Part shown: piece by piece, positions 1-64,000 of the stretch | Numbering within the stretch: the stretch's first letter is position 1 | How the letters are laid out: every line of letters begins with the position of its first letter | Source: Escherichia coli | GTDB taxonomy: Bacteria; Pseudomonadota; Gammaproteobacteria; Enterobacterales; Enterobacteriaceae | Strand: one strand, 5' to 3' | NCBI RefSeq assembly: GCF_001677475.2 | Contig: NZ_CP015229.1 | Length of the DNA stretch: 64,000 nt | The notes under the pieces: model-generated | Told to the model about the DNA's origin: nothing | What the model saw: only the letters and a program-made list of their open reading frames with translations | The model's database searches: none | Made by a program: the position numbers and the translations under genes

Positions 1-854
1 ATCATCGCCAAGGTCAAGATGGGTTGCCCCAGTTTTTCCCACAGTGCAAGGCGGTATTCGCTGCTGGGTTGCCCGGTTTCCTGCAAATAATGGATGTAAT
101 GATTAAGCTGACGGACAGAAAAAGTATTCCCCGGCATCGATAACTCTTCAAGATTCATACTGGTGAAGGCCGATTGGCAGGCAAGATTATCTAATGTTTC
201 CAGCGTTTCTTTGCCATTCAGCCATTTTTTATGATTCACACCATGCAGGATCCACGTTTTGTCGTCTTCAATGGTGGCACTGCGTGCATAAATGTAGGAT
301 TCGAGCGAAAGATCGTCACGATAATGAAAAATCTCCACGCCCACCGGCTGGCCCTGCTCGTTCAGCGATTTCACCGTCACAAATTCATTACCACGCCTGG
401 CCCACAGCATATTGCCGGTAATGTCATCGTCCTCCCCCAACGCAGTGGCGGTCGATTTGATTTGCAGCGCCTGTTGCTGCAATGGCGACGCCACCCACTC
501 ATCTATTGCGCCTAACGAAACAGTCCACAATATCCCAGCAACCAGCGCCACCAGTGCAATACGGAAGATAGAAAACCCAGTGCTGCGAATGGCGGTAAGC
601 TCACTGTTTTTCGATAACTGCCCCAGGCCGACAATCCCTCCCAATAAGGCGATAAACGGCGAAAGTTCGACCAGTGTGCGCGGTAAGGTCATCAGCACCA
701 CCAGCACCGCCTGAGTCCAGCGATAACCGCCCGGGCTGACATCATCCAGTTCGTTAATCAGGTTGAAGGTGGTAAAAAGCGGCAGCAATAGCCCTGCGGC
801 GGCGGCAAAACCGAGAAAGAGATGACGGATCAAATAGCGACTGAAAACATTCAT
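1..854 (-). CDS. LptG/YjgQ-family permease paralog, partial (C-terminus beyond window start)
   Basis: Hand translation of the minus strand from ATG at 854 gives MNVFSRYLIRHLFLGF... with a hydrophobic N-terminus, a conserved SELTAIRSTG segment and a long periplasmic-type middle region, open to position 1. Start overlaps the upstream stop as ATGA. Not in the ORF track because it runs off the window. Confidence 0.7.
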   Translation of the reverse strand, partial: MNVFSRYLIRHLFLGFAAAAGLLLPLFTTFNLINELDDVSPGGYRWTQAVLVVLMTLPRTLVELSPFIALLGGIVGLGQLSKNSELTAIRSTGFSIFRIALVALVAGILWTVSLGAIDEWVASPLQQQALQIKSTATALGEDDDITGNMLWARRGNEFVTVKSLNEQGQPVGVEIFHYRDDLSLESYIYARSATIEDDKTWILHGVNHKKWLNGKETLETLDNLACQSAFTSMNLEELSMPGNTFSVRQLNHYIHYLQETGQPSSEYRLALWEKLGQPILTLAM

Positions 855-1921
855 CGGGAAAATTTCTGCAGCAAAGAGAAGTCGCGTGCGACCAGCATCA
901 GCAGGCCCATTAGCATGAGTCCGGGCACTAACCACAAACCAGGAATGAGAGGAATCGCGCCGTTAGCCACCAGCGTACGGCAGACGTCGCCGCCATAAAA
1001 AATGGCAATAAACAGCAACGTCAGTGGCAATAACGTTGAAAATCGCCCCTGCCGCGGTTTTACCCGACTTAATGAAATGGCCAGCAGCGCCATCAACAAT
1101 GCTGTCAGGCCACGGCTTTGTCGCCATTGCAGTTCGGCATGATCGGCTGGAAAGACGGAGCGCGCCAGCTCCGTGACCGATTTTGCTTTGCGTTTGACGT
1201 TAGGGCTTTGATCCAGCGGATTCAGATGTAATTGCAGATTACGGTAGATCTGTTCGTTGTCGTCACGCCCCTGATGATCGAGAAGGTAGGCGGTCCCGTT
1301 ATGCAACATAACGGTCGGTTTCTCGGGTGATGGGTCAACCACATCAACCGAACGGGCGCGGAAAATGCGGGTTCGATTGGCAGTAGAAGTATAAATCAGC
1401 GCGTCAGTCAGGCGATTATTATCCTGATCAACCGTCTGCGAAAGGATCATTCGTCCGTTATCGTTAGTGTTAAATTTCTTTGCCCGCAACTGGCGAACAT
1501 CCAACTCCGACTGCGACTGTTGCTCCAGTTGATAAATCTGCGCATAAGCCCACGGACGACCATACATCGACAGAAGGGTGACAAAAATACTTAGCGGTAT
1601 CGCCAAATTAAGAACGGCTTTGTACAAGCGTCCCGGACTGCCCCCCGCCGCAGAGATAGCGGTAATTTCCGAGTCGGTATACATCTGCCCTAGCGTCACG
1701 CCAACTGACACATACAGTCCAACAGGTAACAACATCTCCAGTGCAATCAGCACTTTGTAGAAAACGATATCCAGCACAACATCAAGTGCTAATGTCCCAT
1801 TTGCCGCTTCGGTCAGATAACGCTGTGCGGAGTAGCTGGCGAAAATAAAGATCAGAAAACCGACGATAATCAGCACCAGACGGCGCGTACCACGCATGAT
1901 GTAGTGTTCAACCAGCTTCAT
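851..1921 (-). CDS. LptF/YjgP-family permease paralog (356 aa)
   Basis: ORF track 851..1921. The N-terminal TM region and the GQMYTDSEITAISAAG motif resemble LptF (GKLYTESEITVMHACG), followed by a ~150-aa hydrophilic insert and C-terminal TM helices. Start may instead be Met9. Confidence 0.75.
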   Translation of the reverse strand: MKLVEHYIMRGTRRLVLIIVGFLIFIFASYSAQRYLTEAANGTLALDVVLDIVFYKVLIALEMLLPVGLYVSVGVTLGQMYTDSEITAISAAGGSPGRLYKAVLNLAIPLSIFVTLLSMYGRPWAYAQIYQLEQQSQSELDVRQLRAKKFNTNDNGRMILSQTVDQDNNRLTDALIYTSTANRTRIFRARSVDVVDPSPEKPTVMLHNGTAYLLDHQGRDDNEQIYRNLQLHLNPLDQSPNVKRKAKSVTELARSVFPADHAELQWRQSRGLTALLMALLAISLSRVKPRQGRFSTLLPLTLLFIAIFYGGDVCRTLVANGAIPLIPGLWLVPGLMLMGLLMLVARDFSLLQKFSR

Positions 1922-1951
1922 CTCACTAACGCCCTCAATCCTTTGAGTTTT

Positions 1952-2515
1952 TTATTCATTGATCAGCTTCTGCGCCAGCGCAATGACATGATCTACCTCT
2001 TCCGGCGTCAGGCTGCCGTCCTTTGCCCACTGAATTTGCCCGGCTTTATTCAGCACCAGAATGGTTGAACTCTGCTCCGGCAAGCGCCAGGCAATGCGTC
2101 CCAGTCCATTGCCGTCAATAACGAATTGCGCCCACGGATAGCGGCGTTTATTTTTTTCGATTTTGCCAACGACAAAATAGCCGGTACCAAAAATGGCATC
2201 ATCGGTGTTCACAATGGTGGTGGGCTGAAAACGATCCTGCGGAAAGTTTGCCGCTTCAACCGCTTTAATTAACAGTGAGTTCTTTTTCTTCGCCGACTTA
2301 CGCCCAGCGATATACTGAATAATGCGAACTTTTCCCGCCAGCTGTGTGCTGTTCCACTTTTGGTAGTGAATTTCGTCGTCGCTATTCAGAAGCAGCTCGC
2401 CGCCTTCCTGGATATAAACAGGGGTAACCGTTTTGCCAGTGACGAAATTGTGTGCCTGCACACCCGGGGCTAAGAGCATGATAATCAGCGCAATAATCAA
2501 ACGAGATGACATCAT
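1952..2515 (-). CDS. YtfJ-family periplasmic protein (187 aa, signal peptide)
   Basis: N-terminal signal sequence MMSSRLIIALIIMLLAPGVQA; overall similarity to E. coli YtfJ from memory (motifs TTIVNTDDAI, QWAKDG.LTPEEV). Confidence 0.65.
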   Translation of the reverse strand: MMSSRLIIALIIMLLAPGVQAHNFVTGKTVTPVYIQEGGELLLNSDDEIHYQKWNSTQLAGKVRIIQYIAGRKSAKKKNSLLIKAVEAANFPQDRFQPTTIVNTDDAIFGTGYFVVGKIEKNKRRYPWAQFVIDGNGLGRIAWRLPEQSSTILVLNKAGQIQWAKDGSLTPEEVDHVIALAQKLINE

Positions 2516-2523
2516 TGCTCCGG

Positions 2524-3348
2524 TTATAGCGGAAAACGCGAAATCAGCAGCTCTAAGCGCTGGCGAATATCGCTATCCAGCGCCACCGGTGCATCATACG
2601 ACTGGCGGTTTTCCATATCATCCGCCACCATGTCGTCGTGTTTATCCCCCATCAGGCCATTAATGGCGGCGAGGAAACGGGAAATCTGTAACGCCTCTTT
2701 ATTTTCAGGATCAAGCGATCTTAGGGTGTCGTAATAAGAAACCTGCTGGCTGATGATTTTTCGCACATCATGAAATTCCCTGCCGGTTAGTCGCGGTTTG
2801 GCGATTATCTCTTTCAGGGTATGCATTTGCTTTTGCCGATAGGCAATAAAACCGCTTACGATTTCTAACTGGCTATGGCGTAATGAATAGTTCACCAACG
2901 ACCAGACCGGAGAGCTTAAATAAATTCGTAACAGGTTGCCGTAATACGACACAATATTTTTCTTACCGTTACGAAATCCGTCCTGAAAACGTCCCAGAAA
3001 AACGGTCGTTTTGCCGAATAAAAATCTGGCCTGATGCTTTTTTAAATACAGCCGTTGTGCAAAACGCAGATGCTTGTAGCGCGCTCGCATGTATTTAAAT
3101 TGTTTGCGCTCATCAGCAGTCAGCTCATCGCCTTTGGTCTGTTTGCGAATTAAACGCAGTAACTCCTGGCGATTAACGCCATTGAGCCAGAATTGCAGGC
3201 ATAACGCGTAATTATCATGGATGATTTCGGTGGTACAACTTAGTGCAATAGTCGGCGGCAAACTAACCTGTGCATCAACGACATCATCTTCTTCAATCGC
3301 AACAAATAGACGCTCGCTCGCCTCAAGCGGGAAATATTTTCTCATCAT
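2524..3348 (-). CDS. Hypothetical basic cytoplasmic protein (274 aa), function unknown
   Basis: Uninterrupted ORF; start overlaps the yghQ stop (ATGA); 8 bp before the next gene. No motif I recognise. Confidence 0.6.
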   Translation of the reverse strand: MMRKYFPLEASERLFVAIEEDDVVDAQVSLPPTIALSCTTEIIHDNYALCLQFWLNGVNRQELLRLIRKQTKGDELTADERKQFKYMRARYKHLRFAQRLYLKKHQARFLFGKTTVFLGRFQDGFRNGKKNIVSYYGNLLRIYLSSPVWSLVNYSLRHSQLEIVSGFIAYRQKQMHTLKEIIAKPRLTGREFHDVRKIISQQVSYYDTLRSLDPENKEALQISRFLAAINGLMGDKHDDMVADDMENRQSYDAPVALDSDIRQRLELLISRFPL

Positions 3349-4697
3349 CAGGATTTCTCTCCGGCTGCGTTATAAAGCAAGGAATGGCGCTGAAAAAATG
3401 CCTTTAAGGTTGGAATTAGCGAGAGCGCTACATCCAGACATTGCCCAGCGAAGTAAGCAAATGCAGCCCCCAGCACGCCAAACAGATGACAGAACATGAA
3501 CAGCAATACGATGTAGCCGATTGAGGCGATGGTTTGCGCCACGAGAAAAGCGCGCTGTTTTCCCGCCATCAATAGCAATGACTCCTGCGGGAAGCCCAGC
3601 ATCGAAATCACAATTGCGCCCAGCATCACCTGAATCAGGTCATACGCTTCGAGATACTTAACGCCAAACACCAGCGAAATGAGCGGCTTGCCGACGATCA
3701 ACACCGCGAGCGCCACCAGAATACCGATTCCGCCCGCCAGTAAACCGGACTTCACACCTAACAACCAAGGTCTGGTGGTGCGCGGATCTAAACGCATCAC
3801 CTCTGGGTAAAAACTTTTACCCAGCAAACCCGCTGGCGTTCCGGCGGCGTCGAAGAATGTCATGGCGATTTTAAATAACCCGGCGGCAGCGGGTCCTAAC
3901 ACGATCCCCACCAACACTGTGCTGCACGAATTACGCGCCGACCAGATGGAATGGGCAATGTTGGTTGACCAGACAAAACTCCACGAGCCTTTGATGTGTC
4001 GGGCAGACTCAAACAGATTCAATTTGAACGCGTTATGGACATTTCTGCGGCGTAATTCACGTGCGGCAAACCACCAGTACATGGTACCGCCAACAAGATT
4101 CGAGGCGTACCAGGCAATAACAAAACCCGCAAAACCAAAGTCAAAATACCAGGCAACGACGCTCCCCGCTGCACGCAGAAAAGGTTTCGTCGCCTGCTGT
4201 ACAGCAATTAAATCGAAGCGATCTACCGCACGCAGAATGCCGGTCGGCGTGGAGGAAGCCATTGAAGGAATGAGCGTGCAATAGAGCGCTGCCAGCCAAA
4301 AACTTTGGTCATCCAGACCTAATGAATGGGAAAGGAATGGCAGTAAGGCAATGCCGCCGACAATCGCCACCGCGCCGCTGACGATATCCAGCGAGAAGGA
4401 AAAAGAGACGACATTGCGAAATTGCTGCGGATTATTGTTGGTTAATGCTGGTGTTCCGTACTGAACCACCAGCTGCCATGTCTGAAACTTAATAAAATCG
4501 CTGATCGACTTGGCGTACGATTGCACAATCACCAGTACGCCAAACATGGCGGGCGTCATCCCTTTACCGGCACACGAGAGCGCCAACAGACCCAGCAAGG
4601 CGCTCACGACATTACTGGAGCCTAACCAGGCGCTATTGCGAATAATGGTGCGAAACGCGCCATCTGCAAACCAATGTTTGATGTTAAAACCCGCCAA
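3348..4697 (-). CDS. yghQ: Putative MOP/Wzx-type polysaccharide or lipid flippase, full-length 449 aa
   Basis: Polytopic membrane protein of the polysaccharide-biosynthesis (flippase) family; position immediately downstream of yghR as in K-12, where I recall YghQ as a shorter 355-aa product. Confidence 0.8.
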   Translation of the reverse strand: MAGFNIKHWFADGAFRTIIRNSAWLGSSNVVSALLGLLALSCAGKGMTPAMFGVLVIVQSYAKSISDFIKFQTWQLVVQYGTPALTNNNPQQFRNVVSFSFSLDIVSGAVAIVGGIALLPFLSHSLGLDDQSFWLAALYCTLIPSMASSTPTGILRAVDRFDLIAVQQATKPFLRAAGSVVAWYFDFGFAGFVIAWYASNLVGGTMYWWFAARELRRRNVHNAFKLNLFESARHIKGSWSFVWSTNIAHSIWSARNSCSTVLVGIVLGPAAAGLFKIAMTFFDAAGTPAGLLGKSFYPEVMRLDPRTTRPWLLGVKSGLLAGGIGILVALAVLIVGKPLISLVFGVKYLEAYDLIQVMLGAIVISMLGFPQESLLLMAGKQRAFLVAQTIASIGYIVLLFMFCHLFGVLGAAFAYFAGQCLDVALSLIPTLKAFFQRHSLLYNAAGEKS

Positions 4698-4741
4698 TTC
4701 AGCCTGAACTTATCGTTGATAGTAAAAAGTATCCGCCAGCC

Positions 4742-5500
4742 TTAAGTTAAACTTCGGCGGTCAGAAACGATGGCAACCAGAGAAACCGCCTTCTGTGCCT
4801 GTTCCAGCACTTCGCTGTAGGGCGCTCTGGAATCAATCTCAAGAATTTTTGTGCCGTTATAGCCAATCGTCGACATGACGCCGATTTTGTCCTGCAGCTC
4901 GGCATAGTCATGGTCAGGCTTGCGGGAGATGGCAGTATCAATATCAATCCCCAAACGAATGATTAATTCAGGACGGTATTGCGCCATTTGTTGGTATAAA
5001 CGCCGTTCGCGCTGCGCCAGAAACATGCTGATTTTCCCGGTCGCACGTTCGACGCCGATCCCCGGTCCGTCATAATAAAAGCCCGAAATTTCAGCCTGCG
5101 GGAAGCGATCGCTGACCACCAGAACGCCACTTTGCGCCAGTCGCTGAACCTTGCGTAGATTCGCCATTCTTCGCAGCGAGAAGCAGTACATAATCACCGC
5201 CGCCCATAGCGCTGGAGATTTGGTTTTCATGCTTTGGGTTTTCGAGGATTTGGCCGCCAGTCGCCGTTCGAGCCAGACGCCAACCAACGGCAATCGTTTG
5301 ATTTTGTCGCCGTCTTCGCCGGAGAGCAGCCCCAGATAGCGGCGCTCAGTTTGCCAGTGTTGTTGCAGCGATTTCACCAGGTCAGTGGTCAGTGTGGATT
5401 TACCGGTGCCATCACACCCGACCACCGCAATCAGCCCCGGAATGTAGTTGGGCTGCGGCGCGGTTGTACTATTAACAGTTTGTGTTTGTAGTGCATCCAT
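4742..5500 (-). CDS. yghR: P-loop NTPase / kinase-like ATP-binding protein (252 aa)
   Basis: Walker A VVGCDGTGKST, DRFPQ and ARKPDH motifs; length and position match K-12 yghR. Confidence 0.85.
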   Translation of the reverse strand: MDALQTQTVNSTTAPQPNYIPGLIAVVGCDGTGKSTLTTDLVKSLQQHWQTERRYLGLLSGEDGDKIKRLPLVGVWLERRLAAKSSKTQSMKTKSPALWAAVIMYCFSLRRMANLRKVQRLAQSGVLVVSDRFPQAEISGFYYDGPGIGVERATGKISMFLAQRERRLYQQMAQYRPELIIRLGIDIDTAISRKPDHDYAELQDKIGVMSTIGYNGTKILEIDSRAPYSEVLEQAQKAVSLVAIVSDRRSLT

Positions 5501-5529
5501 TCGTTAAATCATCCCTATCCATTTGGTGA

Positions 5530-6243
5530 TCAGGAAAGCGCGGCGTGAATTGCGCGTAGTGACGCTTGCAGAATTTCATCGGCTGGTTGCCGACCATCCA
5601 GTTCAAGGATCTTTGCGCCATTGAATGTCAGTTGCGGCGTAACGGCGATTTTTTCCTGTAACGCTGCCAGTTGGTGGTCAGGTTTACGCGCAAACGCGGT
5701 TTGTTCATCAATGCCAAGACGAATCAACAATACGGGCAAATAAGACGCCATCCATTGGTACAGCTTCAGCTCGCGCTGCCTTAACATTTTTATCCAACCG
5801 TTACCGCCCGTAGTTTTTGCCAATTGCGGGCCATCAAAGCGAAAACCCGGCACTTCAACCTGCGGGTAGCGGTCGGTGATGAGCAGATAGCCTTGCTGGC
5901 TTTTACACAACATTTTGCGAAACTTGTACGCCCGCCAGCAGGAAAGCAGATAGATAACCAGTGCAGTAATATTGCCAGGCGGTGTTGAGGGCTTTTCGTG
6001 CACATGTGCCGCTTTACTTCGCAGATAACGCCCAAAAGATGCGCCAATAATGGGCAGCTGTGAAATCCATTCGCCAATTCGCCCGGACGATTGCCCGAGA
6101 TAAATGTGTTCTGTTGGCATTCTTGCTGCCAGTTCATTTACCAGGCTTGCCGTGAGGGTCGATTTACCTGAACCATCACATCCTACAATGGCAATAACAC
6201 GCACTGGCGTGGAATTAATTATTGACATATTACGTTGATTCAC
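5530..6243 (-). CDS. yghS: P-loop NTPase / kinase-like ATP-binding protein (237 aa)
   Basis: Walker A IVGCDGSGKST, DRYPQ and ARKPDH motifs; paralog of yghR. Confidence 0.85.
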   Translation of the reverse strand: MNQRNMSIINSTPVRVIAIVGCDGSGKSTLTASLVNELAARMPTEHIYLGQSSGRIGEWISQLPIIGASFGRYLRSKAAHVHEKPSTPPGNITALVIYLLSCWRAYKFRKMLCKSQQGYLLITDRYPQVEVPGFRFDGPQLAKTTGGNGWIKMLRQRELKLYQWMASYLPVLLIRLGIDEQTAFARKPDHQLAALQEKIAVTPQLTFNGAKILELDGRQPADEILQASLRAIHAALS

Positions 6244-6416
6244 GAAAAACCCGGCAGCAAATAATGTATTGAATATTACGTGGTCCGTGCTCAGAATATC
6301 CGTTCAACCTTATTGTGACAATGGTTAATTGTGACATTGACCTGAATTACGCTTTCATAAAAACATATTAACCAAATAAATATTTTTAATGGATATTTAA
6401 ATTAAAGGATATATTC
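6244..6416. promoter_or_regulatory. Divergent yghS / yghT promoter region with direct repeat of ATTGTGACA
   Basis: AT-rich 173 bp between divergent starts; (t/a)ATTGTGACA at 6311-6320 and 6327-6336. Confidence 0.4.
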
Positions 6417-7109
6417 ATGCAGTCAATAACACCTCCATTAATTGCCGTTATTGGTAGCGATGGTTCAGGCAAGTCAACGGTGTGTGAACATCTCATTACC
6501 GTTGTCGAAAAATATGGTGCTGCCGAAAGAGTTCATTTAGGAAAACAGGCCGGAAATGTCGGTCGTGCAGTGACAAAATTACCGTTGATGGGAAAATCCT
6601 TACATAAAACAATTGAACGAAATCAGGTGAAAACAGCAAAAAAATTGCCTGGCCCTGTTCCGGCGCTGGTAATTACAGCGTTTGTCGCCCGTCGCTTACT
6701 GCGCTTTCGTCATATGCTTGCCTGTCGTCGTCGCGGGTTAATTGTTCTAACCGACCGTTATCCTCAGGACCAAATTCCTGGCGCTTACGATGGTACGGTG
6801 TTCCCACCTAACGTTGAAGGTGGTCGTTTTGTCTCATGGCTGGCAAGCCAGGAACGTAAAGCGTTTCACTGGATGGCGAGCCATAAACCTGATCTGGTCA
6901 TCAAACTCAATGTCGACCTTGAAGTTGCCTGCGCGCGTAAACCCGACCATAAACGGGAATCGCTGGCGAGGAAGATTGCCATAACGCCACAGTTAACCTT
7001 TGGTGGTGCACAACTGGTTGATATCGACGCCAATCAGCCACTGGAAAAGGTGCTGGTTGATGCAGAAAAAGCGATTACGGATTTTATGATCGCGCGTGGT
7101 TATCACTAG
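6417..7109 (+). CDS. yghT: P-loop NTPase / kinase-like ATP-binding protein (230 aa)
   Basis: Walker [17 protein letters not shown] and ARKPDH motifs; third paralog, divergently transcribed. Confidence 0.85.
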
Positions 7110-7157
7110 TCAAAAATGGAAATGCCCGATCGCCAGGACCGGGCATTTTCAGGAAGG

Positions 7158-8657
7158 TTAAATCAACTGCAATGCTATCCAGTACAACCCACCAGAAAGA
7201 AAAATCGCCGCCGGTAAAGTAAACACCCACGCCATCAGGATGCTGGTTACCGTTTTACGCTGTAACCCACCGCCGTCCACCACCATCGTCCCTGCTACCG
7301 CAGACGAGAGGACGTGTGTTGTGGAGACGGGCATCCCAATATAACTGGCAAGGCCGATAGACACTGCCGCCGTCATTTGTGCCGCCATGCCTTGCGCATA
7401 CGTCATGCCGCGCTTACCAATCTTCTCACCGATGGTCATCGCTACACGACGCCAGCCAATCATGGTGCCAATGCCGAGCGCCAGAGCTACTGCCATGATG
7501 ATCCACACCGGAGCGTACTCAATGGTGCTTAACATATCGCTGCGCAGTTTTTTCAGCAGGTTCTGGTCTTCTTTACTGACGCCTGGCAGTTTCGCCAGCT
7601 TCGCGGAGGTATCAGAGATGCACAGCATAATGCGGCGCAGCTGGCTGCGCTGACTCACGCTTAACGGCTCGTAACTTTCCATATTGCCTGGCAGCATCGT
7701 TTTAACGCGCGCAATCGCATCAAAGGTATTTGCCGGATGACAGTGAAACTCCGTCACTTGCGCGCCATCAGTCGATGCCGCAGGCAATGGAGGTTCCATC
7801 GTAATCAACTTCTGCGGCAGTTCAGGATGCTGTTGCAGGTAGTGTTCGAAGTTGGTGACGGCATCGCGGGTACGGGTAATTTCATAGCCGGACGCGTTCA
7901 TATTGACGACGAAGCCAGCAGGGGCAATCCCCACCAGTACCAGCATCACCAGGCCGATCCCTTTCTGCCCGTCGTTAGCGCCGTGCGAAAACGCCACGCC
8001 CGCAGCGGAAACAATCAGCGCAATACGCGTCCAGAATGGCGGCTTACGTTTGCCTTTTTTCTTTTTGCGATCTTCCGGAATGCGGTGAATACGGTCACGC
8101 TTTTTCGTCCCGCTCCAGAAACGGCGCAGCAGGAAAATCAGACCACCCGCAATGACCAGGCCGACGATAGGGGAAACAATCAGCGAGGAGAAAATTTTGG
8201 TCACTTCACGCAGGTTTAACGCATCCATCACCGATGAGCCGGTTAACAGCGCGTTGGTTAAACCGATGCCGATAATTGCACCAATCAAGGTGTGCGAACT
8301 GGAGGCCGGTAAACCAAAGAACCACGTTCCCAGGTTCCAGATAATCGCCGCCAGCAGCATGGAAAAGACCATCGCCAGACCGTGGGTTGACCCCATATTC
8401 AGCAACAAATCGGTTGGCAACATATGGACAATGGCATAGGCAACGCTAAGTCCGCCCAATAACACGCCAAAAAAATTAAAAAATGCCGCCATCACCACAG
8501 CAAGTTGTGGTTGCATGGCACGAGTATAAATAACGGTTGCCACCGCATTCGCCGTGTCATGAAAACCATTGATTGCTTCGTAGAACAACACAAATGCCAG
8601 AGCAAGTAATAACAAAAGCCCTGTGTATATATCAAGGCCAACAAATAAATTTAGCAT
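7158..8657 (-). CDS. pitB: Low-affinity inorganic phosphate transporter (PiT family, 499 aa)
   Basis: PiT-family membrane protein with internal K/R-rich cytoplasmic loop; adjacent to gss as in K-12. Confidence 0.9.
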
Positions 8658-8898
8658 ATATTAGATTACGCCATTTTGAATTTACGAACGGACGCATTAT
8701 CAGTGACTTTAACGGCGTGGGCAAAGTGAAATATCATTTTTTAACGATAAAAAGAGTGTTATTTCTTGTGTATCAGACAATAAGCATTCATTCAAAACCT
8801 TTAGAATTAATCAAAACATAGCTATTCCACTGGTTAATACATTCACATATGAAATAAATAAATATTGGAACATATAAATATTGAATATTTTGATTAAT

Positions 8899-8933
8899 CC
8901 CCGCACTGATTATTCTTCATAATCAGTGCGGGG
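8899..8933 (-). terminator. Perfect 15-bp-stem hairpin 16 bp downstream of gss
   Basis: ccccgcactgattat / ataatcagtgcgggg inverted repeat with 5-nt loop. Confidence 0.5.
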
Positions 8934-8948
8934 TTGCTACAACATGTA

Positions 8949-10808
8949 TTACTCTTTCACCACAATTAACGGTTCAATATCACTCTCTTTTTTAATGACC
9001 AGTGATTCATCACCGCGCAAACACGTCCCACCGTAGTTGCCGCCAACGGTGAAGGTACATACCTGAATGTATTTACCGTCCACTTTCGGCAAACACCACA
9101 GTTGCTGATAGATGTTTTTCTGCTCGGCAAATTTACCGCTGGTTTTGTCCAGCACCTCTTCATGATGGCTGACGAGGTCGATGTTACTGCCACAGCGACC
9201 GGCGATCGGTTTCACTGCGTAACCTGTTTTTACCAGTTCATCATTAACAGTGAAATCGGTATCCAGCAGGTAGCGATGGTGCGGGAACAGCGACCAGAGG
9301 ATCGGCAGAATCGCTTTGTTGCCGGGGATCACTGTCCACAGAGGTTCAAAGACCAGCACTTCCGGGCGCAGCAATACGTCGATAAGACGCACTTCATTTT
9401 GCGGATGACCGGTACGGATCGGCACCGCAGCAAACTCACGGTCGCTAACTTCACGAATCTGATCAAACGCGGTTTCCCACGCCCAGGTTTTCCACACGCA
9501 GTTAACCAGTCGCCCTTCCCCATCAATCAGTTGCCCGGCAGCATCCCAGCCCAGTTCATCCAGCCCGCGCAAGATACGCGTTTCAAAGCCCGCCTGGTGC
9601 AGCGCCTGCTCCATAAACTGCGCGTGATAGTTTTCCTCGATATCTTTGTCCTGCATGATATGGACAAACGGACGTGCACGACTGTGTTTCCAGGCACCAG
9701 CCAGTTCGTTAATCAGCCCTTCCGCCGGATTGAAGCCGTTGCCTTTATAGCCCTGCTCCGCCCAACGTTCGAGGATCAAGCCAGCTTCGGTATGACAGGA
9801 GGCGGAGTCGGCGTTGTATTCGTAGACCTTCAGGCCACGCTCATCCATGCAGAAATCCATACGACCGGTGATCATATGGTGACGGCGACGCTGCCAGGAG
9901 AGACGCAAACGTGGCCAGAGGATTTTCGGAATGTCGAACAGCGCCAGCAGGTTGTCATCTTTTAGCACCTTGTCGGTTGCGTGAAGATACATCAGGTGCA
10001 GCTCGTTGGTGGCTTTAATCAGCTCCTGCTCGGCGCTCTCGGTAATGGTGTAGTAATGATACGGATCCTGATTGATCACCTGACCGTTGGCCTGCACATA
10101 GGCGTTTTGCAGCGGATCTTTTTCATCCAGCCATTTACCGTCAAACTGGCCTTTGTTTTCCAGACGCGCTCCGCTGATTTTCAGCAGCTCGCCTGCAATT
10201 TCCGGCTGCGGTAAGCTGTATTCAGTATCTTCCGTCTGGATCATCCAGCCCAGAATGGTGGTGTCATCAAAAGTGTCTTTAAGGGTATAGCAGCCGTTTT
10301 CGACCACCATCTCCAGCTCGCGCGTCCACTGTTGTCCTTGCGGCAACGGGGAATGAATCACGTTCTGTTCCGCAATACGGACTTTGTTGCCATGCAATTG
10401 GGTAATGATGGCGACATGGCCGGTGTCTTTAAATTCACCGCCTTTATCCCAGATAAGAAGCGCACCCGCGACCGGCGCACGCGGCGAGCCGTTAGGAAAT
10501 GCCTGCAATGGCAGGATGTTGTCATTAACCACTTCACGCAGGAAGCGCAGCGAGAAAATCTCCCACGCCATACCCACGTCAGTGAAGACCACACCGTAGT
10601 TCAGAAAGAGAAAACGGCGAGCAAATTCAACGCATTGCCATTTGTGGCCCATATATTCGTCGTCGATATAGCTACGGAATACGGCGTCATCTTCGTATTC
10701 CTGCGGATCGAGAGAACTGTAATCTGAAGAGTAGATTGCTACCCCACCTGGGGCGTAGCCCAATAATGTCCCGAACGGGGCATCCTGGCTGGTCGTTCCT
10801 TTGCTCAT
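8949..10808 (-). CDS. gss: Bifunctional glutathionylspermidine synthetase/amidase (619 aa)
   Basis: Begins MSKGTTSQDAPFGTLLGYAPGGVAIYSSDYSS; N-terminal CHAP-type amidase plus C-terminal ATP-grasp synthetase. Confidence 0.95.
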   Translation of the reverse strand: MSKGTTSQDAPFGTLLGYAPGGVAIYSSDYSSLDPQEYEDDAVFRSYIDDEYMGHKWQCVEFARRFLFLNYGVVFTDVGMAWEIFSLRFLREVVNDNILPLQAFPNGSPRAPVAGALLIWDKGGEFKDTGHVAIITQLHGNKVRIAEQNVIHSPLPQGQQWTRELEMVVENGCYTLKDTFDDTTILGWMIQTEDTEYSLPQPEIAGELLKISGARLENKGQFDGKWLDEKDPLQNAYVQANGQVINQDPYHYYTITESAEQELIKATNELHLMYLHATDKVLKDDNLLALFDIPKILWPRLRLSWQRRRHHMITGRMDFCMDERGLKVYEYNADSASCHTEAGLILERWAEQGYKGNGFNPAEGLINELAGAWKHSRARPFVHIMQDKDIEENYHAQFMEQALHQAGFETRILRGLDELGWDAAGQLIDGEGRLVNCVWKTWAWETAFDQIREVSDREFAAVPIRTGHPQNEVRLIDVLLRPEVLVFEPLWTVIPGNKAILPILWSLFPHHRYLLDTDFTVNDELVKTGYAVKPIAGRCGSNIDLVSHHEEVLDKTSGKFAEQKNIYQQLWCLPKVDGKYIQVCTFTVGGNYGGTCLRGDESLVIKKESDIEPLIVVKE

Positions 10809-11012
10809 CACTTTACCTTTAACAATACAACCTAAGCAGTTGGCGTAATTGTTGTGCTCTGATTACCTGCTCAGCGACATTAACCGGACAGAGGTCAGAC
10901 TAATCATACACCTCATCGCAGCGGCTGGTGCAAAGGGTTAAAAAATTCACATTCTGTACAGCAAGTGACCTGCTACACTGCTTCAACACTACCACTCAGA
11001 AGGCAACTCACT

Positions 11013-11879
11013 ATGACAGACAATACTTATCAGCCCGCGAAAGTCTGGACGTGGGATAAATCCGCTGGCGGCGCGTTCGCCAATATCAATCGCCCGGTTT
11101 CTGGTCCGACGCATGAAAAAACGCTGCCCGTTGGCAAACATCCATTGCAACTTTATTCGCTGGGAACGCCGAACGGTCAGAAAGTAACGATTATGCTTGA
11201 GGAGCTGCTGGCGCTGGGCGTTACTGGTGCAGAGTACGATGCCTGGCTGATACGCATAGGCGATGGAGATCAATTCTCCAGCGGCTTTGTCGAAGTGAAC
11301 CCAAATTCGAAGATCCCGGCGCTGCGCGATCATACGCATAATCCGCCGATCCGCGTGTTTGAGTCTGGTTCGATCCTGCTTTATCTGGCAGAGAAATTTG
11401 GCTACTTCTTGCCGCAGGATCTGGCGAAACGTACTGAAGCAATGAACTGGCTGTTCTGGCTACAGGGGGCTGCGCCGTTCCTCGGCGGTGGTTTTGGTCA
11501 CTTTTACCATTACGCGCCGGTGAAAATTGAGTACGCCATCAATCGCTTTACCATGGAAGCCAAGCGCCTGCTCGACGTGCTGGATAAGCAACTGGCGCAG
11601 CATAAGTTTGTTGCGGGCGATGAGTACACCATTGCGGATATGGCGATTTGGCCGTGGTTTGGCAACGTGGTGTTAGGCGGCGTGTATGATGCCGCAGAGT
11701 TTCTTGATGCAGGTAGTTATAAACACGTACAACGCTGGGCGAAAGAAGTAGGCGAACGTCCGGCGGTGAAGCGTGGGCGTATTGTTAACCGCACCAACGG
11801 ACCGCTGAATGAGCAGTTGCATGAGCGCCATGACGCCAGTGATTTCGAGACAAATACAGAAGATAAGCGTCAGGGGTAA
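11013..11879 (+). CDS. yghU: Nu-class glutathione S-transferase-like disulfide reductase (288 aa)
   Basis: Starts MTDNTYQPAKVWTWDKSAGGAFANINRPVSG, matching YghU from memory. Confidence 0.93.
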   Translation: MTDNTYQPAKVWTWDKSAGGAFANINRPVSGPTHEKTLPVGKHPLQLYSLGTPNGQKVTIMLEELLALGVTGAEYDAWLIRIGDGDQFSSGFVEVNPNSKIPALRDHTHNPPIRVFESGSILLYLAEKFGYFLPQDLAKRTEAMNWLFWLQGAAPFLGGGFGHFYHYAPVKIEYAINRFTMEAKRLLDVLDKQLAQHKFVAGDEYTIADMAIWPWFGNVVLGGVYDAAEFLDAGSYKHVQRWAKEVGERPAVKRGRIVNRTNGPLNEQLHERHDASDFETNTEDKRQG

Positions 11880-11904
11880 GGGTTAGCGTTCGTCGCAGCA
11901 AGCC

Positions 11905-11990
11905 ATCCAGGCCGTATAAGACGTTCACGCCGCATCCGGCAATCGAGCACAAGCCTGATGCGACGCTGCCGCGTCTTATCAGGCCTACGA
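11905..11990. repeat. BIME: two REP (repetitive extragenic palindromic) units in inverted orientation
   Basis: gccgtataagacgttcacgccgcatccggc and gcctgatgcgacgctgccgcgtcttatcaggcctacg match the E. coli REP consensus. Confidence 0.8.
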
Positions 11991-12000
11991 AATCTAATCA

Positions 12001-12249
12001 TCACGCGCTGGTAATGTCGTAATCCATTTGGCGCAGCGCGTCTAATGTGGCTTTGGCTTCGTCTTCGTCGATGATACTCATGGCAAATCCGACGTGCACC
12101 AGCACCCACTGGCCCAGCAGATCGGCAGGGTTACCTTCACAAATCAGGGCGATATTCACGTCGCGCTTGATACCACATACTTCAACCTGCGCAAGCTGGT
12201 GAATATCTTCACCGACAGCCAGCACCTGGCCTGGAACGCCAATACACAT
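12001..12249 (-). CDS. hybG: Hydrogenase maturation chaperone, HypC family (82 aa)
   Basis: [11 protein letters not shown]-terminus typical of HypC/HybG. Confidence 0.95.
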
Positions 12250-12289
12250 TGTTAACTCCGGTTATTTCGATTGCCGGACAAACGCGAAA

Positions 12290-12350
12290 AAGAACCTTTA
12301 GCGGGTGTTTCCCCTCACCCTAACCCTCTCCCCGGAGGGGCGAGGGGACC
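12290..12350. repeat. GC-rich palindromic repeat (possibly boxC-type) in the hybF-hybG spacer
   Basis: cccctcaccctaaccctctccccggaggggcgaggggacc contains interlocking inverted repeats. Confidence 0.4.
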
Positions 12351-12382
12351 GTCCGTGCGCTTTTCAAGCGTTGTCCTCAGTC

Positions 12383-12724
12383 TTATTCAACTTCAATACT
12401 TTTGACGATCAGCGAATCGCCGGTATCGACACGCAACCGCTCGCCATGACAGAGCGGACACTGCGCATCGTGCTGATGAATATCCACCACCTGGCTGCAA
12501 TCCCAGCACCAGGCCTGGGCGGGTTTATAGACGATATGTAAATCGCACCCTTGCGCCACCGTTCCGTGGCAGACAATTTCAAAACTAAAACGGACGGCGC
12601 TCTCCTCAACGCAGGAGAGCGCGCCAATTTCCAGCCACACGGCGGTGACGCGCTTAACATCGTGCTGCTCCGCCTGCCGTTGGATAATTTCAACGGCGCT
12701 CTGGCAAAGCGACAACTCATGCAT
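12383..12724 (-). CDS. hybF: Hydrogenase nickel-insertion protein, HypA family (113 aa)
   Basis: MHELSLCQSAVEIIQ plus CxxC...CxxC zinc motif; start taken at Met19 of the track ORF. Confidence 0.93.
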   Translation of the reverse strand: MHELSLCQSAVEIIQRQAEQHDVKRVTAVWLEIGALSCVEESAVRFSFEIVCHGTVAQGCDLHIVYKPAQAWCWDCSQVVDIHQHDAQCPLCHGERLRVDTGDSLIVKSIEVE

Positions 12725-13205
12725 TTTCGCCACTCCTGCGGCCAAATAGCAGGGCACGACGCCCTGCGTGTGGTACATCCGGATTAGTGACTGGCAGCGA
12801 AAGGATCATTCGTGCGCAGTCATCCGTCAGGCGTTGGCCCTCTTCAATCGACATGCTGTGCGAAAGCGGTGACATCAGTGAACAGGAGAGATATTGAGAA
12901 ACACCGTCCAGTTCGCCAACGGTAAAGGTCATGGTGCCATACGGCAGTTGCAGACCGATTTTTTCACTCACTTTGCGCAGCGGCCAGAGTTGATCCGGGC
13001 CGGGGAAGATAACTGCACTCAGCATCCACGGGGTGATTACACACCCCGTCCACTGACCTTCGAACAGCGTAAAGTCAGAAACATACACCGGCATTGAAGG
13101 ATGCAGAAAAGAGAGATCGTGCATCGAACGCCGGGCAATTTCTTCAAACGCTTCCTGTACTTGCGCCTTCGGGGAGGTCTGGAAACCTGCTATCTCTTCA
13201 GTCAT
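12717..13205 (-). CDS. hybE: Hydrogenase-2 operon chaperone (162 aa)
   Basis: MTEEIAGFQTSPKAQVQEAFEEIARRSMHDL; internal Met of track ORF gives the 162-aa K-12 length. Confidence 0.9.
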   Translation of the reverse strand: MTEEIAGFQTSPKAQVQEAFEEIARRSMHDLSFLHPSMPVYVSDFTLFEGQWTGCVITPWMLSAVIFPGPDQLWPLRKVSEKIGLQLPYGTMTFTVGELDGVSQYLSCSLMSPLSHSMSIEEGQRLTDDCARMILSLPVTNPDVPHAGRRALLFGRRSGENA

Positions 13206-13692
13206 GAATCGCCTCCCGTGGGATGGCTTCCACGCCTGATTCGCGCAGCGCAGCCAGAACCTGCTCAAGCGCAGGTTCAATCATTGCTTCAACCGTCGGC
13301 GTTAAGCCGATGTGTGGCTCCAGCGATTCCGGGATCACGCCGACCAGGGTCAGCTTTTTCGGAAACTCACCGGTGAAGCGCAGGGCCGACAATACGTCGG
13401 CCAGGCCAAGCTGATGCGGAGAGATTTTGTTGGTAAACAACGCCGGAACTTCTTCATCCCGCAGGATCATCATCGTTCCCGGCGCGCTCTTCTTCGACAC
13501 AATGGCATCCGCAATGATCAGATGATCGCGATTTGCCATGTCGCCAAGCAGCTCCATTCCCGCCGTGCCGCCATCGAGGATCTCAACATAATCCGGCAGA
13601 ATATATCGTTGCTCTAACGCTTCGACAATCCGCACACCGATGGCTTCATCGGTCAGCAAAATATTGCCGACCCCTAAGACTAAAATACGCAT
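13198..13692 (-). CDS. hybD: Hydrogenase-2 maturation endopeptidase (164 aa)
   Basis: MRILVLGVGNILLTDEAIGVR protease N-terminus; 1-nt overlap with hybC stop. Confidence 0.93.
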   Translation of the reverse strand: MRILVLGVGNILLTDEAIGVRIVEALEQRYILPDYVEILDGGTAGMELLGDMANRDHLIIADAIVSKKSAPGTMMILRDEEVPALFTNKISPHQLGLADVLSALRFTGEFPKKLTLVGVIPESLEPHIGLTPTVEAMIEPALEQVLAALRESGVEAIPREAIHD

Positions 13693-15395
13693 TACAGAAC
13701 CTTCACTGAAACCACTTCGTTGCCGTCGGCATCCACTACGTGTACCGCACAGGCCATGCACGGGTCGAAGGAGTGAATGGTACGCACCACTTCCAGCGGT
13801 TTATTCGGATCGGCAACCGGTGTACCCACCAGCGACTGCTCGTAAGGACCGACGTCATCATTGAAGTTACGTGGGCCAGAGTTCCAGGTTGATGGAACAA
13901 CTGCCTGGTAGTTGCTGATGATACCGTCTTTAATAACCATCCAGTGAGAGAGCATACCGCGCGGTGCTTCGAGGAAACCTACGCCTTTGAACTCACCCGT
14001 TGCCGGAATGTTCGGCTTCACAAAGGTGGTGTGATCGCCTTTGCCGATATTGGTGATCAGTGCACTGTATTGATTTTGCAGGATATCCTGCAATTCGCAG
14101 CAGTGAACGGTACGACCAATAATACGGCCCAGTGTAGAGTGCAGTTGCGCCACTTCCAGCGTGTTACCAGTCAGTTTCTGATAAATCGCAACGATTTCAT
14201 TCAGTTTGTTCTGGGTAGACTCGCGACCTGTCGCCAGTTTTACCAGCATGTTAGCCAGAGGCCCCACTTCTACCGTTTTTCCGTAGAAAGTCGGTGATTT
14301 CACCCAGGAATATTTACCGTCGTCAGACCAACCATCATAAGCCGGAATGGTGGTACCTTCCCACGGTGCCTGCGGCGCTTCGTCTTTATACCAGGAGTGC
14401 TTCGCGCTCTCCTGAATGCCTTTAATCAGGTATTCATCGGAGTGGGAAGTGATCGGGCGATACGAGGACAGATCCGCATTCTCAATGTAGCCGCCCGGGA
14501 ACAGGAAGCTGCCGTTTTTGCTGTCGGTCGGGAATTCCGGCACGCTCAGGTAGTTCACCGCACCTTTACCGCGCGTCAGCCATTCCGGGTAGAACGCGGC
14601 GATAACCGCGGTATCAACCTTATAAACCTGCTCAACAAAGTCGCTCAGTTTGTCGATGAAAGACTTGATGTACATCAGGCGCTCAAGGTTCAGCACGCCC
14701 AACCCGTCGAGGTTGATTGGGTTCGCGACACCACCCACTGCCAGGTTCTGAATGTGCGGCGTTTTACCGCCCAGCAGCGCCACGACGCGGTTAGCGTCAC
14801 GCTGGCACTCCAGCGCCTGCAGGTAGTGCGCTACCGCAATCAGGTTCACTTCCGGCGGCAGTTTCATCGCCGGGTGACCCCAGTAGCCATTAGCGAAAAT
14901 ACCCAACTGACCGCTGGCAACCAGATCTTTGATCTTGTTCTGAACTTTGGTGAACTCTTCCGGGCTGTTCAGGTGCCAGGTCGAAACACCTTTCAGCATT
15001 TCGGAGGCTTTGGTTGGGTCAGCTTGCAGTGCAGAAGTGATATCCACCCAGTCCAGCGCCGAAAGTTGATAGAAATGAACGATATGGTCATGCGTGGTGT
15101 GCGCAGCCAGAATGATGTTACGGATGTATTGCGCGTTAACCGGAACGTCGATATTCAGTGCACTTTCTGCCGCACGAACGGAAGACAGCGCGTGAGTGGT
15201 AGTACATACGCCACAGATACGTTGCACAATCATCCATGCATCGCGCGGATCGCGGTTTTTCACGATCTCTTCCATGCCGCGCCACATGGTACCGGAAGCC
15301 CATGCTTTCGAAACGACGCCATTTTCGATTTCGCAATCGATGCGTAAATGCCCCTCAATACGGGTTACCGGATCAATAGTAATTCTCTGGCTCAT
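13692..15395 (-). CDS. hybC: [NiFe] hydrogenase-2 large subunit (567 aa)
   Basis: RIEGH N-terminal motif and C-terminal DPCMACAVH nickel-binding motif. Confidence 0.97.
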   Translation of the reverse strand: MSQRITIDPVTRIEGHLRIDCEIENGVVSKAWASGTMWRGMEEIVKNRDPRDAWMIVQRICGVCTTTHALSSVRAAESALNIDVPVNAQYIRNIILAAHTTHDHIVHFYQLSALDWVDITSALQADPTKASEMLKGVSTWHLNSPEEFTKVQNKIKDLVASGQLGIFANGYWGHPAMKLPPEVNLIAVAHYLQALECQRDANRVVALLGGKTPHIQNLAVGGVANPINLDGLGVLNLERLMYIKSFIDKLSDFVEQVYKVDTAVIAAFYPEWLTRGKGAVNYLSVPEFPTDSKNGSFLFPGGYIENADLSSYRPITSHSDEYLIKGIQESAKHSWYKDEAPQAPWEGTTIPAYDGWSDDGKYSWVKSPTFYGKTVEVGPLANMLVKLATGRESTQNKLNEIVAIYQKLTGNTLEVAQLHSTLGRIIGRTVHCCELQDILQNQYSALITNIGKGDHTTFVKPNIPATGEFKGVGFLEAPRGMLSHWMVIKDGIISNYQAVVPSTWNSGPRNFNDDVGPYEQSLVGTPVADPNKPLEVVRTIHSFDPCMACAVHVVDADGNEVVSVKVL

Positions 15396-16570
15396 GCTTT
15401 GCTCGCCTCATGACGATTATGATCGTTTTGTTTTAAAGGAGGAAGTATCGGCAGTAGACGAATGAGTACGATGTAAGCGCAAATCTCAATAGCCACAAAA
15501 CCAATAGAAATCAACAGTTCTTCCCAGGTCGGGAAGTAGGCGTAACCGCCGCCCGGGTTGAATGCCACCAGCGAATAGGTCAGACGCCAGGTTGCACAAC
15601 CTAACAGCGCGCTCAGTGCTGACAGGAACAGCATGCGGGAATCATTACGCAGCTTCGCCACACGCAGAACGACCAGCGGGAAGAGCATCAGCAGGACTTC
15701 AATCCAGAACATCACGGAATAGAAGTCACCGGCAAACGCTAACGACAGCTTGTCGCGATAGATAAGCTCGCCAAAGCGCAGCACGATGAAAATCGCCAGC
15801 AACACACTGATGGTGTTGGTCAGCTTAACGAACAGACTCTTTTCATCCGGACCGTTGCCACGCAGACCCGCCTGCACCAACGAACCTTCAAAGATGACAA
15901 TCGAGAAGCCCATGATGAATGCCGTCAGCAGCGAGAACAGCGGCAACATTTCATAGCTCTGCCACAACGGATGCACTTTGTAGCCCGCCGAGATCATCAG
16001 CGACCCCATTGAAGACTGGTGCATAGTTGGCAGCAGCGCACCGAGCGCGATGATGAAGAACATCACCTTGTTCAGACGCTGTAGCGACACCTTCCAGCCC
16101 AATCGTTCAAACAATGCCGGAGCAAACTCCAGTGCCATCACGCCGATGTAGATGGTCATACAGACCGCCGTCTCGAACAGTACCGAGTTCACGTTGAAGT
16201 GACCCGGAATGTAGAAGTACGGCAGGTTCCAGTAGCGACCAACGTCGATGGTGATCGACAAGCCACCCAGTGAGTAACCGAACAGACTCGCCAACAGCGC
16301 CGGACGCACCAGCGGATGGTATTGCCCACGGTTAAAGACGTATACCGCCCACGCCAGCGCCCAGCCGCCACAGGCAAAGCCGGTGCCGATCAACAGGTCA
16401 AACGCGATCCACACACCCCACGGGAAGCCGCCGTTCAGGTCAGAGACTGAGCCCAGACCGAACACCAGACGCTTCACAATCAGGAGCATACAGATGACGA
16501 TTAACGGTCCAAAAATCATGACCGGTTTACTGATGATTTTGCCGCCCAGCGGTTGTGGATCATGACTCAT
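15392..16570 (-). CDS. hybB: Hydrogenase-2 integral membrane subunit (392 aa)
   Basis: Polytopic membrane protein; operon position. Confidence 0.95.
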
Positions 16571-17546
16571 GATCGTCTCCTCCGTCGTGATGGTCGTTTT
16601 TGGTGTTGCGACGAACCAGCACGGTTAAGCCCGCCAGCACAGCCAGTGGTAGCATCATGCCTTTATACAGGGTGTGTTGAATATTTTCGGAACGCGCACC
16701 GGTAGAAAGATCGTCCAGTTTCGGCAGGTCGAGATTTTCGTAAGGCACACCGGTCAGTACCAGAACCTGAGTACCGCCGCCCTCTTTCTCGCCGTACAGA
16801 TGCGGATAATATTTCGGCACCGTATGCAGGTAAGTGTCGCCAGATTTCAGCGTCTGACGCGGATAGTGGTATTCGCTGCCTGGCTTCAGCGCCAGACGTT
16901 TTTTCGCCTCAGCCATCAGCTCTTCACGCGTACCAAAAATCACCGCGCCCGCCGGGCACACTTCTACGCAGCCAGGCAGACCGCCTTTATCAAGACGTTC
17001 CACACCTTTCTGGTTGCACAGTTCACACTTATGCAGCGCACCAAATGGGTTGTTGTAGTCGTACTTCGGCACGTTGTATGGGCAGGCGACCATGCAGTAA
17101 CGGCAGCCAGTGCACACATCTTTGTCGTAATGGACAATGCCGGTTTTCGGATCTTTTTTCAGCGCAGAGACCGGACACACGGAGACACAGTTCGGATCGA
17201 CGCAGTGCATACACTGTTTCTTAATATACGCGTAGCCGTTCTCTTCCTGGTCTTTGTTGACACCCGTGCCGCTGGTCCACACCTGAATAATGTTATTGGT
17301 ATACGGCGACAGTTTGTCGTTGTTCGACCAGGTCTGTTCCCCTTGTGGGTTACGTTCAGGGAAGTTGATATCCTGACACTTGGTGACGCAAGCCTGGCAG
17401 CCTACGCACAAGGTCGAGTCGTACAACATCCCCAGCGATCCCGGAATTGGCGGGCGGTTTTCAGCAGCCGCATGACTGACAGACGGCAGCGCGCCCGTCA
17501 GCAATGCCCCGCAGGAGGCTGCTTTAATAAAATTACGTCTGTTCAC
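16560..17546 (-). CDS. hybA: Hydrogenase-2 ferredoxin-type 4Fe-4S subunit (328 aa)
   Basis: Tat-type N-terminus (RRNFIK) and multiple CxxCxxCxxxCP clusters. Confidence 0.96.
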
Positions 17547-17548
17547 GG

Positions 17549-18667
17549 TTATTCTCCCCGTGAGTCAGCGTTATCTTTCTTTTGCTGACGACCCAGTTCA
17601 CGCACCGCCATCACGCTGACACCGGCAACCAGCCCAACCACACCGCCGAGCAAACCGATAGCGCCTGCAGAGACGTTGCCGCCCTCTTTAGCGTTAACAT
17701 CCGGTTTCTGCGAACGCGGAGTCTGGTTTTCGACGTTGGCAAGCTGATGGATGCCTTTATGGAAGCCGATACCTTCTTCGTTACAGCCATAGCACGGGTG
17801 ACCAATCGCCACCGGCCACACACCACCAACATCGCAGAATTGCAGCGTTGAGCAGTTGCCGTAAGTTTCTGGCCCTTTACAGCCGAGGTGGTACAGGCAC
17901 CAGCCTTCGCGGTGGCCTTCATCACCGAACTCTTTGGCAAAACGACCAGCATCGAAGTGCGGGCGGCGTTCGCAGTGTTCGTGAATCAGACGGCCATAGG
18001 CGAAAGTCGGACGGTTTTTGTCATCCAGTTTCGGCGGTTTGCCGTAAGTGATGATGTGCGCAACGGTCGCGAGGAAGTTGTGCGGGTTCGGTGGGCAGCC
18101 CGGAATGTTGATAACGGTTTTGCCCGGCAGAACTTCTTGCAGGCTGACAGCGCCAGTTGGGTTAACTCCAGCTGCGGCAACACCGCCCCACGCAGAGCAG
18201 GAACCGATAGCGATAATGGCTGCTGCGCCTTCCGCCGCTTTGCGGATGTGATCCACAATCGGCTCACCGGCAACCATGCAATAAATACCGTTATCTTTTA
18301 ATGGGATGGAACCATCCACCACTAACACATACTGCCCTTTGTACTTCTCGAGAGCGTTATGTTTGTTCTCTTCGACCTGATGACCGAAGGCGGCGGAAAG
18401 CACTTCGTGATACTCCAGAGAGATAGTCTCCAGTACGAGGTTTTCTACTGTTGGATGCGTTGCACGAAGCAGAGATTCCGTACAACCGGTGCACTCCTGC
18501 GCGCCAATCCAGATAACTGGCGGACGCTGCGGGTTAGTAACCGATTCGGCCATCTCTGCAGCGGCTTTGCTACTTAACCCCATGGTGGCGGCTAATGCTG
18601 CACAAAGCTTCATGAAATCACGACGGTTAATGCCGTGAGAATGGATGAGGGTGTTATCTCCAGTCAT
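17549..18667 (-). CDS. hybO: [NiFe] hydrogenase-2 small subunit (372 aa)
   Basis: Twin-arginine signal INRRDFMK and Fe-S cysteine ligands. Confidence 0.96.
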
Positions 18668-18855
18668 TTATAGTTATTCCGTTGCGAAGACCTGGCATAT
18701 ATTTTGCCTCAATCGCAAAATCAATAATGCGATCGATGCGCCATTTACCACACATTTATTATGGTTATCGATATCATGATACTGCGGCGGGGCGCTAAAA
18801 CGAAGGGAAGAAGCATTAGTGTAATTAATTAAAGCAAGATAATACGTATGTTTGA
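18668..18855 (-). promoter_or_regulatory. hyb operon promoter / 5' leader region
   Basis: Intergenic AT-rich stretch upstream of hybO and downstream of yghW. Confidence 0.4.
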
Positions 18856-19143
18856 TCAATTTTCGAGGCGATAACCGGCCATAAAAAAGCGCAACGTAGA
18901 ACAGGAATTATTCTCACGAAAGAAATCCATTACCATCTCTTTATCCAGTCCATAGCGGCGCGTCAGAATACCCGCTTCCCAGGCGCTAAGCTGGCGATCT
19001 CCGGTCTTTTCGTACATCCGGTGTGAGTAGCCTAATACAAAACCGCGTTTATAATCGGCACAGTATTTTGTCACATTAACCGCACTGTCGGCATGCGTTG
19101 CTTTTAATCCCGCCATTAAGCCTTTACCAAAATGGTTATTCAT
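18856..19143 (-). CDS. yghW: DUF2623-family protein (95 aa)
   Basis: [28 protein letters not shown]...; matches K-12 YghW from memory. Confidence 0.88.
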
Positions 19144-19261
19144 CGTTCACCTCATTCGCTATATATTATCATATATAGCGATATTTTAGGCAAAGAACGA
19201 CTTTTGCGCACGCTATTTTTTCATGCTTGTTTAAGACGTAATCCCGTAAGAGATAAACCTA

Positions 19262-20149
19262 TCAGGAGAGATATTTATCGAACCATTTCAGCGTCCTTTG
19301 CCAGGCAAGATCGGCGGCAGATTTGTCATAACGGGGCGTGGAATCATTATGGAATCCGTGATTAACCCCCGGATAGATATACGCCTCATAGACCTTATTA
19401 TTGGCTTTCAACGCCGCCTCGTAAGCAGGCCAGCCCTCGTTGATTCGGGTGTCCAGTTCCGCGTAGTGGAGTAGTAAAGGCGCTTCAATCTTCGCCACAT
19501 CGGCGGTGGGTGCCTGTCGACCATAAAACGGCACCGCGCAGGCCAGTTCCGGATACGCGACAGCCGCCGCGTTCGATACGCCACCGCCATAGCAAAATCC
19601 GGTAATACCCACTTTGCCTGTCGCTTGCGGATAGCGTTGCATAAACTCAATTGCGGCAAAGAAATCATTCATCAGTTTGGTTGGATCAACCTGCTGTTGC
19701 AGCTCACGACCTTTATCATCATTTCCCGGATAACCTCCAACGGAACTTAAGCCGTCAGGTGCCAGGGCGATATACCCCGCCTTCGCCACTCGCCGTGCCA
19801 CATCTTCGATATACGGATTCAGTCCACGATTCTCATGCACCACCACCACGGCTGGCGTTTTGCCGCTCATCTTTGCGGGCTTCACCAGATAACCCCGTAC
19901 CTCGCCGTGACCATTTGGTGAAGGATACGTGATGTACTCAGCAACAATCTCCGGGTCGGTAAACTCTACCTGAGTCGCCAGCGCATAATTTGGCTTGAGC
20001 AAATCAAACAACGCTAATGCCGTCATCCCGCCTATCGCATACTTCGCCGCAAGGTTGAGGAACTCACGTTTCGAGATTTTCCCGTGAGCGTAATAGTCAT
20101 AGTAATCCAGCAACTCTTGTGGGAAATCTTTGGCGGTTAAACGCGGCAT
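19262..20149 (-). CDS. yghX: Dienelactone hydrolase-family protein, intact (~295 aa)
   Basis: Uninterrupted ORF with nucleophile-elbow GFCYGG; start taken at MPRLTAKDF. K-12 carries this as a frameshifted pseudogene, as I recall. Confidence 0.8.
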   Translation of the reverse strand: MPRLTAKDFPQELLDYYDYYAHGKISKREFLNLAAKYAIGGMTALALFDLLKPNYALATQVEFTDPEIVAEYITYPSPNGHGEVRGYLVKPAKMSGKTPAVVVVHENRGLNPYIEDVARRVAKAGYIALAPDGLSSVGGYPGNDDKGRELQQQVDPTKLMNDFFAAIEFMQRYPQATGKVGITGFCYGGGVSNAAAVAYPELACAVPFYGRQAPTADVAKIEAPLLLHYAELDTRINEGWPAYEAALKANNKVYEAYIYPGVNHGFHNDSTPRYDKSAADLAWQRTLKWFDKYLS

Positions 20150-20305
20150 CGTTGCACTCCTCAGTTGGTGTTTTTTTAAGCAAAGCATAAGCGCGTGTTT
20201 TTGCCCAATTTTTCGTCACTCTGTGAGCCAGACTACGGGATGCGCGCTGGCGAATCGCTAAACTAGAAACATTGTTTCGAAATTGAACGGTGGAAAGGAG
20301 AGGTC

Positions 20306-21346
20306 ATGGTCTGGTTAGCGAATCCCGAACGTTACGGGCAGATGCAGTACCGCTATTGCGGAAAAAGTGGTTTACGCCTGCCCGCGTTATCGCTCGGTTT
20401 ATGGCACAATTTCGGTCACGTTAACGCGCTGGAATCACAGCGTGAGATCCTGCGTAAAGCGTTTGATTTGGGCATTACGCACTTTGATTTAGCCAATAAT
20501 TACGGGCCGCCTCCAGGAAGCGCAGAAGAGAACTTTGGTCGTCTGCTGCGCGAGGATTTTGCCGCTTATCGCGATGAACTGATTATCTCTACCAAAGCCG
20601 GATACGATATGTGGCCCGGCCCTTACGGCTCTGGCGGTTCACGTAAATATCTGCTCGCCAGCCTCGACCAAAGCCTGAACCGTATGGGGCTTGAGTATGT
20701 CGATATCTTTTACTCTCATCGCGTCGATGAAAATACGCCGATGGAAGAAACCGCCTCTGCGCTGGCTCATGCGGTACAAAGCGGTAAGGCGCTGTATGTC
20801 GGGATCTCCTCTTACTCGCCAGAGCGGACGCAAAAAATGGTCGAGTTGCTGCGCGAGTGGAAAATTCCGCTGTTAATTCATCAACCTTCTTACAATTTAC
20901 TGAACCGCTGGGTGGATAAAAGCGGCCTGCTGGATACCCTGCAACATAACGGCGTGGGCTGCATTGCCTTTACTCCTCTGGCTCAGGGATTGCTGACCGG
21001 AAAATATCTCAACGGTATTCCGCAAGATTCACGGATGCATCGTGAAGGGAATAAAGTTCGTGGTCTGACGCCGAAAATGCTCACCGAAGCCAACCTCAAC
21101 AGCCTGCGGTTATTGAATGAAATGGCACAGCAGCGTGGACAATCAATGGCGCAAATGGCGTTAAGCTGGTTGCTGAAAGATGATCGCGTGACGTCGGTAT
21201 TGATTGGTGCCAGCCGCGCGGAGCAACTTGAGGAGAACGTGCAGGCGCTGAATAATCTGACATTTAGCACCGAGGAGCTGGCGCAGATTGATCAGCATAT
21301 CGCCGATGGCGAGCTGAATCTGTGGCAGGCGTCTTCCGATAAATGA
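20306..21346 (+). CDS. gpr: L-glyceraldehyde-3-phosphate reductase, aldo-keto reductase (346 aa)
   Basis: MVWLANPERYGQMQYRYCGKSGLRLPALSLGLWHNFG AKR N-terminus. Confidence 0.93.
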   Translation: MVWLANPERYGQMQYRYCGKSGLRLPALSLGLWHNFGHVNALESQREILRKAFDLGITHFDLANNYGPPPGSAEENFGRLLREDFAAYRDELIISTKAGYDMWPGPYGSGGSRKYLLASLDQSLNRMGLEYVDIFYSHRVDENTPMEETASALAHAVQSGKALYVGISSYSPERTQKMVELLREWKIPLLIHQPSYNLLNRWVDKSGLLDTLQHNGVGCIAFTPLAQGLLTGKYLNGIPQDSRMHREGNKVRGLTPKMLTEANLNSLRLLNEMAQQRGQSMAQMALSWLLKDDRVTSVLIGASRAEQLEENVQALNNLTFSTEELAQIDQHIADGELNLWQASSDK

Positions 21347-21357
21347 CCTGTTAATAA

Positions 21358-21377
21358 CGGGCGCGAGAACCGCGCCC
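21358..21377. terminator. Bidirectional terminator hairpin between convergent gpr and yqhA
   Basis: cgggcgcg-agaa-cgcgcccg. Confidence 0.55.
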
Positions 21378-21385
21378 GAATCAGA

Positions 21386-21949
<564 letters not shown>

Positions 21950-22070
21950 TCAACATATCCGTTAAACCTTTGTCGCATAAATCCGAGGTTTAGGGATCTT
22001 CCTGGTTCCCTTATCAACGCATCGAGAGCGTCTACCCTTAAAGGACGTTGAACCTGAAGGGAGAAAAACA

Positions 22071-22955
22071 ATGTCTCATTTAAAAGACCCGACCACGCAG
22101 TATTACACTGGTGAATATCCCAAACAGAAACAACCGACGCCAGGCATCCAGGCGAAAATGACACCGGTGCCGGATTGCGGCGAGAAAACCTATGTTGGTA
22201 GCGGTCGCCTGAAAGATCGTAAAGCACTGGTGACAGGGGGCGATTCCGGAATCGGTCGCGCTGCCGCCATCGCTTACGCGCGTGAAGGGGCTGACGTGGC
22301 GATCAGTTATCTTCCCGTGGAAGAAGAAGACGCTCAGGATGTGAAAAAGATCATTGAAGAATGCGGACGCAAAGCCGTTCTGCTGCCAGGCGATTTAAGC
22401 GATGAGAAATTCGCCCGTTCGCTGGTTCACGAAGCGCACAAGGCGTTAGGCGGGCTGGATATTATGGCGCTGGTCGCCGGGAAACAGGTTGCCATTCCTG
22501 ATATTGCAGACCTCACCAGCGAACAGTTTCAAAAGACCTTTGCCATTAACGTTTTCGCGCTGTTCTGGCTAACCCAGGAAGCGATCCCCCTGCTACCGAA
22601 AGGTGCCAGTATCATCACCACTTCGTCAATCCAGGCATACCAGCCAAGCCCGCATTTACTGGACTATGCGGCTACGAAGGCGGCGATTCTGAACTACAGC
22701 CGTGGCCTGGCAAAACAGGTCGCGGAGAAAGGTATTCGGGTGAATATTGTTGCGCCAGGCCCGATCTGGACAGCACTGCAAATTTCCGGCGGACAGACGC
22801 AGGATAAGATCCCGCAGTTCGGCCAGCAAACACCAATGAAGCGTGCGGGGCAACCGGCGGAACTGGCCCCTGTATATGTTTACCTGGCAAGTCAGGAGTC
22901 GAGCTACGTCACCGCAGAAGTGCATGGCGTGTGCGGCGGCGAGCATTTAGGCTAA
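22071..22955 (+). CDS. yghA: Short-chain dehydrogenase/reductase, NAD(P)-dependent (294 aa)
   Basis: [10 protein letters not shown] cofactor motif and SDR fold. Confidence 0.92.
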
Positions 22956-22999
22956 AAAAATGCCCGGTTGTGAAAAGCAACCGGGCATCATTTTTATTT
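22956..22999. terminator. Bidirectional rho-independent terminator between convergent yghA and exbD
   Basis: atgcccggttg...caaccgggcat stem flanked by A-run upstream and T-run downstream. Confidence 0.7.
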
Positions 23000-23419
23000 C
23001 GCTTTGGCAGTTTCTTCGCCGACCAGACCTATCTTCAGGTAACCCGCCTGATGCAGCGTATCCATTACCTTCATCAACGTCTCGTAATCGACGGTTTTAT
23101 CCGCACGGAAGAAGATGGTGGTGTCTTTCTTACCTTCGGTTAACGCATTCAGCGCCGTAACCATTGTTTCATCGGTGACCGGATCGTTACCGATAAACAT
23201 CGAGTTGTCCGCCTTCACCGACAGATAAACCGGTTTTTCCGGGCGCGGCTGCGGCGTGCTGGTAGAAGCAGGCAAGTTCACCTTCACATCTACCGTCGCT
23301 AACGGTGCCGCCACCATAAAGATAATCAGCAGAACCAACATCACGTCGATAAACGGCGTCACGTTGATATCATGCATTTCGCCGTTATCGTCGAGGTTTT
23401 CGTTAAGATGCATTGCCAT
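22994..23419 (-). CDS. exbD: TonB-system energy transducer ExbD (141 aa)
   Basis: MAMHLNENLDDNGEMHDINVTPFIDVMLVLLIIFMV. Confidence 0.96.
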   Translation of the reverse strand: MAMHLNENLDDNGEMHDINVTPFIDVMLVLLIIFMVAAPLATVDVKVNLPASTSTPQPRPEKPVYLSVKADNSMFIGNDPVTDETMVTALNALTEGKKDTTIFFRADKTVDYETLMKVMDTLHQAGYLKIGLVGEETAKAK

Positions 23420-23425
23420 CGGACA

Positions 23426-24160
23426 TTATCCTGCGCGTAATTTTTGTGCGACACGAACCGGATGCGCAGCGGCGCTGGCTTCCAGATCCAGGTCACGGCT
23501 TTGCAGCAACAATACCTGCGCTGCAACATCACCTAGCATCGCTTTAAAGCCGCCAATCTGGCGTGCAAATACGTTATAGATAACGACCGCAGGAATCGCT
23601 GCCACGAGGCCGATTGCCGTTGCTAACAGAGCTTCTGCGATACCCGGCGCAACGACTGCCAGGTTAGTAGTCTGCGTTTGCGCGATACCAATAAAGCTGT
23701 TCATGATGCCCCAGACCGTACCAAACAGACCAACGAACGGCGAAATCGCGCCGATGGTTGCCAGATAGCCGTTACCGCGGCCCATTTGACGACCTACTGC
23801 GGCGACCCGACGCTCCAGACGGAAGCTGGTACGTTCTTTAATACCTTCGTTATCGTCGCTGCCCTCTGACAGTTCCAGCTCATTCTGCGCTTCATTGAGC
23901 AAATGCAGGCTTAAGCTTTTGCTACCAAAATCAGCGGCGATATCGTTGGCCTGGTTTAAGGAACGCGCTTCAGCCAGCAGTTGCTGCTCGCGCTTAAGGC
24001 GACGCTTCTGATTGAAGAACTCTACGCTCTTACTGAAGAAGATTGCCCAGGTGACTACGGAGGCCAAAATAAGCCCAATCATCACGCACTTAACGACAAT
24101 ATCGGCGTGCTGATACATACCCCAGACGGAAAGATCCGTCTGCATTAAATTATTACCCAC
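23426..24160 (-). CDS. exbB: TonB-system proton channel ExbB (244 aa)
   Basis: MotA/TolQ/ExbB family, three TM helices. Confidence 0.96.
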   Translation of the reverse strand: MGNNLMQTDLSVWGMYQHADIVVKCVMIGLILASVVTWAIFFSKSVEFFNQKRRLKREQQLLAEARSLNQANDIAADFGSKSLSLHLLNEAQNELELSEGSDDNEGIKERTSFRLERRVAAVGRQMGRGNGYLATIGAISPFVGLFGTVWGIMNSFIGIAQTQTTNLAVVAPGIAEALLATAIGLVAAIPAVVIYNVFARQIGGFKAMLGDVAAQVLLLQSRDLDLEASAAAHPVRVAQKLRAG

Positions 24161-24411
24161 TGTGTATCTCCAGGACGCAAGTCACAAAATCTGCGCATAA
24201 TAATATCAAAACGACGTCGAATTGATAGTCGTTCTCATTACTATTTGCATACTGCCGTACCTTTGCTTTCTTTTCCTTGCGTTTACGCAGTAAAAAAGTC
24301 ACCAGCACGCCATTTGCGAAAATTTTCTGCTTTATGCCAATTCTTCAGGATGCGCCCGCGAATATTCATGCTAGTTTAGACATCCAGACGTATAAAAACA
24401 GGAATCCCGAC
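24161..24411. promoter_or_regulatory. Divergent exbB / metC promoter region with Fur-box-like AT-rich motifs
   Basis: gcataataatatcaaaac and tgatagtcgttctcattac resemble Fur-box half-sites; exbBD is Fur-regulated in E. coli. Confidence 0.4.
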
Positions 24412-25599
24412 ATGGCGGACAAAAAGCTTGATACTCAACTGGTGAATGCAGGACGCAGCAAAAAATACACTCTCGGCGCGGTAAATAGCGTGATTCAGCG
24501 CGCTTCTTCGCTGGTATTTGACAGTGTGGAAGCCAAAAAGCACGCGACGCGCAATCGCGCCAATGGCGAGTTGTTCTATGGACGGCGCGGAACGTTAACC
24601 CATTTTTCCTTACAACAAGCGATGTGTGAACTGGAAGGTGGCGCAGGCTGCGTGCTATTTCCCTGCGGGGCGGCAGCGGTTGCTAATTCCATTCTTGCTT
24701 TTGTCGAACAGGGCGATCATGTGTTGATGACCAACACCGCCTATGAACCGAGTCAGGATTTCTGTAGCAAAATCCTCAGCAAACTGGGCGTAACGACATC
24801 GTGGTTTGATCCGCTGATTGGCGCAGATATCGTTAAACATGTGCAGCCAAACACTAAAATCGTGTTTCTGGAATCCCCAGGCTCCATCACCATGGAAATC
24901 CACGATGTTCCGGCGATTGTTGCCGCCGTGCGCAATGTGGTGCCAGATGCCATCATTATGATCGATAACACCTGGGCGGCCGGTGTGCTGTTTAAGGCGC
25001 TGGATTTTGGCATCGATGTTTCCATTCAGGCCGCTACCAAATATCTGGTGGGGCATTCAGATGCGATGATTGGCACTGCCGTGTGCAATGCCCGTTGCTG
25101 GGAGCAGCTGCGGGAGAATGCCTATCTGATGGGCCAGATGGTCGATGCCGATACCGCCTATATAACCAGCCGTGGCCTGCGCACTTTGGGTGTTCGCCTG
25201 CGTCAACATCATGAAAGCAGTCTGAAAGTGGCTGAATGGCTGGCAGAACATCCGCAAGTAGCGCGAGTTAACCACCCTGCTCTGCCTGGCAGTAAAGGCC
25301 ACGAATTCTGGAAACGAGACTTTACAGGTAGCAGCGGGCTATTTTCCTTTGTGCTTAAGAAAAAACTCAATGATGAAGAGCTGGCGAACTATCTGGATAA
25401 CTTCAGTTTATTCAGCATGGCCTACTCGTGGGGCGGTTATGAATCGTTGATCCTGGCAAATCAACCAGAACATATCGCCGCCATTCGCCCACAAGGCGAG
25501 ATCGATTTTAGCGGGACCTTGATTCGCCTGCATATTGGTCTGGAAGATGTCAACGATCTGATTGCCGATCTGGATGCCGGTTTTGCGCGAATTGTATAA
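24412..25599 (+). CDS. metC: Cystathionine beta-lyase, PLP-dependent (395 aa)
   Basis: [38 protein letters not shown]; start at internal Met of track ORF. Confidence 0.95.
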
Positions 25600-25738
25600 C
25601 ATTGCCACTTTTGGACAATTTTGCAGACATTTTATTGTGAAAAGTCTTAAATTGTTGCGTCCGGGATCAAGGCGTCCCGGACGATTCAGGAGTACAATAG
25701 GCAGATAAAGGCTTAAACGCTGTTCCACAGGAAAGTCC

Positions 25739-26398
25739 ATGGCTGTTATTCAAGATATCATCGCTGCGCTCTGGCAACACGACTTTGCCGCGCTGGCGGA
25801 TCCTCATATTGTTAGCGTTGTTTACTTTGTCATGTTTGCCACGCTGTTTTTAGAAAACGGCCTGCTGCCCGCCTCATTTTTGCCAGGCGACAGCTTGTTG
25901 ATATTGGCTGGCGCATTGATTGCCCAGGGGGTTATGGATTTTCTGCCTACGATTGCGATTCTGACCGCCGCAGCAAGTCTGGGCTGCTGGTTAAGTTATA
26001 TTCAGGGGCGCTGGTTAGGGAATACCAAAACGGTGAAAGGCTGGCTGGCACAGCTTCCCGCTAAATATCACCAGCGCGCCACCTGCATGTTTGACCGCCA
26101 CGGTCTGCTGGCGCTGCTGGCTGGACGTTTTCTTGCATTTGTCCGTACGTTGCTGCCAACCATGGCGGGAATTTCCGGTCTGCCAAACCGCCGCTTCCAG
26201 TTTTTCAACTGGTTAAGCGGATTGCTGTGGGTCAGCGTGGTAACCAGTTTCGGCTATGCCTTAAGTATGATTCCGTTCGTTAAACGCCATGAAGATCAGG
26301 TAATGACGTTCCTGATGATCCTGCCAATTGCCTTGTTAACCGCTGGCTTGTTAGGCACGCTGTTTGTGGTGATTAAAAAAAAATACTGTAACGCCTGA
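25739..26398 (+). CDS. yghB: DedA-family inner membrane protein (219 aa)
   Basis: DedA/SNARE-associated fold; K-12 position. Confidence 0.93.
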
Positions 26399-26407
26399 CG
26401 ATTTTCC

Positions 26408-26435
26408 CCGTTCCCGGTTGCTGTACCGGGAACGT
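26408..26435. terminator. Bidirectional terminator hairpin between convergent yghB and yqhC
   Basis: gttcccggt-tgctgt-accgggaac. Confidence 0.55.
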
Positions 26436-26437
26436 AT

Positions 26438-27394
26438 TTAATTCCCCTGCATCGCCCGCATTCTTGCCGCATCTTCCCCCGGCGTCACACCGAAGTAACG
26501 TTTAAACTCACGGCTAAATTGCGATGCGCTTTCGTAACCGACGCGCATCGCCGCCGCGCTGGCCTTCATTCCGTCGTGGATGATCATCATCCGCGCCTTA
26601 TGCAGACGGTAATTCTTCAAATACTGCAACGGCGAGGTACTGGTGACAGACTTAAAATTATGGTGGAACGCCGATACGCTCATGTTGGCTTCTGCCGCCA
26701 GTTGCTCGACGCTCAGGTTTTCGGTGTATTTATTCTCAATCCGTTTCAGCACGCGGCTAATCAGGCTGAAGTGAGTCTGGCGACTGACCAGCGCCAGTAA
26801 CGCGCCGCCGCAAGGTCCGGTCAGCACGTAATACAGAATTTCGCGGATGATCTGTTTGCCGAGAATACGCGCATCCAGTGGTCGCTCCATCACGTCGAGT
26901 AACCGCTCCGCCGCGCATAAAATCTCTTCTGATAACGTGGCGGAGTTAATCCCGCTGGCTGCCATCGACGGCTGGAAATGCTCATCTTCGCCAATGTCCA
27001 TCAACAGTTCCTGTAACTGCAAAATATCGACATTGAGACGCAACCCTGCCAGCGGCACCTCTGACGTGGCATAGGTTTCGCACTCAAACGGCAACGGCAC
27101 CGTCAGCAGCAGGTATTCATTGGCATCATAACGAAACACGCGTTCATTGATATAACCGATTTTATGTCCGGAAAAGAGAATTATGATGCCAGGCTCGTAC
27201 ATCACCGGTGTACGTGCGAAAGGCGTCTCGCCATACAACAAACGCACATCGGGCAACAGCTCTGACAAACCATTTTCTTTATTTTTCAGTTTATTAACTT
27301 TATTCGCCAGCAAGCGGCAAATCTCTTCACGTTTCATATCGCGTAATTTCTTAGGAATAATGCGGCAATTTGATTGTGCGCAATTTTGTAGCAT
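26438..27394 (-). CDS. yqhC: AraC-family transcriptional activator of yqhD-dkgA (318 aa)
   Basis: C-terminal AraC HTH; start chosen at Met58 of track ORF to give the K-12 length. Confidence 0.88.
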
Positions 27395-27530
27395 TTCTCC
27401 AGCACTCTGGAGAAATAGGCAAGACATTGGCAGAAATGAGCATTGAGAGCCAGGGCGCTGGCGATCACAATGAAAAACATCAGGCAGATCGTTCTCTGCC
27501 CTCATATTGGCCCAGCAAAGGGAGCAAGTA

Positions 27531-28694
27531 ATGAACAACTTTAATCTGCACACCCCAACTCGCATTCTGTTTGGTAAAGGCGCAATCGCTGGTTTACGCG
27601 AACAAATTCCTCACGATGCTCGCGTATTGATTACCTACGGCGGCGGCAGCGTAAAAAAAACCGGCGTTCTCGATCAAGTTCTGGATGCCCTGAAAGGCAT
27701 GGACGTGCTGGAGTTTGGCGGTATTGAGCCAAACCCGGCTTATGAAACGCTGATGAACGCCGTGAAACTGGTTCGCGAACAGAAAGTGACTTTCCTGCTG
27801 GCGGTTGGCGGCGGTTCTGTACTGGACGGTACCAAATTTATCGCCGCAGCGGCTAACTATCCGGAAAATATCGATCCGTGGCACATTCTGCAAACGGGCG
27901 GTAAAGAGATTAAAAGCGCCATCCCGATGGGCTGTGTGCTGACGCTGCCAGCAACCGGTTCAGAATCCAACGCAGGCGCGGTGATCTCCCGTAAAACCAC
28001 AGGCGACAAGCAGGCGTTCCATTCTGCCCATGTTCAGCCGGTATTTGCCGTGCTCGATCCGGTTTATACCTACACCCTGCCGCCGCGTCAGGTGGCTAAC
28101 GGCGTAGTGGACGCCTTTGTACACACCGTGGAACAGTATGTTACCAAACCGGTTGATGCCAAAATTCAGGACCGTTTCGCAGAAGGTATTTTGCTGACGC
28201 TGATCGAAGATGGTCCGAAAGCTCTGAAAGAGCCAGAAAACTACGATGTGCGCGCCAACGTCATGTGGGCGGCGACTCAGGCGCTGAACGGTTTGATTGG
28301 CGCTGGCGTACCACAGGACTGGGCAACGCATATGCTGGGCCACGAACTGACTGCGATGCACGGTCTGGATCACGCGCAAACACTGGCTATCGTCCTGCCT
28401 GCACTGTGGAATGAAAAACGCGATACCAAGCGCGCTAAGCTGCTGCAATATGCTGAACGCGTCTGGAACATCACTGAAGGTTCCGATGATGAGCGTATCG
28501 ACGCCGCGATTGCCGCAACCCGCAATTTCTTTGAGCAATTAGGCGTGCCGACCCACCTCTCCGACTACGGTCTGGACGGCAGCTCCATCCCGGCTTTGCT
28601 GAAAAAACTGGAAGAGCACGGCATGACCCAACTGGGCGAAAATCATGACATTACGCTGGATGTCAGCCGCCGTATATACGAAGCCGCCCGCTAA
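27531..28694 (+). CDS. yqhD: NADPH-dependent aldehyde reductase, iron-containing alcohol dehydrogenase family (387 aa)
   Basis: [27 protein letters not shown]; GGGS nucleotide-binding motif. Confidence 0.96.
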
Positions 28695-28798
28695 GCTTTT
28701 TACGCCTCAAACTTTCGTTTTCGGGCATTTCGTCCAGACTTAAGTTCACTACACCTCACCGGAGCCTGCTCCGGTGAGTTCATATAAAGGAGGAACGT

Positions 28799-29626
28799 AT
28801 GGCTAATCCAACCGTTATTAAGCTACAGGATGGCAATGTCATGCCCCAGTTGGGACTGGGCGTCTGGCAAGCAAGTAATGAGGAAGTAATCACCGCCATT
28901 CAAAAAGCATTAGAAGTGGGTTATCGCTCGATTGATACCGCCGCGGCCTACAAGAACGAAGAAGGTGTCGGCAAAGCCCTGAAAAATGCCTCAGTCAACA
29001 GAGAAGAACTGTTCATCACCACTAAGCTGTGGAACGACGACCACAAGCGCCCCCGCGAAGCCCTGCTCGACAGCCTGAAAAAACTCCAGCTTGATTATAT
29101 CGACCTCTACTTAATGCACTGGCCCGTTCCCGCTATCGACCATTATGTCGAAGCATGGAAAGGCATGATCGAATTGCAAAAAGAGGGATTAATCAAAAGC
29201 ATCGGCGTGTGCAACTTCCAGATCCATCACCTGCAACGCCTGATTGATGAAACTGGCGTGACGCCTGTGATAAACCAGATCGAACTTCATCCGCTGATGC
29301 AACAACGCCAGCTACACGCCTGGAACGCGACACACAAAATCCAGACCGAATCCTGGAGTCCATTAGCGCAAGGAGGAAAAGGCGTTTTCGATCAGAAAGT
29401 CATTCGCGATCTGGCAGATAAATACGGCAAAACTCCGGCGCAGATTGTTATCCGCTGGCATCTGGATAGCGGCCTGGTGGTGATCCCGAAATCGGTCACA
29501 CCTTCACGTATTGCCGAAAACTTTGATGTCTGGGATTTCCGTCTCGACAAAGACGAACTCGGCGAAATTGCAAAACTCGATCAGGGCAAGCGTCTCGGTC
29601 CCGATCCTGACCAGTTCGGCGGCTAA
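28799..29626 (+). CDS. dkgA: 2,5-diketo-D-gluconate reductase A / methylglyoxal reductase, AKR family (275 aa)
   Basis: MANPTVIKLQDGNVMPQLGLGVWQ. Confidence 0.96.
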   Translation: MANPTVIKLQDGNVMPQLGLGVWQASNEEVITAIQKALEVGYRSIDTAAAYKNEEGVGKALKNASVNREELFITTKLWNDDHKRPREALLDSLKKLQLDYIDLYLMHWPVPAIDHYVEAWKGMIELQKEGLIKSIGVCNFQIHHLQRLIDETGVTPVINQIELHPLMQQRQLHAWNATHKIQTESWSPLAQGGKGVFDQKVIRDLADKYGKTPAQIVIRWHLDSGLVVIPKSVTPSRIAENFDVWDFRLDKDELGEIAKLDQGKRLGPDPDQFGG

Positions 29627-29825
29627 CGTGCAAATTCTCCCGGTGGCGGTAATGTTCCGCTACCGGACTTTTCAGAAATCATTTATTCCCCTCGCGTCCC
29701 GCCCGTTGTTACTCTTCCTTGTTCAGGAATGCCAAATATAAGGACATCATCATGCAGAGCCGGAAGCTCTTAAAAGAACAACTCATCTATATCCGGGATA
29801 AACGCAACGGAGAGGTGAAAAACAG

Positions 29826-30752
29826 ATGAAAATAATACTTCTGTTTTTAGCAGCCCTGGCAAGTTTTACCGTACACGCACAGCCCCCCTCACAGACCGTT
29901 GAACAAACAGTCCGGCATATTTATAAGAACTATAAATCAGATGACACTGCCCCTTATTTTGGTGAAACCGGAGAGCGGGCGATAACTTCTGCGCGTATTC
30001 AACAGGCGCTTATCCTGAACGACAATCTTACGCTGCCGGGCAATATTGGCTGGCTGGATTATGATCCGGTTTGTGATTGTCAGGATTTTGGCGATCTGGT
30101 GTTAGAAAGCGTAGCGATAACCCAAACTGACGCCGATCATGCCGATGCCGTTGTGCGCTTTCGTATCTTTAAAGACGATAAAGAAAAGACCACGCAGACA
30201 CTGAAAATGGTGGCGGAAAATGGTCGTTGGGTCATTGACGATATTGTCAGCAATCATGGCAGCGTCTTACAAGCAGTTAATAGCGAGAATGAAAAAACGC
30301 TGGCCGCTTTAGCTTCGTTGCAAAAAGAACAGCCGGAAGCCTTTATTGCCGAACTCTTTGAACATATTGCCGATTATAGCTGGCCGTGGACGTGGGTGGT
30401 TTCCGACTCTTACCGCCAGGCGGTCAATGCCTTCTATAAAACCACCTTCAAGACGGCCAACAATCCCGATGAAGATATGCAAATAGAACGGCAATTTATT
30501 TACGACAATCCGATCTGTTTTGGCGAAGAGTCGCTATTTTCACGCGTTGATGAAATTCGAGTCCTGGAGAAAACCGCCGATTCCGCCCGTATTCATGTTC
30601 GTTTTACGCTGACCAATGGCAACAACGAAGAGCAAGAACTGGTTTTACAGCGGCGCGAAGGCAAGTGGGAAATCGCTGATTTTATCCGCCCGAACAGCGG
30701 CAGCCTACTTAAGCAGATTGAGGCAAAAACCGCCGCCAGATTAAAGCAATGA
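29826..30752 (+). CDS. yqhG: DUF3828 periplasmic protein (308 aa)
   Basis: Signal peptide MKIILLFLAALASFTVHA; K-12 position. Confidence 0.9.
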   Translation: MKIILLFLAALASFTVHAQPPSQTVEQTVRHIYKNYKSDDTAPYFGETGERAITSARIQQALILNDNLTLPGNIGWLDYDPVCDCQDFGDLVLESVAITQTDADHADAVVRFRIFKDDKEKTTQTLKMVAENGRWVIDDIVSNHGSVLQAVNSENEKTLAALASLQKEQPEAFIAELFEHIADYSWPWTWVVSDSYRQAVNAFYKTTFKTANNPDEDMQIERQFIYDNPICFGEESLFSRVDEIRVLEKTADSARIHVRFTLTNGNNEEQELVLQRREGKWEIADFIRPNSGSLLKQIEAKTAARLKQ

Positions 30753-30802
30753 GCTGAATTAAATAACAATTAGCCGGAACAATAAATAAAAGGGAACACT
30801 AT

Positions 30803-31060
30803 ATGAAAACGATTTTCACCGTGGGAGCTGTTGTTCTGGCAACCTACTTGCTCAGCGGCTGCGTCAATGAGCAAAAGGTCAATCCGCTGGCGAGCAATGT
30901 GCAAACATTAAATGCCAAAATCGCCCGGCTTGAGCAGGATATGAAAGCACTACGCCCACAAATCTATGCTGCCAAATCCGAAGCTAACAGAGCCAATACG
31001 CGTCTTGATGCACAGGACTATTTTGATTGCCTGCGCTGCTTGCGTATGTACGCAGAATGA
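30803..31060 (+). CDS. yqhH: Small outer membrane lipoprotein (85 aa)
   Basis: Lipobox LSGC after signal peptide; Lpp-like coiled coil. Confidence 0.88.
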
Positions 31061-31104
31061 TAAAAAATCCCCGGCAGCGTGTCAGTTGCCGGGGATATTT
31101 TTTA
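31061..31104. terminator. Bidirectional rho-independent terminator between convergent yqhH and ygiQ
   Basis: atccccggca...tgccggggat stem flanked by A-run and T-run. Confidence 0.7.
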
Positions 31105-33321
31105 ACGTCCAACCGCCGCTTTAGGGCGTTTCTTCGCACCAGCATTCACCGGACGAGATTGCGTAGACGACGCTTTTTTTGCCGTAGCAGGCGTCTGACG
31201 CTGGGTCGCCATCGGCGTATGTTTAGTCAACGCCGGACGGGTATTGCGATTCTGGCGACGAGCCTCACGCATCTCTTCAATGGTTGGCGCAGGCACTAAG
31301 CAATCGCGACGGCTGCCAATCAGATGCTTTTTGCCCATCGCTTCCAGCGCCTGACGGATTAACGGCCAGTTTGCCGGATCGTGGTAACGCAACAACGCTT
31401 TATGCAAACGACGCTGTTTGTCACCCTTCGGTACAAAGACGTCTTCACTCTTATAACCAATCTTCGCCAGCGGGTTTTTGCCGGTGTAATACATAGTGGT
31501 CGAGTTAGCCAGCGGCGACGGGTAGAAGTTCTGTACCTGGTCGAGGCGGAAGCGGTGCTTTTTCAGCCACAGCGCCAGATTCACCATATCTTCATCGCGC
31601 GTACCGGGGTGTGCCGAGATGAAATACGGGATCAAATACTGCTCTTTACCTGCCTGTTTCGAGTAGGTATCGAACAACTCTTTAAAGCGGTCATAGCTGC
31701 CCATGCCCGGCTTCATCATCTTCGACAACGGCCCTTCTTCGGTATGTTCCGGGGCAATCTTCAGATAACCGCCGACGTGATGGGTCGCCAGCTCTTTGAT
31801 ATAGCGCGGATCTTCCACGGCGATGTCATAACGTACGCCGGAAGCGATCAGGATCTTTTTAATGCCTTTCAGATCACGCGCACGGCGATAGAGGTTGATC
31901 GTCGGTTCGTGGTTAGTGTCCATATGCGGACAAATATCCGGGTAAACACACGACAAGCGGCGGCAGGTCTGTTCAGCGCGTGGCGATTTGCAGCGCAACA
32001 TATACATGTTGGCAGTTGGCCCACCGAGATCGGAAATTACGCCCGTAAAACCTGGAACGGTGTCGCGGATCGCTTCGATCTCATTGATGATCGAATCTTC
32101 CGAACGGCTCTGAATAATGCGCCCTTCATGCTCGGTAATAGAACAGAAAGAACAGCCACCAAAGCAGCCACGCATAATGTTGACCGAGAAACGGATCATT
32201 TCGTAAGCCGGAATACGAGCATTGCCATAGGCCGGATGCGGCACGCGCTTGTACGGCAGCGCAAAAACGCTGTCCATCTCTTCGGTAGAAAGCGGGATAG
32301 CAGGCGGGTTGATCCACACATAGCGGTCGCCATGTTTTTGCATCAATGCGCGGGCGCAGCCTGGGTTAGTTTCGTGGTGCAGAATACGCGAAGCATGGGC
32401 GTACAGCACTTTATCGCCCTTCACTTTCTCGAAAGAAGGCAGCAACACGTAGGTTTTTTCCCATGGTTTCGGGCGCGGCGGCTGCACAGTTACAGCTTTA
32501 GCTTCCTGCTTTTTCGGGGCCACCGGTTTGTTATCCGCGCACGGCAGATCTTCGCCATACGGATGCGGGATTGGGTCGATTTTCCCTGGGGTATCAAGAC
32601 GGGTGGAATCCACACCGCTCCAGCCAGGCAGCGCCTCTTTTACGATAATTGCGGTATTACGCACATCGCGGATTTCACTAATCGGCTCACCCATCGCCAG
32701 ACGATGCGCCACCTCCACCAACGGACGCTCACCGTTACCGAACATCAGCATGTCGGCTTTCGAATCCACCAGCACGGAACGGCGCACGGTATCGGACCAG
32801 TAATCATAATGCGCGGTACGGCGCAGACTAGCCTCAATACCGCCGAGGATCACCGGCACATCTTTCCACGCCTCTTTACAACGCTGGGTATAAACCAGTG
32901 TGGCGCGATCCGGTCGCTTACCCGCGACGTTATCCGGCGTGTAGGCATCGTCATGACGTAAACGGCGATCGGCAGTGTAACGGTTGATCATCGAATCCAT
33001 GTTGCCAGCAGTAACACCAAAAAACAGATTCGGTTTACCCAGACGCATAAAGTCGTCTTTGCTGCTCCAGTCCGGCTGGGCGATGATCCCGACGCGAAAG
33101 CCCTGCGCTTCCAGCATACGACCGCAAATCGCCATCCCAAAGCTTGGGTGATCGACATACGCGTCGCCAGTAACCAAAATGATGTCGCAGCTATCCCAGC
33201 CAAGTTGATCCATCTCTTCACGAGACATCGGCAAAAACGGTGCCGGTCCAAAACAGGCGGCCCAGTACTGCGGCCAGGAGAACAGGTCGCGATCCGGTTG
33301 GATCAGGGAGATAGAGCTCAT
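31102..33321 (-). CDS. ygiQ: UPF0313 radical SAM protein (739 aa)
   Basis: CxxxCxxC radical-SAM cysteine motif (CFGGCSFC); length matches K-12. Confidence 0.93.
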
Positions 33322-33431
33322 TTTGCTTCCAGAAATGATAAAAAAATAATCAAAGGCCGGGGATTATAAGCCGGAACGAAAGAGAAATCGAAAGGTATTC
33401 CATACTCGCCCTCCTCGGGCGAGTATGAAGA

Positions 33432-34844
33432 TTACGGTACCGGATTGACCAACAGTTGCCCAATCGAGCCACGGTCCGCCATTTCCAGCGTCTGACTGTT
33501 GAAGTAGAACGGGAAGTGCGCCCAGGAAGGCTGACCAAAATAAACAAGCAGCTCCACTTGTCCGTCAACCCAAACGGTATCTTTCCAGCCTCTGTCTTCC
33601 GGGAACGGCATCGCGCCATTCACGTTACGGATCTGGAACATCACGCCTTCAATATGGAACGCTTGCGGCTCGTCCGCGCGTACCGTCCAGCGTTCCCATG
33701 TTCCTTGCTGCGCGGTGACATCAATACGGTTGACGTCCCACAGCTGTCCATTAATACCCGGGTCATCACCCAGACTGATATCGCGACTGCGAATTGGCGA
33801 ACCAGCCATGATTTCAGTTGGCAGCAAGCGCATCGGAAGACTGTCTGTGACCAGCGGCAGAAGGCCGGTTGGGCGCAGCGTTAGCACCAGGGTAGAAACC
33901 AGAATGCTGGATGGCTCAAAGAAGCCACGAATACGATCAACAATGCTCGCCGCTTCGCCACAGGTGATCGACACTTCATCACCGTTGCTCATATCCACCA
34001 GAATCTCGCGGCGCTCGCCCGGTGCCAGCGAAAGTTGCTTCACCGATACAGGAGCAGGCAGGAATCCCTGATCGCCAGAAATCACATGTAACGGGCGACC
34101 ATCGCTCATCTGTAGTTGATAGCGACGAGAGTTCGACGCGTTCAGCAGTCGCAAGCGCACCCAGCCGCGCGAGACTTCAACGTACGGGCTTTGTACACCG
34201 TTAACCAGCAGCGTATCACCAACAAAGCCGCCGCTTCCCGGTTCGTTGTATTCTGGCGTACCAAAGTTATCCAGCCGTTTATCCTGGATAATGACCGGAA
34301 AATCATCCACACCATAATGGTTGGGGATAGGCAGCGACTTGCTGACTTCATCTTCCACCAGCCACATTCCGGCAAGGCCGTTATAGACCTGCTGAGCCGT
34401 GCGGTTGGGAGTATTGGCGTGATACCACAGAGTAGCTGCGTTCTGGCGAATAGGCAGTACGGGTGCCCAGTCAGCGTTTGGCGACATCATCCGTGCCGGA
34501 CCGCCCATCAGCGGGCCTGGTACCTGTAGCCCGGACACCGTCATTGAGACATTTTCTGTCAGGCGGTTGCTGTAAATAAGCTTAACATCGTCGCCTTTCC
34601 AGACGCGGATAGTCGGCCCCAGGTAACGACCATTGATTCCCCAAACCGACGCGCGTGTCCCTGGCGTAAATGACCAGTGCGCACGTTGTACAGTCATAAA
34701 CAGCGGTTGCCCACGGCGAGATTCAAGCAGCGGCGGAACGGGTAGCGGTTGCTGTTGCCCGGCTGCGCTGGCCTTCAGGGGAACAGCGCCTGCACAAAGT
34801 GCAATCCCCGATGCCTGAATGAACTGACGCCGACTGAGTGACAT
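33432..34844 (-). CDS. ftsP: Cell division protein FtsP (SufI), multicopper-oxidase fold, Tat substrate (470 aa)
   Basis: Tat signal MSLSRRQFIQASGIALCAGA. Confidence 0.95.
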   Translation of the reverse strand: MSLSRRQFIQASGIALCAGAVPLKASAAGQQQPLPVPPLLESRRGQPLFMTVQRAHWSFTPGTRASVWGINGRYLGPTIRVWKGDDVKLIYSNRLTENVSMTVSGLQVPGPLMGGPARMMSPNADWAPVLPIRQNAATLWYHANTPNRTAQQVYNGLAGMWLVEDEVSKSLPIPNHYGVDDFPVIIQDKRLDNFGTPEYNEPGSGGFVGDTLLVNGVQSPYVEVSRGWVRLRLLNASNSRRYQLQMSDGRPLHVISGDQGFLPAPVSVKQLSLAPGERREILVDMSNGDEVSITCGEAASIVDRIRGFFEPSSILVSTLVLTLRPTGLLPLVTDSLPMRLLPTEIMAGSPIRSRDISLGDDPGINGQLWDVNRIDVTAQQGTWERWTVRADEPQAFHIEGVMFQIRNVNGAMPFPEDRGWKDTVWVDGQVELLVYFGQPSWAHFPFYFNSQTLEMADRGSIGQLLVNPVP

Positions 34845-34918
34845 ATTTGCTCCATGTAAAACTGGCTAAAGTAATACCGTGCAGGAAAGTGTTCCCCGCA
34901 AAAATACAGATTGCCGAC

Positions 34919-35656
34919 TTAAACTTTTCCGGCGGCTTCGCGCTCTGCGACTTCTTTATCGAGCTCGGCGATTTTTTGTTCCATTATCGAACGACAATGG
35001 GCAGCCAGCTCACGAACCTGATCTTTGCCATACTGACTGACGTCAATTGGCGGCAGCATTTCGACAATCACCAGACCGTTGTGCAGTCGATTAAGATTAA
35101 TCTTATTCGAAGTTGTAGAGACACACACGGGAATAATCGGGACGCCCGCCGCAATTGCCGCGTGAAATGCCCCGGTCTTGAACGGTAGCAGGCCGCGACC
35201 ACGGCTGCGGGTACCTTCCGGGAACATCCAGATGGAAATACGGCGTTTTTTGAAGTGATTCACTACTTCCGCAATAGTGCCGTGAGCTTTAGTGCGATTA
35301 TTTCTGTCGATCAATAAGTTGCCGGTTAACCAGTACAACTGCCCGAAGAAGGGGATCCACAGCAAGCTCTTTTTACCTACCGTCACCGTCGGCGGTTGCA
35401 CAATGTTCGATGCTGTCACCATGTCATAGTTGTTCTGGTGGTTAGCGATATAGATAGCATTGCCGTAGCTTTCAGCGTCTGCAGGTTTGCGGCACTCAAC
35501 TTTCAGGCCGAACAGCGGCGCAAGACGGCCAAACATATGCCCAAAGGTGGCCACATGTTTCGGGTTACGCGGGCTGAAAAGGCAGTAAATGGAGCCGAAT
35601 ACACAGACTAAGATGCTGTAAATCACGGTAATAATAAGACGAAAGATATATAGCAT
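34919..35656 (-). CDS. plsC: 1-acyl-sn-glycerol-3-phosphate acyltransferase (245 aa)
   Basis: HxxxxD acyltransferase motif (NHQNNYD). Confidence 0.95.
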   Translation of the reverse strand: MLYIFRLIITVIYSILVCVFGSIYCLFSPRNPKHVATFGHMFGRLAPLFGLKVECRKPADAESYGNAIYIANHQNNYDMVTASNIVQPPTVTVGKKSLLWIPFFGQLYWLTGNLLIDRNNRTKAHGTIAEVVNHFKKRRISIWMFPEGTRSRGRGLLPFKTGAFHAAIAAGVPIIPVCVSTTSNKINLNRLHNGLVIVEMLPPIDVSQYGKDQVRELAAHCRSIMEQKIAELDKEVAEREAAGKV

Positions 35657-35888
35657 AACACCCTCTGAAGGTCTGAGAGACTGGCATTGTACGTCACCTG
35701 AAATCAGGTTAGGGCATTGTTAAAAGCCGCTCTCTGGAAAAGCGTATTGTTAATCGCAACGCATGAATAAACAACGGTTTCAAGGGAATTTTTATCGTTT
35801 CCGGGGGTTGAATACGCTGCCGGATGACGACTTAACGTTTCATCCGGCGTTCCTTGCAAGCGGGAGGAAACAGGCCCTCCCCGGCATA

Positions 35889-38147
35889 TTACTCTTCGCT
35901 ATCACCACTGCTGGCACGGCGAGGAGAGTCGATCTCAACACGATCGATACGCTGCAAACCGCGCATCAACGTACCGCGGCGTCCACGTTCGCCAGTGACT
36001 TTCTGTAGCTCTTCCGGACGCAGTTTAATTTTGCGTTTCCCAACATGAATGGTCAGCGTGCTTTGCGGCGGCAGAACGTACAGTTGCGCAAGACCATCTT
36101 CTCCACGCGCGGCTTCTGCCGATGGAATGTTGATAATCTTGTTGCCTTTGCCCTTCGACAGCTGCGGCAGATCGCTTACCGGGAACATCAACATACGGCC
36201 TGCCTGAGTGATTGCCAGCAGCATATCGGAAGCATCTTCAATCACCACCGGCGGCATAACATGGGCATTTTCCGGTAAGGTGATCAAAGCTTTACCTGCA
36301 CGGTTACGCGCCACCAGATCGTTAAAGGTGCAGACGAAACCGTAACCCGCATCGGAAGCCATCAGCAGTTTCTGATCGTCGCTTTCCATCAGCATATGGT
36401 CAACGGTCGCCCCAGGCGGCAACGTTAATTTGCCGGTGAGCGGTTCGCCCTGACCACGCGCCGACGGCAGCGTAATCGGGTCAATGGCATAGCTACGACC
36501 GGTGGAATCAACAAACACTACCGGTTGGTTGCTCTTACCTTTCACCGCCGCTTTGAAGCTATCACCCGCTTTATAATTCAGGCCCGGCGCGTCGATATCA
36601 TGGCCTTTAGCGCTGCGTACCCAGCCCATCTGCGACAGCACAATAGTGACAGGTTCAGACGGCAGCATGTCGTGCTCGCTCATCGCTTTCGCTTCTTCGC
36701 GTTCCTGCAACGGCGAACGACGATCGTCACCGTAGGCTTGCGCGTCTGCCTGCAGTTCTTTCTTCAGCAGGTTATTCATTTTACGCTCGGAAGCCAAAAT
36801 GCCCTGCAACTGGTCGCGCTCTTTTTCCAGCTCACTCTGCTCACCGCGAATCTTCATCTCTTCCAGTTTGGCAAGATGACGCAGTTTCAGTTCGAGGATC
36901 GCTTCCGCCTGGGTTTCCGTAAGGCCAAACCGCGACATCAGCGCCGGTTTCGGTTCATCTTCATTACGAATGATCTCAATCACTTCGTCGATATTGAGAA
37001 ACGCCACCAGCAAACCTTCGAGGATATGCAGGCGCTTGAGGACTTTCTCCAGACGATAGTTCAGTCGGCGGCGCACGGTATCGCGGCGGAACACCAGCCA
37101 TTCAGAGAGGATTTCCAGCAGGTTTTTCACCGCCGGACGACCATCCAGACCGATCATATTGAGATTAATGCGATAGCTCTTTTCCAGATCGGTGGTAGCG
37201 AAGAGGTGGTTCATCACCTGATCCATATCCACGCGGTTGGAACGCGGCACAATCACCAGACGGGTCGGGTTCTCGTGGTCAGATTCATCGCGCAGATCGT
37301 CAACCATCGGCAGCTTTTTGTTGCGCATTTGCGCAGCAATTTGCTCCAGTACGCGCGCACCTGAAACCTGATGCGGCAATGCGCTGATAACCACCGCACC
37401 ATCTTCTTTCTTCCACACCGCGCGCATACGCACTGAACCACGTCCGTTCTCGTAGATTTTACGGATCTCGGCGCGCGAAGTGATAATTTCCGCTTCAGTC
37501 GGATAATCCGGCCCCTGCACGATATCCAGCAGCTGATCGAGCGTGGTTTTCGGCTGGTCGATTAATGCGATTGCCGCCTGAGCCACTTCACGCAGGTTAT
37601 GCGGTGGAATATCGGTCGCCATGCCGACGGCAATACCGGTGGTACCGTTAAGCAAAATGTTTGGCAGACGGGCAGGTAGCATTTTCGGCTCCTGCAAAGT
37701 GCCGTCGAAGTTTGGTACCCAGTCAGCCGTCCCCTGCCCCAGCTCGCTCAATAGCAGCTCGGAATATTTCGACAACCGGGATTCGGTGTAACGCATTGCC
37801 GCGAACGATTTCGGATCGTCCGGCGCGCCCCAGTTCCCCTGACCATCAACCAGCGGATAACGGTAAGAGAACGGCTGCGCCATCAGGACCATCGCTTCAT
37901 AACAGGCGCTATCGCCGTGCGGATGGTATTTACCCAGTACGTCACCGACTGTACGGGCCGATTTTTTAAATTTGGCGCTGGCATTCAGGCCCAGCTCAGA
38001 CATCGCATACACAATGCGGCGCTGAACAGGTTTCAGACCATCACCAATAAACGGCAACGCACGGTCCATGATCACGTACATGGAGTAGTTTAAGTAGGCG
38101 TTTTCCGTAAATTCATGTAGCGCAAGGCGCTCTGCCATATCGCTCAT
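35889..38147 (-). CDS. parC: DNA topoisomerase IV subunit A (752 aa)
   Basis: GyrA/ParC N-terminal catalytic region with active-site AAMRYTE. Confidence 0.97.
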
Positions 38148-38284
38148 TAATTCTGATTCCTCAACTTATTCGCCAGCCTTCAAAGGGGCAATATTGCCGG
38201 AGATACTACATTATCTGCCGCGTCGAGTCACAGGAGATCAGCGTGAATAGCGCCGCCGGACGTGCTCCGACGGCGATAAAGGCA

Positions 38285-39892
38285 TCAATGTGCCTTGATA
38301 TACAACTCTTTGCTGTAGACATAATCCTGGGGATTATGCAGCGGAAAACCGCCAACGTAGGGTTTAAGCAGTTTGATTAACGGCTGATAGTAGATAGGAA
38401 TCAGCGGTGCCTGTTGGTTGATGATCACTTCTGCCTGCTGATACAACGCATTACGCTTTGTCGCATCAGTGATCTGCGTGGCCTGGTTTAGTAAGGCGTC
38501 ATACTGCGCATTTTTCCAGTGACCGACGTTTTCTTCACTATCGCTTTTGAGCGTGTTCAGGAAGCTGGAAGCATCATTGTACGTCGTATCCCACGACTGC
38601 CGAGACAGCATGAAATCACCGGCTCGTCGGGCATCAAGATAGGTTTTCCACTCCATTGTACGCAGCGTCACCTGTGCACCCAGCCATTTTTTCCATTCGG
38701 AAGACAACGCTATCGCGGTCTTTTCATGCAGATCGTACTTGTTGTAGAACAGCTCAAAGCGTAGCGGATGAGAGGCGTCGTATCCCGCCTGTTTCAGCAA
38801 GGCTTTTGCCATCGCGACGCGCTCACTCATTGGCTTTTGCAGTTCATCGAACGTCGTCGTGCTAAAGCCTTTTACCTCTGGCGGCGTCAGCGTGGTTGCG
38901 GGCGTTCTCAACCCCAGTACCTTTTGCGCAATAAGCTGTCGATCAACCGTAAGATATAGCGCCCGACGCACTCGCACATCGTTAAATGGCGGTTTCTCAA
39001 GGTTAAAGTTGTAATATTCGCTGTTCAGACGCGGGATAATTCGTAGCTCGCCAGGCAGTGATTTTTCAATGGCAGGAATTTGCTGCGCCGGAACCCAGGT
39101 GAGATCGACCTCTCCCGCGCGATAGCGGTTATAGCCGGTGACCGAATTATCCAGCGCCAGATACTCAACTTGTTGCAATACTGTATGTTGCGCATCGCGG
39201 TACTTTGGATTTTTGCGTGCAGTAATCTTTTCGTTAACTACCCACTGTTCAAGCACAAAGGCACCGTTGTAAACCATGTTCTCTGGCTTACTCCAGCTAT
39301 CGCCATGTTTAGCGATGACATGATGAGGAACCGGGAACAGCGTCGGCCAGGCGAGCATCGTCGTGAACCAAGGAACCGGCTGCTCAAGCGTAACTTCAAG
39401 AGTACGATCATCCGTCGCTTTGACACCCAGCGATGTAACATCTGCTTTACCCGCAACAATAGCCGCGGCATTGTTAATGTGCGCCTGTGCCAGATAGCCA
39501 GCAAAAGGGCTTGCCGTTTTCGGGTCAACCGCGCGCTGCCAGCCGAGGACAAAATCCTCTGCCGTCAAAGGCTGACCGTCTGACCACTGCAAACCGCTAC
39601 GCAGATGGAAAATATAGCGCTTGCCGCCGTCCAGTATCTCCCAGCGTTCAGCCTGAGCGGGCTGCACCTGGCCTTCACCGTCCATCCATACCAGACCTTC
39701 AAACAGATCCAGCACAATCTGCGCGGCAGTATTCTCCTCCACCTTTTGCGGGTCGAGCGTACCTGGGTCGCTATGATTGTTGTAACGAAAGACTTGTTGC
39801 GGGGCGAGCGGTGTGTTGGCGGGAACGTCAGCAGCGTAGAGAGGTGCCGCACTTACCAGGCTGACCAGCCATAATAAATTTCGCGTATACAT
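38285..39892 (-). CDS. ygiS: Periplasmic oligopeptide-type ABC substrate-binding protein (535 aa)
   Basis: Family 5 SBP with signal peptide; start at internal Met (MYTRNLLW). Confidence 0.88.
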   Translation of the reverse strand: MYTRNLLWLVSLVSAAPLYAADVPANTPLAPQQVFRYNNHSDPGTLDPQKVEENTAAQIVLDLFEGLVWMDGEGQVQPAQAERWEILDGGKRYIFHLRSGLQWSDGQPLTAEDFVLGWQRAVDPKTASPFAGYLAQAHINNAAAIVAGKADVTSLGVKATDDRTLEVTLEQPVPWFTTMLAWPTLFPVPHHVIAKHGDSWSKPENMVYNGAFVLEQWVVNEKITARKNPKYRDAQHTVLQQVEYLALDNSVTGYNRYRAGEVDLTWVPAQQIPAIEKSLPGELRIIPRLNSEYYNFNLEKPPFNDVRVRRALYLTVDRQLIAQKVLGLRTPATTLTPPEVKGFSTTTFDELQKPMSERVAMAKALLKQAGYDASHPLRFELFYNKYDLHEKTAIALSSEWKKWLGAQVTLRTMEWKTYLDARRAGDFMLSRQSWDTTYNDASSFLNTLKSDSEENVGHWKNAQYDALLNQATQITDATKRNALYQQAEVIINQQAPLIPIYYQPLIKLLKPYVGGFPLHNPQDYVYSKELYIKAH

Positions 39893-40000
39893 GGTATTCC
39901 TTACCGGAGAAATTATAAGCCCAATAACAATACGCCTGTGGCATTGTTCGCTCAAACTTATCGCGAGTGATTTGGCTCACACTCCGGTAAAGATTCCCCA

Positions 40001-40483
40001 TCACGCTAACGGTACATAAACATCCGTTTCCAGTCGCTGCTCTGTCACCCCTTCGGCAAGATTGGTGTAGTGAAACAGAATCGGTGCTTTACGCATTTTC
40101 TCGCCGCTTGCAGGCAGCCAGTGGCGAATAATGCCCCATATCGTGTGTGAAATATCGTCCAGCTCGCCAACATGGCGGGTAACAGCATAACGCCCACCGG
40201 TAAGTTCGCCATTACTCACGCCATAACGATTATCGGGGATCGGTTCGCTAACGCTGCCGCAGATATCAAAGCGAAACGCTTCCGGTGCGGTGGTGGCAGG
40301 GTCGTCCCAGGCGACGCCAAAAGTCTGGCTTTGGTTAACAGGAGAAAGCCCCGTCTCTTTACGCCACATGATAAATTTCGCCACGCTGTAGTTGAGCAAC
40401 TCAGGGCTACAGCGGTGCGGCAACATCGCCACAGGGATTGATGGGAAATCGATAATATTTACATCCAGTGTCAGGTTTGTCAT
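40001..40483 (-). CDS. ygiV: GyrI-like small-molecule-binding domain protein (160 aa)
   Basis: SbmC/GyrI-like fold; position upstream of ygiW. Confidence 0.85.
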   Translation of the reverse strand: MTNLTLDVNIIDFPSIPVAMLPHRCSPELLNYSVAKFIMWRKETGLSPVNQSQTFGVAWDDPATTAPEAFRFDICGSVSEPIPDNRYGVSNGELTGGRYAVTRHVGELDDISHTIWGIIRHWLPASGEKMRKAPILFHYTNLAEGVTEQRLETDVYVPLA

Positions 40484-40535
40484 TTTGCCTCCCTGCGAAA
40501 TTATTCCCGGGAACGCGTCCCGGGAGCGGTAACAA

Positions 40536-40928
40536 TTACGGATTTACTTTGCGGATCTGTTTGACGTCAATTTCAACAGAATTCCAGTCTTTATCGACTT
40601 CCCCCTGAATCTCAACCGTATCTTTCGGCGTCACCGTCACGCCGTTCCAGCGTTTGTGGTCGATATCAACATTGATAGTACCGCTGGCATCTTTGAACAC
40701 GTAGAGATCGTCAGAGATGCGTTCAACGATATTGCCGCGCAGGGTTACCCAGGTGTCGTCACGCAGGGATTTTGCGCTTTCTACAGTCGTTACGCTGCCA
40801 TTCGGCCCCTGGAATCCTCCGGCCTGACTTTGCGTTGCCGATGGGCCAGAAAAACCGCCCTGCTCTGCTGCCATCACCGGTGCGCTGCACAGGGCCATTA
40901 CTGCGATTACTGCTGCGAATTTTTTCAT
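40536..40928 (-). CDS. ygiW: BOF (OB-fold) periplasmic stress protein (130 aa)
   Basis: Signal peptide MKKFAAVIAVMALCSAPVMA. Confidence 0.9.
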   Translation of the reverse strand: MKKFAAVIAVMALCSAPVMAAEQGGFSGPSATQSQAGGFQGPNGSVTTVESAKSLRDDTWVTLRGNIVERISDDLYVFKDASGTINVDIDHKRWNGVTVTPKDTVEIQGEVDKDWNSVEIDVKQIRKVNP

Positions 40929-41079
40929 GTTTATTACTCCCTTTAATGTCTGTTTCCGAGCATTTAACAAGATAGTCCTTAACAACTTCTTAAGGGAAAA
41001 AAATAAAATTTAATGCTGTACAGAGCGCGTTACAACACGGTTTACTGGCAGCAAATACGGTTATCGCAGGGATGAAAAA

Positions 41080-41739
41080 ATGCGAATTTTACTGATAGAA
41101 GATGACATGCTGATTGGCGACGGCATCAAAACGGGCCTTAGTAAAATGGGTTTTAGCGTCGACTGGTTTACACAAGGTCGTCAGGGAAAAGAGGCGCTAT
41201 ACAGCGCACCTTATGATGCGGTGATCCTGGATTTAACCTTACCAGGCATGGATGGTCGCGATATTTTGCGCGAATGGCGAGAAAAAGGTCAGCGTGAGCC
41301 GGTATTGATCCTGACCGCGCGCGATGCGCTGGCGGAACGTGTAGAAGGGCTGCGTCTGGGAGCTGACGATTATCTGTGTAAACCTTTTGCGTTGATAGAA
41401 GTCGCCGCCAGGCTAGAAGCTCTGATGCGCCGAACCAACGGCCAGGCCAGCAACGAGCTGCGCCACGGCAACGTCATGCTCGACCCCGGCAAACGTATCG
41501 CCACACTGGCTGGCGAACCCTTAACGCTGAAACCAAAAGAATTTGCCCTGCTGGAATTACTGATGCGTAACGCTGGTCGGGTACTGCCGCGCAAACTGAT
41601 TGAAGAGAAACTGTATACCTGGGACGAAGAGGTCACCAGTAATGCCGTTGAAGTGCATGTGCATCATCTGCGACGCAAACTCGGCAGTGATTTTATTCGT
41701 ACCGTTCATGGTATTGGCTACACATTAGGTGAGAAATGA
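41080..41739 (+). CDS. qseB: Two-component response regulator, OmpR family (219 aa)
   Basis: [15 protein letters not shown] receiver domain plus winged helix. Confidence 0.96.
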
Positions 41740-43085
41740 AATTTACCCAACGTCTTAGTCTGCGAGTCAGGCTGACGCTAATCTTTTTAATTCTGGCCTC
41801 GGTGACCTGGCTGCTTTCCAGCTTTGTCGCCTGGAAACAAACAACGGATAACGTCGATGAGTTGTTCGACACCCAACTGATGCTGTTTGCCAAACGGTTA
41901 AGTACGCTCGATCTCAACGAAATCAACGCGGCAGATCGCATGGCACAGACGCCAAATAAATTAAAACACGGTCATGTTGATGACGATGCGCTGACCTTTG
42001 CCATCTTTACCCACGACGGCAGAATGGTCCTTAACGATGGCGATAACGGAGAAGATATTCCCTATAGCTATCAGCGGGAAGGTTTTGCTGACGGGCAACT
42101 GGTCGGTGAAGACGATCCCTGGCGTTTTGTCTGGATGACCTCACCTGATGGCAAATATCGCATCGTTGTTGGTCAGGAATGGGAATACCGCGAAGACATG
42201 GCGCTGGCGATTGTTGCCGGGCAATTGATCCCGTGGCTGGTCGCACTGCCGATTATGTTAATCATCATGATGGTACTACTGGGTCGTGAACTCGCGCCGC
42301 TGAACAAACTGGCGCTGGCACTACGTATGCGTGACCCTGACTCGGAAAAACCACTAAACGCGACGGGCGTACCTAGCGAAGTGCGTCCACTGGTTGAGTC
42401 GTTGAATCAACTGTTCGCCCGCACACATGCGATGATGGTTCGTGAACGACGCTTTACCTCCGACGCAGCTCACGAACTACGTAGCCCGTTAACGGCGCTG
42501 AAAGTGCAAACCGAAGTTGCGCAGCTCTCTGACGATGATCCGCAGGCGCGGAAAAAAGCGCTGCTTCAATTACATTCCGGAATCGATCGCGCTACTCGTC
42601 TGGTTGATCAACTGCTCACGCTATCGCGGCTGGACTCACTGGATAACCTTCAGGACGTCGCGGAGATCCCGCTTGAAGATCTCCTGCAATCGTCGGTGAT
42701 GGATATTTACCACACGGCGCAGCAGGCGAAAATTGACGTGCGACTGACACTCAATGTCCAGGGCATCAAACGCACCGGACAACCGCTATTGCTAAGTTTG
42801 TTGGTGCGAAACCTTCTGGATAACGCCGTGCGTTACAGTCCACAGGGTAGCGTGGTAGACGTCACGCTGAATGCCGATAATTTCATCGTGAGGGATAACG
42901 GCCCCGGTGTGACGCCAGAGGCACTGGCGCGAATTGGCGAACGCTTCTATCGCCCACCCGGGCAAACCGCTACCGGCAGTGGACTTGGGCTATCGATTGT
43001 CCAGCGAATCGCCAAATTGCATGGCATGAATGTTGAGTTTGGGAATGCGGAACAAGGTGGATTTGAGGCGAAGGTAAGCTGGTAA
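41736..43085 (+). CDS. qseC: Sensor histidine kinase (449 aa)
   Basis: H-box AAHELRSPL; 4-nt overlap with qseB. Confidence 0.96.
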
Positions 43086-43194
43086 GGGTAAGACTTTTGC
43101 TAAATTCGCAAAAGACTTTGCACATTTTGCTAATTTCACCGTACCGCTCTGTGACGTACTATAGTCGACAAACGTCTCACCTTGAGGTTAAAAA

Positions 43195-43776
43195 ATGAGC
43201 AACATCCTGATTATCAACGGCGCGAAAAAATTCGCCCACTCCAATGGTCAACTGAACGACACCCTGACCGAAGTCGCGGATGGCACACTGCGCGACCTCG
43301 GGCATGATGTCCGCATCGTTCGCGCCGACAGCGACTACGATGTCAAAGCGGAAGTACAAAACTTTCTCTGGGCTGATGTGGTGATCTGGCAGATGCCAGG
43401 CTGGTGGATGGGCGCGCCGTGGACAGTGAAAAAATACATTGATGATGTATTCACCGAAGGTCACGGGACTCTGTATGCCAGCGATGGTCGTACCCGCAAA
43501 GATCCGTCGAAAAAATACGGCTCCGGCGGCCTGGTACAGGGCAAAAAATATATGCTTTCTCTGACCTGGAACGCACCAATGGAAGCCTTCACCGAAAAAG
43601 ATCAGTTCTTCCACGGCGTTGGCGTTGACGGTGTGTATCTGCCGTTCCATAAAGCAAACCAATTCCTCGGTATGGAACCGCTGCCGACATTTATCGCTAA
43701 TGACGTGATAAAAATGCCTGATGTTCCCCGCTATACTGAAGAATATCGCAAGCATCTTGTGGAAATTTTTGGTTAA
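43195..43776 (+). CDS. mdaB: NADPH:quinone oxidoreductase, flavodoxin-like (193 aa)
   Basis: MSNILIINGAKKFAHSNGQLNDTL. Confidence 0.95.
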   Translation: MSNILIINGAKKFAHSNGQLNDTLTEVADGTLRDLGHDVRIVRADSDYDVKAEVQNFLWADVVIWQMPGWWMGAPWTVKKYIDDVFTEGHGTLYASDGRTRKDPSKKYGSGGLVQGKKYMLSLTWNAPMEAFTEKDQFFHGVGVDGVYLPFHKANQFLGMEPLPTFIANDVIKMPDVPRYTEEYRKHLVEIFG

Positions 43777-43806
43777 CTAGAGCTCAGGCTTTAGAAGGAG
43801 TTAACC

Positions 43807-44121
43807 ATGCTTACCGTAATCGCAGAAATCCGTACTCGTCCTGGTCAACATCACCGTCAGGCGGTATTGGATCAGTTTGCTAAAATCGTTCCAACCGTAC
43901 TGAAGGAAGAAGGTTGCCACGGCTATGCGCCGATGGTGGATTGCGCTGCTGGCGTGAGTTTCCAGTCTATGGCGCCGGACTCTATCGTGATGATTGAGCA
44001 GTGGGAAAGCATCGCGCATCTTGAAGCGCACTTGCAGACCCCGCACATGAAAGCGTACAGCGAGGCCGTAAAAGGCGATGTGCTGGAGATGAATATCCGC
44101 ATCCTGCAACCGGGGATTTAA
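43807..44121 (+). CDS. ygiN: Quinol monooxygenase, ABM domain (104 aa)
   Basis: MLTVIAEIRTRPGQHHRQAVLDQF. Confidence 0.95.
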   Translation: MLTVIAEIRTRPGQHHRQAVLDQFAKIVPTVLKEEGCHGYAPMVDCAAGVSFQSMAPDSIVMIEQWESIAHLEAHLQTPHMKAYSEAVKGDVLEMNIRILQPGI

Positions 44122-44130
44122 CATTCCTGA

Positions 44131-44158
44131 AAAGAGGCCGGTGTTGCTACCGGCCTCA
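44131..44158. terminator. Terminator hairpin at the left island junction (between ygiN and the island regulator gene)
   Basis: gaggccggt-gttgct-accggcctc; T-run on the minus strand. Confidence 0.6.
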
Positions 44159-44165
44159 GGTCAGA

Positions 44166-45053
44166 TTAGCCATTCTTTCTTCCCGTTTTCAAACCCCGAT
44201 GGAAATCGTTAATTCGCTTAATGGTTTTAACCGCACGCTGCGGCATCGCGGAAGCCACCGACCAGACAATCATTTCCAGGCACAACAATACCGTACCATG
44301 TAGTGGCGTTTTCCCCTTTTCATCCCCGCGCGGAACATGAATCACGATACTGGCGTCTTTGCTAAAACGTGAATCCAGCGCGTTTGTCAGCAAAATAACA
44401 GGGATCCCCAGCCGCCTCGCCTCACGAAGCGTTGTCAGCCCTTCCCGGTGCGCAGATTTTTGCGCCATCATGATCAGAACATCGCCACGTTGAAGCGCGA
44501 TCAGTTGCTCGGCAAGGCCAATACCCGTACGGTTTAGTGCCGTGGCAGGCAAACCTATGCGGTTGAATAGTCGTGCGGTATAGTCCGCCAGAATACCCGA
44601 AGCGCCAATGCCAAAAATTGCGACTTGCCGTGCCTGCACCAACAACGCTACCGCTTGCGCAAGCGCGTGGCGGTTTTCAGGCTCTGACAGGACATTACAA
44701 GTATACAAATGCCCTTCAAGAACAAAGTCGATTGCGGTGTTAACATCGCTCGTCAAGTTACTCACCGTCGTAGACATCTTTTCGCTGGAACTAAGGGCTG
44801 GACCAAGCCACTGTTCCAGAGTGCGTCTCAGATCACGCAGCCCGGCAAACCCCAGAGCCTGTATAGCCCTGATAACTGTGGCATCGGAAGTGTTCAACGT
44901 GGCCGCAATTTCCATCGCCGTTTGCTCGAGTACCACTTCACGATGCTCATTAATGTAGCTTGCGACAGCTCTTAACCCAGGCGTTAACTGACTCGCGCGA
45001 GTGCGAAAACGCTCACCATAAATATCAACCCGCGTTTTGTCTTTCTGGATCAT
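44166..45053 (-). CDS. RpiR/MurR-family transcriptional regulator, HTH plus SIS domain (295 aa); candidate regulator of the adjacent iron-uptake genes
   Basis: N-terminal HTH (TAMEIAATLNTSDATVIRAIQALGFAGLRDL) and C-terminal sugar-isomerase-type domain; start overlaps the upstream SBP gene stop (4 nt). Confidence 0.8.
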   Translation of the reverse strand: MIQKDKTRVDIYGERFRTRASQLTPGLRAVASYINEHREVVLEQTAMEIAATLNTSDATVIRAIQALGFAGLRDLRRTLEQWLGPALSSSEKMSTTVSNLTSDVNTAIDFVLEGHLYTCNVLSEPENRHALAQAVALLVQARQVAIFGIGASGILADYTARLFNRIGLPATALNRTGIGLAEQLIALQRGDVLIMMAQKSAHREGLTTLREARRLGIPVILLTNALDSRFSKDASIVIHVPRGDEKGKTPLHGTVLLCLEMIVWSVASAMPQRAVKTIKRINDFHRGLKTGRKNG

Positions 45054-45997
45054 TTAGCCTCCGGTAGAGGTCGTCCCGCAATTTGTGATTGTATCTGCGC
45101 AGCCATCAGCCCCAGAGATGCAAAGGAGTTAGAAATCGCCTCTTCACGAGAAATCAGCACATAGCGCCCGGAACGACAGGCCGTCAGAAACTGACACCAT
45201 CCCGGCATGACTTTTTCCATTGCTGCCAGCTCATCCTGAGGTTTACCACCGGTGTCACCGCGCCAGGTTGCAAAAACAAAATCGGCATCCAGTTCAGGTA
45301 AACGCTCTGCGCTCACATCCATTCGCCCACCTTCAGGAATGCTCTCAATCAGCGGCGGAAAGCGAAAACCAGCATCGCGTAATACCCGCCCCAGCGAATG
45401 ATAGCTATGCATCACATTAATTTTTCCCTGATTTGCCTGAATCACCGATACCGTTATTTTTTGGCTGTCCAGCGTCGCCTTCAGCGCATTGATTTGTGCC
45501 TGATAGCGGCGTTCAAGTATCGCCAGCTGCGACTGCGTTCCTGTAAGTTCTGCCAGCTTGCGGTAGATTTCTGGCGCGCCTCCTTTGAGATGATCAATGC
45601 TCACCGTGGGCGCAATTTTTTCCAGTTGTTCAATGGGCGTATTACGGGTCGGTTCTGTGATGATCAGGTCAGGCTTTGCCGCCACAATCGCTTCAATATC
45701 AATATCAGCGGTGCCAATAAAAGCGATCGATGAATTATCAAAGTCGACACCTGTCAATAACGCGCCTGATCGAATGAAATGGCTACCGTCAGGCCGGGTT
45801 CGCCCGTGGCTGGCGACAGGAGGTACACCGAGCTCAATCAGAGGAATAGTGATATCAAGATCGTGTAAAGAGACAATTCTCTTTGGATGAGCAGGAACAG
45901 TGACTTTGCGCCCTAAATCATCAGTAAAGACCTGAACAGGTTCTGTCGCGCGGGCAAAGAATGACAACAGTATCAGCAGAGAAAAAAATAAACGCAT
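45050..45997 (-). CDS. Periplasmic iron-siderophore ABC substrate-binding protein, FecB/FhuD-like
   Basis: Signal peptide MRLFFSLLILLSFFARA; cluster-8 SBP architecture. Start at Met22 of track ORF to avoid overlap with the upstream permease. Confidence 0.8.
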   Translation of the reverse strand: MRLFFSLLILLSFFARATEPVQVFTDDLGRKVTVPAHPKRIVSLHDLDITIPLIELGVPPVASHGRTRPDGSHFIRSGALLTGVDFDNSSIAFIGTADIDIEAIVAAKPDLIITEPTRNTPIEQLEKIAPTVSIDHLKGGAPEIYRKLAELTGTQSQLAILERRYQAQINALKATLDSQKITVSVIQANQGKINVMHSYHSLGRVLRDAGFRFPPLIESIPEGGRMDVSAERLPELDADFVFATWRGDTGGKPQDELAAMEKVMPGWCQFLTACRSGRYVLISREEAISNSFASLGLMAAQIQSQIAGRPLPEAK

Positions 45998-46007
45998 ATA
46001 ACTCCCA

Positions 46008-47057
46008 TTAAAAACTGTTCCTGCGCTGCCAGAGCAGTAGCAAAAAGAATGGTCCACCAATCAATGAAATAATGATTCCGGCAGGCAGTTGCAAAGGCAA
46101 AAAAGCCAAACGACCAATGCTATCCGCCAGGATGACTAACAACGCCCCCGATACGGCGCTCCCCAGCAGTAATGTCGTCTGCCCGCCACGTAGAATAAAA
46201 CGTGATATATGGGGTGCTATCAATCCGACAAAACCGATGTTACCAACACACGAAACGCAGACGGCTGTCAGGATTATTGGTGCGGCGACACGTAACAACG
46301 CCAGACGAGAACTATTCACCCCTAACCCGGTTGCAACCTGATGACCAAGCAGAGCGATATCCGCCGTCCTGGCGGTGAACAGCAATAAAAGAGCGGCTGG
46401 CAACATCCAACAGGCTGAAATACCGACTAACATCCAGTTAGCTGCATGCAGGCTTCCCGATAACCACATCAATGCAGTTTGTACATCTCGAACATCTGCA
46501 GTGGTCATAAATACACCGATACCGGCGGCGAAAAACCAGGAAACACCAATACCAATCAGAACAAATCGCGGGCGGGAAATATCGCGTGCACAAAAAATCA
46601 CGATTAAAGCCACCAACAAGCCACCAGCAAGACCAGCCACTGGACGCCAGAACATTCCCAGCATTGGAAACTGGAAGATCAGCCACAGCACCGCCACGCT
46701 ACATCCTTCTTTGACGCCGATTAAACCAGGATCGGCAAGGCCGTTACGCGCAATGGATTGCATCGCGGCCCCCGCCATACCTAACATGGCTCCGCATAGC
46801 AATGCCATGATGACTCTCGGCAAGCGAATATCCTGCACAATATAACGTGCGTCTGTGCTTACGTTTTCTGGAGCAAACAACGCTCGTCCTACTTCCGATG
46901 CCGGGACAGAAAAAGAACCATGCATCAGACCGAATATCAGTATTCCAACCGCAAACAGAAACAGCCCACCAAGCAACACCAGATTTTTAGGGCGTACCAG
47001 TGTCGAAAACTTACCAACACGTAGTGGACGTAGCCCGACGTTCATTATCCGACTCAT
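46008..47057 (-). CDS. Iron-siderophore ABC permease, FecCD family (349 aa)
   Basis: Polytopic membrane protein with FecCD-type glycine-rich helices. Confidence 0.85.
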   Translation of the reverse strand: MSRIMNVGLRPLRVGKFSTLVRPKNLVLLGGLFLFAVGILIFGLMHGSFSVPASEVGRALFAPENVSTDARYIVQDIRLPRVIMALLCGAMLGMAGAAMQSIARNGLADPGLIGVKEGCSVAVLWLIFQFPMLGMFWRPVAGLAGGLLVALIVIFCARDISRPRFVLIGIGVSWFFAAGIGVFMTTADVRDVQTALMWLSGSLHAANWMLVGISACWMLPAALLLLFTARTADIALLGHQVATGLGVNSSRLALLRVAAPIILTAVCVSCVGNIGFVGLIAPHISRFILRGGQTTLLLGSAVSGALLVILADSIGRLAFLPLQLPAGIIISLIGGPFFLLLLWQRRNSF

Positions 47058-48037
47058 TTGAACATCCTCGTCGCCATAATGACAAAAACAGGCGCACCAA
47101 CTAACGCCGTCATGACACCGGTCGCTAACTCATGGGGCGTGAAAAGCGTCCGAGCAATAATATCTGCCAGTAATAACAAAAGCGCGCCGACACAAGCTGA
47201 AAGAGGGAGCAGAACGCGCAGATCCGCTGATACCAGACGCCTGACAATCTGCGGTACTAGCAGGCCGACAAAACCAATGGGGCCAGCAATCGATACGGCT
47301 GCGCCACAGAGCAACGCGATCGCAAGCAGAGTGAATGTTCGCGTGCGGAGTACCGAGACGCCCAGCCCCTGCGCCATGCGATCACCCAGTGCCAACATGT
47401 TAAGAGAGGGCGCAAGGTAAATGGCTAACACAACCCCCCCCAGAGAAAACCAGGCGGACGTACCCAGCGTCGCCCAATCCTGCCCCGCTAAATCACCTGC
47501 TAGCCATGTCCGCATCGCCAGCAGTGTTTGTTCGTCAAGAATCAGGATTGCAGCCGTTATTGAGGACACGAACGCCGATAGCGCCACGCCGCATAAAGTA
47601 ACTTTCATTGGCGTTAACCCTGAACGCCCTGCGGAGGAAAGCAGCAATATCAACAGGAACAATAACGCGCCCCCCGTAGATGCCAGCAGTGGGCGTCCAA
47701 CCGGAAAGGCCAGTCCAAGCGCACTGGCGGCAACGACAGCAAGAGCGGCTCCGGCATTTAAGCCTAAAATATGTGGCTCCCCCAATGGGTTACGAATGAC
47801 AGCCTGCAACAAAGCACCAGCAACTCCAAGAGAAGCACCGGTAAGCAATGCTGCCGCTAAACGCGGCAAACGGAGTCTTACAATTACGTTGTGATCGAAG
47901 TTTTGCGGTTCAAAATGAAGAAATGCCTGCAACACCGTTTGTGGTGCAATAAATCGGGCACCAATCCCTGGATATACCACGCATCCCACCAGCAGTAAGG
48001 CGAGGAAAATTACAGTAACCAGCCCTGTGCGCATCAT
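47054..48037 (-). CDS. Iron-siderophore ABC permease, FecCD family (327 aa)
   Basis: Paralogous to the adjacent permease; 4-nt overlaps on both sides. Confidence 0.85.
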   Translation of the reverse strand: MMRTGLVTVIFLALLLVGCVVYPGIGARFIAPQTVLQAFLHFEPQNFDHNVIVRLRLPRLAAALLTGASLGVAGALLQAVIRNPLGEPHILGLNAGAALAVVAASALGLAFPVGRPLLASTGGALLFLLILLLSSAGRSGLTPMKVTLCGVALSAFVSSITAAILILDEQTLLAMRTWLAGDLAGQDWATLGTSAWFSLGGVVLAIYLAPSLNMLALGDRMAQGLGVSVLRTRTFTLLAIALLCGAAVSIAGPIGFVGLLVPQIVRRLVSADLRVLLPLSACVGALLLLLADIIARTLFTPHELATGVMTALVGAPVFVIMATRMFK

Positions 48038-48843
48038 ACTTTTTCTACACCACGAAACGGCATGAAGAACGGCTTTCCCGTCAGAGGATTTATTGATGCG
48101 TGAACATCAACGTCAAAGACAGCTTTTACCAGCTCAGGCGTGCAATGCTCCCCCTCATTCAACACACGCACCACTTTCCCCTGGCGTAAAAATATCAACG
48201 TATCGCCATAATTGACGGCAAAATTCAGATCATGCAACACCACGACGACTGTACGCCCGTGATGACGCGTTAAGTCATGTAATAACTCAAGAATTTCAAC
48301 CTGATAACGTAAATCAAGCCAGGTTGTGGGTTCATCCAGCAGGATATAAGGCGTCTTTTGCGCCAACACCATCGCAATCCAGCAACGCTGGCGCTGCCCA
48401 CCAGAGAGTTTTTCAACCGGTAAATGTGCAAACTCCTGCGTACCGGTTAATTTCAGGGCCTCTTCTACCGCCTGCTCGTCGGCGTCGCTCCATTGACGTA
48501 TGAAATTTTGCCAGGGAAAACGCCCACGCGACACCAGTTCATAAACGGTTAAGCCCTCCGGCAATAATGGCGACTGCGGCAAGATCCCAAGTCTACGGGA
48601 TAACGCTTTCGTTGGTTGCTCGTGAATCGCTTTACCATCCAGCAATATAGAGCCGCCCATAGGCTGCAAGATACGTGCAATGGTGCTGAGCAACGTCGAC
48701 TTTCCACAGCCGTTTGCCCCAACCAGAACGGTCATTTTTTCTGTGGGAACGGAGAAAGAAACACCATCAACAATGATCTTCTTGTGATACCCGGCAGAAA
48801 CATTGTCGAGGATCAGCCCCTGCCCTTTTGCGTTATGTGCCAC
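48034..48843 (-). CDS. Iron-siderophore ABC ATPase, FecE/FepC-like (269 aa)
   Basis: Walker A GANGCGKST, signature LSGGQRQR, Walker B ILLDEP. Confidence 0.9.
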   Translation of the reverse strand: MAHNAKGQGLILDNVSAGYHKKIIVDGVSFSVPTEKMTVLVGANGCGKSTLLSTIARILQPMGGSILLDGKAIHEQPTKALSRRLGILPQSPLLPEGLTVYELVSRGRFPWQNFIRQWSDADEQAVEEALKLTGTQEFAHLPVEKLSGGQRQRCWIAMVLAQKTPYILLDEPTTWLDLRYQVEILELLHDLTRHHGRTVVVVLHDLNFAVNYGDTLIFLRQGKVVRVLNEGEHCTPELVKAVFDVDVHASINPLTGKPFFMPFRGVEKV

Positions 48844-49216
48844 GTGTACGCCAACTTAATCAAAGACAAACAAAAATAAAACTCATTCTCTTTTGAGAGT
48901 TTGACGCCACAAAATGTAGTAGTCAAGAAGTTAAAATCCATACAAAAACAAGGTAAATAACAGGTGAAATATTTTTAAAGATAAAAATAAAATCATTAAA
49001 TATTAATAAATTACCATCAATTAAATTGCATTAACCTCTCATAAAAACACATGTAGCAATTTTTTGTTATTTCTCATTTACTACTACATTACCGCATGGT
49101 TGAATGATTCTCAATTACATATCCGATGGTGAAATAACAAACGGATAGTGCTTAGTGAGCAACAAGAAACAATTTTCACTCACGACAATCCGTGAGTTTT
49201 TGGGATAACAGACTAA
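48844..49216. promoter_or_regulatory. AT-rich divergent promoter region of the iron-uptake island with candidate Fur boxes
   Basis: 373-bp AT-rich spacer; ttgaatgattctcaattac and aaaatcattaaatattaat resemble the Fur-box consensus. Confidence 0.45.
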
Positions 49217-51358
49217 ATGGCTAAGTTCACACCTTCATTCTCAGGAATCAAAGGTCGGGCGCTCTTTTCACTGCTCTTTGCAGCACCGATGATTCATGCA
49301 ACCGACACTGCAACGACCAAAGATGGCGAAACAATCACTGTTACAGCGGATGCAAATACCGCAACTGAGGCGACCGATGGTTATCAACCTCTGAGCACCT
49401 CCACGGCGACATTAACCGATATGCCGATGCTGGATATCCCGCAAGTGGTCAATACGGTTAGCGATCAGGTTCTGGAAAATCAGAATGCGACGACGCTGGA
49501 TGAGGCACTTTATAACGTCAGTAACGTGGTACAGACCAATACATTAGGCGGAACTCAGGACGCCTTTGTACGTCGTGGGTTTGGTGCTAACCGGGATGGC
49601 TCCATCCTGACCAACGGTCTGCGAACCGTACTTCCTCGCAGCTTCAACGCTGCAACAGAACGTGTGGAAGTGCTAAAAGGCCCGGCCTCCACGCTGTATG
49701 GCATTCTTGATCCTGGCGGACTGATTAACGTCGTGACAAAGCGCCCGGAAAAAACATTCCATGGTTCTGTATCAGCCACGTCCTCCAGTTTTGGCGGAGG
49801 CACTGGGCAACTGGATATCACAGGTCCCATTGAAGGCACTCAGCTGGCATACCGCCTGACGGGGGAAGTGCAGGATGAAGATTACTGGCGGAATTTCGGT
49901 AAAGAGCGCAGCACATTTATTGCCCCATCACTCACCTGGTTTGGTGATAATGCAACAGTAACCATGCTCTATTCACATCGGGATTATAAAACGCCGTTCG
50001 ATCGTGGAACGATTTTCGACCTTACGACGAAACAGCCCGTAAACGTTGATCGAAAAATACGTTTCGACGAACCGTTTAATATTACAGATGGTCAGTCCGA
50101 TCTGGCGCAACTCAACGCAGAATATCATCTCAATAGCCAGTGGACAGCGCGCTTTGATTACAGCTACAGCCAGGATAAATACAGCGATAATCAGGCTCGT
50201 GTTACCGCGTATGATGCAACGACAGGAACGCTGACACGGCGTGTTGATGCAACTCAGGGATCTACCCAGCGTATGCATTCTACTCGTGCGGATCTACAAG
50301 GGAATGTTGATATTGCTGGATTCTATAATGAGATTCTGGGTGGGGTGTCATATGAATATTATGATCTTCTGCGGACAGATATGATCCGCTGTAAAAACGC
50401 TAAAGATTTCAATATCTACAACCCTGTTTATGGCAATACCAGCAAATGCACAACGGTCTCGGCGTCGGACAGCGATCAGACGATCAAACAAGAGAGCTAC
50501 TCAGCATATGCGCAAGATGCGCTCTATCTGACCGATAACTGGATTGCCGTCGCTGGGATCCGCTATCAGTATTACACGCAGTATGCGGGTAAAGGCCGTC
50601 CTTTTAATGTCAATACTGACAGCCGCGATGAACAATGGACGCCCAAACTGGGGTTGGTCTACAAACTGACGCCATCGGTATCCTTATTTGCCAATTATTC
50701 GCAAACATTTATGCCGCAATCGTCAATTGCCAGCTACATTGGCGATCTTCCACCGGAATCATCTAATGCTTACGAAGTCGGGGCAAAAGTCGAGCTGTTC
50801 GATGGTATAACCGCAGATATTGCGCTGTTTGATATCCATAAACGTAACGTGTTGTATACCGAAAGTATTGGTGATGAAACCATCGCCAAAACGGCAGGCC
50901 GCGTTCGTTCAAGAGGGGTAGAAGTCGACCTTGCGGGAGCATTAACTGAAAACATTAATATCATTGCCAGCTACGGCTATACCGATGCTAAGGTTCTGGA
51001 AGATCCTGATTATGCAGGGAAACCATTGCCGAATGTTCCTCGTCATACCGGTTCGCTATTCCTGACCTATAACATTCATAACATGCCAGGCAATAACACA
51101 CTGACGTTTGGCGGTGGTGGACATGGCGTAAGCCGTCGTTCGGCAACCAATGGGGCTGACTATTATCTGCCAGGCTATTTCGTTGCCGATGCCTTCGCCG
51201 CATACAAAATGAAATTGCAGTATCCGGTCACACTGCAATTAAACGTCAAAAACCTATTTGATAAAACGTATTACACCTCTTCCATCGCCACAAATAATCT
51301 GGGGAATCAGATTGGCGATCCGCGTGAAGTGCAATTCACGGTGAAAATGGAATTTTGA
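49217..51358 (+). CDS. TonB-dependent outer membrane siderophore receptor (713 aa)
   Basis: TonB box ETITVTA after the signal peptide; plug domain and C-terminal aromatic terminus (VKMEF). Confidence 0.9.
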   Translation: MAKFTPSFSGIKGRALFSLLFAAPMIHATDTATTKDGETITVTADANTATEATDGYQPLSTSTATLTDMPMLDIPQVVNTVSDQVLENQNATTLDEALYNVSNVVQTNTLGGTQDAFVRRGFGANRDGSILTNGLRTVLPRSFNAATERVEVLKGPASTLYGILDPGGLINVVTKRPEKTFHGSVSATSSSFGGGTGQLDITGPIEGTQLAYRLTGEVQDEDYWRNFGKERSTFIAPSLTWFGDNATVTMLYSHRDYKTPFDRGTIFDLTTKQPVNVDRKIRFDEPFNITDGQSDLAQLNAEYHLNSQWTARFDYSYSQDKYSDNQARVTAYDATTGTLTRRVDATQGSTQRMHSTRADLQGNVDIAGFYNEILGGVSYEYYDLLRTDMIRCKNAKDFNIYNPVYGNTSKCTTVSASDSDQTIKQESYSAYAQDALYLTDNWIAVAGIRYQYYTQYAGKGRPFNVNTDSRDEQWTPKLGLVYKLTPSVSLFANYSQTFMPQSSIASYIGDLPPESSNAYEVGAKVELFDGITADIALFDIHKRNVLYTESIGDETIAKTAGRVRSRGVEVDLAGALTENINIIASYGYTDAKVLEDPDYAGKPLPNVPRHTGSLFLTYNIHNMPGNNTLTFGGGGHGVSRRSATNGADYYLPGYFVADAFAAYKMKLQYPVTLQLNVKNLFDKTYYTSSIATNNLGNQIGDPREVQFTVKMEF

Positions 51359-51400
51359 TCAAAAAAGCCCGGTATACACTTGTATACCGGGCTATGTTTT
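51359..51400. terminator. Bidirectional rho-independent terminator at the right island junction (receptor gene / parE)
   Basis: agcccggtataca...tgtataccgggct perfect inverted repeat flanked by A-run and T-run. Confidence 0.7.
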
Positions 51401-51421
51401 ATTCTTCTGGCGGGAGGATTA

Positions 51422-53317
<1,896 letters not shown>

Positions 53318-53342
53318 TTAAGTTAGCAATTCGAGTTGATCG

Positions 53343-53924
53343 TCAGAGATGGTGCAGACCAAGAAAATCGACGATCGGGTTGAAATAATCTTCGAAGCCC
53401 GTGAATGCGTGGTTGCCGCCTTCTATGACAGTCTGGCGGCAGGAAGCGTAGTACGCCACCGCCTGGCGGTAATCCAGCACTTCATCTCCCGTCTGTTGCA
53501 GCAGCCAGATCAAATCCGGCGCTTCCAGCGGGTCAATCTGCATGACTTTGAGATCGTAAATATGGCGTGACTCTAGCACATATTGCTGCCCGGTGTAGGG
53601 GTTCTCGTTCTGACCGAGATAGTCCGTCAGCAGTTCAAACGGGCGTACCGCCGGGTTTACCACCACTGCGGGCAGCATAAAACATTGCGACAACCAGGTG
53701 GCGTAATATCCCCCCAGTGACGAACCGACAATACCCAGCGAATCGCCGCCATGTTCCAGGACAATGGATTCCAGCAGTTCTGCCGCGTCGGAAGGATACG
53801 GCGGCAACTGCGGAATGATCATCTCTACGTCAGGGTGATGTTCCGCCAACCAGTTTTTTAACAAGCTCGCTTTTGCAGAGCGCGGCGAGCTGTTGAAACC
53901 GTGTAAATAAAGAAGCGTAGACAT
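53343..53924 (-). CDS. yqiA: Alpha/beta-fold esterase (193 aa)
   Basis: [19 protein letters not shown]; GSSLGG nucleophile elbow. Confidence 0.93.
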
Positions 53925-54751
53925 CAGTAGCCTTCTGAAGCGGTATCAGGTTGGAAACGTGTGTCCGCCAGGCGATGCACCTCGGTGGTCAGCGTGCCAT
54001 CAGCATGTAACTCGAGAGTACGCCAGCCGGGCGCGATGGTGTCCAGCGTAAAGTTGGAACAGTGCGGCTTAAACTGCACACAGGTCGACGGTGTTGCCAG
54101 CAGGCGGCGACCGTTCCAGTCGAGATCCAGCTCCTGATGAATATGACCGCACAGCAAGTATTTGACGTGCGGAAACTTCGCCAGCACGGTATCCAGTTCG
54201 CCCGCATTACGCAGGCTGTGTTGGTCAAGCCAACTACAACCCGCAGGTAGCGGATGATGATGCAGCAGCAGCAACGTATGGCGTTCTGGCGCATCGGCCA
54301 GTTTACGTTCCAGCCACTCAAGCTGAAACTCGCTCAGCTCACCGTGCGGCACGCCAAACACCTGGCTATCCAGCAACAGGATTTGCCATTGCTCACCAAT
54401 AAACACCCGCTTCGCCGGGGAGATACCCGCATCCTGTAACGCGCTGTACATCGCGGGCTGGAAATCGTGGTTGCCCGGCAGCCAGACGCAGGGCGCACGA
54501 AAACTTGCGATGCCTTCAGCGAAATGCTGATAGGCCGCAGAGGATTGATCCTGCGCTAAATCACCTGTCGCGACAATCAGGTCGAATTCGTGCTGGTGTG
54601 GCCGAATCGCCTCCAGCACCGCCTGGTAGCTTTCCCAGGTGTTTACCCCTAACAGGGCTTCGTGCTTTTGCGCAAACAGGTGAGTGTCGGTAATTTGTAA
54701 AATCCTGACTCTGGCCTCACCAGCCAGAGGAAGGGTTAACAGGCTTTCCAA
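53924..54751 (-). CDS. cpdA: 3',5'-cyclic AMP phosphodiesterase (275 aa)
   Basis: Metallophosphoesterase motifs (DTH, GDL, GNHD). Confidence 0.95.
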
Positions 54752-54775
54752 ATGGTGTCCTTAGGTTTCACGACG

Positions 54776-55198
54776 CTAGTAAACCGGAATCGCCATCGCT
54801 CCATGTGCTAAACAGTATCGCAACCAGTCCGCTAGAAACTGATTAATTTGATGCTTTTCGTCGCGTTGATGCAACTTTTTATTAGGATAATCATACCGCG
54901 CTTTGAAGCGAAAAATCTGCTGGCTTGAACACACTTCAGCCACCATCGCGTCATGATACAGACGCACCGTCATTGACGGAAGGCTCCAGTAACTGATAGC
55001 GGGCGCAGTCTGTTCTATTGTCACCAGGGTAGTGTATCGGGTCGATTCCACAATCGTTAGCCGATATTGTGCGTTTGCCACCTGATAGCTTACAGTTTCG
55101 CCGGGTGCGTCATTGCGCGGCAACAAACGGCGCAATTGTGAAAAGTTCATCTCGCACAGGCGCATCATTTCAGGAAAGTCAGGTGTGTAACGCTTCAT
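54776..55198 (-). CDS. yqiB: DUF1249 protein (140 aa)
   Basis: Length and position match K-12 yqiB. Confidence 0.9.
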
Positions 55199-55828
55199 TT
55201 ATGCCCACTCATTTTTTAACGCTTGATGATGCAGCTGCAGCCATTGCAAAGCGATGACCGACGCTGCGTTGTCGATTTTCCCCTCTTCTACCCACTGGTA
55301 TGCCTGTTCCCGGCTTACCACATGAACGCGAATATCTTCGTTTTCATCAGCCAGACCGTGAATACCGCTTGCGGTCGTGGCGTCCACTTCGCCCACCATA
55401 ATTGACGAACGCTCACTGGTGCCCCCCGGGCTTGCCAGGAAACTTAACACCGGTTTGGTCCGTTTGACTATCAGTCCCGCCTCTTCAATCGCTTCGCGAC
55501 GGGCAACATCTTCCACACTTTCACCCTCTTCAATCATCCCGGCAACCATCTCCAGTAGCCAGGGGGTTTCGCTGGTGTCGTACGCGGCAATCCGAATCTG
55601 CTCAATCAGCACAACTTCATCACGCACTGGGTCAAAGGGTAGCAAGACTGCGGCGTGACCGCGCTCAAAAATTTCCCGCCGTACCTCATGACTCATTTGC
55701 CCGTTGAATAGACGATGACGAAATCTATAAAGATCTAATGAAAAAAAGCCGCGATAAAGTGTTTCTCGTGCAATAATTTCTACATCGTTTTTGCCAAATG
55801 TAACGGGCAGGTTGTCTGGCTTAAGCAT
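55199..55828 (-). CDS. nudF: ADP-ribose pyrophosphatase, Nudix hydrolase (209 aa)
   Basis: Nudix box ...REAIEEAGL.... Confidence 0.95.
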
Positions 55829-56032
55829 TGTTAATGTCCTGGCACTAATAGTGAATTAAATGTGAATTTCAGCAACGTTTGACTGCCGTTTGAGCAGTCA
55901 TGTGTTAAATTGAGGCACATTAACGCCCTATGGCACGTAACGCCAACCTTTTGCGGTAGCGGCTTCTGCTAGAATCCGCAATAATTTTACAGTTTGATCG
56001 CGCTAAATACTGCTTCACCACAAGGAATGCAA
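55829..56032. promoter_or_regulatory. Divergent nudF / tolC promoter region
   Basis: Intergenic region upstream of tolC; regulated by MarA/SoxS/Rob and EvgA/PhoP in E. coli (established knowledge, sites not mapped here). Confidence 0.4.
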
Positions 56033-57514
56033 ATGAAGAAATTGCTCCCCATTCTTATCGGCCTGAGCCTTTCTGGGTTCAGTTCGTTGAGCCAGGCCGA
56101 GAACCTGATGCAAGTTTATCAGCAAGCACGCCTTAGTAACCCGGAATTGCGTAAGTCTGCCGCCGATCGTGATGCTGCCTTTGAAAAAATTAATGAAGCG
56201 CGCAGTCCATTACTGCCACAGCTAGGTTTAGGTGCAGATTACACCTATAGCAACGGCTACCGCGACGCGAACGGCATCAACTCTAACGCGACCAGTGCGT
56301 CCCTGCAGTTAACTCAATCCATTTTTGATATGTCGAAATGGCGTGCGTTAACGCTGCAGGAAAAAGCAGCAGGGATTCAGGACGTCACGTATCAGACCGA
56401 TCAGCAAACCTTGATCCTCAACACCGCGACCGCTTATTTCAACGTGTTGAATGCTATTGACGTTCTTTCCTATACACAGGCGCAAAAAGAAGCGATCTAC
56501 CGTCAATTAGATCAAACCACCCAACGTTTTAACGTGGGCCTGGTAGCGATCACCGACGTGCAGAATGCCCGCGCACAGTACGATACCGTGCTGGCGAACG
56601 AAGTGACCGCACGTAATAACCTTGATAACGCGGTAGAGCAGCTGCGCCAGATCACCGGTAACTACTATCCGGAACTGGCGGCGCTGAATGTCGAAAACTT
56701 TAAAACCGACAAACCGCAGCCGGTTAACGCGCTGCTGAAAGAAGCCGAAAAACGCAACCTGTCGCTGTTACAGGCACGCTTGAGCCAGGACCTGGCGCGC
56801 GAGCAAATTCGCCAGGCGCAGGATGGTCACTTACCGACTCTGGATTTAACGGCTTCTACCGGGATTTCTGACACCTCTTATAGCGGTTCGAAAACCCGTG
56901 GTGCCGCTGGTACCCAGTATGACGATAGCAATATGGGCCAGAACAAAGTTGGCCTGAGCTTCTCGCTGCCGATTTATCAGGGCGGAATGGTTAACTCGCA
57001 GGTGAAACAGGCACAGTACAACTTTGTTGGTGCCAGCGAGCAACTGGAAAGCGCGCATCGTAGCGTCGTGCAAACCGTACGTTCCTCCTTCAACAACATT
57101 AATGCTTCTATCAGTAGTATTAACGCCTACAAACAAGCCGTAGTTTCCGCTCAAAGCTCATTAGACGCGATGGAAGCGGGCTACTCGGTCGGTACGCGTA
57201 CCATTGTTGATGTGTTGGATGCGACCACCACGCTGTACAACGCCAAGCAAGAGCTGGCGAATGCGCGTTATAACTACCTGATTAATCAGCTGAATATTAA
57301 GTCAGCCCTGGGTACGTTGAACGAGCAGGATCTGCTGGCACTGAACAATGCGCTGAGCAAACCGGTTTCCACTAACCCGGAAAACGTTGCCCCGCAAACG
57401 CCGGAACAGAATGCTATTGCTGATGGTTATGCACCTGATAGCCCGGCACCCGTCGTTCAGCAAACATCCGCACGCACTACCACCAGTAACGGTCATAACC
57501 CTTTCCGTAACTGA
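56033..57514 (+). CDS. tolC: Outer membrane efflux channel TolC (493 aa)
   Basis: MKKLLPILIGLSLSGFSSLSQAENLMQVYQQARLSNPELRKS. Confidence 0.97.
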   Translation: MKKLLPILIGLSLSGFSSLSQAENLMQVYQQARLSNPELRKSAADRDAAFEKINEARSPLLPQLGLGADYTYSNGYRDANGINSNATSASLQLTQSIFDMSKWRALTLQEKAAGIQDVTYQTDQQTLILNTATAYFNVLNAIDVLSYTQAQKEAIYRQLDQTTQRFNVGLVAITDVQNARAQYDTVLANEVTARNNLDNAVEQLRQITGNYYPELAALNVENFKTDKPQPVNALLKEAEKRNLSLLQARLSQDLAREQIRQAQDGHLPTLDLTASTGISDTSYSGSKTRGAAGTQYDDSNMGQNKVGLSFSLPIYQGGMVNSQVKQAQYNFVGASEQLESAHRSVVQTVRSSFNNINASISSINAYKQAVVSAQSSLDAMEAGYSVGTRTIVDVLDATTTLYNAKQELANARYNYLINQLNIKSALGTLNEQDLLALNNALSKPVSTNPENVAPQTPEQNAIADGYAPDSPAPVVQQTSARTTTSNGHNPFRN

Positions 57515-57661
57515 TGACGATGACGGGGCTTCGGCCCCGTCTGAACGTAAGGCAACGTAAAGATACGGGTTATCTGCCGCATTCTTCCCCCTTCTCGCTT
57601 CAATTTCGACCAGCCATCCTCTATTCTGATGGGTATTTACCACTGGTCCCGGAAGACAAAA

Positions 57662-58333
57662 ATGAAACGGACAAAATCCATACGCCACGCATCGTTCCGC
57701 AAAAACTGGAGCGCACGCCATCTGACACCAGTCGCTCTCGCGGTTGCCACTGTTTTTATGCTGGCTGGCTGTGAAAAGAGTGATGAAACAGTGTCTCTCT
57801 ATCAAAATGCTGACGACTGTTCAGCTGCAAACCCAGGCAAAAGCGCCGAATGTACCACTGCGTACAACAATGCGCTGAAAGAAGCCGAACGTACTGCGCC
57901 GAAATACGCCACCCGTGAAGACTGTGTTGCTGAATTTGGTGAAGGTCAGTGCCAGCAGGCACCAGCCCAGGCTGGTATGGCACCAGAAAACCAGGCGCAG
58001 GCCCAGCAATCCAGCGGAAGTTTCTGGATGCCGCTGATGGCCGGTTACATGATGGGGCGTCTGATGGGCGGCGGCGCGGGATTTGCACAGCAGCCGCTGT
58101 TCTCCTCGAAAAACCCAGCCAGCCCGGCTTACGGTAAATATACCGACGCGACGGGTAAAAACTATGGCGCAGCGCAGCCAGGCCGCACCATGACCGTACC
58201 GAAGACGGCAATGGCACCAAAACCGGCGACCACCACCACCGTTACTCGTGGCGGTTTTGGTGAATCTGTTGCCAAACAAAGCACTATGCAGCGTAGCGCA
58301 ACCGGCACCTCTTCTCGTTCAATGGGTGGCTGA
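57662..58333 (+). CDS. ygiB: DUF1190 lipoprotein-like protein (223 aa)
   Basis: Lipobox LAGC; start at internal Met ([12 protein letters not shown]). Confidence 0.88.
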
Positions 58334-58338
58334 TACCG

Positions 58339-59499
58339 ATGGAAAGAGTCAGTATTACCGAGCGCCCGGACTGGCGCGAAAAAGCCCACGAATACGGTTT
58401 CAATTTTCACACCATGTACGGCGAGCCGTACTGGTGTGAAGATGCTTACTACAAGTTGACCCTCGCCCAGGTTGAAAAGCTGGAAGAAGTCACCGCCGAA
58501 CTGCACCAGATGTGCCTGAAAGTGGTGGAAAAAGTGATCGCCAGCGATGAGCTGATGACCAAATTCCGCATTCCAAAACACACCTGGAGTTTTGTGCGCC
58601 AGTCATGGCTGACTCACCAGCCATCGCTTTATTCGCGTCTTGATCTGGCGTGGGATGGCACTGGCGAACCTAAACTTCTGGAAAATAACGCCGATACGCC
58701 AACGTCACTATACGAGGCGGCGTTCTTTCAGTGGATCTGGCTGGAAGATCAGCTTAACGCCGGTAACTTGCCGGAGGGCAGCGACCAGTTTAACAGTCTG
58801 CAAGAAAAACTGATCGATCGCTTCGTTGAGCTGCGTGAACAGTATGGCTTCCAGTTGCTGCATCTCACCTGCTGTCGCGACACGGTGGAAGATCGCGGAA
58901 CCATTCAGTATTTGCAGGACTGCGCGACAGAAGCTGAAATCGCTACTGAATTCCTCTACATCGACGATATCGGTTTAGGCGAAAAAGGTCAGTTCACGGA
59001 TTTACAGGACCAGGTGATTTCTAACCTGTTCAAGCTGTATCCGTGGGAATTTATGCTGCGTGAGATGTTCTCCACCAAGCTGGAGGATGCAGGCGTACGC
59101 TGGCTGGAACCGGCGTGGAAGAGCATTATCTCCAACAAAGCGCTTCTGCCGCTACTGTGGGAGATGTTCCCGAATCACCCGAATCTGCTGCCTGCTTATT
59201 TTGCGGAAGATGATCATCCGCAAATGGAAAAATATGTGGTTAAACCGATCTTCTCCCGTGAAGGCGCAAACGTGTCGATCATTGAGAACGGCAAAACCAT
59301 TGAAGCAGCGGAAGGTCCGTATGGCGAAGAAGGGATGATTGTTCAGCAATTCCACCCGTTACCGAAATTTGGCGACAGCTATATGCTGATTGGTAGCTGG
59401 CTGGTGAACGATCAACCTGCCGGAATTGGCATTCGTGAAGACCGTGCATTGATCACCCAGGATATGTCTCGGTTTTATCCACATATTTTTGTTGAATAA
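58339..59499 (+). CDS. ygiC: Glutathionylspermidine-synthetase-like ATP-grasp protein (386 aa)
   Basis: Paralogous to the Gss synthetase domain ([10 protein letters not shown] vs YEYNADSASC; [17 protein letters not shown] vs AILPILWSLFPHHRYLL). Confidence 0.93.
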
Positions 59500-59504
59500 G
59501 CCAT

Positions 59505-59533
59505 GATACCGGATGGCACTCGCCATCCGGTAA
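59505..59533. terminator. Bidirectional terminator hairpin between convergent ygiC and ygiD
   Basis: accggatggc-actc-gccatccggt perfect 10-bp stem. Confidence 0.6.
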
Positions 59534-59536
59534 TTA

Positions 59537-60325
59537 TTAGCCTATCAGCACCGACAACATACTTAAACTGCCCATTTCTATACCATCGACCGGAATGGTA
59601 ATTGGCTCCTGCCCATCCCACGCACCTAAGACATACAACAACGGCAGATAGTGCTCTGGCGTTGGGTTCGATAACGCGCCACCTTCATGGTCGAGATAAT
59701 TCACCAGAGGATGCTGCTCTACCGGCCCTTGCCACGTCAGATTCGCTTTCACATACTCATTAAACGACGTCGCCCACGGATACGGTGAACTATCACCGTG
59801 CCACTTCACTGTGCGCAGGTTATGCACCACGTTACCGCTGGCGACCAACATTATTCCTTCATCCCGCAGCGCTGCCAGTTTGCGCCCCATTTCGAAATGC
59901 CAGGCAGCAGGTTTGCTACTGTCGATACTCAACTGCACCATCGGGATATCGGCGTCAGGATACATCTTAATCAGCACGCCCCACGAGCCGTGGTCAAAGC
60001 CCCAGGCTTCTTTATCCAGCGTCACCGGGACCGGCGCTAACAGCTCAACCAGATGCTGTGCCAGCGCAGGCGAACCCGGAGCAGGATAATGCGTGTCGTA
60101 CAGCGCCTGCGGGAAGCCACCAAAGTCATGAATCGTGGGCGGCGTCTCCATCGCGGTCACTCCTGTTCCACGGGTAAACCAGTGAGCCGAAACCACCACA
60201 ATCGCTTGCGGGCGTGGCAATGTCATCCCCAACTTCTGCCAGCTGCGGGTATACAAATTATCTTCCAGCACGTTCATCGGACTACCGTGACCTAAAAACA
60301 ATGCTGGCATACGTGTTGAAGACAT
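59537..60325 (-). CDS. ygiD: Extradiol ring-cleavage dioxygenase family protein (262 aa)
   Basis: MSSTRMPALFLGHGSPMN; start at internal Met of track ORF. Confidence 0.9.
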   Translation of the reverse strand: MSSTRMPALFLGHGSPMNVLEDNLYTRSWQKLGMTLPRPQAIVVVSAHWFTRGTGVTAMETPPTIHDFGGFPQALYDTHYPAPGSPALAQHLVELLAPVPVTLDKEAWGFDHGSWGVLIKMYPDADIPMVQLSIDSSKPAAWHFEMGRKLAALRDEGIMLVASGNVVHNLRTVKWHGDSSPYPWATSFNEYVKANLTWQGPVEQHPLVNYLDHEGGALSNPTPEHYLPLLYVLGAWDGQEPITIPVDGIEMGSLSMLSVLIG

Positions 60326-60467
60326 GATGATATCCTTAACTAAAGGTGTCATTTTGATATCCTCACAATACGCTTGTTTGGCGGAGTAAGAACCCGGATA
60401 ACAATGATGATGATCATCAGTTATTTTGACGATCTGCCTGAAGGTGAAGATTTATAAGGAGTTGTCG

Positions 60468-61241
60468 ATGTCAGTACCTCTCATTCTGACCATACTGGCG
60501 GGGGCAGCCACGTTTATTGGCGCGTTTCTCGGCGTTCTCGGGCAAAAACCCTCGAACCGCTTACTGGCGTTTTCGCTAGGATTTGCGGCGGGGATCATGT
60601 TGCTCATCTCATTAATGGAAATGCTTCCTGCCGCACTAGCAGCTGAAGGAATGTCGCCTGTGTTGGGTTATGGAATGTTTATCTTCGGTCTGCTTGGCTA
60701 TTTTGGCCTGGACCGCATGTTGCCACATGCGCATCCGCAGGATTTAATGCAAAAATCGGTGCAGCCGTTGCCAAAATCGATCAAGCGCACAGCCATTCTG
60801 CTCACTCTCGGCATCAGTCTGCATAACTTCCCGGAAGGGATTGCCACCTTTGTCACGGCGAGCAGCAACCTGGAGCTGGGCTTTGGCATCGCACTGGCCG
60901 TTGCGTTACACAATATTCCTGAAGGTCTGGCGGTTGCAGGCCCGGTTTACGCGGCAACGGGGTCTAAACGCACCGCGATTCTTTGGGCGGGGATTTCTGG
61001 ACTGGCAGAAATTCTTGGTGGTGTGCTGGCGTGGTTAATCCTCGGTAGCATGATTTCCCCGGTGGTCATGGCGGCAATCATGGCGGCGGTTGCAGGAATT
61101 ATGGTGGCGCTCTCGGTTGATGAATTAATGCCGCTCGCCAAAGAGATTGACCCTAATAATAACCCCAGCTATGGCGTACTATGTGGAATGTCAGTGATGG
61201 GATTCAGTTTAGTGCTGCTACAAACGGCGGGAATTGGTTAA
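60468..61241 (+). CDS. zupT: ZIP-family zinc/divalent-metal transporter (257 aa)
   Basis: [25 protein letters not shown]; start at internal Met of track ORF. Confidence 0.93.
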
Positions 61242-61298
61242 AAGCAACATCAGAAGTTGTCCAGCGCATGGACAACTTCTGCCAGCTTCACTAAAGCC

Positions 61299-61493
61299 TT
61301 ATTCTACCTTTTCGGCTGTCTCTTCTCTCGTACTGTTTAAGTATTTGTTCCGCGCTTCAAGCAGTGCGTCTCTGTCCTGGCGAAACGCCCGACAATAACG
61401 TTTCAAATGCAGGAAATAACCCACAACAACAAGAGCAATCAATACAATCCAGTACCAGGCGATAAACATCCTTTTACCCTTAATATTTAACAA
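61299..61493 (-). CDS. Candidate small single-TM membrane protein (56-64 aa)
   Basis: ORF with one hydrophobic helix (FIAWYWIVLIALVVVGYFL); own AT-rich upstream region; flanked by hairpins. Confidence 0.35.
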   Translation of the reverse strand: MLNIKGKRMFIAWYWIVLIALVVVGYFLHLKRYCRAFRQDRDALLEARNKYLNSTREETAEKVE

Positions 61494-61661
61494 TACTAAA
61501 CATTTAGCGCATAAATTTCACATATCCTTTTTCGGATATATTCATATGGTCGCATAATAACGGAACAATTATATGATTTTGATCATAATGAAAAAGAATG
61601 CCTGATATTAATGAAATTTTCTCATAGAAAGAGAAGCGGAATTAACATCTTGCATAGCAGG

Positions 61662-61700
61662 GAAAAATAAAAACCGAAGCCTGCTACAACTTCGGTTTCT
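61662..61700 (-). terminator. Rho-independent terminator of ribB
   Basis: aaaccgaag...cttcggttt stem followed by T-run on the minus strand. Confidence 0.65.
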
Positions 61701-61730
61701 TGATTAAGGCAGTAAATTAAGCAGCGGTTT

Positions 61731-62384
61731 TCAGCTGGCTTTACGCTCATGTGCCTGACGATATGCCACCAGGTCTTCAATAGTCACGAGCGCCATATTG
61801 TGTTTATTGGCAAACTCAATGCACTCTGGTGCACGCGCCATCGTGCCATCGTCATTAGTCAGCTCACACAGCACACCAGCCGGTTTAAAGCCTGCCAGCG
61901 TCATTAGATCAATAGTTGCCTCAGTATGACCGCCACGCGTCAGTACACCACCAGCCTGAGCGCGGAGTGGGAAAACGTGGCCCGGGCGATTCAGATCAGA
62001 AGGTTTTGCGCCATCGGCAATCGCTGCGCGAACGGTCGTAATACGGTCAGCGGCAGAAACACCGGTAGTCACACCTTCAGCCGCTTCAATGGTCACGGTA
62101 AAACCGGTGCCATAGGCGCTGGTGTTATTTTCTACCATCATTGGCAGATCGAGTTGTTTACGGCGATCTTCAGTAATGCACAGGCAAACAATACCGCTAC
62201 CGTGGCGAATGGTCAGCGCCATCTGCTCAACGGTCATGGTTTCTGCCGGGAAGATCATATCACCTTCGTTTTCACGGTCTTCATCATCAAGCACCATCAC
62301 ACCGCGTCCTTCACGCAGTGCAGCCAGTGCATTTTCAACACGTTCGAAAGGCGTACCAAAAGAGGAAAGTAGCGTCTGATTCAT
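61731..62384 (-). CDS. ribB: 3,4-dihydroxy-2-butanone-4-phosphate synthase (217 aa)
   Basis: [42 protein letters not shown]. Confidence 0.97.
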
Positions 62385-62439
62385 GGTAAAAAAACCTCAC
62401 TAAAATTATGGTTACCAGAATCAGGGCAGTCTTAGGAGT

Positions 62440-62660
62440 GGCGGCATATAGCCAAAATAACGTGAGCGGGTCCATGCCCGACAGAATCGTTACTCTCTCC
62501 CATCCGGACTCTAACCGTCGGCCCCGGAATTACACCGGATCTGCTGTCCTTTGAGTTCGCACCCAAAGCGCTCGCGGGCTTTCAACTGAGTTGATTTACC
62601 GCCGGTGGGGAATTTCGCCCCGCCCTGAGAATAAGCGGATTCACTATAACGCTAATGATT
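62440..62660 (-). ncRNA. FMN riboswitch (RFN element) in the ribB 5' leader
   Basis: Minus-strand sequence contains the conserved RFN core (...ggcgaaattccccaccggcggtaaatcaactcagttgaaagcccgcgagcgctttgggtgcgaactcaaaggacagcagatccggtgtaattccggggccgacggttagagtccggatgggagagagtaacga). Confidence 0.85.
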
Positions 62661-62757
62661 AGCGGCAGCAACGCATAGCTTCACATAATTCTGGTTTATG
62701 ACTTACCCTTATCGCACTACAATGGCACTCAACACCTATCAGTACAGGGAAACTACA

Positions 62758-63057
62758 ATGATTGACCCGAAAAAAATTGAGCAAATCGCTCGCCAGGTTC
62801 ACGAATCAATGCCTAAAGGAATCAGGGAGTTCGGGGAAGATGTGGAGAAAAAAATCCGCCAAACCCTACAAGCACAGCTGACGCGTCTCGATCTGGTGAG
62901 CCGCGAAGAATTCGACGTACAGACGCAAGTCCTGTTACGGACTCGTGAAAAACTAGCTTTACTGGAGCAGCGCATCAGTGAACTGGAAGCGCGCAATAAT
63001 TCGGTAGCAGATCTTCAATCTCCTCCGGCTATCCCGCCTATTGATAAAGCAGAATAA
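62758..63057 (+). CDS. ubiK: Ubiquinone biosynthesis accessory factor UbiK (YqiC), BMFP family (~99 aa)
   Basis: [25 protein letters not shown]; coiled-coil C-terminus. Confidence 0.9.
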
Positions 63058-63069
63058 AGCAACACAAAA

Positions 63070-63087
63070 ACGGGCCAGACGGCCCGT
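63070..63087. terminator. Terminator hairpin between convergent ubiK and glgS
   Basis: acgggcc-agac-ggcccgt. Confidence 0.5.
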
Positions 63088-63091
63088 AATA

Positions 63092-63292
63092 TCAGTGTTC
63101 TAATTCAAGTTCTCTGGTTTGCATCATCTGTTGACAATACCAGGCATAACGTGCGCAAAACCAGGTTCTATGTTCTTCATCCATGTTACCAGTAACGGCC
63201 AAAATATCGACCGGGCGACCTTCTGCGTGCATTCTGGCAAAACTACGCGCGAGAAAATCGAAATTATTTAAAGAATTAAGACTATGATCCAT
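63092..63292 (-). CDS. glgS: Surface composition regulator GlgS (66 aa)
   Basis: [30 protein letters not shown]. Confidence 0.95.
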
Positions 63293-63560
63293 AAGCACAT
63301 CCTCCGGTTATTGCATACCTTTTAAGGCCATATGCTTTTTCTGATTTCAGTATTCCCCAATCAGTGTAGTGCCTTTAAACATAACGTGCGTAAATATATT
63401 GTCCCCGATCACACTTTTTAGTGAAAAATAAAAAACCATATTAAAAGACTTTCTCTTCCAGAACTTCTCTAACATGTGTTATTATTAACAAAGATAAATG
63501 TAAGCAAGGAAACTATCCCAAAGTAAATATTGCGTCACTAAATGGACATTGGAGTGACAT

Positions 63561-64000
63561 ATGATTTTATTCGCCGACTATAATACCCCTTATCTTTTCG
63601 CTATTTCCTTTGTACTGTTGATCGGCCTTTTAGAAATTTTAGCGCTTATCTGCGGTCACATGCTCTCCGGTGCTCTTGATGCACATCTTGACCATTATGA
63701 TTCCATAACCACAGGTCATATTAGCCAGGCACTTCATTATCTCAATATCGGAAGATTGCCAGCTCTCGTCGTTCTATGCTTGCTGGCTGGTTTTTTTGGT
63801 CTTATTGGCATCCTGTTGCAGCATGCCTGCATCATGTTCTGGCAATCACCACTGTCGAACCTGTTCGTGGTTCCTGTCAGTTTTCTGTTTACGATTATTG
63901 CGGTGCATTATACCGGTAAAATAGTTGCGCCCTGGATTCCACGCGACCATAGTTCAGCTATTACAGAAGAAGAATATATTGGTAGCATGGCGTTAATTAC
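63561..64000 (+). CDS. yqiJ: Inner membrane protein YqiJ, partial (C-terminus beyond window end)
   Basis: Hand translation from ATG 63561: [37 protein letters not shown]..., open to the window end; follows glgS as in K-12. Confidence 0.8.

Follow-up and report, generated by a model that had tools for sequence, protein, structure and literature searches.

The known fit iron-chelate uptake cluster between ygiN and parE of an Escherichia coli chromosome, with predicted sites for its double repression

The window analysed here is a 64-kb stretch (64,000 nucleotides) of an E. coli chromosome, and its positions 44122-51421 (7.3 kb) are the known fit gene cluster (fitABCDE and fitR), an iron-chelate uptake system. 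Six intact ORFs sit there between two core genes, with a receptor gene divergent from a series encoding an ATPase, two permeases, a binding protein and a regulator:

43807-44121, + strand: ygiN, left flanking core gene, whose stop codon ends the homology to K-12
44166-45053, - strand: fitR, MurR/RpiR-family repressor with HTH_6 and SIS domains; fitR primers match with 0-3 mismatches
45050-45997, - strand: fitE, periplasmic binding protein (class III/cluster A), signal peptide MRLFFSLLILLSFFARA
46008-47057, - strand: fitD, FecCD-family permease; primer match
47054-48037, - strand: fitC, FecCD-family permease; primer match
48034-48843, - strand: fitB, ABC ATPase, GTG start; primer match
49217-51358, + strand: fitA, TonB-dependent outer-membrane receptor; primer match
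51422-53314, - strand: parE, right flanking core gene (TIGR01055, 1250 bits)

Alignment of the flanks with K-12 shows that homology ends at the ygiN stop codon (44121) and picks up again at 51426, and that 44122-51421 replaces the 47-bp ygiN-parE spacer of K-12. The original prediction, made from the sequence, had placed an island precisely between these two genes, and its coordinates are exact; its figure of little over 100 bp for the K-12 gap was wrong. The six-gene layout that it described is borne out by the ORFs and by NCBIfam/Pfam, and so are two of its 4-nt overlaps, fitB/fitC (48034-48037) and fitE/fitR (45050-45053). The third, fitC/fitD (47054-47057), exists if the first ATG of fitD is used: this start, at 47057, forms an ATGA overlap with fitC and has GAGG 8 nt upstream, while the RefSeq start lies 12 nt later, at 47045. 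The 3′ two-thirds of ygiN carry 13-17 private synonymous differences.

The cluster was reportedly first described and named by Ouyang & Isaacson in 2006. All 18 primers published for strain i484 (fitA-E, fitR and fit promoter; PMC2593036, Table 2) map in the expected genes and orientation with 0-3 mismatches. FitE matches PDB 3BE5/3BE6 (E 3e-195, chain residues 1-297), the second of which is named as E. coli FitE (Ec-FitE) in PMC10553834, and a 2026 paper (PMC12928451) lists 'GR22 ygiN..parE, fit operon, 7193 bp'. The resemblance to the Fit system (fitABCDER) noted at the outset is hence an identity. With a name given in 2006, regulator work in 2008, a crystallised FitE and its position in print, the locus is already known; its presence here is ordinary and matters little as a discovery.

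FitA exceeds the cut-off of the TIGR01783 TonB-dependent siderophore receptor model (369.3 bits versus 223.5). Its signal peptide ends in ...MIHA (then TDT...), its N-terminus holds a TonB-box-like ETITVTA, and a FecA-type N-terminal signalling extension is absent. FitB, FitC, FitD and FitE give strong family-level matches (FecE/FepC/FhuC, FecC/FecD/FhuB/BtuC and FepB/FecB) and have together the composition of a type II importer. All ABC components score below the NCBIfam equivalog cut-offs (the best match of FitB, FecE, gives 284.6 bits for a cut-off of 375), and are therefore not Fec, Fep, Fhu or Btu itself. FitA reached no equivalog cut-off among the receptor models with defined substrates (FhuA, FhuE, FoxA, Fiu, FecA, FauA, CirA, FepA, IreA, PqqU and others), its best scores and cut-offs being 236.9/884 for PRK14050, 228.7/803 for FhuA and 161.7/1300 for FoxA. 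Its best PDB relatives stand at E 1e-48 only, with FoxA and the metal-pseudopaline receptor CntO each at 1e-47. A match to a characterised system with a defined substrate, which was to count against the original prediction, was hence not obtained for any component in these equivalog models, and papers of 2018 and 2022 still give the substrate as not known, as the prediction had it. The dN/dS ratio lies below 0.15 in all fit gene comparisons except fitD versus O157 (0.35, with very few substitutions), and these low values indicate that fit is under functional constraint.

FitR has the MurR/RpiR architecture, with an N-terminal HTH_6 (Pfam, 1.3e-9) and a C-terminal SIS domain (1.3e-13), and aligns end to end with solved members of the family (E about 1e-14). 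The canonical phosphosugar loop SxSGx(S/T) is not present in its SIS domain when aligned with the homologues 8K3B and 4IVN, which have SQSGRS and SSSGST where FitR has AQKSAH. We take this position in SIS domains to be the phosphate-binding loop. The loop AQKS(A/P)HREG is kept in FitR orthologues, two of the eleven deviating by one substitution each.

Between the divergent genes lies the control region, whose predicted elements are the following:

48844-49216, unstranded: fitB/fitA intergenic control region, 373 bp; the published 'fit promoter' primers lie at 48837-48860 and 49174-49195
48872-48890, unstranded: putative Fur-box-like element 1, AAAAATAAAACTCATTCTC, 13/19 to consensus, on the fitB side
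48915-48927, unstranded: conserved element TGTAGTAGTCAAG (CTTGACTACTACA on the - strand), holding the TTGACT -35 of fitB; candidate FitR operator
49075-49089, unstranded: conserved element CATTTACTACTACAT, inverted copy of the 48915-48927 element, holding the TTTACT -35 of fitA; candidate FitR operator
49100-49118, unstranded: Fur box 2, TTGAATGATTCTCAATTAC, overlapping the predicted extended -10 (TGgTTGAAT) of fitA
49178-49197, + strand: fitA 5′ leader stem-loop, ACTCACG-ACAATC-CGTGAGT followed by UUUU, ending 20 nt before the ATG

Published work shows that FitR is an autorepressor that represses both promoters and binds and shifts fitA-fitB intergenic DNA, that iron chelation induces fit expression, and that Fur and FitR act independently, with 23-fold (fur), 2.2-fold (fitR) and 52-fold (double mutant) effects (PMC2593036). 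In CFT073, moreover, Fur targets fit directly (PMC7157518). We compared the regulatory layout over 38 intergenic regions from more than 12 genera. Both conserved elements follow the consensus TT(G/T)ACTACTACA and lie inverted over the -35 boxes, each adjoining a Fur box, and their exact 10-mer occurs only at these two places within the 64-kb window. The first 12 nt of the fitB-side element, TGTAGTAGTCAA, show no change in any of the 38 regions, and neither does the core TTTACTACTACA of the fitA-side element; the final base of the fitB-side element is T in 2 loci. The distance from element to element takes only the values 165-167 or 187-189 bp, and the intervening AT-rich DNA (80% A+T in the window) is poorly conserved. 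The first 10 nt of Fur box 2, TTGAATGATT, begin exactly 19 nt past the start of CTACTACA in every one of the 38 regions. Fur-box-like element 1 is among the top two matches to the Fur consensus (0-2 substitutions) in about 30 of them, and was not recovered in several Kluyvera, Yokenella and Erwinia loci.

Judged from this conservation, the two TT(G/T)ACTACTACA elements are candidate FitR operators. Two points speak against this assignment: the -35 hexamers fall within the elements, and dimers of the RpiR family do not usually bind non-palindromic half-sites such as these. The positions proposed for operators, Fur boxes and leader hairpin are predictions, and are not found in the fit papers available to us. 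The leader stem-loop is present by a strict rule in 23 of 35 distinct leaders, versus 6.7% of shuffles, and covaries, with 21 different stem sequences.

Two further structures lie at the junctions of the locus:

44122-44165, unstranded: left junction spacer of 44 nt; GC-rich hairpin at 44134-44156
51359-51421, unstranded: right junction spacer of 63 nt; 12-bp hairpin at 51366-51393

Hairpin terminators had been proposed for both. Both hairpins do fold strongly, the left one at -24.3 kcal/mol (z -4.4) and the right one at -22.7 to -23.8 kcal/mol (z -5 to -6), and the right one scans as a bidirectional intrinsic terminator for fitA (+) and parE (-). The left one is followed by a tail of only 4 U (UUUUC) on the fitR (-) strand, and for this reason probably terminates the fitBCDER transcript weakly at best. 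The left spacer is identical in O157:H7 and has few substitutions in two other Escherichia species, and the form AAAAAAGCCCGG...CCGGGC of the right hairpin is also found after fitA in several species of the Enterobacter clade.

As predicted, the locus is accessory and lineage-restricted, and not new: 1,870 of 5,426 complete E. coli genomes carry fit, 3,268 have the K-12-type empty site and about 287 have other content there. K-12 itself, in which the same six genes at this site would have spoken against the prediction, is without fit. Other Escherichia species, Enterobacter, Lelliottia, Silvania and Huaxiibacter have the same six genes in the same order at this ygiN-parE position. The module is located elsewhere in Citrobacter, Kosakonia, Kluyvera, Yokenella, Erwinia and Pantoea, and must therefore have moved at some time. 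No match to fit was found in representative genomes of E. albertii, E. fergusonii and Salmonella; if this absence is true, several losses are needed under vertical inheritance. Nucleotide identity within E. coli is 97.2-98.9% for the island versus 96.2-99.6% for the flanks, and against two other Escherichia species, whose junction spacers have equal lengths within 1 nt and few substitutions, it is 94.5-94.6% versus 92.4-96.5%. The Enterobacter clade shares the position at about 73% nucleotide identity.

No integrase or transposase was found among the six ORFs (NCBIfam/Pfam), no tRNA between 38000 and 58000, as had been predicted, and no direct or inverted repeat of at least 7 nt shared between the two junctions. 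The GC content of the island is 49.3%, versus 51.5% in the rest of the window, and GC3 is lower in the fit genes (0.46-0.53) than in the flanks (0.56-0.63), an observation that could point to a long-ago foreign origin. The locus hence lacks the marks of a mobile genomic island (mobility gene, tRNA/att, direct repeats, anomalous composition or divergence). The site also holds other cargo in some strains, and gain of fit by flanking recombination is possible. We conclude that fit is an old resident of a multi-allelic ygiN-parE site, vertically inherited, rather than a mobile island of recent insertion; for the K-12-type empty site, loss in the K-12 lineage is no less likely than gain here.

The proposed working of the system is as follows. 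From its family membership, FitA would serve as the outer-membrane gate, energised by TonB, for a ferric chelate that the cell takes up but does not make; FitE would ferry it across the periplasm, and a type II, BtuCD-like ABC importer, built of a FitC/FitD heterodimer and two FitB ATPases, would pass it into the cytoplasm. Family membership and Fur control make a ferric xenosiderophore the candidate substrate. The import module is self-contained: we found no biosynthesis genes within it, or next to it in the five other genera that were sampled. The two divergent promoters of the 373-bp region, whose repression others have shown, would each receive two independent inputs at predicted sites: Fur-Fe2+ at the Fur boxes overlapping the -10/+1 regions, and FitR at the inverted TT(G/T)ACTACTACA elements overlapping both -35 hexamers. 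Since their spacing is kept at about 16 or 18 helical turns, the two elements probably lie on the same DNA face and could be bridged by an oligomeric FitR. Taken jointly, a chromosomal fit locus, ferric-chelate import, double repression by Fur and FitR and old vertical residence form a reading that we hold with high confidence. More speculatively, the SIS pocket of FitR may have been rebuilt (Q-K-S-x-H-R-E-G) for a non-phosphosugar ligand, the imported chelate or a breakdown product being the obvious candidate, with FitR bridging phased half-operators and the fitA leader stem-loop adding control after initiation; we offer this tentatively. If true, fit would be a xenosiderophore system induced by its own substrate and repressed through a looped complex, and its effector would point directly to the substrate, which has been lacking for 20 years.

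Several other explanations have to be weighed. The least probable, in our view a very unlikely one, is that pathogenic lineages recently acquired fit as a mobile island with site-specific integration between ygiN and parE. Its absence from K-12, the empty site in 60% of complete genomes, the slightly low GC and GC3 and the other loci of the module in Citrobacter, Kosakonia, Erwinia and others would fit such an event, as would the different 8.3-kb cargo that strain F437 carries at the same site and that strain E166 carries in addition to fit. However, island divergence equals that of the flanks both within E. coli and against the two Escherichia species with nearly the same junction spacers, the Enterobacter clade shares the position in spite of its distance, and integrase, transposase, tRNA and junction repeats are all missing from the searches described above. 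The island first described as 'inserted' is indeed absent from K-12, but a recent insertion is unsupported. Scarcely more probable is that Fit imports something other than a ferric siderophore, either a metal-metallophore (Co, Ni, Zn or Cd) or a sugar-derived compound, with the SIS regulator reflecting carbohydrate metabolism. This idea draws on CntO being among the best PDB matches of FitA, on one paper that ties fit to Fe2+, Co2+ and Cd2+ uptake, on the phosphosugar-sensing family of FitR, and on two PstS-family proteins added in Erwinia-type loci. Against it stand the induction by iron chelation and in the fur mutant (PMC2593036), the direct control by Fur (PMC7157518), the TIGR01783 score of FitA, the nearness of all ABC parts to Fec, Fep and Fhu components, the siderophores bound by the PDB neighbours of FitE, and the absence of the canonical SIS loop from FitR.

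A more serious competitor, to which we would still give clearly less than even chances, concerns the control region: the TT(G/T)ACTACTACA elements could be only extended promoter (-35/UP-like) sequence or the sites of another factor, with FitR binding elsewhere in the intergenic region and the spacing reflecting the packing of two promoters. Indeed, each element comes with a good -35 hexamer (TTGACT or TTTACT) 17 bp from a -10-like hexamer, and neither is a palindrome. Yet the invariant bases number at least 12, well past a -35 hexamer, and the two spacing classes differ by 21-22 bp, or two helical turns, whereas the gap between the second element and the fitA ATG runs from 133 to 285 bp. The published repression of both promoters by FitR and its binding to the intergenic fragment (PMC2593036) also argue for the elements being FitR operators.

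The locus encodes a Fur-controlled receptor in a third of E. coli strains, O157:H7 among them, and the literature puts fit-carrying strains among extraintestinal and adherent-invasive B2 lineages; fit also serves as a strain marker. As an accessory locus as old as its flanks, it shows that 'absent from K-12' does not mean 'inserted'. The layout of operators, Fur boxes and leader hairpin offers precise and cheap targets for the mode of action of FitR and for its inducer.

Compared with the E. coli fit described before (fitABCDE-fitR; Ouyang & Isaacson 2006, 2008; CFT073 c3771-c3775), gene content, order, orientation, position and primers are the same, FitE is nearly identical to the protein that was crystallised, the divergent promoter region is the published FitR-binding fragment, and there is no substantive difference; the allele here shares 97-99% identity with its counterparts in the complete E. 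coli genomes examined. The Fhu system of K-12 (FhuA with FhuCDB) likewise joins a TonB-dependent receptor to a class III binding protein and a type II ABC importer under Fur repression, and the alignment of FitA with FhuA is full-length (PDB E about 1e-43); however, Fit misses the Fhu equivalog cut-offs widely (FhuA 228.7 bits versus 803), has two separate permease genes in place of the fused FhuB, and has its own repressor. The Fec system (FecABCDE with FecIR) is nearest in its ABC parts (FecE at 284.6 bits, FecC at 238.2, and FecD, all below the Fec cut-offs) and shares with fit a regulator of its own besides Fur, but it signals from the surface through an ECF sigma/anti-sigma pair, whereas fit uses a cytoplasmic RpiR-type repressor. 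With FoxA/FoxB-type systems (a receptor and a PepSY_TM inner-membrane reductase) the similarity is at family level only, through FoxA among the best PDB matches of FitA; a PepSY_TM protein is part of the fit operon in Erwinia, Pantoea and Affinibrenneria, whereas the locus in the window is without such a gene and uses a full ABC importer. Finally, FitR shares with the MurR/RpiR/HexR family the HTH_6 and SIS domains and the repression of a divergent operon pair, but it governs a metal-chelate importer instead of sugar catabolism, and in place of a local palindrome it has half-sites far apart as candidate operators.

The six genes between ygiN and parE are the fit locus, which is already known. 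Ouyang and Isaacson (2008, PMC2593036) published primers for the fit promoter of strain i484 and for its genes fitA-E and fitR. All 18 fall within the island, in the genes and orientations expected of them and with 0-3 mismatches, which fixes the names of the receptor (fitA), the ATPase (fitB), the permeases (fitC and fitD), the binding protein (fitE) and the regulator (fitR). Comparison of FitE with PDB entries 3BE5/3BE6 gave an E value of 3e-195, and 3BE6 is E. coli FitE (PMC10553834). A table published in 2026 has an entry for the genomic region 'ygiN..parE' with a 7,193-bp 'fit operon' (PMC12928451), and in CFT073 c3771-c3775 constitute the Fit pathway and belong to the direct Fur regulon (PMC7157518). 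Primers, FitE structure and published position therefore agree that the original prediction of a Fit (fitABCDER) system was correct.

Genes of the locus and its flanks (positions in the window; the six fit genes assigned with NCBIfam/Pfam)
43807-44121, + strand: ygiN, left flank
44166-45053, - strand: fitR, MurR/RpiR regulator
45050-45997, - strand: fitE, siderophore-type periplasmic binding protein
46008-47057, - strand: fitD, FecCD-family permease
47054-48037, - strand: fitC, FecCD-family permease
48034-48843, - strand: fitB, ABC ATPase
49217-51358, + strand: fitA, TonB-dependent receptor, 713 aa
51422-53314, - strand: parE, right flank

When the window was aligned with 50 kb of K-12, homology stopped at the ygiN stop codon (44121) and restarted at 51426. 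The limits predicted from the sequence alone (44122-51421) were thus exact and enclose 7,300 bp standing in place of the K-12 spacer, which measures 47 bp and not the little more than 100 bp that had been expected. All six open reading frames are uninterrupted, fitA and fitB diverge from a gap of 373 bp, and FitA scores 369 bits against TIGR01783, above the curated cut-off of 223.5. The 4-nt gene overlaps and the hairpins at both junctions are present, there is no tRNA nearby, and neither integrase nor transposase was found among the six island frames with NCBIfam/Pfam.

Counting fit as present when at least 80% of an 8-kb query was found in one place, we recovered it in 1,870 of 5,426 complete E. 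coli genomes (34.5%). The uninterrupted K-12-type junction occurs in 3,268 of them (60.2%), and about 287 have neither. E. coli F437 carries another cargo of ~8.3 kb, alone at this site (L047:3713-11956), comprising an MFS transporter, a GntR regulator, an ADP-ribosylglycohydrolase, a SIS protein, a sugar (carbohydrate) kinase, a phytase-like esterase, a porin and a DUF2608 protein. E. coli E166 has fit followed by the first genes of the F437-type cargo, up to the end of the sequence examined (L045:11767-15676). These two arrangements make the ygiN-parE gap a multi-allelic variable site, that is, a hotspot.

The locus had also been described as an inserted island. This holds in that the DNA is absent from the K-12 site, but a divergence like that of the flanks, the lack of junction repeats and the occupation of the same site in relatives argue against a recent insertion. 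No direct or inverted (att-like) repeats of at least 7 nt are common to both junctions, and the locus is not a mobile island by the usual marks of one. Its GC content (49.3%) compares with 51.5% elsewhere in the window, and its GC3 is somewhat below that of the flanks. Within E. coli, nucleotide identity is 97.2-98.9% for the island and 96.2-99.6% for the flanks; against two other Escherichia species (L003 and L004) the values are 94.5-94.6% and 92.4-96.5%. In both of these species fit occupies the site that it has in the window, and the junction spacers, 44 and 63-64 nt long, show few substitutions relative to the window. Scanning species-representative genomes with FitA yielded 39 loci, onto which we mapped the fit and flank proteins, and the six genes stand in the same order at all loci found. 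In Enterobacter, Lelliottia, Silvania and Huaxiibacter the chromosomal position is the same: fitA adjoins parE, and fitR adjoins ygiN wherever the sequence extends far enough, with additional DNA sometimes at either junction. Nucleotide identity to these genera is ~73% for the island and 80-86% for the housekeeping genes on either side. The module lies elsewhere, beside unrelated genes, in Citrobacter, Kosakonia, Kluyvera, Yokenella, Erwinia, Pantoea and Affinibrenneria, and the representative genomes of E. albertii, E. fergusonii and Salmonella gave no FitA match. The fit genes are under purifying selection, with dN/dS below 0.15 in all comparisons but that of fitD with O157, where the value of 0.35 comes from very few substitutions. 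The simplest reading of these comparisons, in which we infer the polarity of the change, would have fit at ygiN-parE since before E. coli diversified, and the K-12-type state would then represent loss, or exchange of the allele through recombination in the flanks. We also considered the 47-bp K-12 spacer as a possible remnant of both island junctions; the similarity is weak, with a score that is partly raised by common stop codons and is equalled by 4-5 of 500 shuffles, and is suggestive at most.

The surroundings of the locus have features of their own. The 3′ two-thirds of ygiN (43900-44121) show 13-17 private differences in ~220 nt with respect to every E. coli compared, all of them synonymous against K-12 and O157, with identical proteins. 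Whole-gene dS for ygiN is ~0.3 against O157 and 21319, and 0.02-0.08 for the neighbouring mdaB. This divergent patch ends at the island junction, 44122-44181 being identical to O157 and U1, and looks like a recombination breakpoint there. A second variable site lies 1 kb from the fit junction, in the qseC-mdaB spacer (43085-43195): it is without ygiZ (DUF2645), as in O157:H7, in K-12 it holds ygiZ, and in U1 and 21319 it holds ygiZ, an Hcp-family type VI effector and a hypothetical gene. Further away, K-12 has the mqsR-mqsA toxin-antitoxin pair within the 928 bp that separate ygiS from ygiV, and this pair is missing here (39993-39999). Between yghA and exbD, 234 bp of the K-12 sequence are absent (22992/22993), a 117-bp insertion relative to K-12 occupies 12266-12383 near hybG/yghU, and 1-3628 does not align to the K-12 region compared, where IS5 adjoins a truncated yghQ. 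Among the 5,426 complete genomes the best identity to the window is only ~98.5-98.8% (20000-44100 and 43700-51700), unusually distant for a collection this large, and the strain probably belongs to an under-sampled Escherichia/Shigella-like lineage or is strongly mosaic.

FitR is known to repress both fit promoters when over-expressed, deletion of fitR de-represses them, FitR shifts an intergenic fragment, and Fur and FitR act independently (PMC2593036). Using an alignment of the intergenic region and a scan of 38 such regions, we found four conserved blocks in the otherwise poorly conserved, AT-rich stretch between fitA and fitB.

Conserved features upstream of fitB and fitA (positions in the window)
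48872-48890: Fur-like block AAAAATAAAACTCATTCTC, 13/19 to the Fur consensus, in about 30 of 38 regions with 0-2 substitutions
48915-48927: conserved block TGTAGTAGTCAAG, candidate FitR operator
49075-49089: conserved block CATTTACTACTACAT, candidate FitR operator
49100-49118: predicted Fur box TTGAATGATTCTCAATTAC, whose first 10 nt lie at a constant 19 nt from the start of CTACTACA
49178-49197, + strand: stem-loop in the fitA 5′ leader, followed by UUUU and ending 20 nt before the ATG

The TGTAGTAGTCAAG and CATTTACTACTACAT blocks represent a single element, TT(G/T)ACTACTACA, present in two copies of opposite orientation; we did not find this motif in the literature searched. A -35 hexamer lies within each copy, TTTACT for fitA (17 bp upstream of TGgTTGAAT) and TTGACT for fitB (17 bp upstream of CAAACT), and the elements might be regarded as merely extended promoter sequence. 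They are invariant in 38/38 regions, and the exact 10-mer is found nowhere else in the 64-kb window. The copies are 165-167 bp apart in 20 regions and 187-189 bp apart in the other 18, two narrow classes that correspond to ~15.8 and 17.9 helical turns and hence differ by two turns; the second element, by contrast, lies anywhere from 133 to 285 bp from the fitA ATG. We propose that the two elements are FitR operators lying on one face of the helix, which an oligomeric FitR could bridge, with Fur acting separately at the -10/+1 boxes. The predicted separate FitR and Fur sites match the independent repression reported.

The stem-loop in the fitA leader recurs in orthologous loci (L003-L041), its end lying 18-26 nt upstream of the start codon. 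Of 35 distinct leaders, 23 have a stem of at least 6 contiguous pairs at this position, compared with 6.7% of shuffled controls, and in most of the others the stem is interrupted by a bulge. The leaders contain 21 different stem sequences (compensatory changes). RNAalifold predicted no structure on a MAFFT alignment of the leaders because the stems differ in sequence, and the hairpin was instead demonstrated sequence by sequence and against shuffles. The U-run that follows is shared by Escherichia, Kluyvera, Yokenella and Citrobacter and is lacking in Erwinia. Matches to Rfam in the island were at chance level only, with none at the stem-loop. This covarying structure could be an attenuator, a stabiliser or a translational element.

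FitR belongs to the MurR/RpiR family, and its pocket is atypical. The GxGxS motif of SIS domains is retained, and within residues 196-205 FitR has AQKSAH where aligned homologues have SQSGRS or SSSGST (SxSGx(S/T)), a loop that we take to be the phosphate-binding loop of these domains. The altered loop, AQKS(A/P)HREG, is conserved in 11 orthologues except for a single substitution in each of two. This change suggests that the effector is unlikely to be bound as a classical phosphosugar.

From their family membership, FitA to FitE would act in uptake, with FitE, FitC/FitD and FitB as a class III binding protein with its type II ABC importer. FitA carries both a signal peptide and a TonB box and lacks the FecA-type signalling extension. 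No siderophore biosynthetic genes stand beside fit in any genus examined, and the flanks screened in Citrobacter, Kosakonia, Kluyvera, Erwinia and Yokenella hold unrelated and variable neighbours; the imported chelate therefore probably originates in other organisms or comes from host or diet. Erwinia sp. JUb26 and Affinibrenneria have three added genes between fitE and fitR: one encodes a PepSY_TM inner-membrane protein (FoxB-like, a putative ferric-chelate reductase) and two encode PstS-family (PBP_like_2) periplasmic proteins, here paired with a siderophore importer. An unannotated gap of equal size occurs in Pantoea coffeiphila (the loci concerned are L030:2600-5666, L032:2392-5512 and L040).

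Papers of 2018 and 2022 state that the Fit substrate is still unknown and exclude enterobactin, and our literature searches found no defined substrate. The solved receptors nearest to FitA (FetA, FoxA, CntO, FhuA and FptA) are at about equal distance from it, the binding proteins nearest to FitE besides itself are YfiY and FhuD proteins (E 1e-13 to 1e-15), and none of the fit components reaches the equivalog cut-off of any system of known substrate. The remaining value of the locus lies in its substrate and in the regulatory predictions. Fhu and Fec resemble fit in architecture, but fit fails the equivalog tests of both, and the locus fits the fit system itself in every testable respect.

Follow-up and report, generated by a model that had tools for sequence, protein, structure and literature searches.

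FitR, a repressor of the fit iron-uptake island of Escherichia coli, is an RpiR-family protein with a non-canonical sensor domain

Introduction

The main question raised by this locus is why an operon for iron uptake should end in a gene for a regulator with a SIS sensor domain, and what that sensor recognises. Siderophore uptake is elsewhere placed under substrate-responsive regulators of the AraC type, such as PchR, YbtA and AlcR, or under the ECF signalling of FecIR, and the inducers of these systems are known. These regulators are either activators or sigma/anti-sigma pairs, and their folds are unrelated to that of FitR, the protein discussed here. FitR, unlike PchR, YbtA, AlcR and FecIR, is a repressor that carries a SIS sensor. 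Its gene lies in a 64-kb stretch of E. coli DNA, the whole of which was analysed and is referred to below as the window. The original prediction held that an RpiR-type regulator is unusual for an iron-uptake cluster, which we judge to be right, and that the SIS domain points to a sugar or sugar-phosphate ligand, which is the claim that most of the following analysis bears on.

The fit system of E. coli strain i484 was reportedly described by Ouyang and Isaacson in Infection and Immunity in 2006. The gene, family, operon position and regulatory role of fitR are already known from work published between 2006 and 2008. Their paper of 2008 in Open Microbiol J named the six genes as fitA (receptor), fitB (ATPase), fitC and fitD (permeases), fitE (binding protein) and fitR, and described a helix-turn-helix at the N terminus of FitR with a sugar-isomerase domain at its C terminus (PMC2593036). 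The receptor FitA is without functional data according to PMC9409007. The remark in PMC12928451 that fit takes up Fe2+/Co2+/Cd2+ has an untraceable source and is not relied on here.

Results and Discussion

The locus is the fit island

The features of the island, with the evidence for each, are as follows.

44122..51425, no strand: 7,304-bp fit island, lying between ygiN and parE (K-12 junction, BLAST)
44135..44154, minus strand: hairpin GGCCGGT-N6-ACCGGCC followed by TCTTTTC, directly after the fitR stop (read from the sequence)
44166..45053, minus strand: fitR, 295-aa HTH_6 + SIS repressor (ORF, Pfam, RefSeq and primers)
45050..45997, minus strand: fitE, periplasmic substrate-binding protein, Peripla_BP_2 (match to 3BE5/3BE6; qPCR primers)
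46008..47057, minus strand: fitD, FecCD-family permease (profiles and primers; the RefSeq start is 12 nt downstream)
47054..48037, minus strand: fitC, FecCD-family permease (profiles and primers)
48034..48843, minus strand: fitB, ABC ATPase closest to FecE (profiles and primers)
48844..49216, no strand: fitA-fitB intergenic region with two divergent promoters (promoter primers; DNA shifted in EMSA, PMC2593036)
49217..51358, plus strand: fitA, TonB-dependent siderophore receptor (TIGR01783, 369 bits, above cut-off; qPCR primers)
51366..51393, no strand: bidirectional terminator hairpin between fitA and parE, 12-bp stem (scan of both strands)

The identification of the locus as the fit system (fitA / fitBCDE-fitR) is secure. 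All 18 of the 18 published fit primers (PMC2593036, Table 2) map in the window with 0–3 mismatches, in the expected genes, orientations and order. The cloning and qPCR primers for fitR lie at 44169-44186, 44863-44886, 44927-44950, 44979-44996 and 45031-45053, and the promoter primers at 48837-48860 and 49174-49195. The FitE of the window, for which the start (315 aa) was taken from RefSeq, is near-identical to PDB entries 3BE5/3BE6 (E 2e-195), and the solved proteins nearest to FitA are FetA, FoxA/CntO and FhuA. The composition is also that of fit, with a TonB-dependent receptor gene divergent from genes for an ATPase, two permeases, a substrate-binding protein and a regulator. Compared with the published i484 FitR, the locus, gene order and chromosomal site are the same and the differences are only allelic, comprising three mismatches in the 5' primer and T7/Y12 in place of V7/F12; the FitR of the window shares 98% identity with the allele that is common in E. 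coli (P0002).

Homology to K-12 ends at 44121 and restarts at 51426 (BLAST of the K-12 junction). In K-12 only 51 bp separate the two homology ends, and ygiN and parE are adjacent in the annotation. The island is flanked by E. coli genes, parC-ygiS-ygiV-ygiW-qseBC-mdaB-ygiN on one side and parE-yqiA-cpdA on the other, and both site and size agree with the “GR22 ygiN..parE, 7193 bp, fit operon” of a 2026 report (PMC12928451). Of 5426 complete E. coli genomes, 1870 carry the island at a coverage of at least 80%, and the lineage of the window has at most 99.0% identity to any complete E. coli genome.

A 373-bp intergenic region separates fitA from the divergent fitBCDE-fitR operon. At the other end of the operon, the fitE-fitR junction reads ...GGAGGCTAAATGATCC, in which the four nucleotides ATGA are common to the fitR ATG (45053-45051) and the fitE TGA (45052-45050); a Shine-Dalgarno sequence, GGAGG, lies 4 nt upstream of the fitR ATG. 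This junction agrees with the predicted position of the regulator gene as last in the operon, overlapping the binding-protein gene by 4 nt, and as read from the sequence fitR stands last in fitBCDER and is translationally coupled. We infer its co-transcription with the transporter genes from this gene anatomy together with the published auto-repression. The hairpin that follows fitR is the likely terminator of fitBCDER.

Repression of fit by FitR and Fur

Control of the adjacent genes, another part of the original prediction, had been documented in 2008 with reporter, EMSA and fur/fitR mutant data (PMC2593036). Over-expression of FitR cuts fitA-lacZ and fitB-lacZ about 3-fold, and knockout of fitR lifts both fusions, with complementation bringing repression back and qRT-PCR in agreement. 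In EMSA, purified FitR shifts a fragment of the fitA-fitB intergenic region and is competed by the unlabelled fragment (PMC2593036). Both divergent promoters are repressed by FitR, which thereby limits its own synthesis and is an auto-repressor. The reporter experiments that had been suggested for this locus were essentially carried out in the same 2008 study, with the exception of varying the sugar supply (PMC2593036).

Derepression amounts to 23-fold when fur is mutated, 2.2-fold when fitR is mutated and 52-fold when both are; the repression by Fur and that by FitR are independent, with Fur-Fe2+ the stronger repressor (PMC2593036). The prediction that expression combines iron with a second, metabolite signal holds in so far as there are two independent repressors, and a metabolite signal acting on FitR is plausible only.

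Since the published repression is modest, about 2–5 fold, FitR may be a simple feedback damper. In the strict form of this explanation FitR would have no small-molecule effector at all, the SIS domain would serve only for oligomerisation, and the protein would act constitutively against transporter overshoot after release by Fur. The reporter values in PMC2593036 are compatible with such a role, as repression is weak and alike in iron-rich (about 1.35-fold) and iron-poor (1.5-fold) medium, and so is the literature of the approximately 18 years since 2008, in which no effector or inducer of FitR is reported. The evidence from the pocket, considered below, weighs on the other side.

FitR is an RpiR-family protein by fold

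The two domains of FitR were located as follows.

44811..45011, minus strand: HTH_6 DNA-binding domain, residues 15-81 (Pfam PF01418, E 1.3e-9)
44313..44642, minus strand: SIS sensor domain, residues 138-247 (Pfam PF01380, E 1.3e-13)

The Pfam search bears out the assignment of FitR to the HTH plus SIS regulators, and RefSeq labels the orthologue of fitR a “MurR/RpiR family transcriptional regulator”. In the NCBIfam profile search no named equivalog reaches its curated cut-off with FitR. The top match, NF010701, scores 77.5 bits against a cut-off of 920, and the AlsR, HexR, MurR, PRK11337 and PRK11557 models score 30-75 bits against cut-offs of 296-408. As all of these scores are below threshold, FitR is treated as a member of the MurR/RpiR family that is an orthologue of no named regulator.

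An AlphaFold model of FitR was generated from an alignment of 15 orthologues and has a mean pLDDT of 64.6, with values of 75-92 over the SIS domain and below 50 in the HTH region. The C-terminal SIS domain is predicted to adopt a flavodoxin-like alpha/beta fold. The best PDB matches to the model in Foldseek are RccR (8JU9/8K3B), 3SHO, NanR and MurR, and 8JU9, 3SHO, 4IVN and 7EN5 each match with a probability of 1.00. RccR/HexR, central-carbon regulators of Pseudomonas (PDB 8K3B, 8JU9) that also combine HTH_6 with SIS, are the best match by both sequence and fold, although RccR and FitR share only 22% identity and the targets differ, being carbon-metabolism genes for RccR/HexR and a metal importer for FitR. 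E. coli MurR (PDB 7EN5-7) belongs to the same family and is a tetrameric, autoregulating repressor of a divergent promoter region. For the SIS domain the best fold match is 3SHO, a structural-genomics entry for an RpiR SIS domain from Sphaerobacter thermophilus (TM 0.75-0.78). FitR is a member of the RpiR family by fold, and the non-canonical part of it is the sensor.

The SIS pocket lacks most of the phosphate-binding residues

One explanation is that FitR senses a sugar or sugar phosphate derived from a glycosylated or amino-sugar siderophore, in the way that classical RpiR regulators sense MurNAc-6-P, ManNAc-6-P or KDPG. Family membership and the SIS fold speak for it. What marks the phosphosugar-sensing mode is the set of canonical phosphate residues, not membership of the Pfam family, and two loops of the domain carry this set.

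44595..44612, minus strand: SIS loop 1, GIGASG, residues 148-153; S152 aligns to RccR S139 and is invariant in orthologues
44442..44465, minus strand: SIS loop 2, AQKSAHRE, residues 197-204; the canonical SxSGx[ST] is replaced

In RccR of P. aeruginosa the phosphate of KDPG is bound by S139, S183, S185 and S188, and a quadruple Ser to Ala mutant gives no effector response (PMC11014249). E. coli MurR binds the phosphate of MurNAc-6-P through S146, S190 and S192; the family conserves these serines together with H171, mutation of a single residue leads to loss of binding or response, and either S190A or S192A alone abolishes the effector response (PMC9177960). HMMER alignments of FitR with RccR, NanR and the phosphosugar isomerase 5UQI are gap-free across both loops. 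Loop 1 is similar throughout (GFGAS in RccR, GVGAS in NanR, GIGAS in FitR), whereas loop 2 reads SQSGRSKD in RccR, SSSGSTKE in NanR, SNSGETAE in 5UQI and AQKSAHRE in FitR. The residues corresponding to RccR S183, S185 and S188 are A197, K199 and H202, the first two of these positions being those of MurR S190 and S192 in the shared loop-2 motif, and the ligand-contacting H164 of RccR, for which H171 is the conserved family histidine in MurR, is G177 in FitR. FitR retains one of the four phosphate-binding serines of the RccR set, S152, and likewise matches only the first of the three in MurR. The full canonical set, the Ser of GxGxS together with S-x-S-G-x-[ST], is absent from FitR, in which loop 2 runs A-Q-K-S-A-H. 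Among structures, 3SHO also has a non-canonical loop 2 (VSVWRYLRD, where FitR has QKSAHREG), at 22% identity to FitR.

The replacement of loop 2 does not represent decay of the site, since its residues Q198, K199, S200, H202, R203, E204 and G205 are invariant in the 15 orthologues, down to 68% identity. An exhaustive HMMER search supplied 102 full-length representatives (50% clusters), ranging from 71% to 24% identity to FitR, which we aligned. The SxSGx[ST] loop occurs in 0 of the 102. Most of them have a loop of the form AYG[RK]xYxE, and QKSAHREG is found only in the nearest subclade; ten members of the clade containing FitR reach no NCBIfam equivalog. On this alignment there appears to be a large RpiR clade without the canonical loop, which is uncharacterised and is a newly noted lead. 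Residues R161, N174, R175, Q198, K199, S200 and H202 are invariant in FitR and its orthologues and rare in the neighbouring clade. Judged from these residues the FitR pocket would be basic and specific, built around the conserved R161, R175, K199 and H202 and one serine.

These features count against a FitR without an effector: a degenerate canonical ligand site would suit a damper, but among orthologues no part of FitR is conserved more strictly than the pocket loops, and the specific differences from the neighbouring clade fit selection for a ligand rather than decay. We consider an effector-free FitR improbable. The pocket also speaks against the classical sugar phosphate, which is not supported because most of the phosphate-binding residues are missing and mutants of these residues in RccR and MurR lose their response. 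On the other hand S152 is kept, and the basic residues at RccR H148 and R152 are kept as R161 and R165 in FitR; phosphate could be bound non-canonically through K199 and H202. Because the pocket is non-canonical, with one serine and conserved basic residues, the effector is more likely to be an anionic compound, either the imported chelate or a derivative of it, and an anionic ligand for FitR is plausible.

Conservation of the fit module

Orthologues of FitR with 68-89% identity are found in Salmonella, Lelliottia, Kosakonia, Enterobacter, Citrobacter, Raoultella/Klebsiella, Erwinia, Serratia, Sodalis and Tatumella, among others. In Kosakonia, Raoultella, Sodalis and Erwinia the gene order is identical and the flanks are unrelated. 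The regulator is the final gene of the receptor/ABC module in the orthologous loci examined, and its gene overlaps the preceding one by 4 nt or starts 9-12 nt after it. The six-gene fit module travels as a unit through many Enterobacterales.

The gene neighbourhood offers little to a sugar-phosphate effector. No gene for a sugar kinase, PTS component, glycosidase, hydrolase or isomerase is conserved beside the module in the five genera compared, Kosakonia, Raoultella, Sodalis and Erwinia among them, and enterobactin, the glucosylated form of which is salmochelin, is reported as not being the fit substrate, which is otherwise undefined (PMC5907654). Two fit-like variants carry extra genes between those for the binding protein and the regulator. 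In one (L004) these encode a PepSY_TM membrane protein and two distant PstS-like proteins, of the phosphate-binding fold; in the other (L009/L010) they encode two PstS-like proteins, and the receptor gene is co-oriented with the ABC genes. The regulator of L009/L010 is 43% identical to FitR and lies at the operon end in a 70%-GC genome. The PstS-like pairs in these extended operons might hint at a phospho-compound. With one of four phosphate serines, no canonical loop in any of the 102 relatives and no conserved sugar gene, the step from SIS domain to sugar ligand in the original prediction is not supported, and sensing of a sugar or sugar phosphate by FitR is unlikely.

Linkage to fit is not universal among close relatives of FitR, as one with 50% identity (P0124) adjoins no transporter. 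A 38%-identical relative with the loop KSKHHEG is encoded on an integrative element, within a cluster for metal homeostasis (NicO, HupE/UreJ, CsoR-like, BOF). This neighbourhood, and the invariance of H115, C119, H202, H252 and C258 in orthologues, would be in keeping with direct sensing of a metal ion by conserved His/Cys residues of FitR. C119 is however lost in the 43-50% identical relatives, H252 is common to the whole clade, and in the published data the effect of FitR is independent of iron status, with fit still induced by iron chelation in a fitR mutant (PMC2593036). Direct metal sensing is rejected as the main model because of this iron independence, and we regard it as very improbable.

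Promoters and candidate operators

Aligning the receptor-ABC intergenic regions of six genera gives two invariant blocks within otherwise diverged sequence. The block on the fitB side consists of TTGACTACTACA, approximately 18 nt, and GAGAATGAG.T.TATTTTT, and that on the fitA side of TTTACTACTACA, 11 nt, and TTGAATGATTCTCAATTACAT. On the fitB side TTGACT, a 17-nt spacer and CATGAT/CAAACT would plausibly form a sigma-70 promoter, and the fitA side appears to be arranged likewise. A generic promoter and terminator scan was dropped from the promoter model, since it returned fewer promoter-like sites than shuffled sequence; the conserved TTGACT -35 and the hairpin behind fitR both escaped it. Four elements within the blocks are proposed as regulator sites.

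48872..48890, minus strand: Fur-box-like element GAGAATGAGTTTTATTTTT, downstream of the fitB -10; 13/19 to the Fur consensus, conserved across genera
48915..48925, minus strand: candidate FitR operator B, TGACTACTACA, over the fitB -35 (TTGACT, 48921-48926); invariant in six genera
49078..49088, plus strand: candidate FitR operator A, TTACTACTACA, over the -35-like TTTACT of the fitA promoter
49100..49118, plus strand: Fur-box-like element TTGAATGATTCTCAATTAC, over the fitA -10; identical 19-mer in five other genera

Candidate operators A and B are mutually inverted and lie 165 bp apart in the window. The 11-mer T[G/T]ACTACTACA has exactly two occurrences in the 64 kb, both in the fitA-fitB intergenic region. 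As a 9-mer pair, TGTAGTAGT/ACTACTACA, the candidate operators occur as one inverted pair in the promoter region of seven out of seven independent fit-like locus types, including L009 with its 70% GC, and in none of three loci without a fit-like transporter. Chance was rejected as the source of the pair, as a 20-kb locus should hold approximately 0.15 exact hits by chance and the pair is present in every fit-like locus. The spacing of the paired sites is 124-188 bp and, in this small sample, within approximately 0.3 turn of whole helical turns.

The operator half-sites of RccR are TGTAGT/ACTACA (PMC11014249), and the TGTAGTAGT/ACTACTACA pair of the fit promoters resembles them, although the half-sites of RccR are only a few bp apart. 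Because RccR recognises TGTAGT/ACTACA, we take ACTACTACA as the FitR site and the AT-rich boxes as those of Fur. The ACTACTACA elements, with their RccR-like half-sites, are most likely the FitR operators. The two assignments could be swapped, as the conserved TGTAATTGAGAATCATTCAA block also looks like a HexR-type TGTAAT. No textbook Fur box (GATAATGATAATCATTATC, with up to three mismatches) is found in the window, and the L009 equivalent of the Fur-like element on the fitA side, TGACAATCATTCTCA, has 12/14 matches to the 7-1-7 Fur consensus. With only 12-13/19 matches present, the Fur sites were assigned by conservation and not by consensus.

A proposed model for the control of fit

In the model proposed here each fit promoter would carry T[G/T]ACTACTACA over its -35 and then a Fur-like box over -10/+1. 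FitR bound at the ACTACTACA elements would occlude both -35 regions, and as a tetrameric RpiR-type protein it may bridge the two elements by looping, a possibility suggested by the helical-turn spacings and by the tetrameric state of MurR and RccR (PMC11014249, PMC9177960). A ligand in the SIS pocket would release FitR from DNA. Full expression would then be reached only when iron is scarce, with Fur off, and the cell meets the cognate substrate or something formed from it, with FitR off. The logic proposed for fit is like that of the PchR, YbtA, AlcR and FecIR systems, with Fur as the iron signal and a system-specific regulator as the substrate signal.

That fitR encodes a dedicated repressor of the strain-variable fit iron-uptake island, for which this operator and ligand model can be proposed, is in our view very probable. 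A broader reading is put forward only tentatively, as a possibility that we think has the odds against it: proteins of the FitR type may be the first members with a functional anchor in a large branch of RpiR regulators that has lost the phosphate serines, sensing the imported iron chelate or another anion that is not a phosphosugar and repressing by bridging two ACTACTACA operators over the -35 boxes of promoters 124-188 bp apart.

Conclusions

The fit island is routinely listed as a marker of ExPEC and AIEC. In the form first stated, the finding that its operon ends in an RpiR-type regulator has little consequence, and the interest that remains is in the substrate, the effector and the RpiR branch without a phosphate site. 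The candidate operators are precise enough for footprinting and for the design of reporters, and the search for the fit substrate may be helped by those relatives that have PepSY_TM and PstS-like genes as partners. As the sensor of FitR is not a canonical phosphosugar site, screens for its effector should extend beyond sugar phosphates. If the broader reading is true, SIS-domain regulators would gain a new class of effector, and siderophore uptake a substrate-responsive control of the repressor type.

FitR and related regulators

The forward primer of pBAD-fitR1, the published complementing construct, lies at window positions 44979-44996, which is inside the fitR open reading frame and approximately 19 codons past the ATG at 45053. 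The functional product of this construct therefore presumably either lacks the first ~19 residues of FitR or uses a start supplied by the vector. The same ~19 residues are also variable across the orthologues.

Among the FitR-related representatives (P0126-P0269) there is a large branch of HTH_6 plus SIS regulators, comprising 96 representatives with 24-42% identity to FitR. In this branch loop 1 of the SIS domain reads GIGPS, while the canonical phosphate loop SxSGx[ST] is replaced by AYG[RK]xYxE. A solved structure that seems to belong to the branch is PDB entry 3SHO, and none of the 10 members tested reaches the NCBIfam equivalog level.

Sequence features and setting of the fit island

The leader of fitA, which is approximately 100 nt long, contains a feature of symmetry:

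49133-49201: imperfect 26-nt inverted repeat, 73% complementary, with 17 nt separating the arms

The repeat is immediately 5' of the start codon and maps to a weakly conserved portion of the alignment of receptor-ABC intergenic regions from fit-like loci of six genera.

Strand composition is strongly biased at 46001-48000, which covers both permease genes (AT skew +0.30, GC skew -0.12). The skew is accounted for by membrane-protein genes, whose codons are rich in T on the coding (minus) strand; it is not a feature in its own right. The bias in turn generates spurious long antisense reading frames over the permease genes, for example 47421-47894 (+).

Regions 43700-51500 and 51422-57500 were compared with 5426 complete E. 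coli genomes, and the highest identity to the window was only 98.8-99.0%. The core genes parE-tolC came no closer than this, and such a ceiling shows that the window comes from an Escherichia/Shigella lineage that is scarce among complete E. coli genomes.

Two further sites differ between strains. The mqsRA toxin-antitoxin pair, found between ygiS and ygiV in K-12, is absent from the window (39956-40000), as is ygiZ, which lies between qseC and mdaB in K-12 (43086-43194). In strain U1, ygiZ is accompanied at the qseC-mdaB site by a gene of the Hcp family and by a hypothetical gene. Together with fit, these sites give at least three strain-variable insertion points in one short stretch.

Related loci in other genomes

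A FitR relative with 38% identity and the loop KSKHHEG is found in locus L011 (8157-10798), divergent from a cluster of BOF, HupE/UreJ, NicO and CsoR-like genes. The regulator and metal cluster adjoin an integrase and TraI in a mobile element, and provide a further metal-linked setting for this subclade.

Some fit-like operons are extended by genes that separate the regulator from the siderophore-type binding protein:

L004 7007-10004; L009 and L010 8010-9946: two distant PstS-like (PBP_like_2) genes
L004, within 7007-10004: PepSY_TM membrane protein, in the same interval as the PstS-like genes

The PepSY_TM family includes siderophore reductases. The PstS-like and PepSY_TM partners may hint at what is transported, or at a step of iron release missing from the E. 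coli island.

Follow-up and report, generated by a model that had tools for sequence, protein, structure and literature searches.

The 64-kb stretch of DNA analyzed here (the window) carries, between ygiN and parE, a block of genes that matches the fit iron-siderophore uptake island in gene content and order. A siderophore receptor gene is divergently transcribed from an operon for an ATPase, two permeases, a binding protein and an RpiR-type regulator, and the locus, the gene order and the ygiN/parE insertion site are those of the E. coli fit system (c3770-c3775 in CFT073, ECs3912-3917 in Sakai). Open reading frames and family matches identify fitC and fitD as FecCD-type permeases and fitE as a siderophore-binding protein. 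The gene names (fitA, receptor; fitB, ATPase; fitC and fitD, permeases; fitE, binding protein; fitR, repressor) follow published usage (PMC2593036). The genes on either side of the promoter region are as follows.

44166-48843, minus strand: operon fitB, fitC, fitD, fitE, fitR (c3774-c3770 in CFT073)
44166-45053, minus strand: fitR, encoding an RpiR/MurR-family repressor (profile match)
48034-48843, minus strand: fitB, encoding the ABC ATPase, an open reading frame with a GTG start
49217-51358, plus strand: fitA, encoding a TonB-dependent siderophore receptor of 713 amino acids (c3775 in CFT073)

The fitB-fitA intergenic region, which is the bidirectional fit promoter region, occupies 48844-49216. 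The first-pass annotation of this DNA had described a strongly AT-rich spacer of 373 bp between the ATPase and receptor genes, and both points are exact: the spacer is 373 bp long and has a GC content of 29.5%, versus 51.2% for the window. The same length is found in CFT073, 042 and Sakai, whose spacers differ from that of the window at 25, 8 and 6 positions, respectively, Sakai being the closest. Of 5426 complete E. coli genomes, 1870 have the fit promoter region, so that fit is a siderophore uptake island of about a third of them; it is expressed in urine. In the best E. coli match the RefSeq annotation agrees with fit and identity across the promoter region is 98.9%. Since identity to any complete E. 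coli genome is at most 98.9% at the fit promoter and at most 98.8% at parE, the window belongs to an Escherichia lineage that lies just beyond the complete genomes sampled. Elsewhere in the window, the gap between qseC and mdaB is only about 110 bp (43086-43194); in the best match, E. coli TUM14771, about 1.8 kb lies between these genes and holds ygiZ, a hypothetical gene and an Hcp-family type VI secretion gene.

The fit iron transport system of E. coli was reportedly described by Ouyang and Isaacson in 2006 and 2008. Control of fit by Fur has been in print since 2006-2008 and was confirmed genome-wide in 2020 and 2023, so there is little at stake in the claim that Fur acts here. For instance, fitA is up 23-fold in a fur mutant, lacZ fusions to both promoters are induced by iron limitation, and FitR shifts a 347-bp spacer fragment; the same report states that the exact Fur and FitR sites are still to be identified (PMC2593036). 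In CFT073, RNA of c3774-c3770 is up 5.7 to 2.3-fold and that of c3775 7.0-fold in a fur mutant relative to wild type (PMC7157518). Across three fit-carrying strains, the log2 change in fur mutants is 3.5-8.1 for fitA and 1.8-5.9 for fitB (PMC10164565). A paper on the outer membrane of AIEC mentions FitA and says nothing of its regulation. Fur control of fit, Fur occupancy at two places in the spacer and the FitR repressor are thus already known. What we add is a base-level placement of the Fur sites and promoters, which is inferred and unsurprising; it names two putative Fur operators and two predicted promoters and suggests why both directions respond to iron, and it is directly testable.

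The first-pass annotation had proposed that two 19-mers in the spacer, both resembling GATAATGATAATCATTATC, are Fur boxes. Both sequences exist, a few bases away from where they had been placed: ttgaatgattctcaattac lies at 49100-49118 (given as 49098-49116) and aaaatcattaaatattaat at 48989-49007 (given as 48985-49003). The first matches GATAATGATAATCATTATC at 12/19 positions, the second at only 9/19. Resemblance to the consensus is in itself no evidence in such AT-rich DNA, because the counts match those of shuffled sequence: the spacer has 39 positions with at least 9/19 matches versus approximately 41 in dinucleotide-preserving shuffles, and 3 positions with at least 12/19 versus approximately 1.25 (P = 0.155). 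By this measure the proposed boxes do no better than chance.

Since consensus counting failed to separate the spacer from shuffles, we used a weight matrix. The training set consisted of 16 Fur-regulated promoter regions from E. coli K-12 MG1655 (fepA-fes, fepD-entS, fepB-entC, fhuA, fhuE, cirA, fiu, fecI, fecA, tonB, fur, sufA, feoA, ryhB, fhuF and mntH). For motif discovery a 17th promoter was included, the exbB-metC spacer of the window (approximately 24161-24411), which was left out of the K-12-only matrix. Unseeded palindromic expectation-maximisation from 605 starting words on the 17 promoters converged on AATGATAATCATTATCATT (15 bits), which is the classical Fur box read 3 nt further along. 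When each known promoter is left out in turn, its best site scores a median of 14.0 bits (interquartile range 10.9-17.4), and the weakest are mntH (1.6 bits) and fur (3.6 bits). As an internal positive control, the held-out exbB box (ATTGATAGTCGTTCTCATT, 24221-24239) scores 14.0 bits and ranks first in the window; a CFT073 ChIP-seq summit (PMC7157518) and a ChIP-exo peak (PMC10164565) lie approximately 20-24 bp from its centre.

In the spacer the matrix points to two operators, listed here with the second of the two proposed 19-mers.

48869-48893, minus strand: Fur operator A, two overlapping 19-mers 6 bp apart, placed by matrix, conservation and ChIP
48989-49007: second proposed 19-mer, aaaatcattaaatattaat, unsupported as a Fur box
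49100-49121, plus strand: Fur operator B, TTGAATGATTCTCAATTACATA, made up of the first proposed 19-mer (49100-49118) and the matrix match at 49103-49121

The two 19-mers of operator A are AACAAAAATAAAACTCATT at 48869-48887 (12.5 bits with the K-12-only matrix) and AATAAAACTCATTCTCTTT at 48875-48893 (10.2 bits); on the fitB strand the operator reads AAAGAGAATGAGTTTTATTTTTGTT. Its left half-site lacks a G at position 4. Operator B scores 8.7 bits at 49103-49121, in a register shifted by 3 from the 19-mer that has 12/19 consensus matches. Among the roughly 64,000 positions of the window, the sites at 48869-48887, 48875-48893 and 49103-49121 rank 2, 4 and 8, so that the spacer holds three of the eight best matches. 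These scores exceed those of composition-matched shuffles of the spacer: a maximum of at least 12.5 bits has P = 0.018 and a third-best score of at least 8.7 bits has P = 0.0012. Taken singly, operator A is clearly a Fur box by sequence and operator B is marginal. Of the original proposal, then, the first 19-mer is retained as part of operator B and the second is not, scoring at most 3.5 bits; the strongest site in the spacer, operator A, had been missed. Additionally, the sites had been pictured as overlapping and serving both transcripts. We find instead two operators, approximately 229 bp apart from centre to centre, one at each promoter. The broader expectation, that Fur boxes in this divergent promoter place both transcripts under iron control, is borne out by matrix scores, conservation and the published fur-mutant and ChIP data, as is the iron-dependent expression, seen in the induced fusions and in the rise of both transcripts in fur mutants.

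Published maps of Fur binding place Fur at both operators. In CFT073, Fur ChIP-seq has two separate summits, at 3607777 for c3774 (height 2545) and at 3607979 for c3775 (height 2720), with heights elsewhere of 3050 (cirA), 2860 (entC/fepB) and 676 (exbB) (PMC7157518). The fit peaks are therefore comparable to those of cirA and entC/fepB and well above that of exbB. Given that the CFT073 spacer is also 373 bp, the summits map to 48904 and 49106 in the window. The centres of the matrix sites are offset from them by -20 and -26 bp at operator A and by +6 bp at operator B. For seven classical Fur promoters in the same data set the best-site centre lies between -24 and +30 bp from the summit, a calibration that sets peak resolution at tens of bp. 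In a Fur ChIP-exo study of nine strains, the fit peaks of CFT073, 042 and Sakai were confined to iron-replete cells (PMC10164565). The CFT073 peaks (3607758-70 and 3607968-80) correspond to window positions 48885-48897 and 49095-49107, and the 042 peaks (3539587-99 and 3539800-12) to 48882-48894 and 49095-49107. For Sakai we used only the spacing of 211 bp, as the listed coordinates would fall inside fitB in the assembly version compared.

The 042 data contain a third ChIP-exo peak (3539695-707), which maps to 48990-49002, over the second 19-mer (PMC10164565). CFT073 has no such peak, and the list for Sakai gives two fit peaks only, separated by 211 bp (PMC10164565). We considered the central peak as support for the second 19-mer and rejected it, as the 042 sequence differs from the window at two positions of the 19-mer, and the two peaks listed for Sakai, where this 19-mer is the same as in the window, have a spacing that suits the outer pair. 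The best matrix score at 48989-49007 is 3.5-4.6 bits in all four sequences (window, CFT073, 042 and Sakai), and the site falls in the unconserved centre of the spacer. The second 19-mer is thus unsupported as a Fur box, and low-affinity or bridging contacts may occur there.

Comparative analysis gives a further view of the spacer. A scan of one genome per species yielded 39 loci encoding a FitA relative (71-99% identity) in Escherichia, Enterobacter, Lelliottia, Silvania, Huaxiibacter, Citrobacter, Kosakonia, Kluyvera, Yokenella, Erwinia, Pantoea and Affinibrenneria, and fitB is divergent from fitA in all 39. A promoter and terminator scan of the spacer returned one unconserved promoter-like match (48964-48993) and zero terminators, no better than in shuffles; for this reason we preferred phylogenetic footprinting. 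In the alignment the centre of the spacer (approximately 48930-49070) is poorly conserved and four blocks are nearly invariant.

48870-48893: block 1, operator A
48915-48927: block 2, TGTAGTAGTCAAG
49077-49089: block 3, TTTACTACTACAT
49097-49119: block 4, TGnTTGAATGATTCTCAATTACA, operator B

From these blocks we predict one promoter in each direction.

48898-48926, minus strand: predicted PfitB, with -35 TTGACT (48926-48921), 17 nt, and -10 CAAACT (48903-48898)
49077-49105, plus strand: predicted PfitA, with -35 TTTACT (49077-49082), 17 nt, and -10 TTGAAT (49100-49105)

For PfitB, the -35 TTGACT is identical in 40 of 40 sequences and the 17-nt spacing is kept, and the -10 is CAnnnT in all 40 with variation at positions 3-5 (CAAACT in 19, CATGAT in 9, CAAAAT in 6, and others). 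For PfitA, TGg at 49097-49099 lies directly 5' of the -10 hexamer, and the extended -10 arrangement of a predicted sigma-70 promoter, TTTACT-N17(...TGn)-TTGAAT, is present in 40/40 sequences; TG is identical throughout, and n is A in 22, T in 12, G in 5 and C in 1. At both promoters, the division into fixed and drifting bases is the pattern expected of sigma-70 -35 and -10 elements with an extended -10. The PfitB start is expected near 48890-48892, which would place operator A on the downstream side of this start, at about +1 to +23, and not over the -35 and -10 hexamers. The PfitA start is expected near 49111-49114, so that operator B would run from inside the -10 to about +9. The operators also differ in how their scores hold up among the orthologous loci: the median is 14.3 bits for operator A across the 39 loci and 6.5 bits for operator B (range 2.1-11.5), with values as low as 2.1 bits in several Enterobacter. 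The core of operator B, TTGAATGATTCTCAATTACA, is nevertheless almost invariant over about 12 genera. This is more conservation than a degenerate Fur box needs; much of it may be owed to the -10, to the start and perhaps to FitR.

The coincidence of motifs with peaks, the matrix scores and the conservation across genera support two operators. Based on these data, we propose, with a probability of roughly 0.85, that the spacer holds two Fur operators, one per promoter, whose occupancy in iron-replete cells blocks initiation, and that FitR is an independent second repressor. The promoter hexamers, the starts and repression by occlusion are the parts of this model that we infer. In the proposed mechanism, two back-to-back sigma-70 promoters with starts approximately 220 bp apart would each have a Fur operator of their own. 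When iron is plentiful, Fe2+-Fur would sit on both operators and prevent productive open-complex formation by RNA polymerase; in iron-poor cells Fur would dissociate, and the fitA and fitBCDE-fitR transcripts would both be made. FitR would add a second, iron-independent layer of repression on the same DNA.

An alternative, which we consider unlikely, is that operator A is the only direct Fur site, with 49097-49121 conserved as the extended -10, the PfitA start and possibly a FitR operator, and with the Fur signal at B spreading cooperatively or looping from A. It would account for the low scores of operator B (8.7 bits here, 2.1-11.5 in orthologues) and for its coincidence, base for base, with the invariant -10 TTGAAT. 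FitR does bind somewhere in the spacer (PMC2593036), and the central ChIP-exo peak of 042, which has no good motif, indicates that signal without motif occurs in this region. However, spreading from A sits poorly with the finding, by two methods in three strains, of a resolved pair of peaks that are similar in height (2545 and 2720) and have 202-213 bp between them; in ChIP-seq the B peak is the taller. Furthermore, shuffled spacers would contain a match of at least 8.7 bits only about 0.14 times on average, and a GAATGAT half-site, similar to the one in operator A, is retained in the core of operator B. A second alternative, that the Fur-like 19-mers are chance matches in AT-rich island DNA and that iron control is indirect, for example via another Fur-controlled regulator, agrees with the consensus counts and with the second 19-mer, which is such a match, but is highly improbable in the face of in vivo Fur binding to the spacer, which is seen in three strains and is restricted to iron-replete cells, matrix scores that beat composition-matched shuffles, and two blocks conserved across genera in a spacer that is otherwise not.

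Two operators, each with its own promoter, would give fit the same layout as other Fur-controlled divergent loci. In chuA-chuT of CFT073 and in fepB-entC, as in fit, a receptor or transport gene faces a divergent operon with one Fur site per promoter; in chuA/chuT a strong box underlies each of two ChIP-seq summits, which are separated by 342 bp, and fepB-entC has two boxes approximately 115 bp apart. The fit boxes are weaker (12.5 and 8.7 bits) than those of chu (19.2 and 19.6) and fepB-entC (18.7 and 16.3), although ChIP heights are similar. Unlike these loci, fit has a dedicated second repressor, and its de-repression in the CFT073 RNA-seq data is a modest 2-7-fold compared to hundreds for ent and chu (PMC7157518). 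In fepA-fes and fepDGC-entS both directions are likewise Fur-controlled from one spacer. However, one summit coordinate serves both genes there, whereas fit has separate peaks and operators approximately 229 bp apart. The picture of overlapping sites therefore suits fepA-fes and not fit.

The remaining two nearly invariant blocks contain a pair of inverted 12-mers, each overlapping a predicted -35 element.

48915-48926, minus strand: invariant 12-mer TGTAGTAGTCAA (minus strand TTGACTACTACA), overlapping the predicted PfitB -35; candidate FitR contact
49077-49088, plus strand: invariant 12-mer TTTACTACTACA, the inverted partner, whose first half is the predicted PfitA -35

Within the 64-kb window ACTACTACA is found at these two places only, and every orthologous locus has exactly two copies; the gap from the 12-mer at 49077-49088 to TTGAAT is 11 nt in 39/39. 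FitR has the domain pattern of the RpiR/MurR/HexR family by profile match; this family represses divergent operons, and FitR binds the spacer (PMC2593036). The six invariant bases that the 12-mers place in the spacer of both promoters call for a binding protein, for which FitR is the obvious candidate. The 12-mers may be FitR contacts and, if so, the pair could explain how FitR represses both promoters. The start-to-start spacing of the 12-mers falls into two classes, 161-163 bp in 20 loci and 183-185 bp in 19, with unconserved DNA in between. The classes differ by two helical turns, an argument for phasing that is weak because the two length classes may reflect a single indel. The arrangement may represent a repression loop held by tetrameric FitR, or some other phase-dependent coupling of the two promoters. 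HexR-type operators have the half-sites TGTAAT/ATTACA. The invariant fit TGTAGT/ACTACA motifs resemble these half-sites; the fit 12-mers are 161-185 bp apart, whereas HexR-type operators form one compact palindrome.

Downstream of the predicted PfitA start, the fitA transcript would begin with a leader of approximately 105 nt (49112-49216, plus strand) that has two predicted hairpins.

49120-49147, plus strand: hairpin P1, with outer stem UAUCCG/CGGAUA and compensatory changes over about 12 genera
49178-49197, plus strand: hairpin P2, ACUCACG/CGUGAGU, followed by UUUU and GGGA to 49205, just before the ATG

The evidence for P1 is covariation. In its six outer pairs 90.8% of cells are paired, versus about 32% with slid partners, and 36 cells are changed on both sides, versus 11.7 in shuffles (0 of 500 reach the observed count). 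Applied to a plain MAFFT alignment, RNAalifold found the outer P1 stem and nothing else. Because indels scramble the alignment outside this stem, P2 rests on per-sequence folds: a hairpin at its position appears in the minimum free energy folds of nearly all 38 distinct orthologous leaders, whose sequences there are unrelated. A U run and GGGA come after this hairpin in most Enterobacteriaceae, the U run lying just ahead of the ribosome-binding site. Individual fold z-scores are modest, with a median of -1.6 for P1 and -1.2 for P2. As folded, P2 resembles a terminator or attenuator placed directly before the start codon; with a T run one residue too short, it does not pass the terminator scan. 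A search of Rfam covariance models against the fitA leader returned only chance-level matches to eukaryotic families, far below gathering scores.

Between P1 and P2 lies a conserved single-stranded motif (49157-49165, plus strand), GGGCAAUGA in most genera, with the variants GAGCAACAA in the window and GAGCAAUAA in CFT073. It is complementary to CAUUGCUC, the core of the iron-regulated small RNA RyhB. The complementarity spans 8 nt, for which we roughly estimate a chance of about 4% of occurring somewhere in RyhB, and RNAduplex with the full-length leader and RyhB gave meaningless global duplexes. In CFT073, c3775 RNA is up 7.0-fold in a fur mutant and 4.0-fold in a fur ryhB mutant, a ratio like that of cirA (PMC7157518). 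RyhB may thus activate fitA, which we regard as a lead with weak statistical support; if true, it could explain why fitA RNA is lower in the fur ryhB than in the fur mutant. We found no earlier description of the 12-mer pair or of a structured fitA leader. Taken together, coupling through the 12-mer pair and a structured leader with attenuation or small-RNA control would add to regulation by Fur and FitR, a combined proposal that we make tentatively and hold to be possible rather than probable.

Two further Fur-like regions in the window can be compared with published ChIP-exo peaks. Upstream of hybO/yghW, Fur matrix matches of 7-10 bits are found at 18754-18778, 18280-18298 and 19155-19173; the CFT073 ChIP-exo peak of the hyb operon at 3568360-72 (PMC10164565) would be roughly 130 bp from the best match if the genomes are colinear. 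The second region is within the receptor gene.

50687-50705: Fur-like site in the fitA coding region, TTTGCCAATTATTCGCAAA, 8.4 bits with the full matrix

Intragenic fitA ChIP-exo peaks of CFT073 (P125, 3609572-84) and 042 (P112, 3541405-17) map to approximately 50699-50712 in the window (PMC10164565).

Follow-up and report, generated by a model that had tools for sequence, protein, structure and literature searches.

The window analysed here is a stretch of 64,000 nucleotides of Escherichia coli DNA. It encodes YgiC (58339..59499, + strand), a stand-alone ATP-grasp acid-amine ligase of 386 aa from the GSP_synth family. The gene follows ygiB (57662..58333, + strand), which encodes a DUF1190 protein of 223 aa (Pfam DUF1190, 187 bits; PRK11653, 404 bits over residues 1-223). 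Directly upstream of this pair lies tolC (56033..57514, + strand), the gene of the outer membrane channel (NCBIfam PRK09465, 825.9 bits). A preliminary description of the window had placed ygiB-ygiC directly after tolC, and the coordinates of the three genes, all on the + strand, bear this out. The 11 kb around ygiC align to E. coli K-12 MG1655 with no gap and with 98.2% nucleotide identity, and the gene order in K-12 is parE-yqiA-cpdA-yqiB-nudF-tolC-ygiB-ygiC-ygiD-zupT-yqiD-ribB. The 3.7-kb stretch spanning tolC, ygiB, and ygiC was found in 5425 of the 5426 complete E. coli genomes. None of these three genes has a non-synonymous difference from K-12: TolC is 100% identical, with 18 synonymous differences only, YgiB is identical to its K-12 counterpart, and in ygiC there are 24 synonymous differences and 0 non-synonymous ones. 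Since all the differences are synonymous, the sequences indicate that tolC, ygiB, and ygiC are under strong purifying selection in a natural E. coli strain. The possibility that the genome is recoded or synthetic was considered and rejected: DNA identity to complete E. coli genomes peaks at 99.0%, but the synonymous changes are scattered and of the ordinary sort found in natural DNA. The YgiC protein is 100% identical to that of the solved structures PDB 7uk8 and 7uka. With the same locus and 100% amino-acid identity, it is orthologous to the characterised YgiC of K-12, which carries the RefSeq product name 'peptide--spermidine ligase YgiC'. Across Enterobacterales, the identity of YgiC ranges from 77% to 100%.

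The spacers flanking ygiB and ygiC carry several features that bear on transcription. A GC-rich hairpin (GACGGGGC-TTCG-GCCCCGTC; 57522..57541, + strand) lies 8 nt past the tolC stop codon, with a folding energy of -21.6 kcal/mol (z = -3.2). It is missing a U-tract and was not called by the terminator scan, which covered positions 55800-60500 and gave no + strand terminator in the tolC-ygiB spacer. The hairpin is not a canonical terminator of the intrinsic type, and it leaves room for partial read-through to ygiB. The arrangement is that expected of an operon: tolC, ygiB, and ygiC lie on the same strand, with no canonical intrinsic terminator before ygiB. The spacer also contains a CpxR-box-like direct repeat (GTAAG-N5-GTAAA; 57547..57561, + strand) about 100 nt before the ygiB ATG. 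It has one mismatch to GTAAA-N5-GTAAA, and the window as a whole holds 4 such matches against 3.6 expected, i.e., no enrichment. Its position agrees with that of the CpxR site located 91 bp upstream of ygiB in Citrobacter rodentium, where a published study described an independent Cpx-dependent ygiB promoter with the CpxR site between tolC and ygiB. A consensus scan of positions 55800-60500 gave no sigma-70 promoter on the + strand of the tolC-ygiB spacer. A weak candidate promoter (TTCAAT-17-TATTCT) can be made out by eye at 57599-57627. Only 5 nt separate the ygiB stop codon from the ygiC ATG. Further downstream, a strong hairpin (59503..59537; -22.8 kcal/mol, z = -5.65) occupies the gap between ygiC and ygiD, which are convergent, and is likely to mark the 3' end of the ygiBC transcript. 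Co-transcription of tolC-ygiBC as an operon has been reported (Dhamdhere & Zgurskaya 2010, as quoted in a 2025 TolC review), and the layout of the tolC-ygiB spacer and its hairpin, as far as it can be read from the sequence, fits this published operon.

The same window contains gss (8949..10808, - strand), which encodes a bifunctional glutathionylspermidine amidase/synthetase of 619 aa counted from its ATG. The preliminary description had taken the two proteins for Gss-type ATP-grasp paralogs, with YgiC matching the C-terminal synthetase half of Gss and lacking the N-terminal amidase. All three statements hold. The homology can be observed directly: BLASTP aligns residues 22-386 of YgiC with residues 241-618 of Gss (27% identity, 45% positives, E = 2e-38), a similarity well above what chance would give. 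So can the domain architecture. YgiC matches Pfam GSP_synth (PF03738) with 546.7 bits, for a cutoff of 29.3, over residues 12-384 and the entire profile (positions 1-371 of 371), and this full-length match is its sole Pfam hit. Gss has a CHAP domain (residues 52-149) followed by GSP_synth (251-615). The CHAP amidase domain is absent from YgiC in the Pfam search, and the protein starts at about residue 220 of Gss. The ATP-grasp fold of YgiC is that of 7uk8/7uka, with which it shares its sequence, and AlphaFold2 (AF2) gave a pLDDT mostly above 90 over the YgiC part of our model. On NCBIfam PRK10507, the equivalog model of Gss, the window's Gss scores 1282 bits and YgiC 168.1 bits, above and below the cutoff of 882, respectively. 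After itself, the best match of YgiC among PDB structures is YjfC (7uk6, E = 1e-129), compared with 3e-34 for Gss. Judging from these comparisons, YgiC and the synthetase half of Gss are true paralogs, and YgiC, devoid of the amidase, is not itself a Gss.

The conservation of the active site suggests that the catalytic chemistry was kept while the substrate changed. The structure paper on the Leishmania trypanothione synthetase (PMC2427367) gives the residues of EcGSPS involved with the triphosphate, Mg2+, and transition state (R316, D318, E330, N332, K498, K533, and R598). In the alignment, all seven are retained in YgiC (as R100, D102, E115, N117, K267, K302, and R366), and they are present in 32-33 of 33 diverse family representatives (35-51% identity). 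The acidic pair E391/E392 of EcGSPS is also retained, as E184/D185. The glutathione pocket has changed. Three of the five residues of the S2 pocket of EcGSPS (S335, D387, E392, A443, and T446) have non-conservative replacements in YgiC: D387 corresponds to C179 (Val in most relatives), A443 to P235 (invariant in the family), and T446 to F238 (Trp in most relatives). The other two correspond to T120 (S335) and D185 (E392). Such a pattern is the one expected of an enzyme that would keep the acyl-phosphate chemistry and act on a different carboxylate substrate. In the literature, YgiC was reported to lack glutathionylspermidine synthetase activity (Sui 2012) and to have peptide-spermidine ligase activity (Pederick 2023), both as quoted in the 2025 TolC review. 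In that review, YgiC and YjfC still have no known physiological substrate, and YgiB no known function. A 2025 analysis lists the glutathionylspermidine synthetase call on YgiC as a typical mis-prediction. Given the equivalog score, the altered pocket, and the reported lack of activity, the name 'glutathionylspermidine synthetase' is very probably not right for YgiC, and the label 'glutathionylspermidine synthase family' on YgiC-like proteins should not be taken to imply that activity.

Relatives of the GSP_synth type form 734 clusters at 50% identity (E < 1e-30), most of them stand-alone proteins of about 385 aa. We analysed the neighbourhood of the ligase gene in 80 loci, each from a different species. 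A DUF1190 gene is observed in 71 of the 80, usually directly upstream and on the same strand, and the gap between the two genes is mostly within about 15 nt, or they overlap. The pairing with an upstream partner reaches 76 of 80 loci if one includes the divergent partners (five or six) that keep the RGGFG motif described below. Such ygiB-like genes adjoin ygiC-like genes across Proteobacteria. The gene tolC is adjacent in 16 of the 80 loci, all from Enterobacterales. The loci of Serratia, Edwardsiella, Hafnia, and one Erwinia have no tolC upstream. With DUF1190 in 71 loci versus tolC in 16, the conserved unit is ygiB-ygiC, and the linkage to tolC is a lineage-specific placement. Outside Enterobacterales, the usual context is a K+ channel, DUF2491, DUF350, DUF1190, and then the ligase, which matches yjfKLMC of E. 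coli; a comparative study of PspA systems had already noted the DUF2491-DUF350-DUF1190-ligase association. Two apparent DUF1190-YgiC fusions (P0001 and P0002, 569 aa, from two E. coli assemblies) were discarded, because their reading frame shifts close to the end of ygiB, most likely through an assembly error or a mutation. No true DUF1190-YgiC fusion was found in the family, whose other long members carry unrelated extensions.

The partner protein is most conserved at its end. YgiB consists of an N-terminal lipobox-type anchor, an acidic domain with four Cys, a conserved 12-residue segment, and a basic tail. About 60 of the 71 DUF1190 partners likewise start with a lipobox or anchor. Sequence comparison singles out the C-terminal tail, which carries two motifs, as the best conserved part of the partner. 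The first is RGGFG (residues 196-200 of YgiB; codons at 58247..58261, + strand), part of a T-x-x-R-G-G-F-G motif located 10-30 residues upstream of the C-terminus of the partners. Its R and two G are invariant and its F is at least 90% conserved in a paired alignment of 30 rows, and it is found across classes, even in partners outside Pfam recognition. The second is the C-terminal Met-Gly-Gly (codons at 58322..58330, + strand), which follows the family pattern M/W/F/Y-G-G with a free carboxyl end. The GG terminus is present in 68 of the 71 DUF1190 partners; 60 of these 68 have M, W, F, or Y at -3, the residue at -4 is Ser or Gly, and the one at -5 is often Arg. Five partners from Bradyrhizobium/Tardiphaga, in which DUF1190 was not detected with our own profile, Pfam, or NCBIfam, keep RGGFG...GG and end in ...RGGFGSFGHAVGFSGG. 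In total, 73 of the 80 loci have a GG-ending partner; among the 1077 ORFs of 150 aa or more that served as background, the number is 7. The inner 12-residue segment has a KD19 of about 1.0-1.2, and of less than 1.0 in E. coli. Such hydropathy is too weak for calling a second membrane-spanning helix in YgiB, which would leave the tail in the cytoplasm, although the distribution of charges between the acidic domain and the basic tail would fit it.

The conservation of this tail, the activation of a C-terminal glycine carboxylate (that of glutathione) by Gss-type enzymes (PMC2427367), and the missing natural substrate of the peptide ligase together lead us to raise a proposal. The acyl substrate that YgiC and YjfC use in the cell might be the C-terminal Gly-Gly carboxylate of their own partner, YgiB or YjfM; we regard this as tentative and, on balance, rather unlikely. 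YgiC would dock on the RGGFG-containing tail of YgiB and transfer a phosphate to the carboxylate of the last glycine, just as Gss treats the glycine of glutathione. Spermidine or another amine would then amidate this carboxylate, to give a polyamine-capped envelope protein. The modification would either precede lipoprotein export, or the tail would in fact be cytoplasmic. The proposal draws on the partner gene lying immediately upstream of the ligase gene, on the same strand and mostly within about 15 nt of it or overlapping it, on the near-universal GG end with its preferred residues at -3, on the persistence of RGGFG...GG in the five partners without a recognisable DUF1190, and on the rarity of GG ends in background ORFs. 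It also agrees with the ligation of spermidine to peptides reported for YgiC in the quoted part of the literature, with the published recovery of YgiC in inner-membrane fractions, and with a eukaryotic precedent, the attachment of spermidine to the C-terminal LGG carboxylate of SUMO/ubiquitin (PMC12270671).

Other observations count against it. The lipobox or anchor predicts a periplasmic position for the tail, which would put it out of the reach of YgiC, a cytoplasmic enzyme in need of ATP, unless it were modified before export; and the inner hydrophobic segment is too weak for calling the second transmembrane helix that would solve this problem. The two apparent DUF1190-YgiC fusions, being frameshifts, lend the link no support either. 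We modelled with AF2 the YgiC sequence joined to the YgiB tail by a 30-aa Gly/Ser linker, using 30 paired rows. The RGGFG segment obtained a pLDDT of 61-81, but this docking signal is not specific, because the motif still reached 65 in a control with the reversed tail, and the pLDDT of the terminal SMGG is about 33. Our literature search retrieved no proposal of a link between the YgiB tail and YgiC; Pederick 2023 lay beyond its reach, and the idea may already have been tested there. It is conceivable, if doubtful, that YgiB, YjfM, and the other DUF1190-type partners are the missing substrate, and that these enzymes perform a bacterial C-terminal protein polyamination tied to envelope stress. 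The near-universal partner end, RGGFG followed by an aromatic residue or Met and Gly-Gly, is the new lead of this work and offers a concrete and cheaply testable substrate candidate. If true, the proposal would establish a new type of protein modification at the C-terminus in bacteria, and might help explain why tolC mutants have their growth defect buffered by these genes.

The preliminary description had also drawn on the presence of gss and ygiC within 50 kb of each other. The two genes are separated by about 47.5 kb and, a point on which that description was silent, lie on opposite strands. They have different neighbours: gss has a divergent one encoding a YghU-type glutathione-dependent disulfide-bond oxidoreductase (11010..11879, + strand; PRK11752, 557 bits, cutoff 325), whereas that of ygiC is the DUF1190 gene. 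Through its YghU-type neighbour the context of gss is glutathione-themed, and that of ygiC is not. That the two genes are in the same region could reflect a duplication in place or a polyamine-thiol supercluster with a function, but we consider either very unlikely, since apart from the physical distance there is nothing to suggest them. The identity of Gss and YgiC is only 27%, from which we take their divergence to be ancient. YjfC is far nearer to YgiC than Gss is, and published studies assign yjfC to the yjf PspA-type operon, in another part of the chromosome. The ligase genes recovered from 80 other genomes accompany DUF1190, DUF350, and DUF2491, and none of them is of the size of gss, all encoding about 385-410 aa. 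The strands, the low identity, the different neighbours, and the location of the closest paralog show that the proximity of gss and ygiC has no functional meaning. The suggestion of a peptide or amide ligase chemistry that is related to that of Gss but distinct from it is supported. It agrees with the retained catalytic set, the changed glutathione pocket, and the published peptide-spermidine ligase activity. Two points of the preliminary description find no support: the distance is meaningless, and the adjacency to tolC, observed in only 16 of the 80 loci, is not the conserved feature.

It is similarly improbable that YgiC is a second, redundant glutathionylspermidine synthetase. The two proteins have the Pfam family GSP_synth in common, and the name persists in many database entries, but the 168 bits of YgiC on the equivalog model fall far from the cutoff of 882, the pocket residues D387, A443, and T446 are replaced, and the published reports, as far as they are quoted, deny it this activity or list the call as a typical mis-prediction. 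The gene neighbourhoods, with a DUF1190 gene beside ygiC and a glutathione-dependent oxidoreductase gene beside gss, point in the same direction. That YgiC is a decaying, catalytically dead paralog retained only as a scaffold is scarcely credible, as nothing beyond its quoted lack of glutathionylspermidine synthetase activity favours it, against the invariant catalytic residues, the 24 synonymous and 0 non-synonymous differences from K-12, the 77-100% identity over Enterobacterales, and the published ATP-dependent peptide-spermidine ligase activity, also known to us by quotation.

Our main reading, to which we give a probability of about 0.88, is that this natural E. coli segment carries gss together with an ancient amidase-less paralog, ygiC, which encodes a working ATP-grasp ligase and is part of a ygiB-ygiC module behind tolC. 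By homology, YgiC would use ATP and Mg2+ to phosphorylate the carboxylate of its substrate, and an amine would attack the resulting acyl-phosphate to form an amide. The carboxylate pocket would no longer fit glutathione, and spermidine would be joined to peptides instead, according to the quoted literature. The present analysis demonstrates the homology, the domain architecture, the conserved residues, the purifying selection, and the conservation of the gene pair. We infer the acyl-phosphate mechanism, as well as a putative role in envelope stress; the cited papers supply the operon, the regulation by Cpx, and, at second hand, the activities of the enzymes. The genes ygiB and ygiC would be translationally coupled, and the linkage to tolC would permit read-through beside an internal, probably Cpx-responsive, promoter. 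Both gss and ygiC, their paralogy, the distinct chemistry of YgiC, and the linkage to tolC have all been published and annotated already.

The closest known system is the YgiC of E. coli K-12 (b3038; 7uk8/7uka). The protein is identical and the locus tolC-ygiB-ygiC-ygiD is common to both; only the DNA differs, by the synonymous changes in ygiC that one expects of another E. coli lineage. Gss/GspSA (2io7, 3o98) and the trypanothione synthetase-amidase (2vob) share with YgiC the GSP_synth ATP-grasp domain, the seven phosphate/Mg2+/transition-state residues, and the acidic pair E391/E392. Unlike Gss, YgiC has no CHAP domain, an altered pocket, a score below the equivalog cutoff, other neighbours, and, in the quoted reports, no glutathionylspermidine synthetase activity. 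The closest paralog of YgiC is YjfC (7uk6/7uk7), which belongs to the yjfIJKLMC PspA-type operon and has 51% identity in locus L062. A DUF1190 gene precedes both: in the case of yjfC this is yjfM, whose product ends in ...GHWGG and, unlike YgiB, is devoid of the lipobox cysteine. The context of yjfC, which lies outside the window, is DUF2491-DUF350-DUF1190-ligase, not tolC. Two further systems resemble the proposed modification of YgiB by analogy only. RimK is an ATP-grasp enzyme that modifies the C-terminal carboxylate of ribosomal protein S6, a partner protein, as we propose for YgiC. It has been named an amidoligase in published work; RimK adds glutamates and is from another ATP-grasp family than YgiC. 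In the spermidine conjugates of SUMO/ubiquitin, spermidine is amide-linked to a C-terminal Gly-Gly, as it would be in YgiB, whereas the SUMO conjugate is made via E1/E2 thioester chemistry.

The partner proteins of YgiC-family ligases share a distinctive C-terminus. In 73 of the 80 fetched loci carrying such ligase genes, which come from different species (L002-L081), the partner ends in [M/W/F/Y]-Gly-Gly, preceded by a conserved T-x-x-RGGFG motif; a Gly-Gly terminus was found in 7 of 1077 background ORFs. In YgiB, the tail corresponds to residues 191-223 (window 58232..58330). The ORFs directly upstream of the ligase gene in Bradyrhizobium and Tardiphaga (L056:4378-4995, L057:4399-4995, L060:42-458, L061:4323-4994, and L078:4399-4995) have no Pfam or NCBIfam match and only a single hydrophobic segment. 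They nevertheless end in ...RGGFGSFGHAVGFSGG, and the tail is thus kept where the DUF1190 domain is not. The partner-protein tail is a candidate for the natural substrate of these ligases.

The start of ygiB is probably at 57662. If used, an in-frame ATG 33 nt upstream (57629..57661) would give a product of 234 aa, but the NCBIfam profile spans the 223-aa form from residue 1 to residue 223, in favour of the downstream start. Two E. coli proteins of 569 aa (P0001 and P0002, from the VEE15 and VEE48 assemblies) are annotated as DUF1190 plus GSP_synth. A genuine fusion was ruled out for both, as there is a frameshift close to the 3' end of ygiB.

In the spacer between tolC and ygiB, 8 nt past the tolC stop codon, lies a hairpin (57522..57541) that is GC-rich, has a UUCG loop and lacks a U-tract. 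It may reduce read-through or make the 3' end of the mRNA more stable. It is followed by a CpxR-box-like repeat, GTAAGgcaacGTAAA (57547..57561), and a weak promoter-like pair, TTCAAT-17-TATTCT (57599..57627). Both lie where the Cpx-dependent promoter of ygiB reported in C. rodentium would lead one to expect them. The arrangement is not distinctive statistically. Downstream, ygiD (59537..60352) differs from K-12 by five amino acids (R100H, I108V, T226A, E256D, and Q269L), whereas its neighbours tolC, ygiB, ygiC, zupT, and ribB show no amino-acid difference.

In the segment 8949..11879, gss forms a divergent pair with a gene encoding a YghU-type glutathione-dependent disulfide-bond oxidoreductase. 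Ahead of gss lies a gene for a PitA-type phosphate transporter (7158..8657).

Outside Enterobacterales, the ligase lies in an operon of the E. coli yjfKLMC type, K+ channel-DUF2491-DUF350-DUF1190-ligase, as in L023 (2206-6739), where a rhomboid gene follows, and similarly in L024, L027, L031, L034, L036, L040, L052, L062, and L074. The closest non-enteric homologs of YgiC (58-61% identity) are found in this context, yet E. coli YjfC itself is only 51% identical to YgiC.

Follow-up and report, generated by a model that had tools for sequence, protein, structure and literature searches.

What is encoded in the spacer between zupT and ribB of Escherichia coli? The question arose for one window (the whole 64,000-nucleotide stretch of E. 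coli DNA that was analyzed), for which an earlier note, made from the letters alone, had proposed a gene for a small single-TM protein in a gap of ~490 bp. The gap measures 489 bp, from the zupT stop at 61241 (+ strand) to the ribB stop at 61731 (- strand). It contains a minus-strand ORF at 61299..61493 that can be read as 64 codons from a TTG, beginning MLNIKGKRMFIAWYW, or as 56 codons from an ATG at 61469. The ORF at 61299..61469 (-) is yqiD (b4756), which is already annotated; the proposal was correct but is not new.

61299..61469, minus strand: yqiD coding sequence, 56 codons plus a TAA stop, translation MFIAWYWIVLIALVVVGYFLHLKRYCRAFRQDRDALLEARNKYLNSTREETAEKVE, RefSeq "protein YqiD"

The ORF is the annotated gene yqiD

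The RefSeq coding sequence "yqiD: protein YqiD" maps exactly to 61299..61469 (-), by way of a 100%-identical record in which it occupies 1600-1770 (-). The remark in the earlier note that small membrane proteins often escape annotation does not hold for this gene, and a 2026 paper cites the E. coli gene as b4756. A megablast search with 61200..61760 found a match in 5418 of 5426 complete E. coli genomes, with yqiD as the feature lying under the match and a median copy number of one place per genome. The same segment is 100% identical to that of strain FDAARGOS_497, in which glgS comes directly after ubiK.

YqiD appears in VanOrsdel et al. 2018 (Proteomics; PMC6001520) as a 56-aa protein encoded in the zupT/ribB gap, at 3183381-3183551 of K-12, and the translation of 61299..61469 (-) is identical to the 56-aa sequence printed there. 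With a chromosomal SPA tag, the product was detected by immunoblot in cultures grown in rich medium, and YqiD is one of 13 among the newly identified proteins that a tetracycline ribosome-profiling screen also scored as positive, a group of which the authors state that most were abundant (PMC6001520). On this literature basis YqiD is synthesized, as a tagged protein, and both of the experiments that the earlier note had put forward, ribosome profiling and epitope tagging, have published positive outcomes. The literature search returned no function, partner, localization or phenotype for E. coli YqiD; other papers under the name "yqiD" concern an unrelated Bacillus subtilis gene (an ispA homolog) or a reviewer's slip for another protein. 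Since 2018 yqiD has had both an annotation and experimental support, so its recovery carries no weight as a discovery. The case illustrates that a real small-protein gene can be recognized from raw sequence.

Conservation and selection

Twenty-nine versions of the gene were compared, comprising 27 loci from a scan of one genome per species, the window itself, and a divergent E. coli allele. The 27 loci derive from Escherichia spp., many Citrobacter, S. enterica subsp. diarizonae and arizonae, Intestinirhabdus alba, and one Enterobacter sp. All 29 versions retain an intact ORF of 56-60 codons that starts at the same ATG, the range in length arising because the C-terminal tail varies. Within codons 1-42, variable sites number 20, 16, and 37 at codon positions 1, 2, and 3, respectively. 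Nei-Gojobori dN/dS values for this segment are 0.03-0.14 where dS is estimable, dS between genera being 1.5-2.5 and near saturation. From codon 43 to the end, dN/dS rises to about 0.4-0.8 (Nei-Gojobori), and the pooled pN/pS is 0.12 for codons 1-42 versus 0.67 for the remainder. The yqiD frame is under strong purifying selection, beyond what chance would produce, and the variable tail is under weaker constraint than codons 1-42. The codon-level check suggested at the outset thus bears out the gene. The two outcomes that the earlier note had named as fatal to its proposal, a frame that is not conserved and a missing translation signal, are both contradicted.

Sixteen positions are invariant among 19 relatives: M1, I3, W5, W7, Y18, H21, K23, R24, C26, A28, and R30, and also D32, R33, D34, A35, and L36. 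The constrained residues W5/W7 and the R30-L36 motif provide a usable lead on the function of YqiD.

An ORF of 56-64 codons is not improbable in a 489-bp gap, and no family model matches this one, so that a chance frame in an AT-rich spacer holding only terminators and regulatory DNA might be considered. Against this stand the kept frame, dN/dS values well under 1, a surplus of changes at third positions, and published detection of the protein (PMC6001520). A chance frame is accordingly given next to no credence, and yqiD is treated below as a protein-coding gene.

Translation start

The 56- and 64-codon forms, both left open by the earlier note, differ in their start codons and in the signals that precede them.

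61477..61481, minus strand: Shine-Dalgarno sequence AAGGG, 7 nt 5' of the ATG, read from the sequence
61491..61493, minus strand: in-frame TTG of the 64-codon reading, start not conserved

AAGGG hardly varies across 19 aligned loci and can be seen in 28 of 29 Shine-Dalgarno regions. The TTG lies within an invariant TGTTAA motif, and an in-frame ATG or TTG is found at position -8 in 18 of 29 versions. These observations would be compatible with a true product of 64 residues initiated at the TTG at 61493 of the window, where the codon is in frame. Such a product would add MLNIKGKR to the N-terminus, and its three positive charges would flip the predicted topology to N-in. The other 11 versions, which include other E. 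coli and Salmonella, have no in-frame start at -8, owing to a 1-nt indel or an in-frame stop before the ATG. As the TTG is cut off from the ATG in these 11, the 56-aa form is the conserved product. A Shine-Dalgarno sequence is absent before the TTG, and RefSeq and PMC6001520 both use 56 aa. The longer product is therefore regarded as very improbable. Translation starts from the ATG at 61469 by way of AAGGG, in agreement with RefSeq and PMC6001520; the 56-codon part of the original range stands, while the 64-codon part does not.

A separate transcription unit

The hairpins said to bracket the gene were both recovered by a terminator scan, in which 0.4 such sites are expected in shuffled sequence.

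61251..61281, no strand assigned: hairpin between zupT and yqiD, 13 pairs, perfect, with the tail ATGTTGCTTT on the minus strand
61660..61700, minus strand: ribB intrinsic terminator, stem 61669..61700 of 13 pairs followed by ATTTTTCCCT, -16 kcal/mol

The first hairpin lies 17 nt 3' of the yqiD stop. Folded as RNA, its minus-strand form reaches -25 kcal/mol (z = -4.1) and its plus-strand form -22.8 kcal/mol (z = -4.8), the latter with no U-run after the stem. zupT and yqiD, which are convergent, share this hairpin; it is likely the yqiD terminator and possibly acts in both directions. The second splits ribB transcription from yqiD, which consequently needs a promoter of its own. yqiD is a separate transcription unit, lying between the ribB terminator and the hairpin shared with zupT. 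Conservation of the DNA upstream of the gene, and the use of fragments from it as promoter reporters (both described below), speak for this as well.

Two RNA elements were seen on the ribB side. In Rfam, the ribB 3' end and terminator (61662..61732, -) resemble STnc240, a candidate sRNA of Salmonella, at 29.1 bits (E = 0.087), below the gathering score of 55; this STnc240-like stretch may be a 3'-UTR-derived RNA of ribB. Located 5' of ribB is an FMN riboswitch (62488..62636, -), an ordinary full-length match of 120.9 bits (E = 3e-29) that is also present in RefSeq.

Predicted structure and topology of YqiD

Three segments can be distinguished in the protein.

61410..61466, minus strand: TM helix, codons 2-20, single and hydrophobic, with the aromatic cluster W5-Y6-W7 at its outer end
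61344..61409, minus strand: juxtamembrane segment, codons 21-42, basic, conserved, predicted cytoplasmic
61302..61343, minus strand: C-terminal tail, codons 43-56, acidic and variable

Residues 2-20 (FIAWYWIVLIALVVVGYFL) have a mean Kyte-Doolittle hydropathy of 2.43, as expected of the single-TM protein that had been proposed, and the 22 residues that follow the helix contain 7 K/R versus 3 D/E. AlphaFold2 places residues 3-55 in one helix with a mean pLDDT of 72.6 (80-86 over residues 1-20), a model that is moderately confident at most (pTM 0.35). By hydropathy and AlphaFold2, YqiD fits the size class of proteins of <~60 aa with one TM helix. No charge precedes the helix and 7 K/R come just after it, so by the positive-inside rule the C-terminus would lie in the cytoplasm. 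From these features we infer an N-out/C-in inner-membrane protein that spans the membrane through residues 2-20. The one-residue N-terminus would be periplasmic, and the C-terminal ~35 residues would be cytoplasmic.

Homologs

Searches of Pfam, NCBIfam, PHROGs, PADLOC, and PDB sequences gave no curated family above threshold. Matches to DUF2621 (20 bits versus a cutoff of 27.7), NF038143 (17.6 bits versus 50), and psaX (E = 2.2) were rejected because they are sub-threshold and driven by the hydrophobic helix. NCBI and UniRef name relatives in Citrobacter, Salmonella, and E. coli "DUF4051 domain-containing protein"; DUF4051 did not appear at E <= 1 for YqiD and 13 relatives in the Pfam-A copy searched, from which the model may be missing.

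A word-indexed protein search identified 108 relatives, all short, in Escherichia, Citrobacter, and Salmonella. When 1.84 billion representatives were searched exhaustively with a profile, only 23 proteins were recovered, the clear matches all belonging to the same small enterobacterial family, and no larger protein was seen to carry the YqiD segment as a domain. In the more distant homologs, of 53-74 aa, the hydrophobic helix at the N-terminus is retained along with the motif [KR]R-x2-[KR]A-x-R-x-[DE]R-x-A, and H21 and C26 are absent or displaced in those numbered P0112-P0118. One further match, in the repeat protein P0123 (419 aa, E = 5e-4), covers 17 residues and was taken as chance.

Among the profile matches, P0121 is a zupT-yqiD fusion in a 125-aa ORF, seen in one contig only (Logan SRR31245077_25353, L031 1499-2027). 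It joins codons 1-72 of zupT in frame with codons 12 to the end of a yqiD-like gene, and the zupT C-terminus lies beyond on the opposite strand. Such a layout is compatible either with an inversion that involved both convergent genes or with a misassembly.

Genomic context and E. coli alleles

In all 27 genome loci, which span five genera, zupT is the immediate convergent neighbor of yqiD. It also adjoins the gene for most of the distant homologs (L032, L034, L035, L036, L038, L039, L042, and L043). The upstream neighbor varies, being ribB, a fimbrial operon, or assT-dsbL-dsbI. A distant yqiD-like gene, P0113 (53 aa; L040 3951-4112 and L041 4001-4162), adjoins assT-dsbL-dsbI, and in L040 also ygiC/ygiB, while L041 ends in an unidentified gene. 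Neither zupT nor ygiD was found next to P0113 in L040, the only context found in which the pairing with zupT is broken. As the organisms are all close relatives, linkage to zupT is weak evidence of a functional tie.

A second E. coli allele of yqiD occurs in 984 of the 5418 genomes with about 76% DNA identity (L002 1769-2905), and a fimbrial operon sits between this yqiD and ribB. With a dS of about 1.9, the two E. coli alleles are as far apart at synonymous sites as E. coli is from Salmonella. The tract of divergence opens within zupT near 60870, and homology ends at ~61588; the ZupT protein is identical in both (same accession). That the tract begins within zupT despite an identical ZupT suggests an imported recombination tract. 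Two such divergent alleles with different upstream DNA constitute a usable lead. A 2025 preprint used 230-bp reporter fragments named "yqiD-WT" and "yqiD-MT", whose primers match the upstream DNA of the two E. coli alleles, and listed yqiD among four genes with an expression effect consistent across its methods.

Two further strains are of note. In E. coli FCI23, a blood isolate (L003 3107-3905), IS1 lies right after zupT and a B2-type yqiD is cut to residues 28-56; the gene is thus dispensable in this clinical strain. In EAEC 042, orf3334 (CBG36162.1), a hypothetical gene of the "DUF4051 family", showed higher expression in an aar (AraC negative regulator) mutant, a response shared by only two other tested genes (PMC5570504). 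orf3334 is probably the yqiD orthologue.

Possible function

The explanation that best accounts for the data as a whole is that of a known gene, yqiD, forming its own unit, translated from the ATG with AAGGG, and encoding a single-helix inner-membrane protein, and we hold this to be highly probable. Charged or polar residues outside the membrane make up most of the invariant positions, which favors a specific contact over mere anchoring. A polar juxtamembrane helix, KRYCxAFRQDRDAL, would then be a docking surface for a larger inner-membrane protein, whose activity or stability YqiD might modulate through docking. By analogy with AcrZ, MgtS, MgrB, PmrR, and similar small proteins, such a role is given about even odds. 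Points against the explanation as a whole are that the papers found report no function or partner, that YqiD matches no curated family above threshold, that the pTM is 0.35, that H21 and C26 are not kept in the most distant homologs, and that the gene is cut by IS1 in one strain.

Position weakly suggests ZupT, the only partner candidate that it offers. YqiD might accordingly be an accessory or regulatory subunit of this zinc/metal importer, in which H21 and C26, together with a Cys20 in Citrobacter and Salmonella, could sense metal at the boundary between membrane and cytoplasm. The presence of zupT beside yqiD in all 27 loci and for most distant homologs, while the upstream neighbor varies, would be consistent with such a subunit, as would the invariance of H21 and C26 among the 19 close relatives. 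On the other hand, adjacency is expected from ordinary synteny in taxa that are all close relatives, and it is lost in the L040/L041 lineage, which keeps a yqiD-like gene with no zupT or ygiD adjacent. The two genes are convergent and so not co-transcribed, which also counts against such a subunit. The idea of metal binding is weakened by the absence of H21 and C26 from the distant homologs P0112-P0118, and no Zur-like motif was noticed by eye upstream of yqiD. A ZupT subunit is considered unlikely, and docking to a larger inner-membrane protein, as set out above, is the proposal preferred here.

Upstream region

The AT-richness that had been remarked on upstream of the ORF is confirmed by a G+C content of 29.2% for 61470..61661, versus 51.2% for the window.

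61470..61588, minus strand: conserved upstream region (5' UTR and/or promoter), ~120 nt before the yqiD ATG
61572..61587, no strand assigned: palindrome TATGATCAAAATCATA, also written TATGATCRAAATCATA, candidate operator with invariant arms

Identity between genera is 67-80% over the upstream ~120 nt, versus 45-64% at third codon positions. The palindrome, with the consensus TATGATC(A/G)AAATCATA, lies about 103-118 nt 5' of the yqiD ATG; across all 19 aligned loci, drawn from four genera, neither its ATGATC arm nor its ATCAT arm varies. A GATC lies within it, and the 64-kb window has a single occurrence versus 0.11 expected. The element can be read as TATGA-N6-TCATA or as ATGAT-N4-ATCAT, with a TGA-N6-TCA core as in operators of the CRP/FNR family. 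The consensus sites are TGTGA-N6-TCACA for CRP and TTGAT-N4-ATCAA for FNR. Judged by its letters, the palindrome resembles sites of this family and is a candidate only; its sequence was not found in the literature search. Constraint on the upstream ~120 nt, together with the invariant palindrome, supplies another usable lead.

A simple scan gave one promoter, TTAATA-18-TATGAT (61611..61582), which is no more than shuffled sequences give. Candidates seen by eye are TATAAT at 61568..61573 and, nearer the gene, GTGAAA-17-TAGTAT, with no basis for choosing among the three. A short hairpin, ATATCC-GAAAAA-GGATAT (61522..61539, -), lies in the candidate 5' UTR, and a few of its changes between genera look compensatory. 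Of its alignment cells 76% are paired, and two of six pairs have double changes, with 66% in a control slid by +2. RNAalifold did not predict the hairpin, and a conserved 5' UTR structure is not claimed, given this result and pair counts near those of the slide control. In the window RNA, part of the yqiD Shine-Dalgarno sequence is covered by a second hairpin, rich in AU.

A more elaborate scheme would have YqiD modulate ZupT or another inner-membrane transporter under CRP/FNR-type control at the palindrome, with the E. coli alleles differing in that control. As a combined reading this is offered as a long shot.

Comparison with known systems

YqiD as encoded here agrees with that of K-12 in its 56-aa sequence, zupT/ribB position, strand arrangement, and RefSeq annotation, with no differences at the protein level.

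The type I toxins Hok, Ldr, TisB, Ibs, and ShoB resemble YqiD in being short and having one hydrophobic helix. YqiD could on these grounds be a membrane-damaging hydrophobic peptide of toxin type, silenced by an antisense RNA, and the long conserved upstream region could form hairpins that include the Shine-Dalgarno sequence. YqiD differs from these toxins in that it is detected in rich-medium cultures (PMC6001520) and is single-copy in nearly all genomes (5418 of 5426 E. coli, median one place). The multi-copy or patchy distribution of type I systems was not observed, and Rfam contained no antitoxin or antisense RNA family match at E <= 1. Purifying selection across genera and a fixed syntenic site in five genera are likewise unlike typical type I toxins, and the conserved part of YqiD is its polar cytoplasmic segment. 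A toxin is thus a most improbable identity for YqiD, and a modulator of a larger membrane protein remains the preferred reading.

AcrZ, MgtS, MgrB, PmrR, and KdpF are single-pass small regulators of the inner membrane that bind and modulate larger membrane proteins; they are grouped by function and do not form one sequence family. AcrZ (YbhT), for instance, has 49 aa, partners the AcrB pump, and is regulated together with it. They differ from YqiD in sequence, the family and PDB-sequence searches having detected no similarity. They share with YqiD the size class, a single N-terminal TM helix, a C-terminus predicted to be cytoplasmic, a gene that stands alone, and a distribution confined to enterobacteria.
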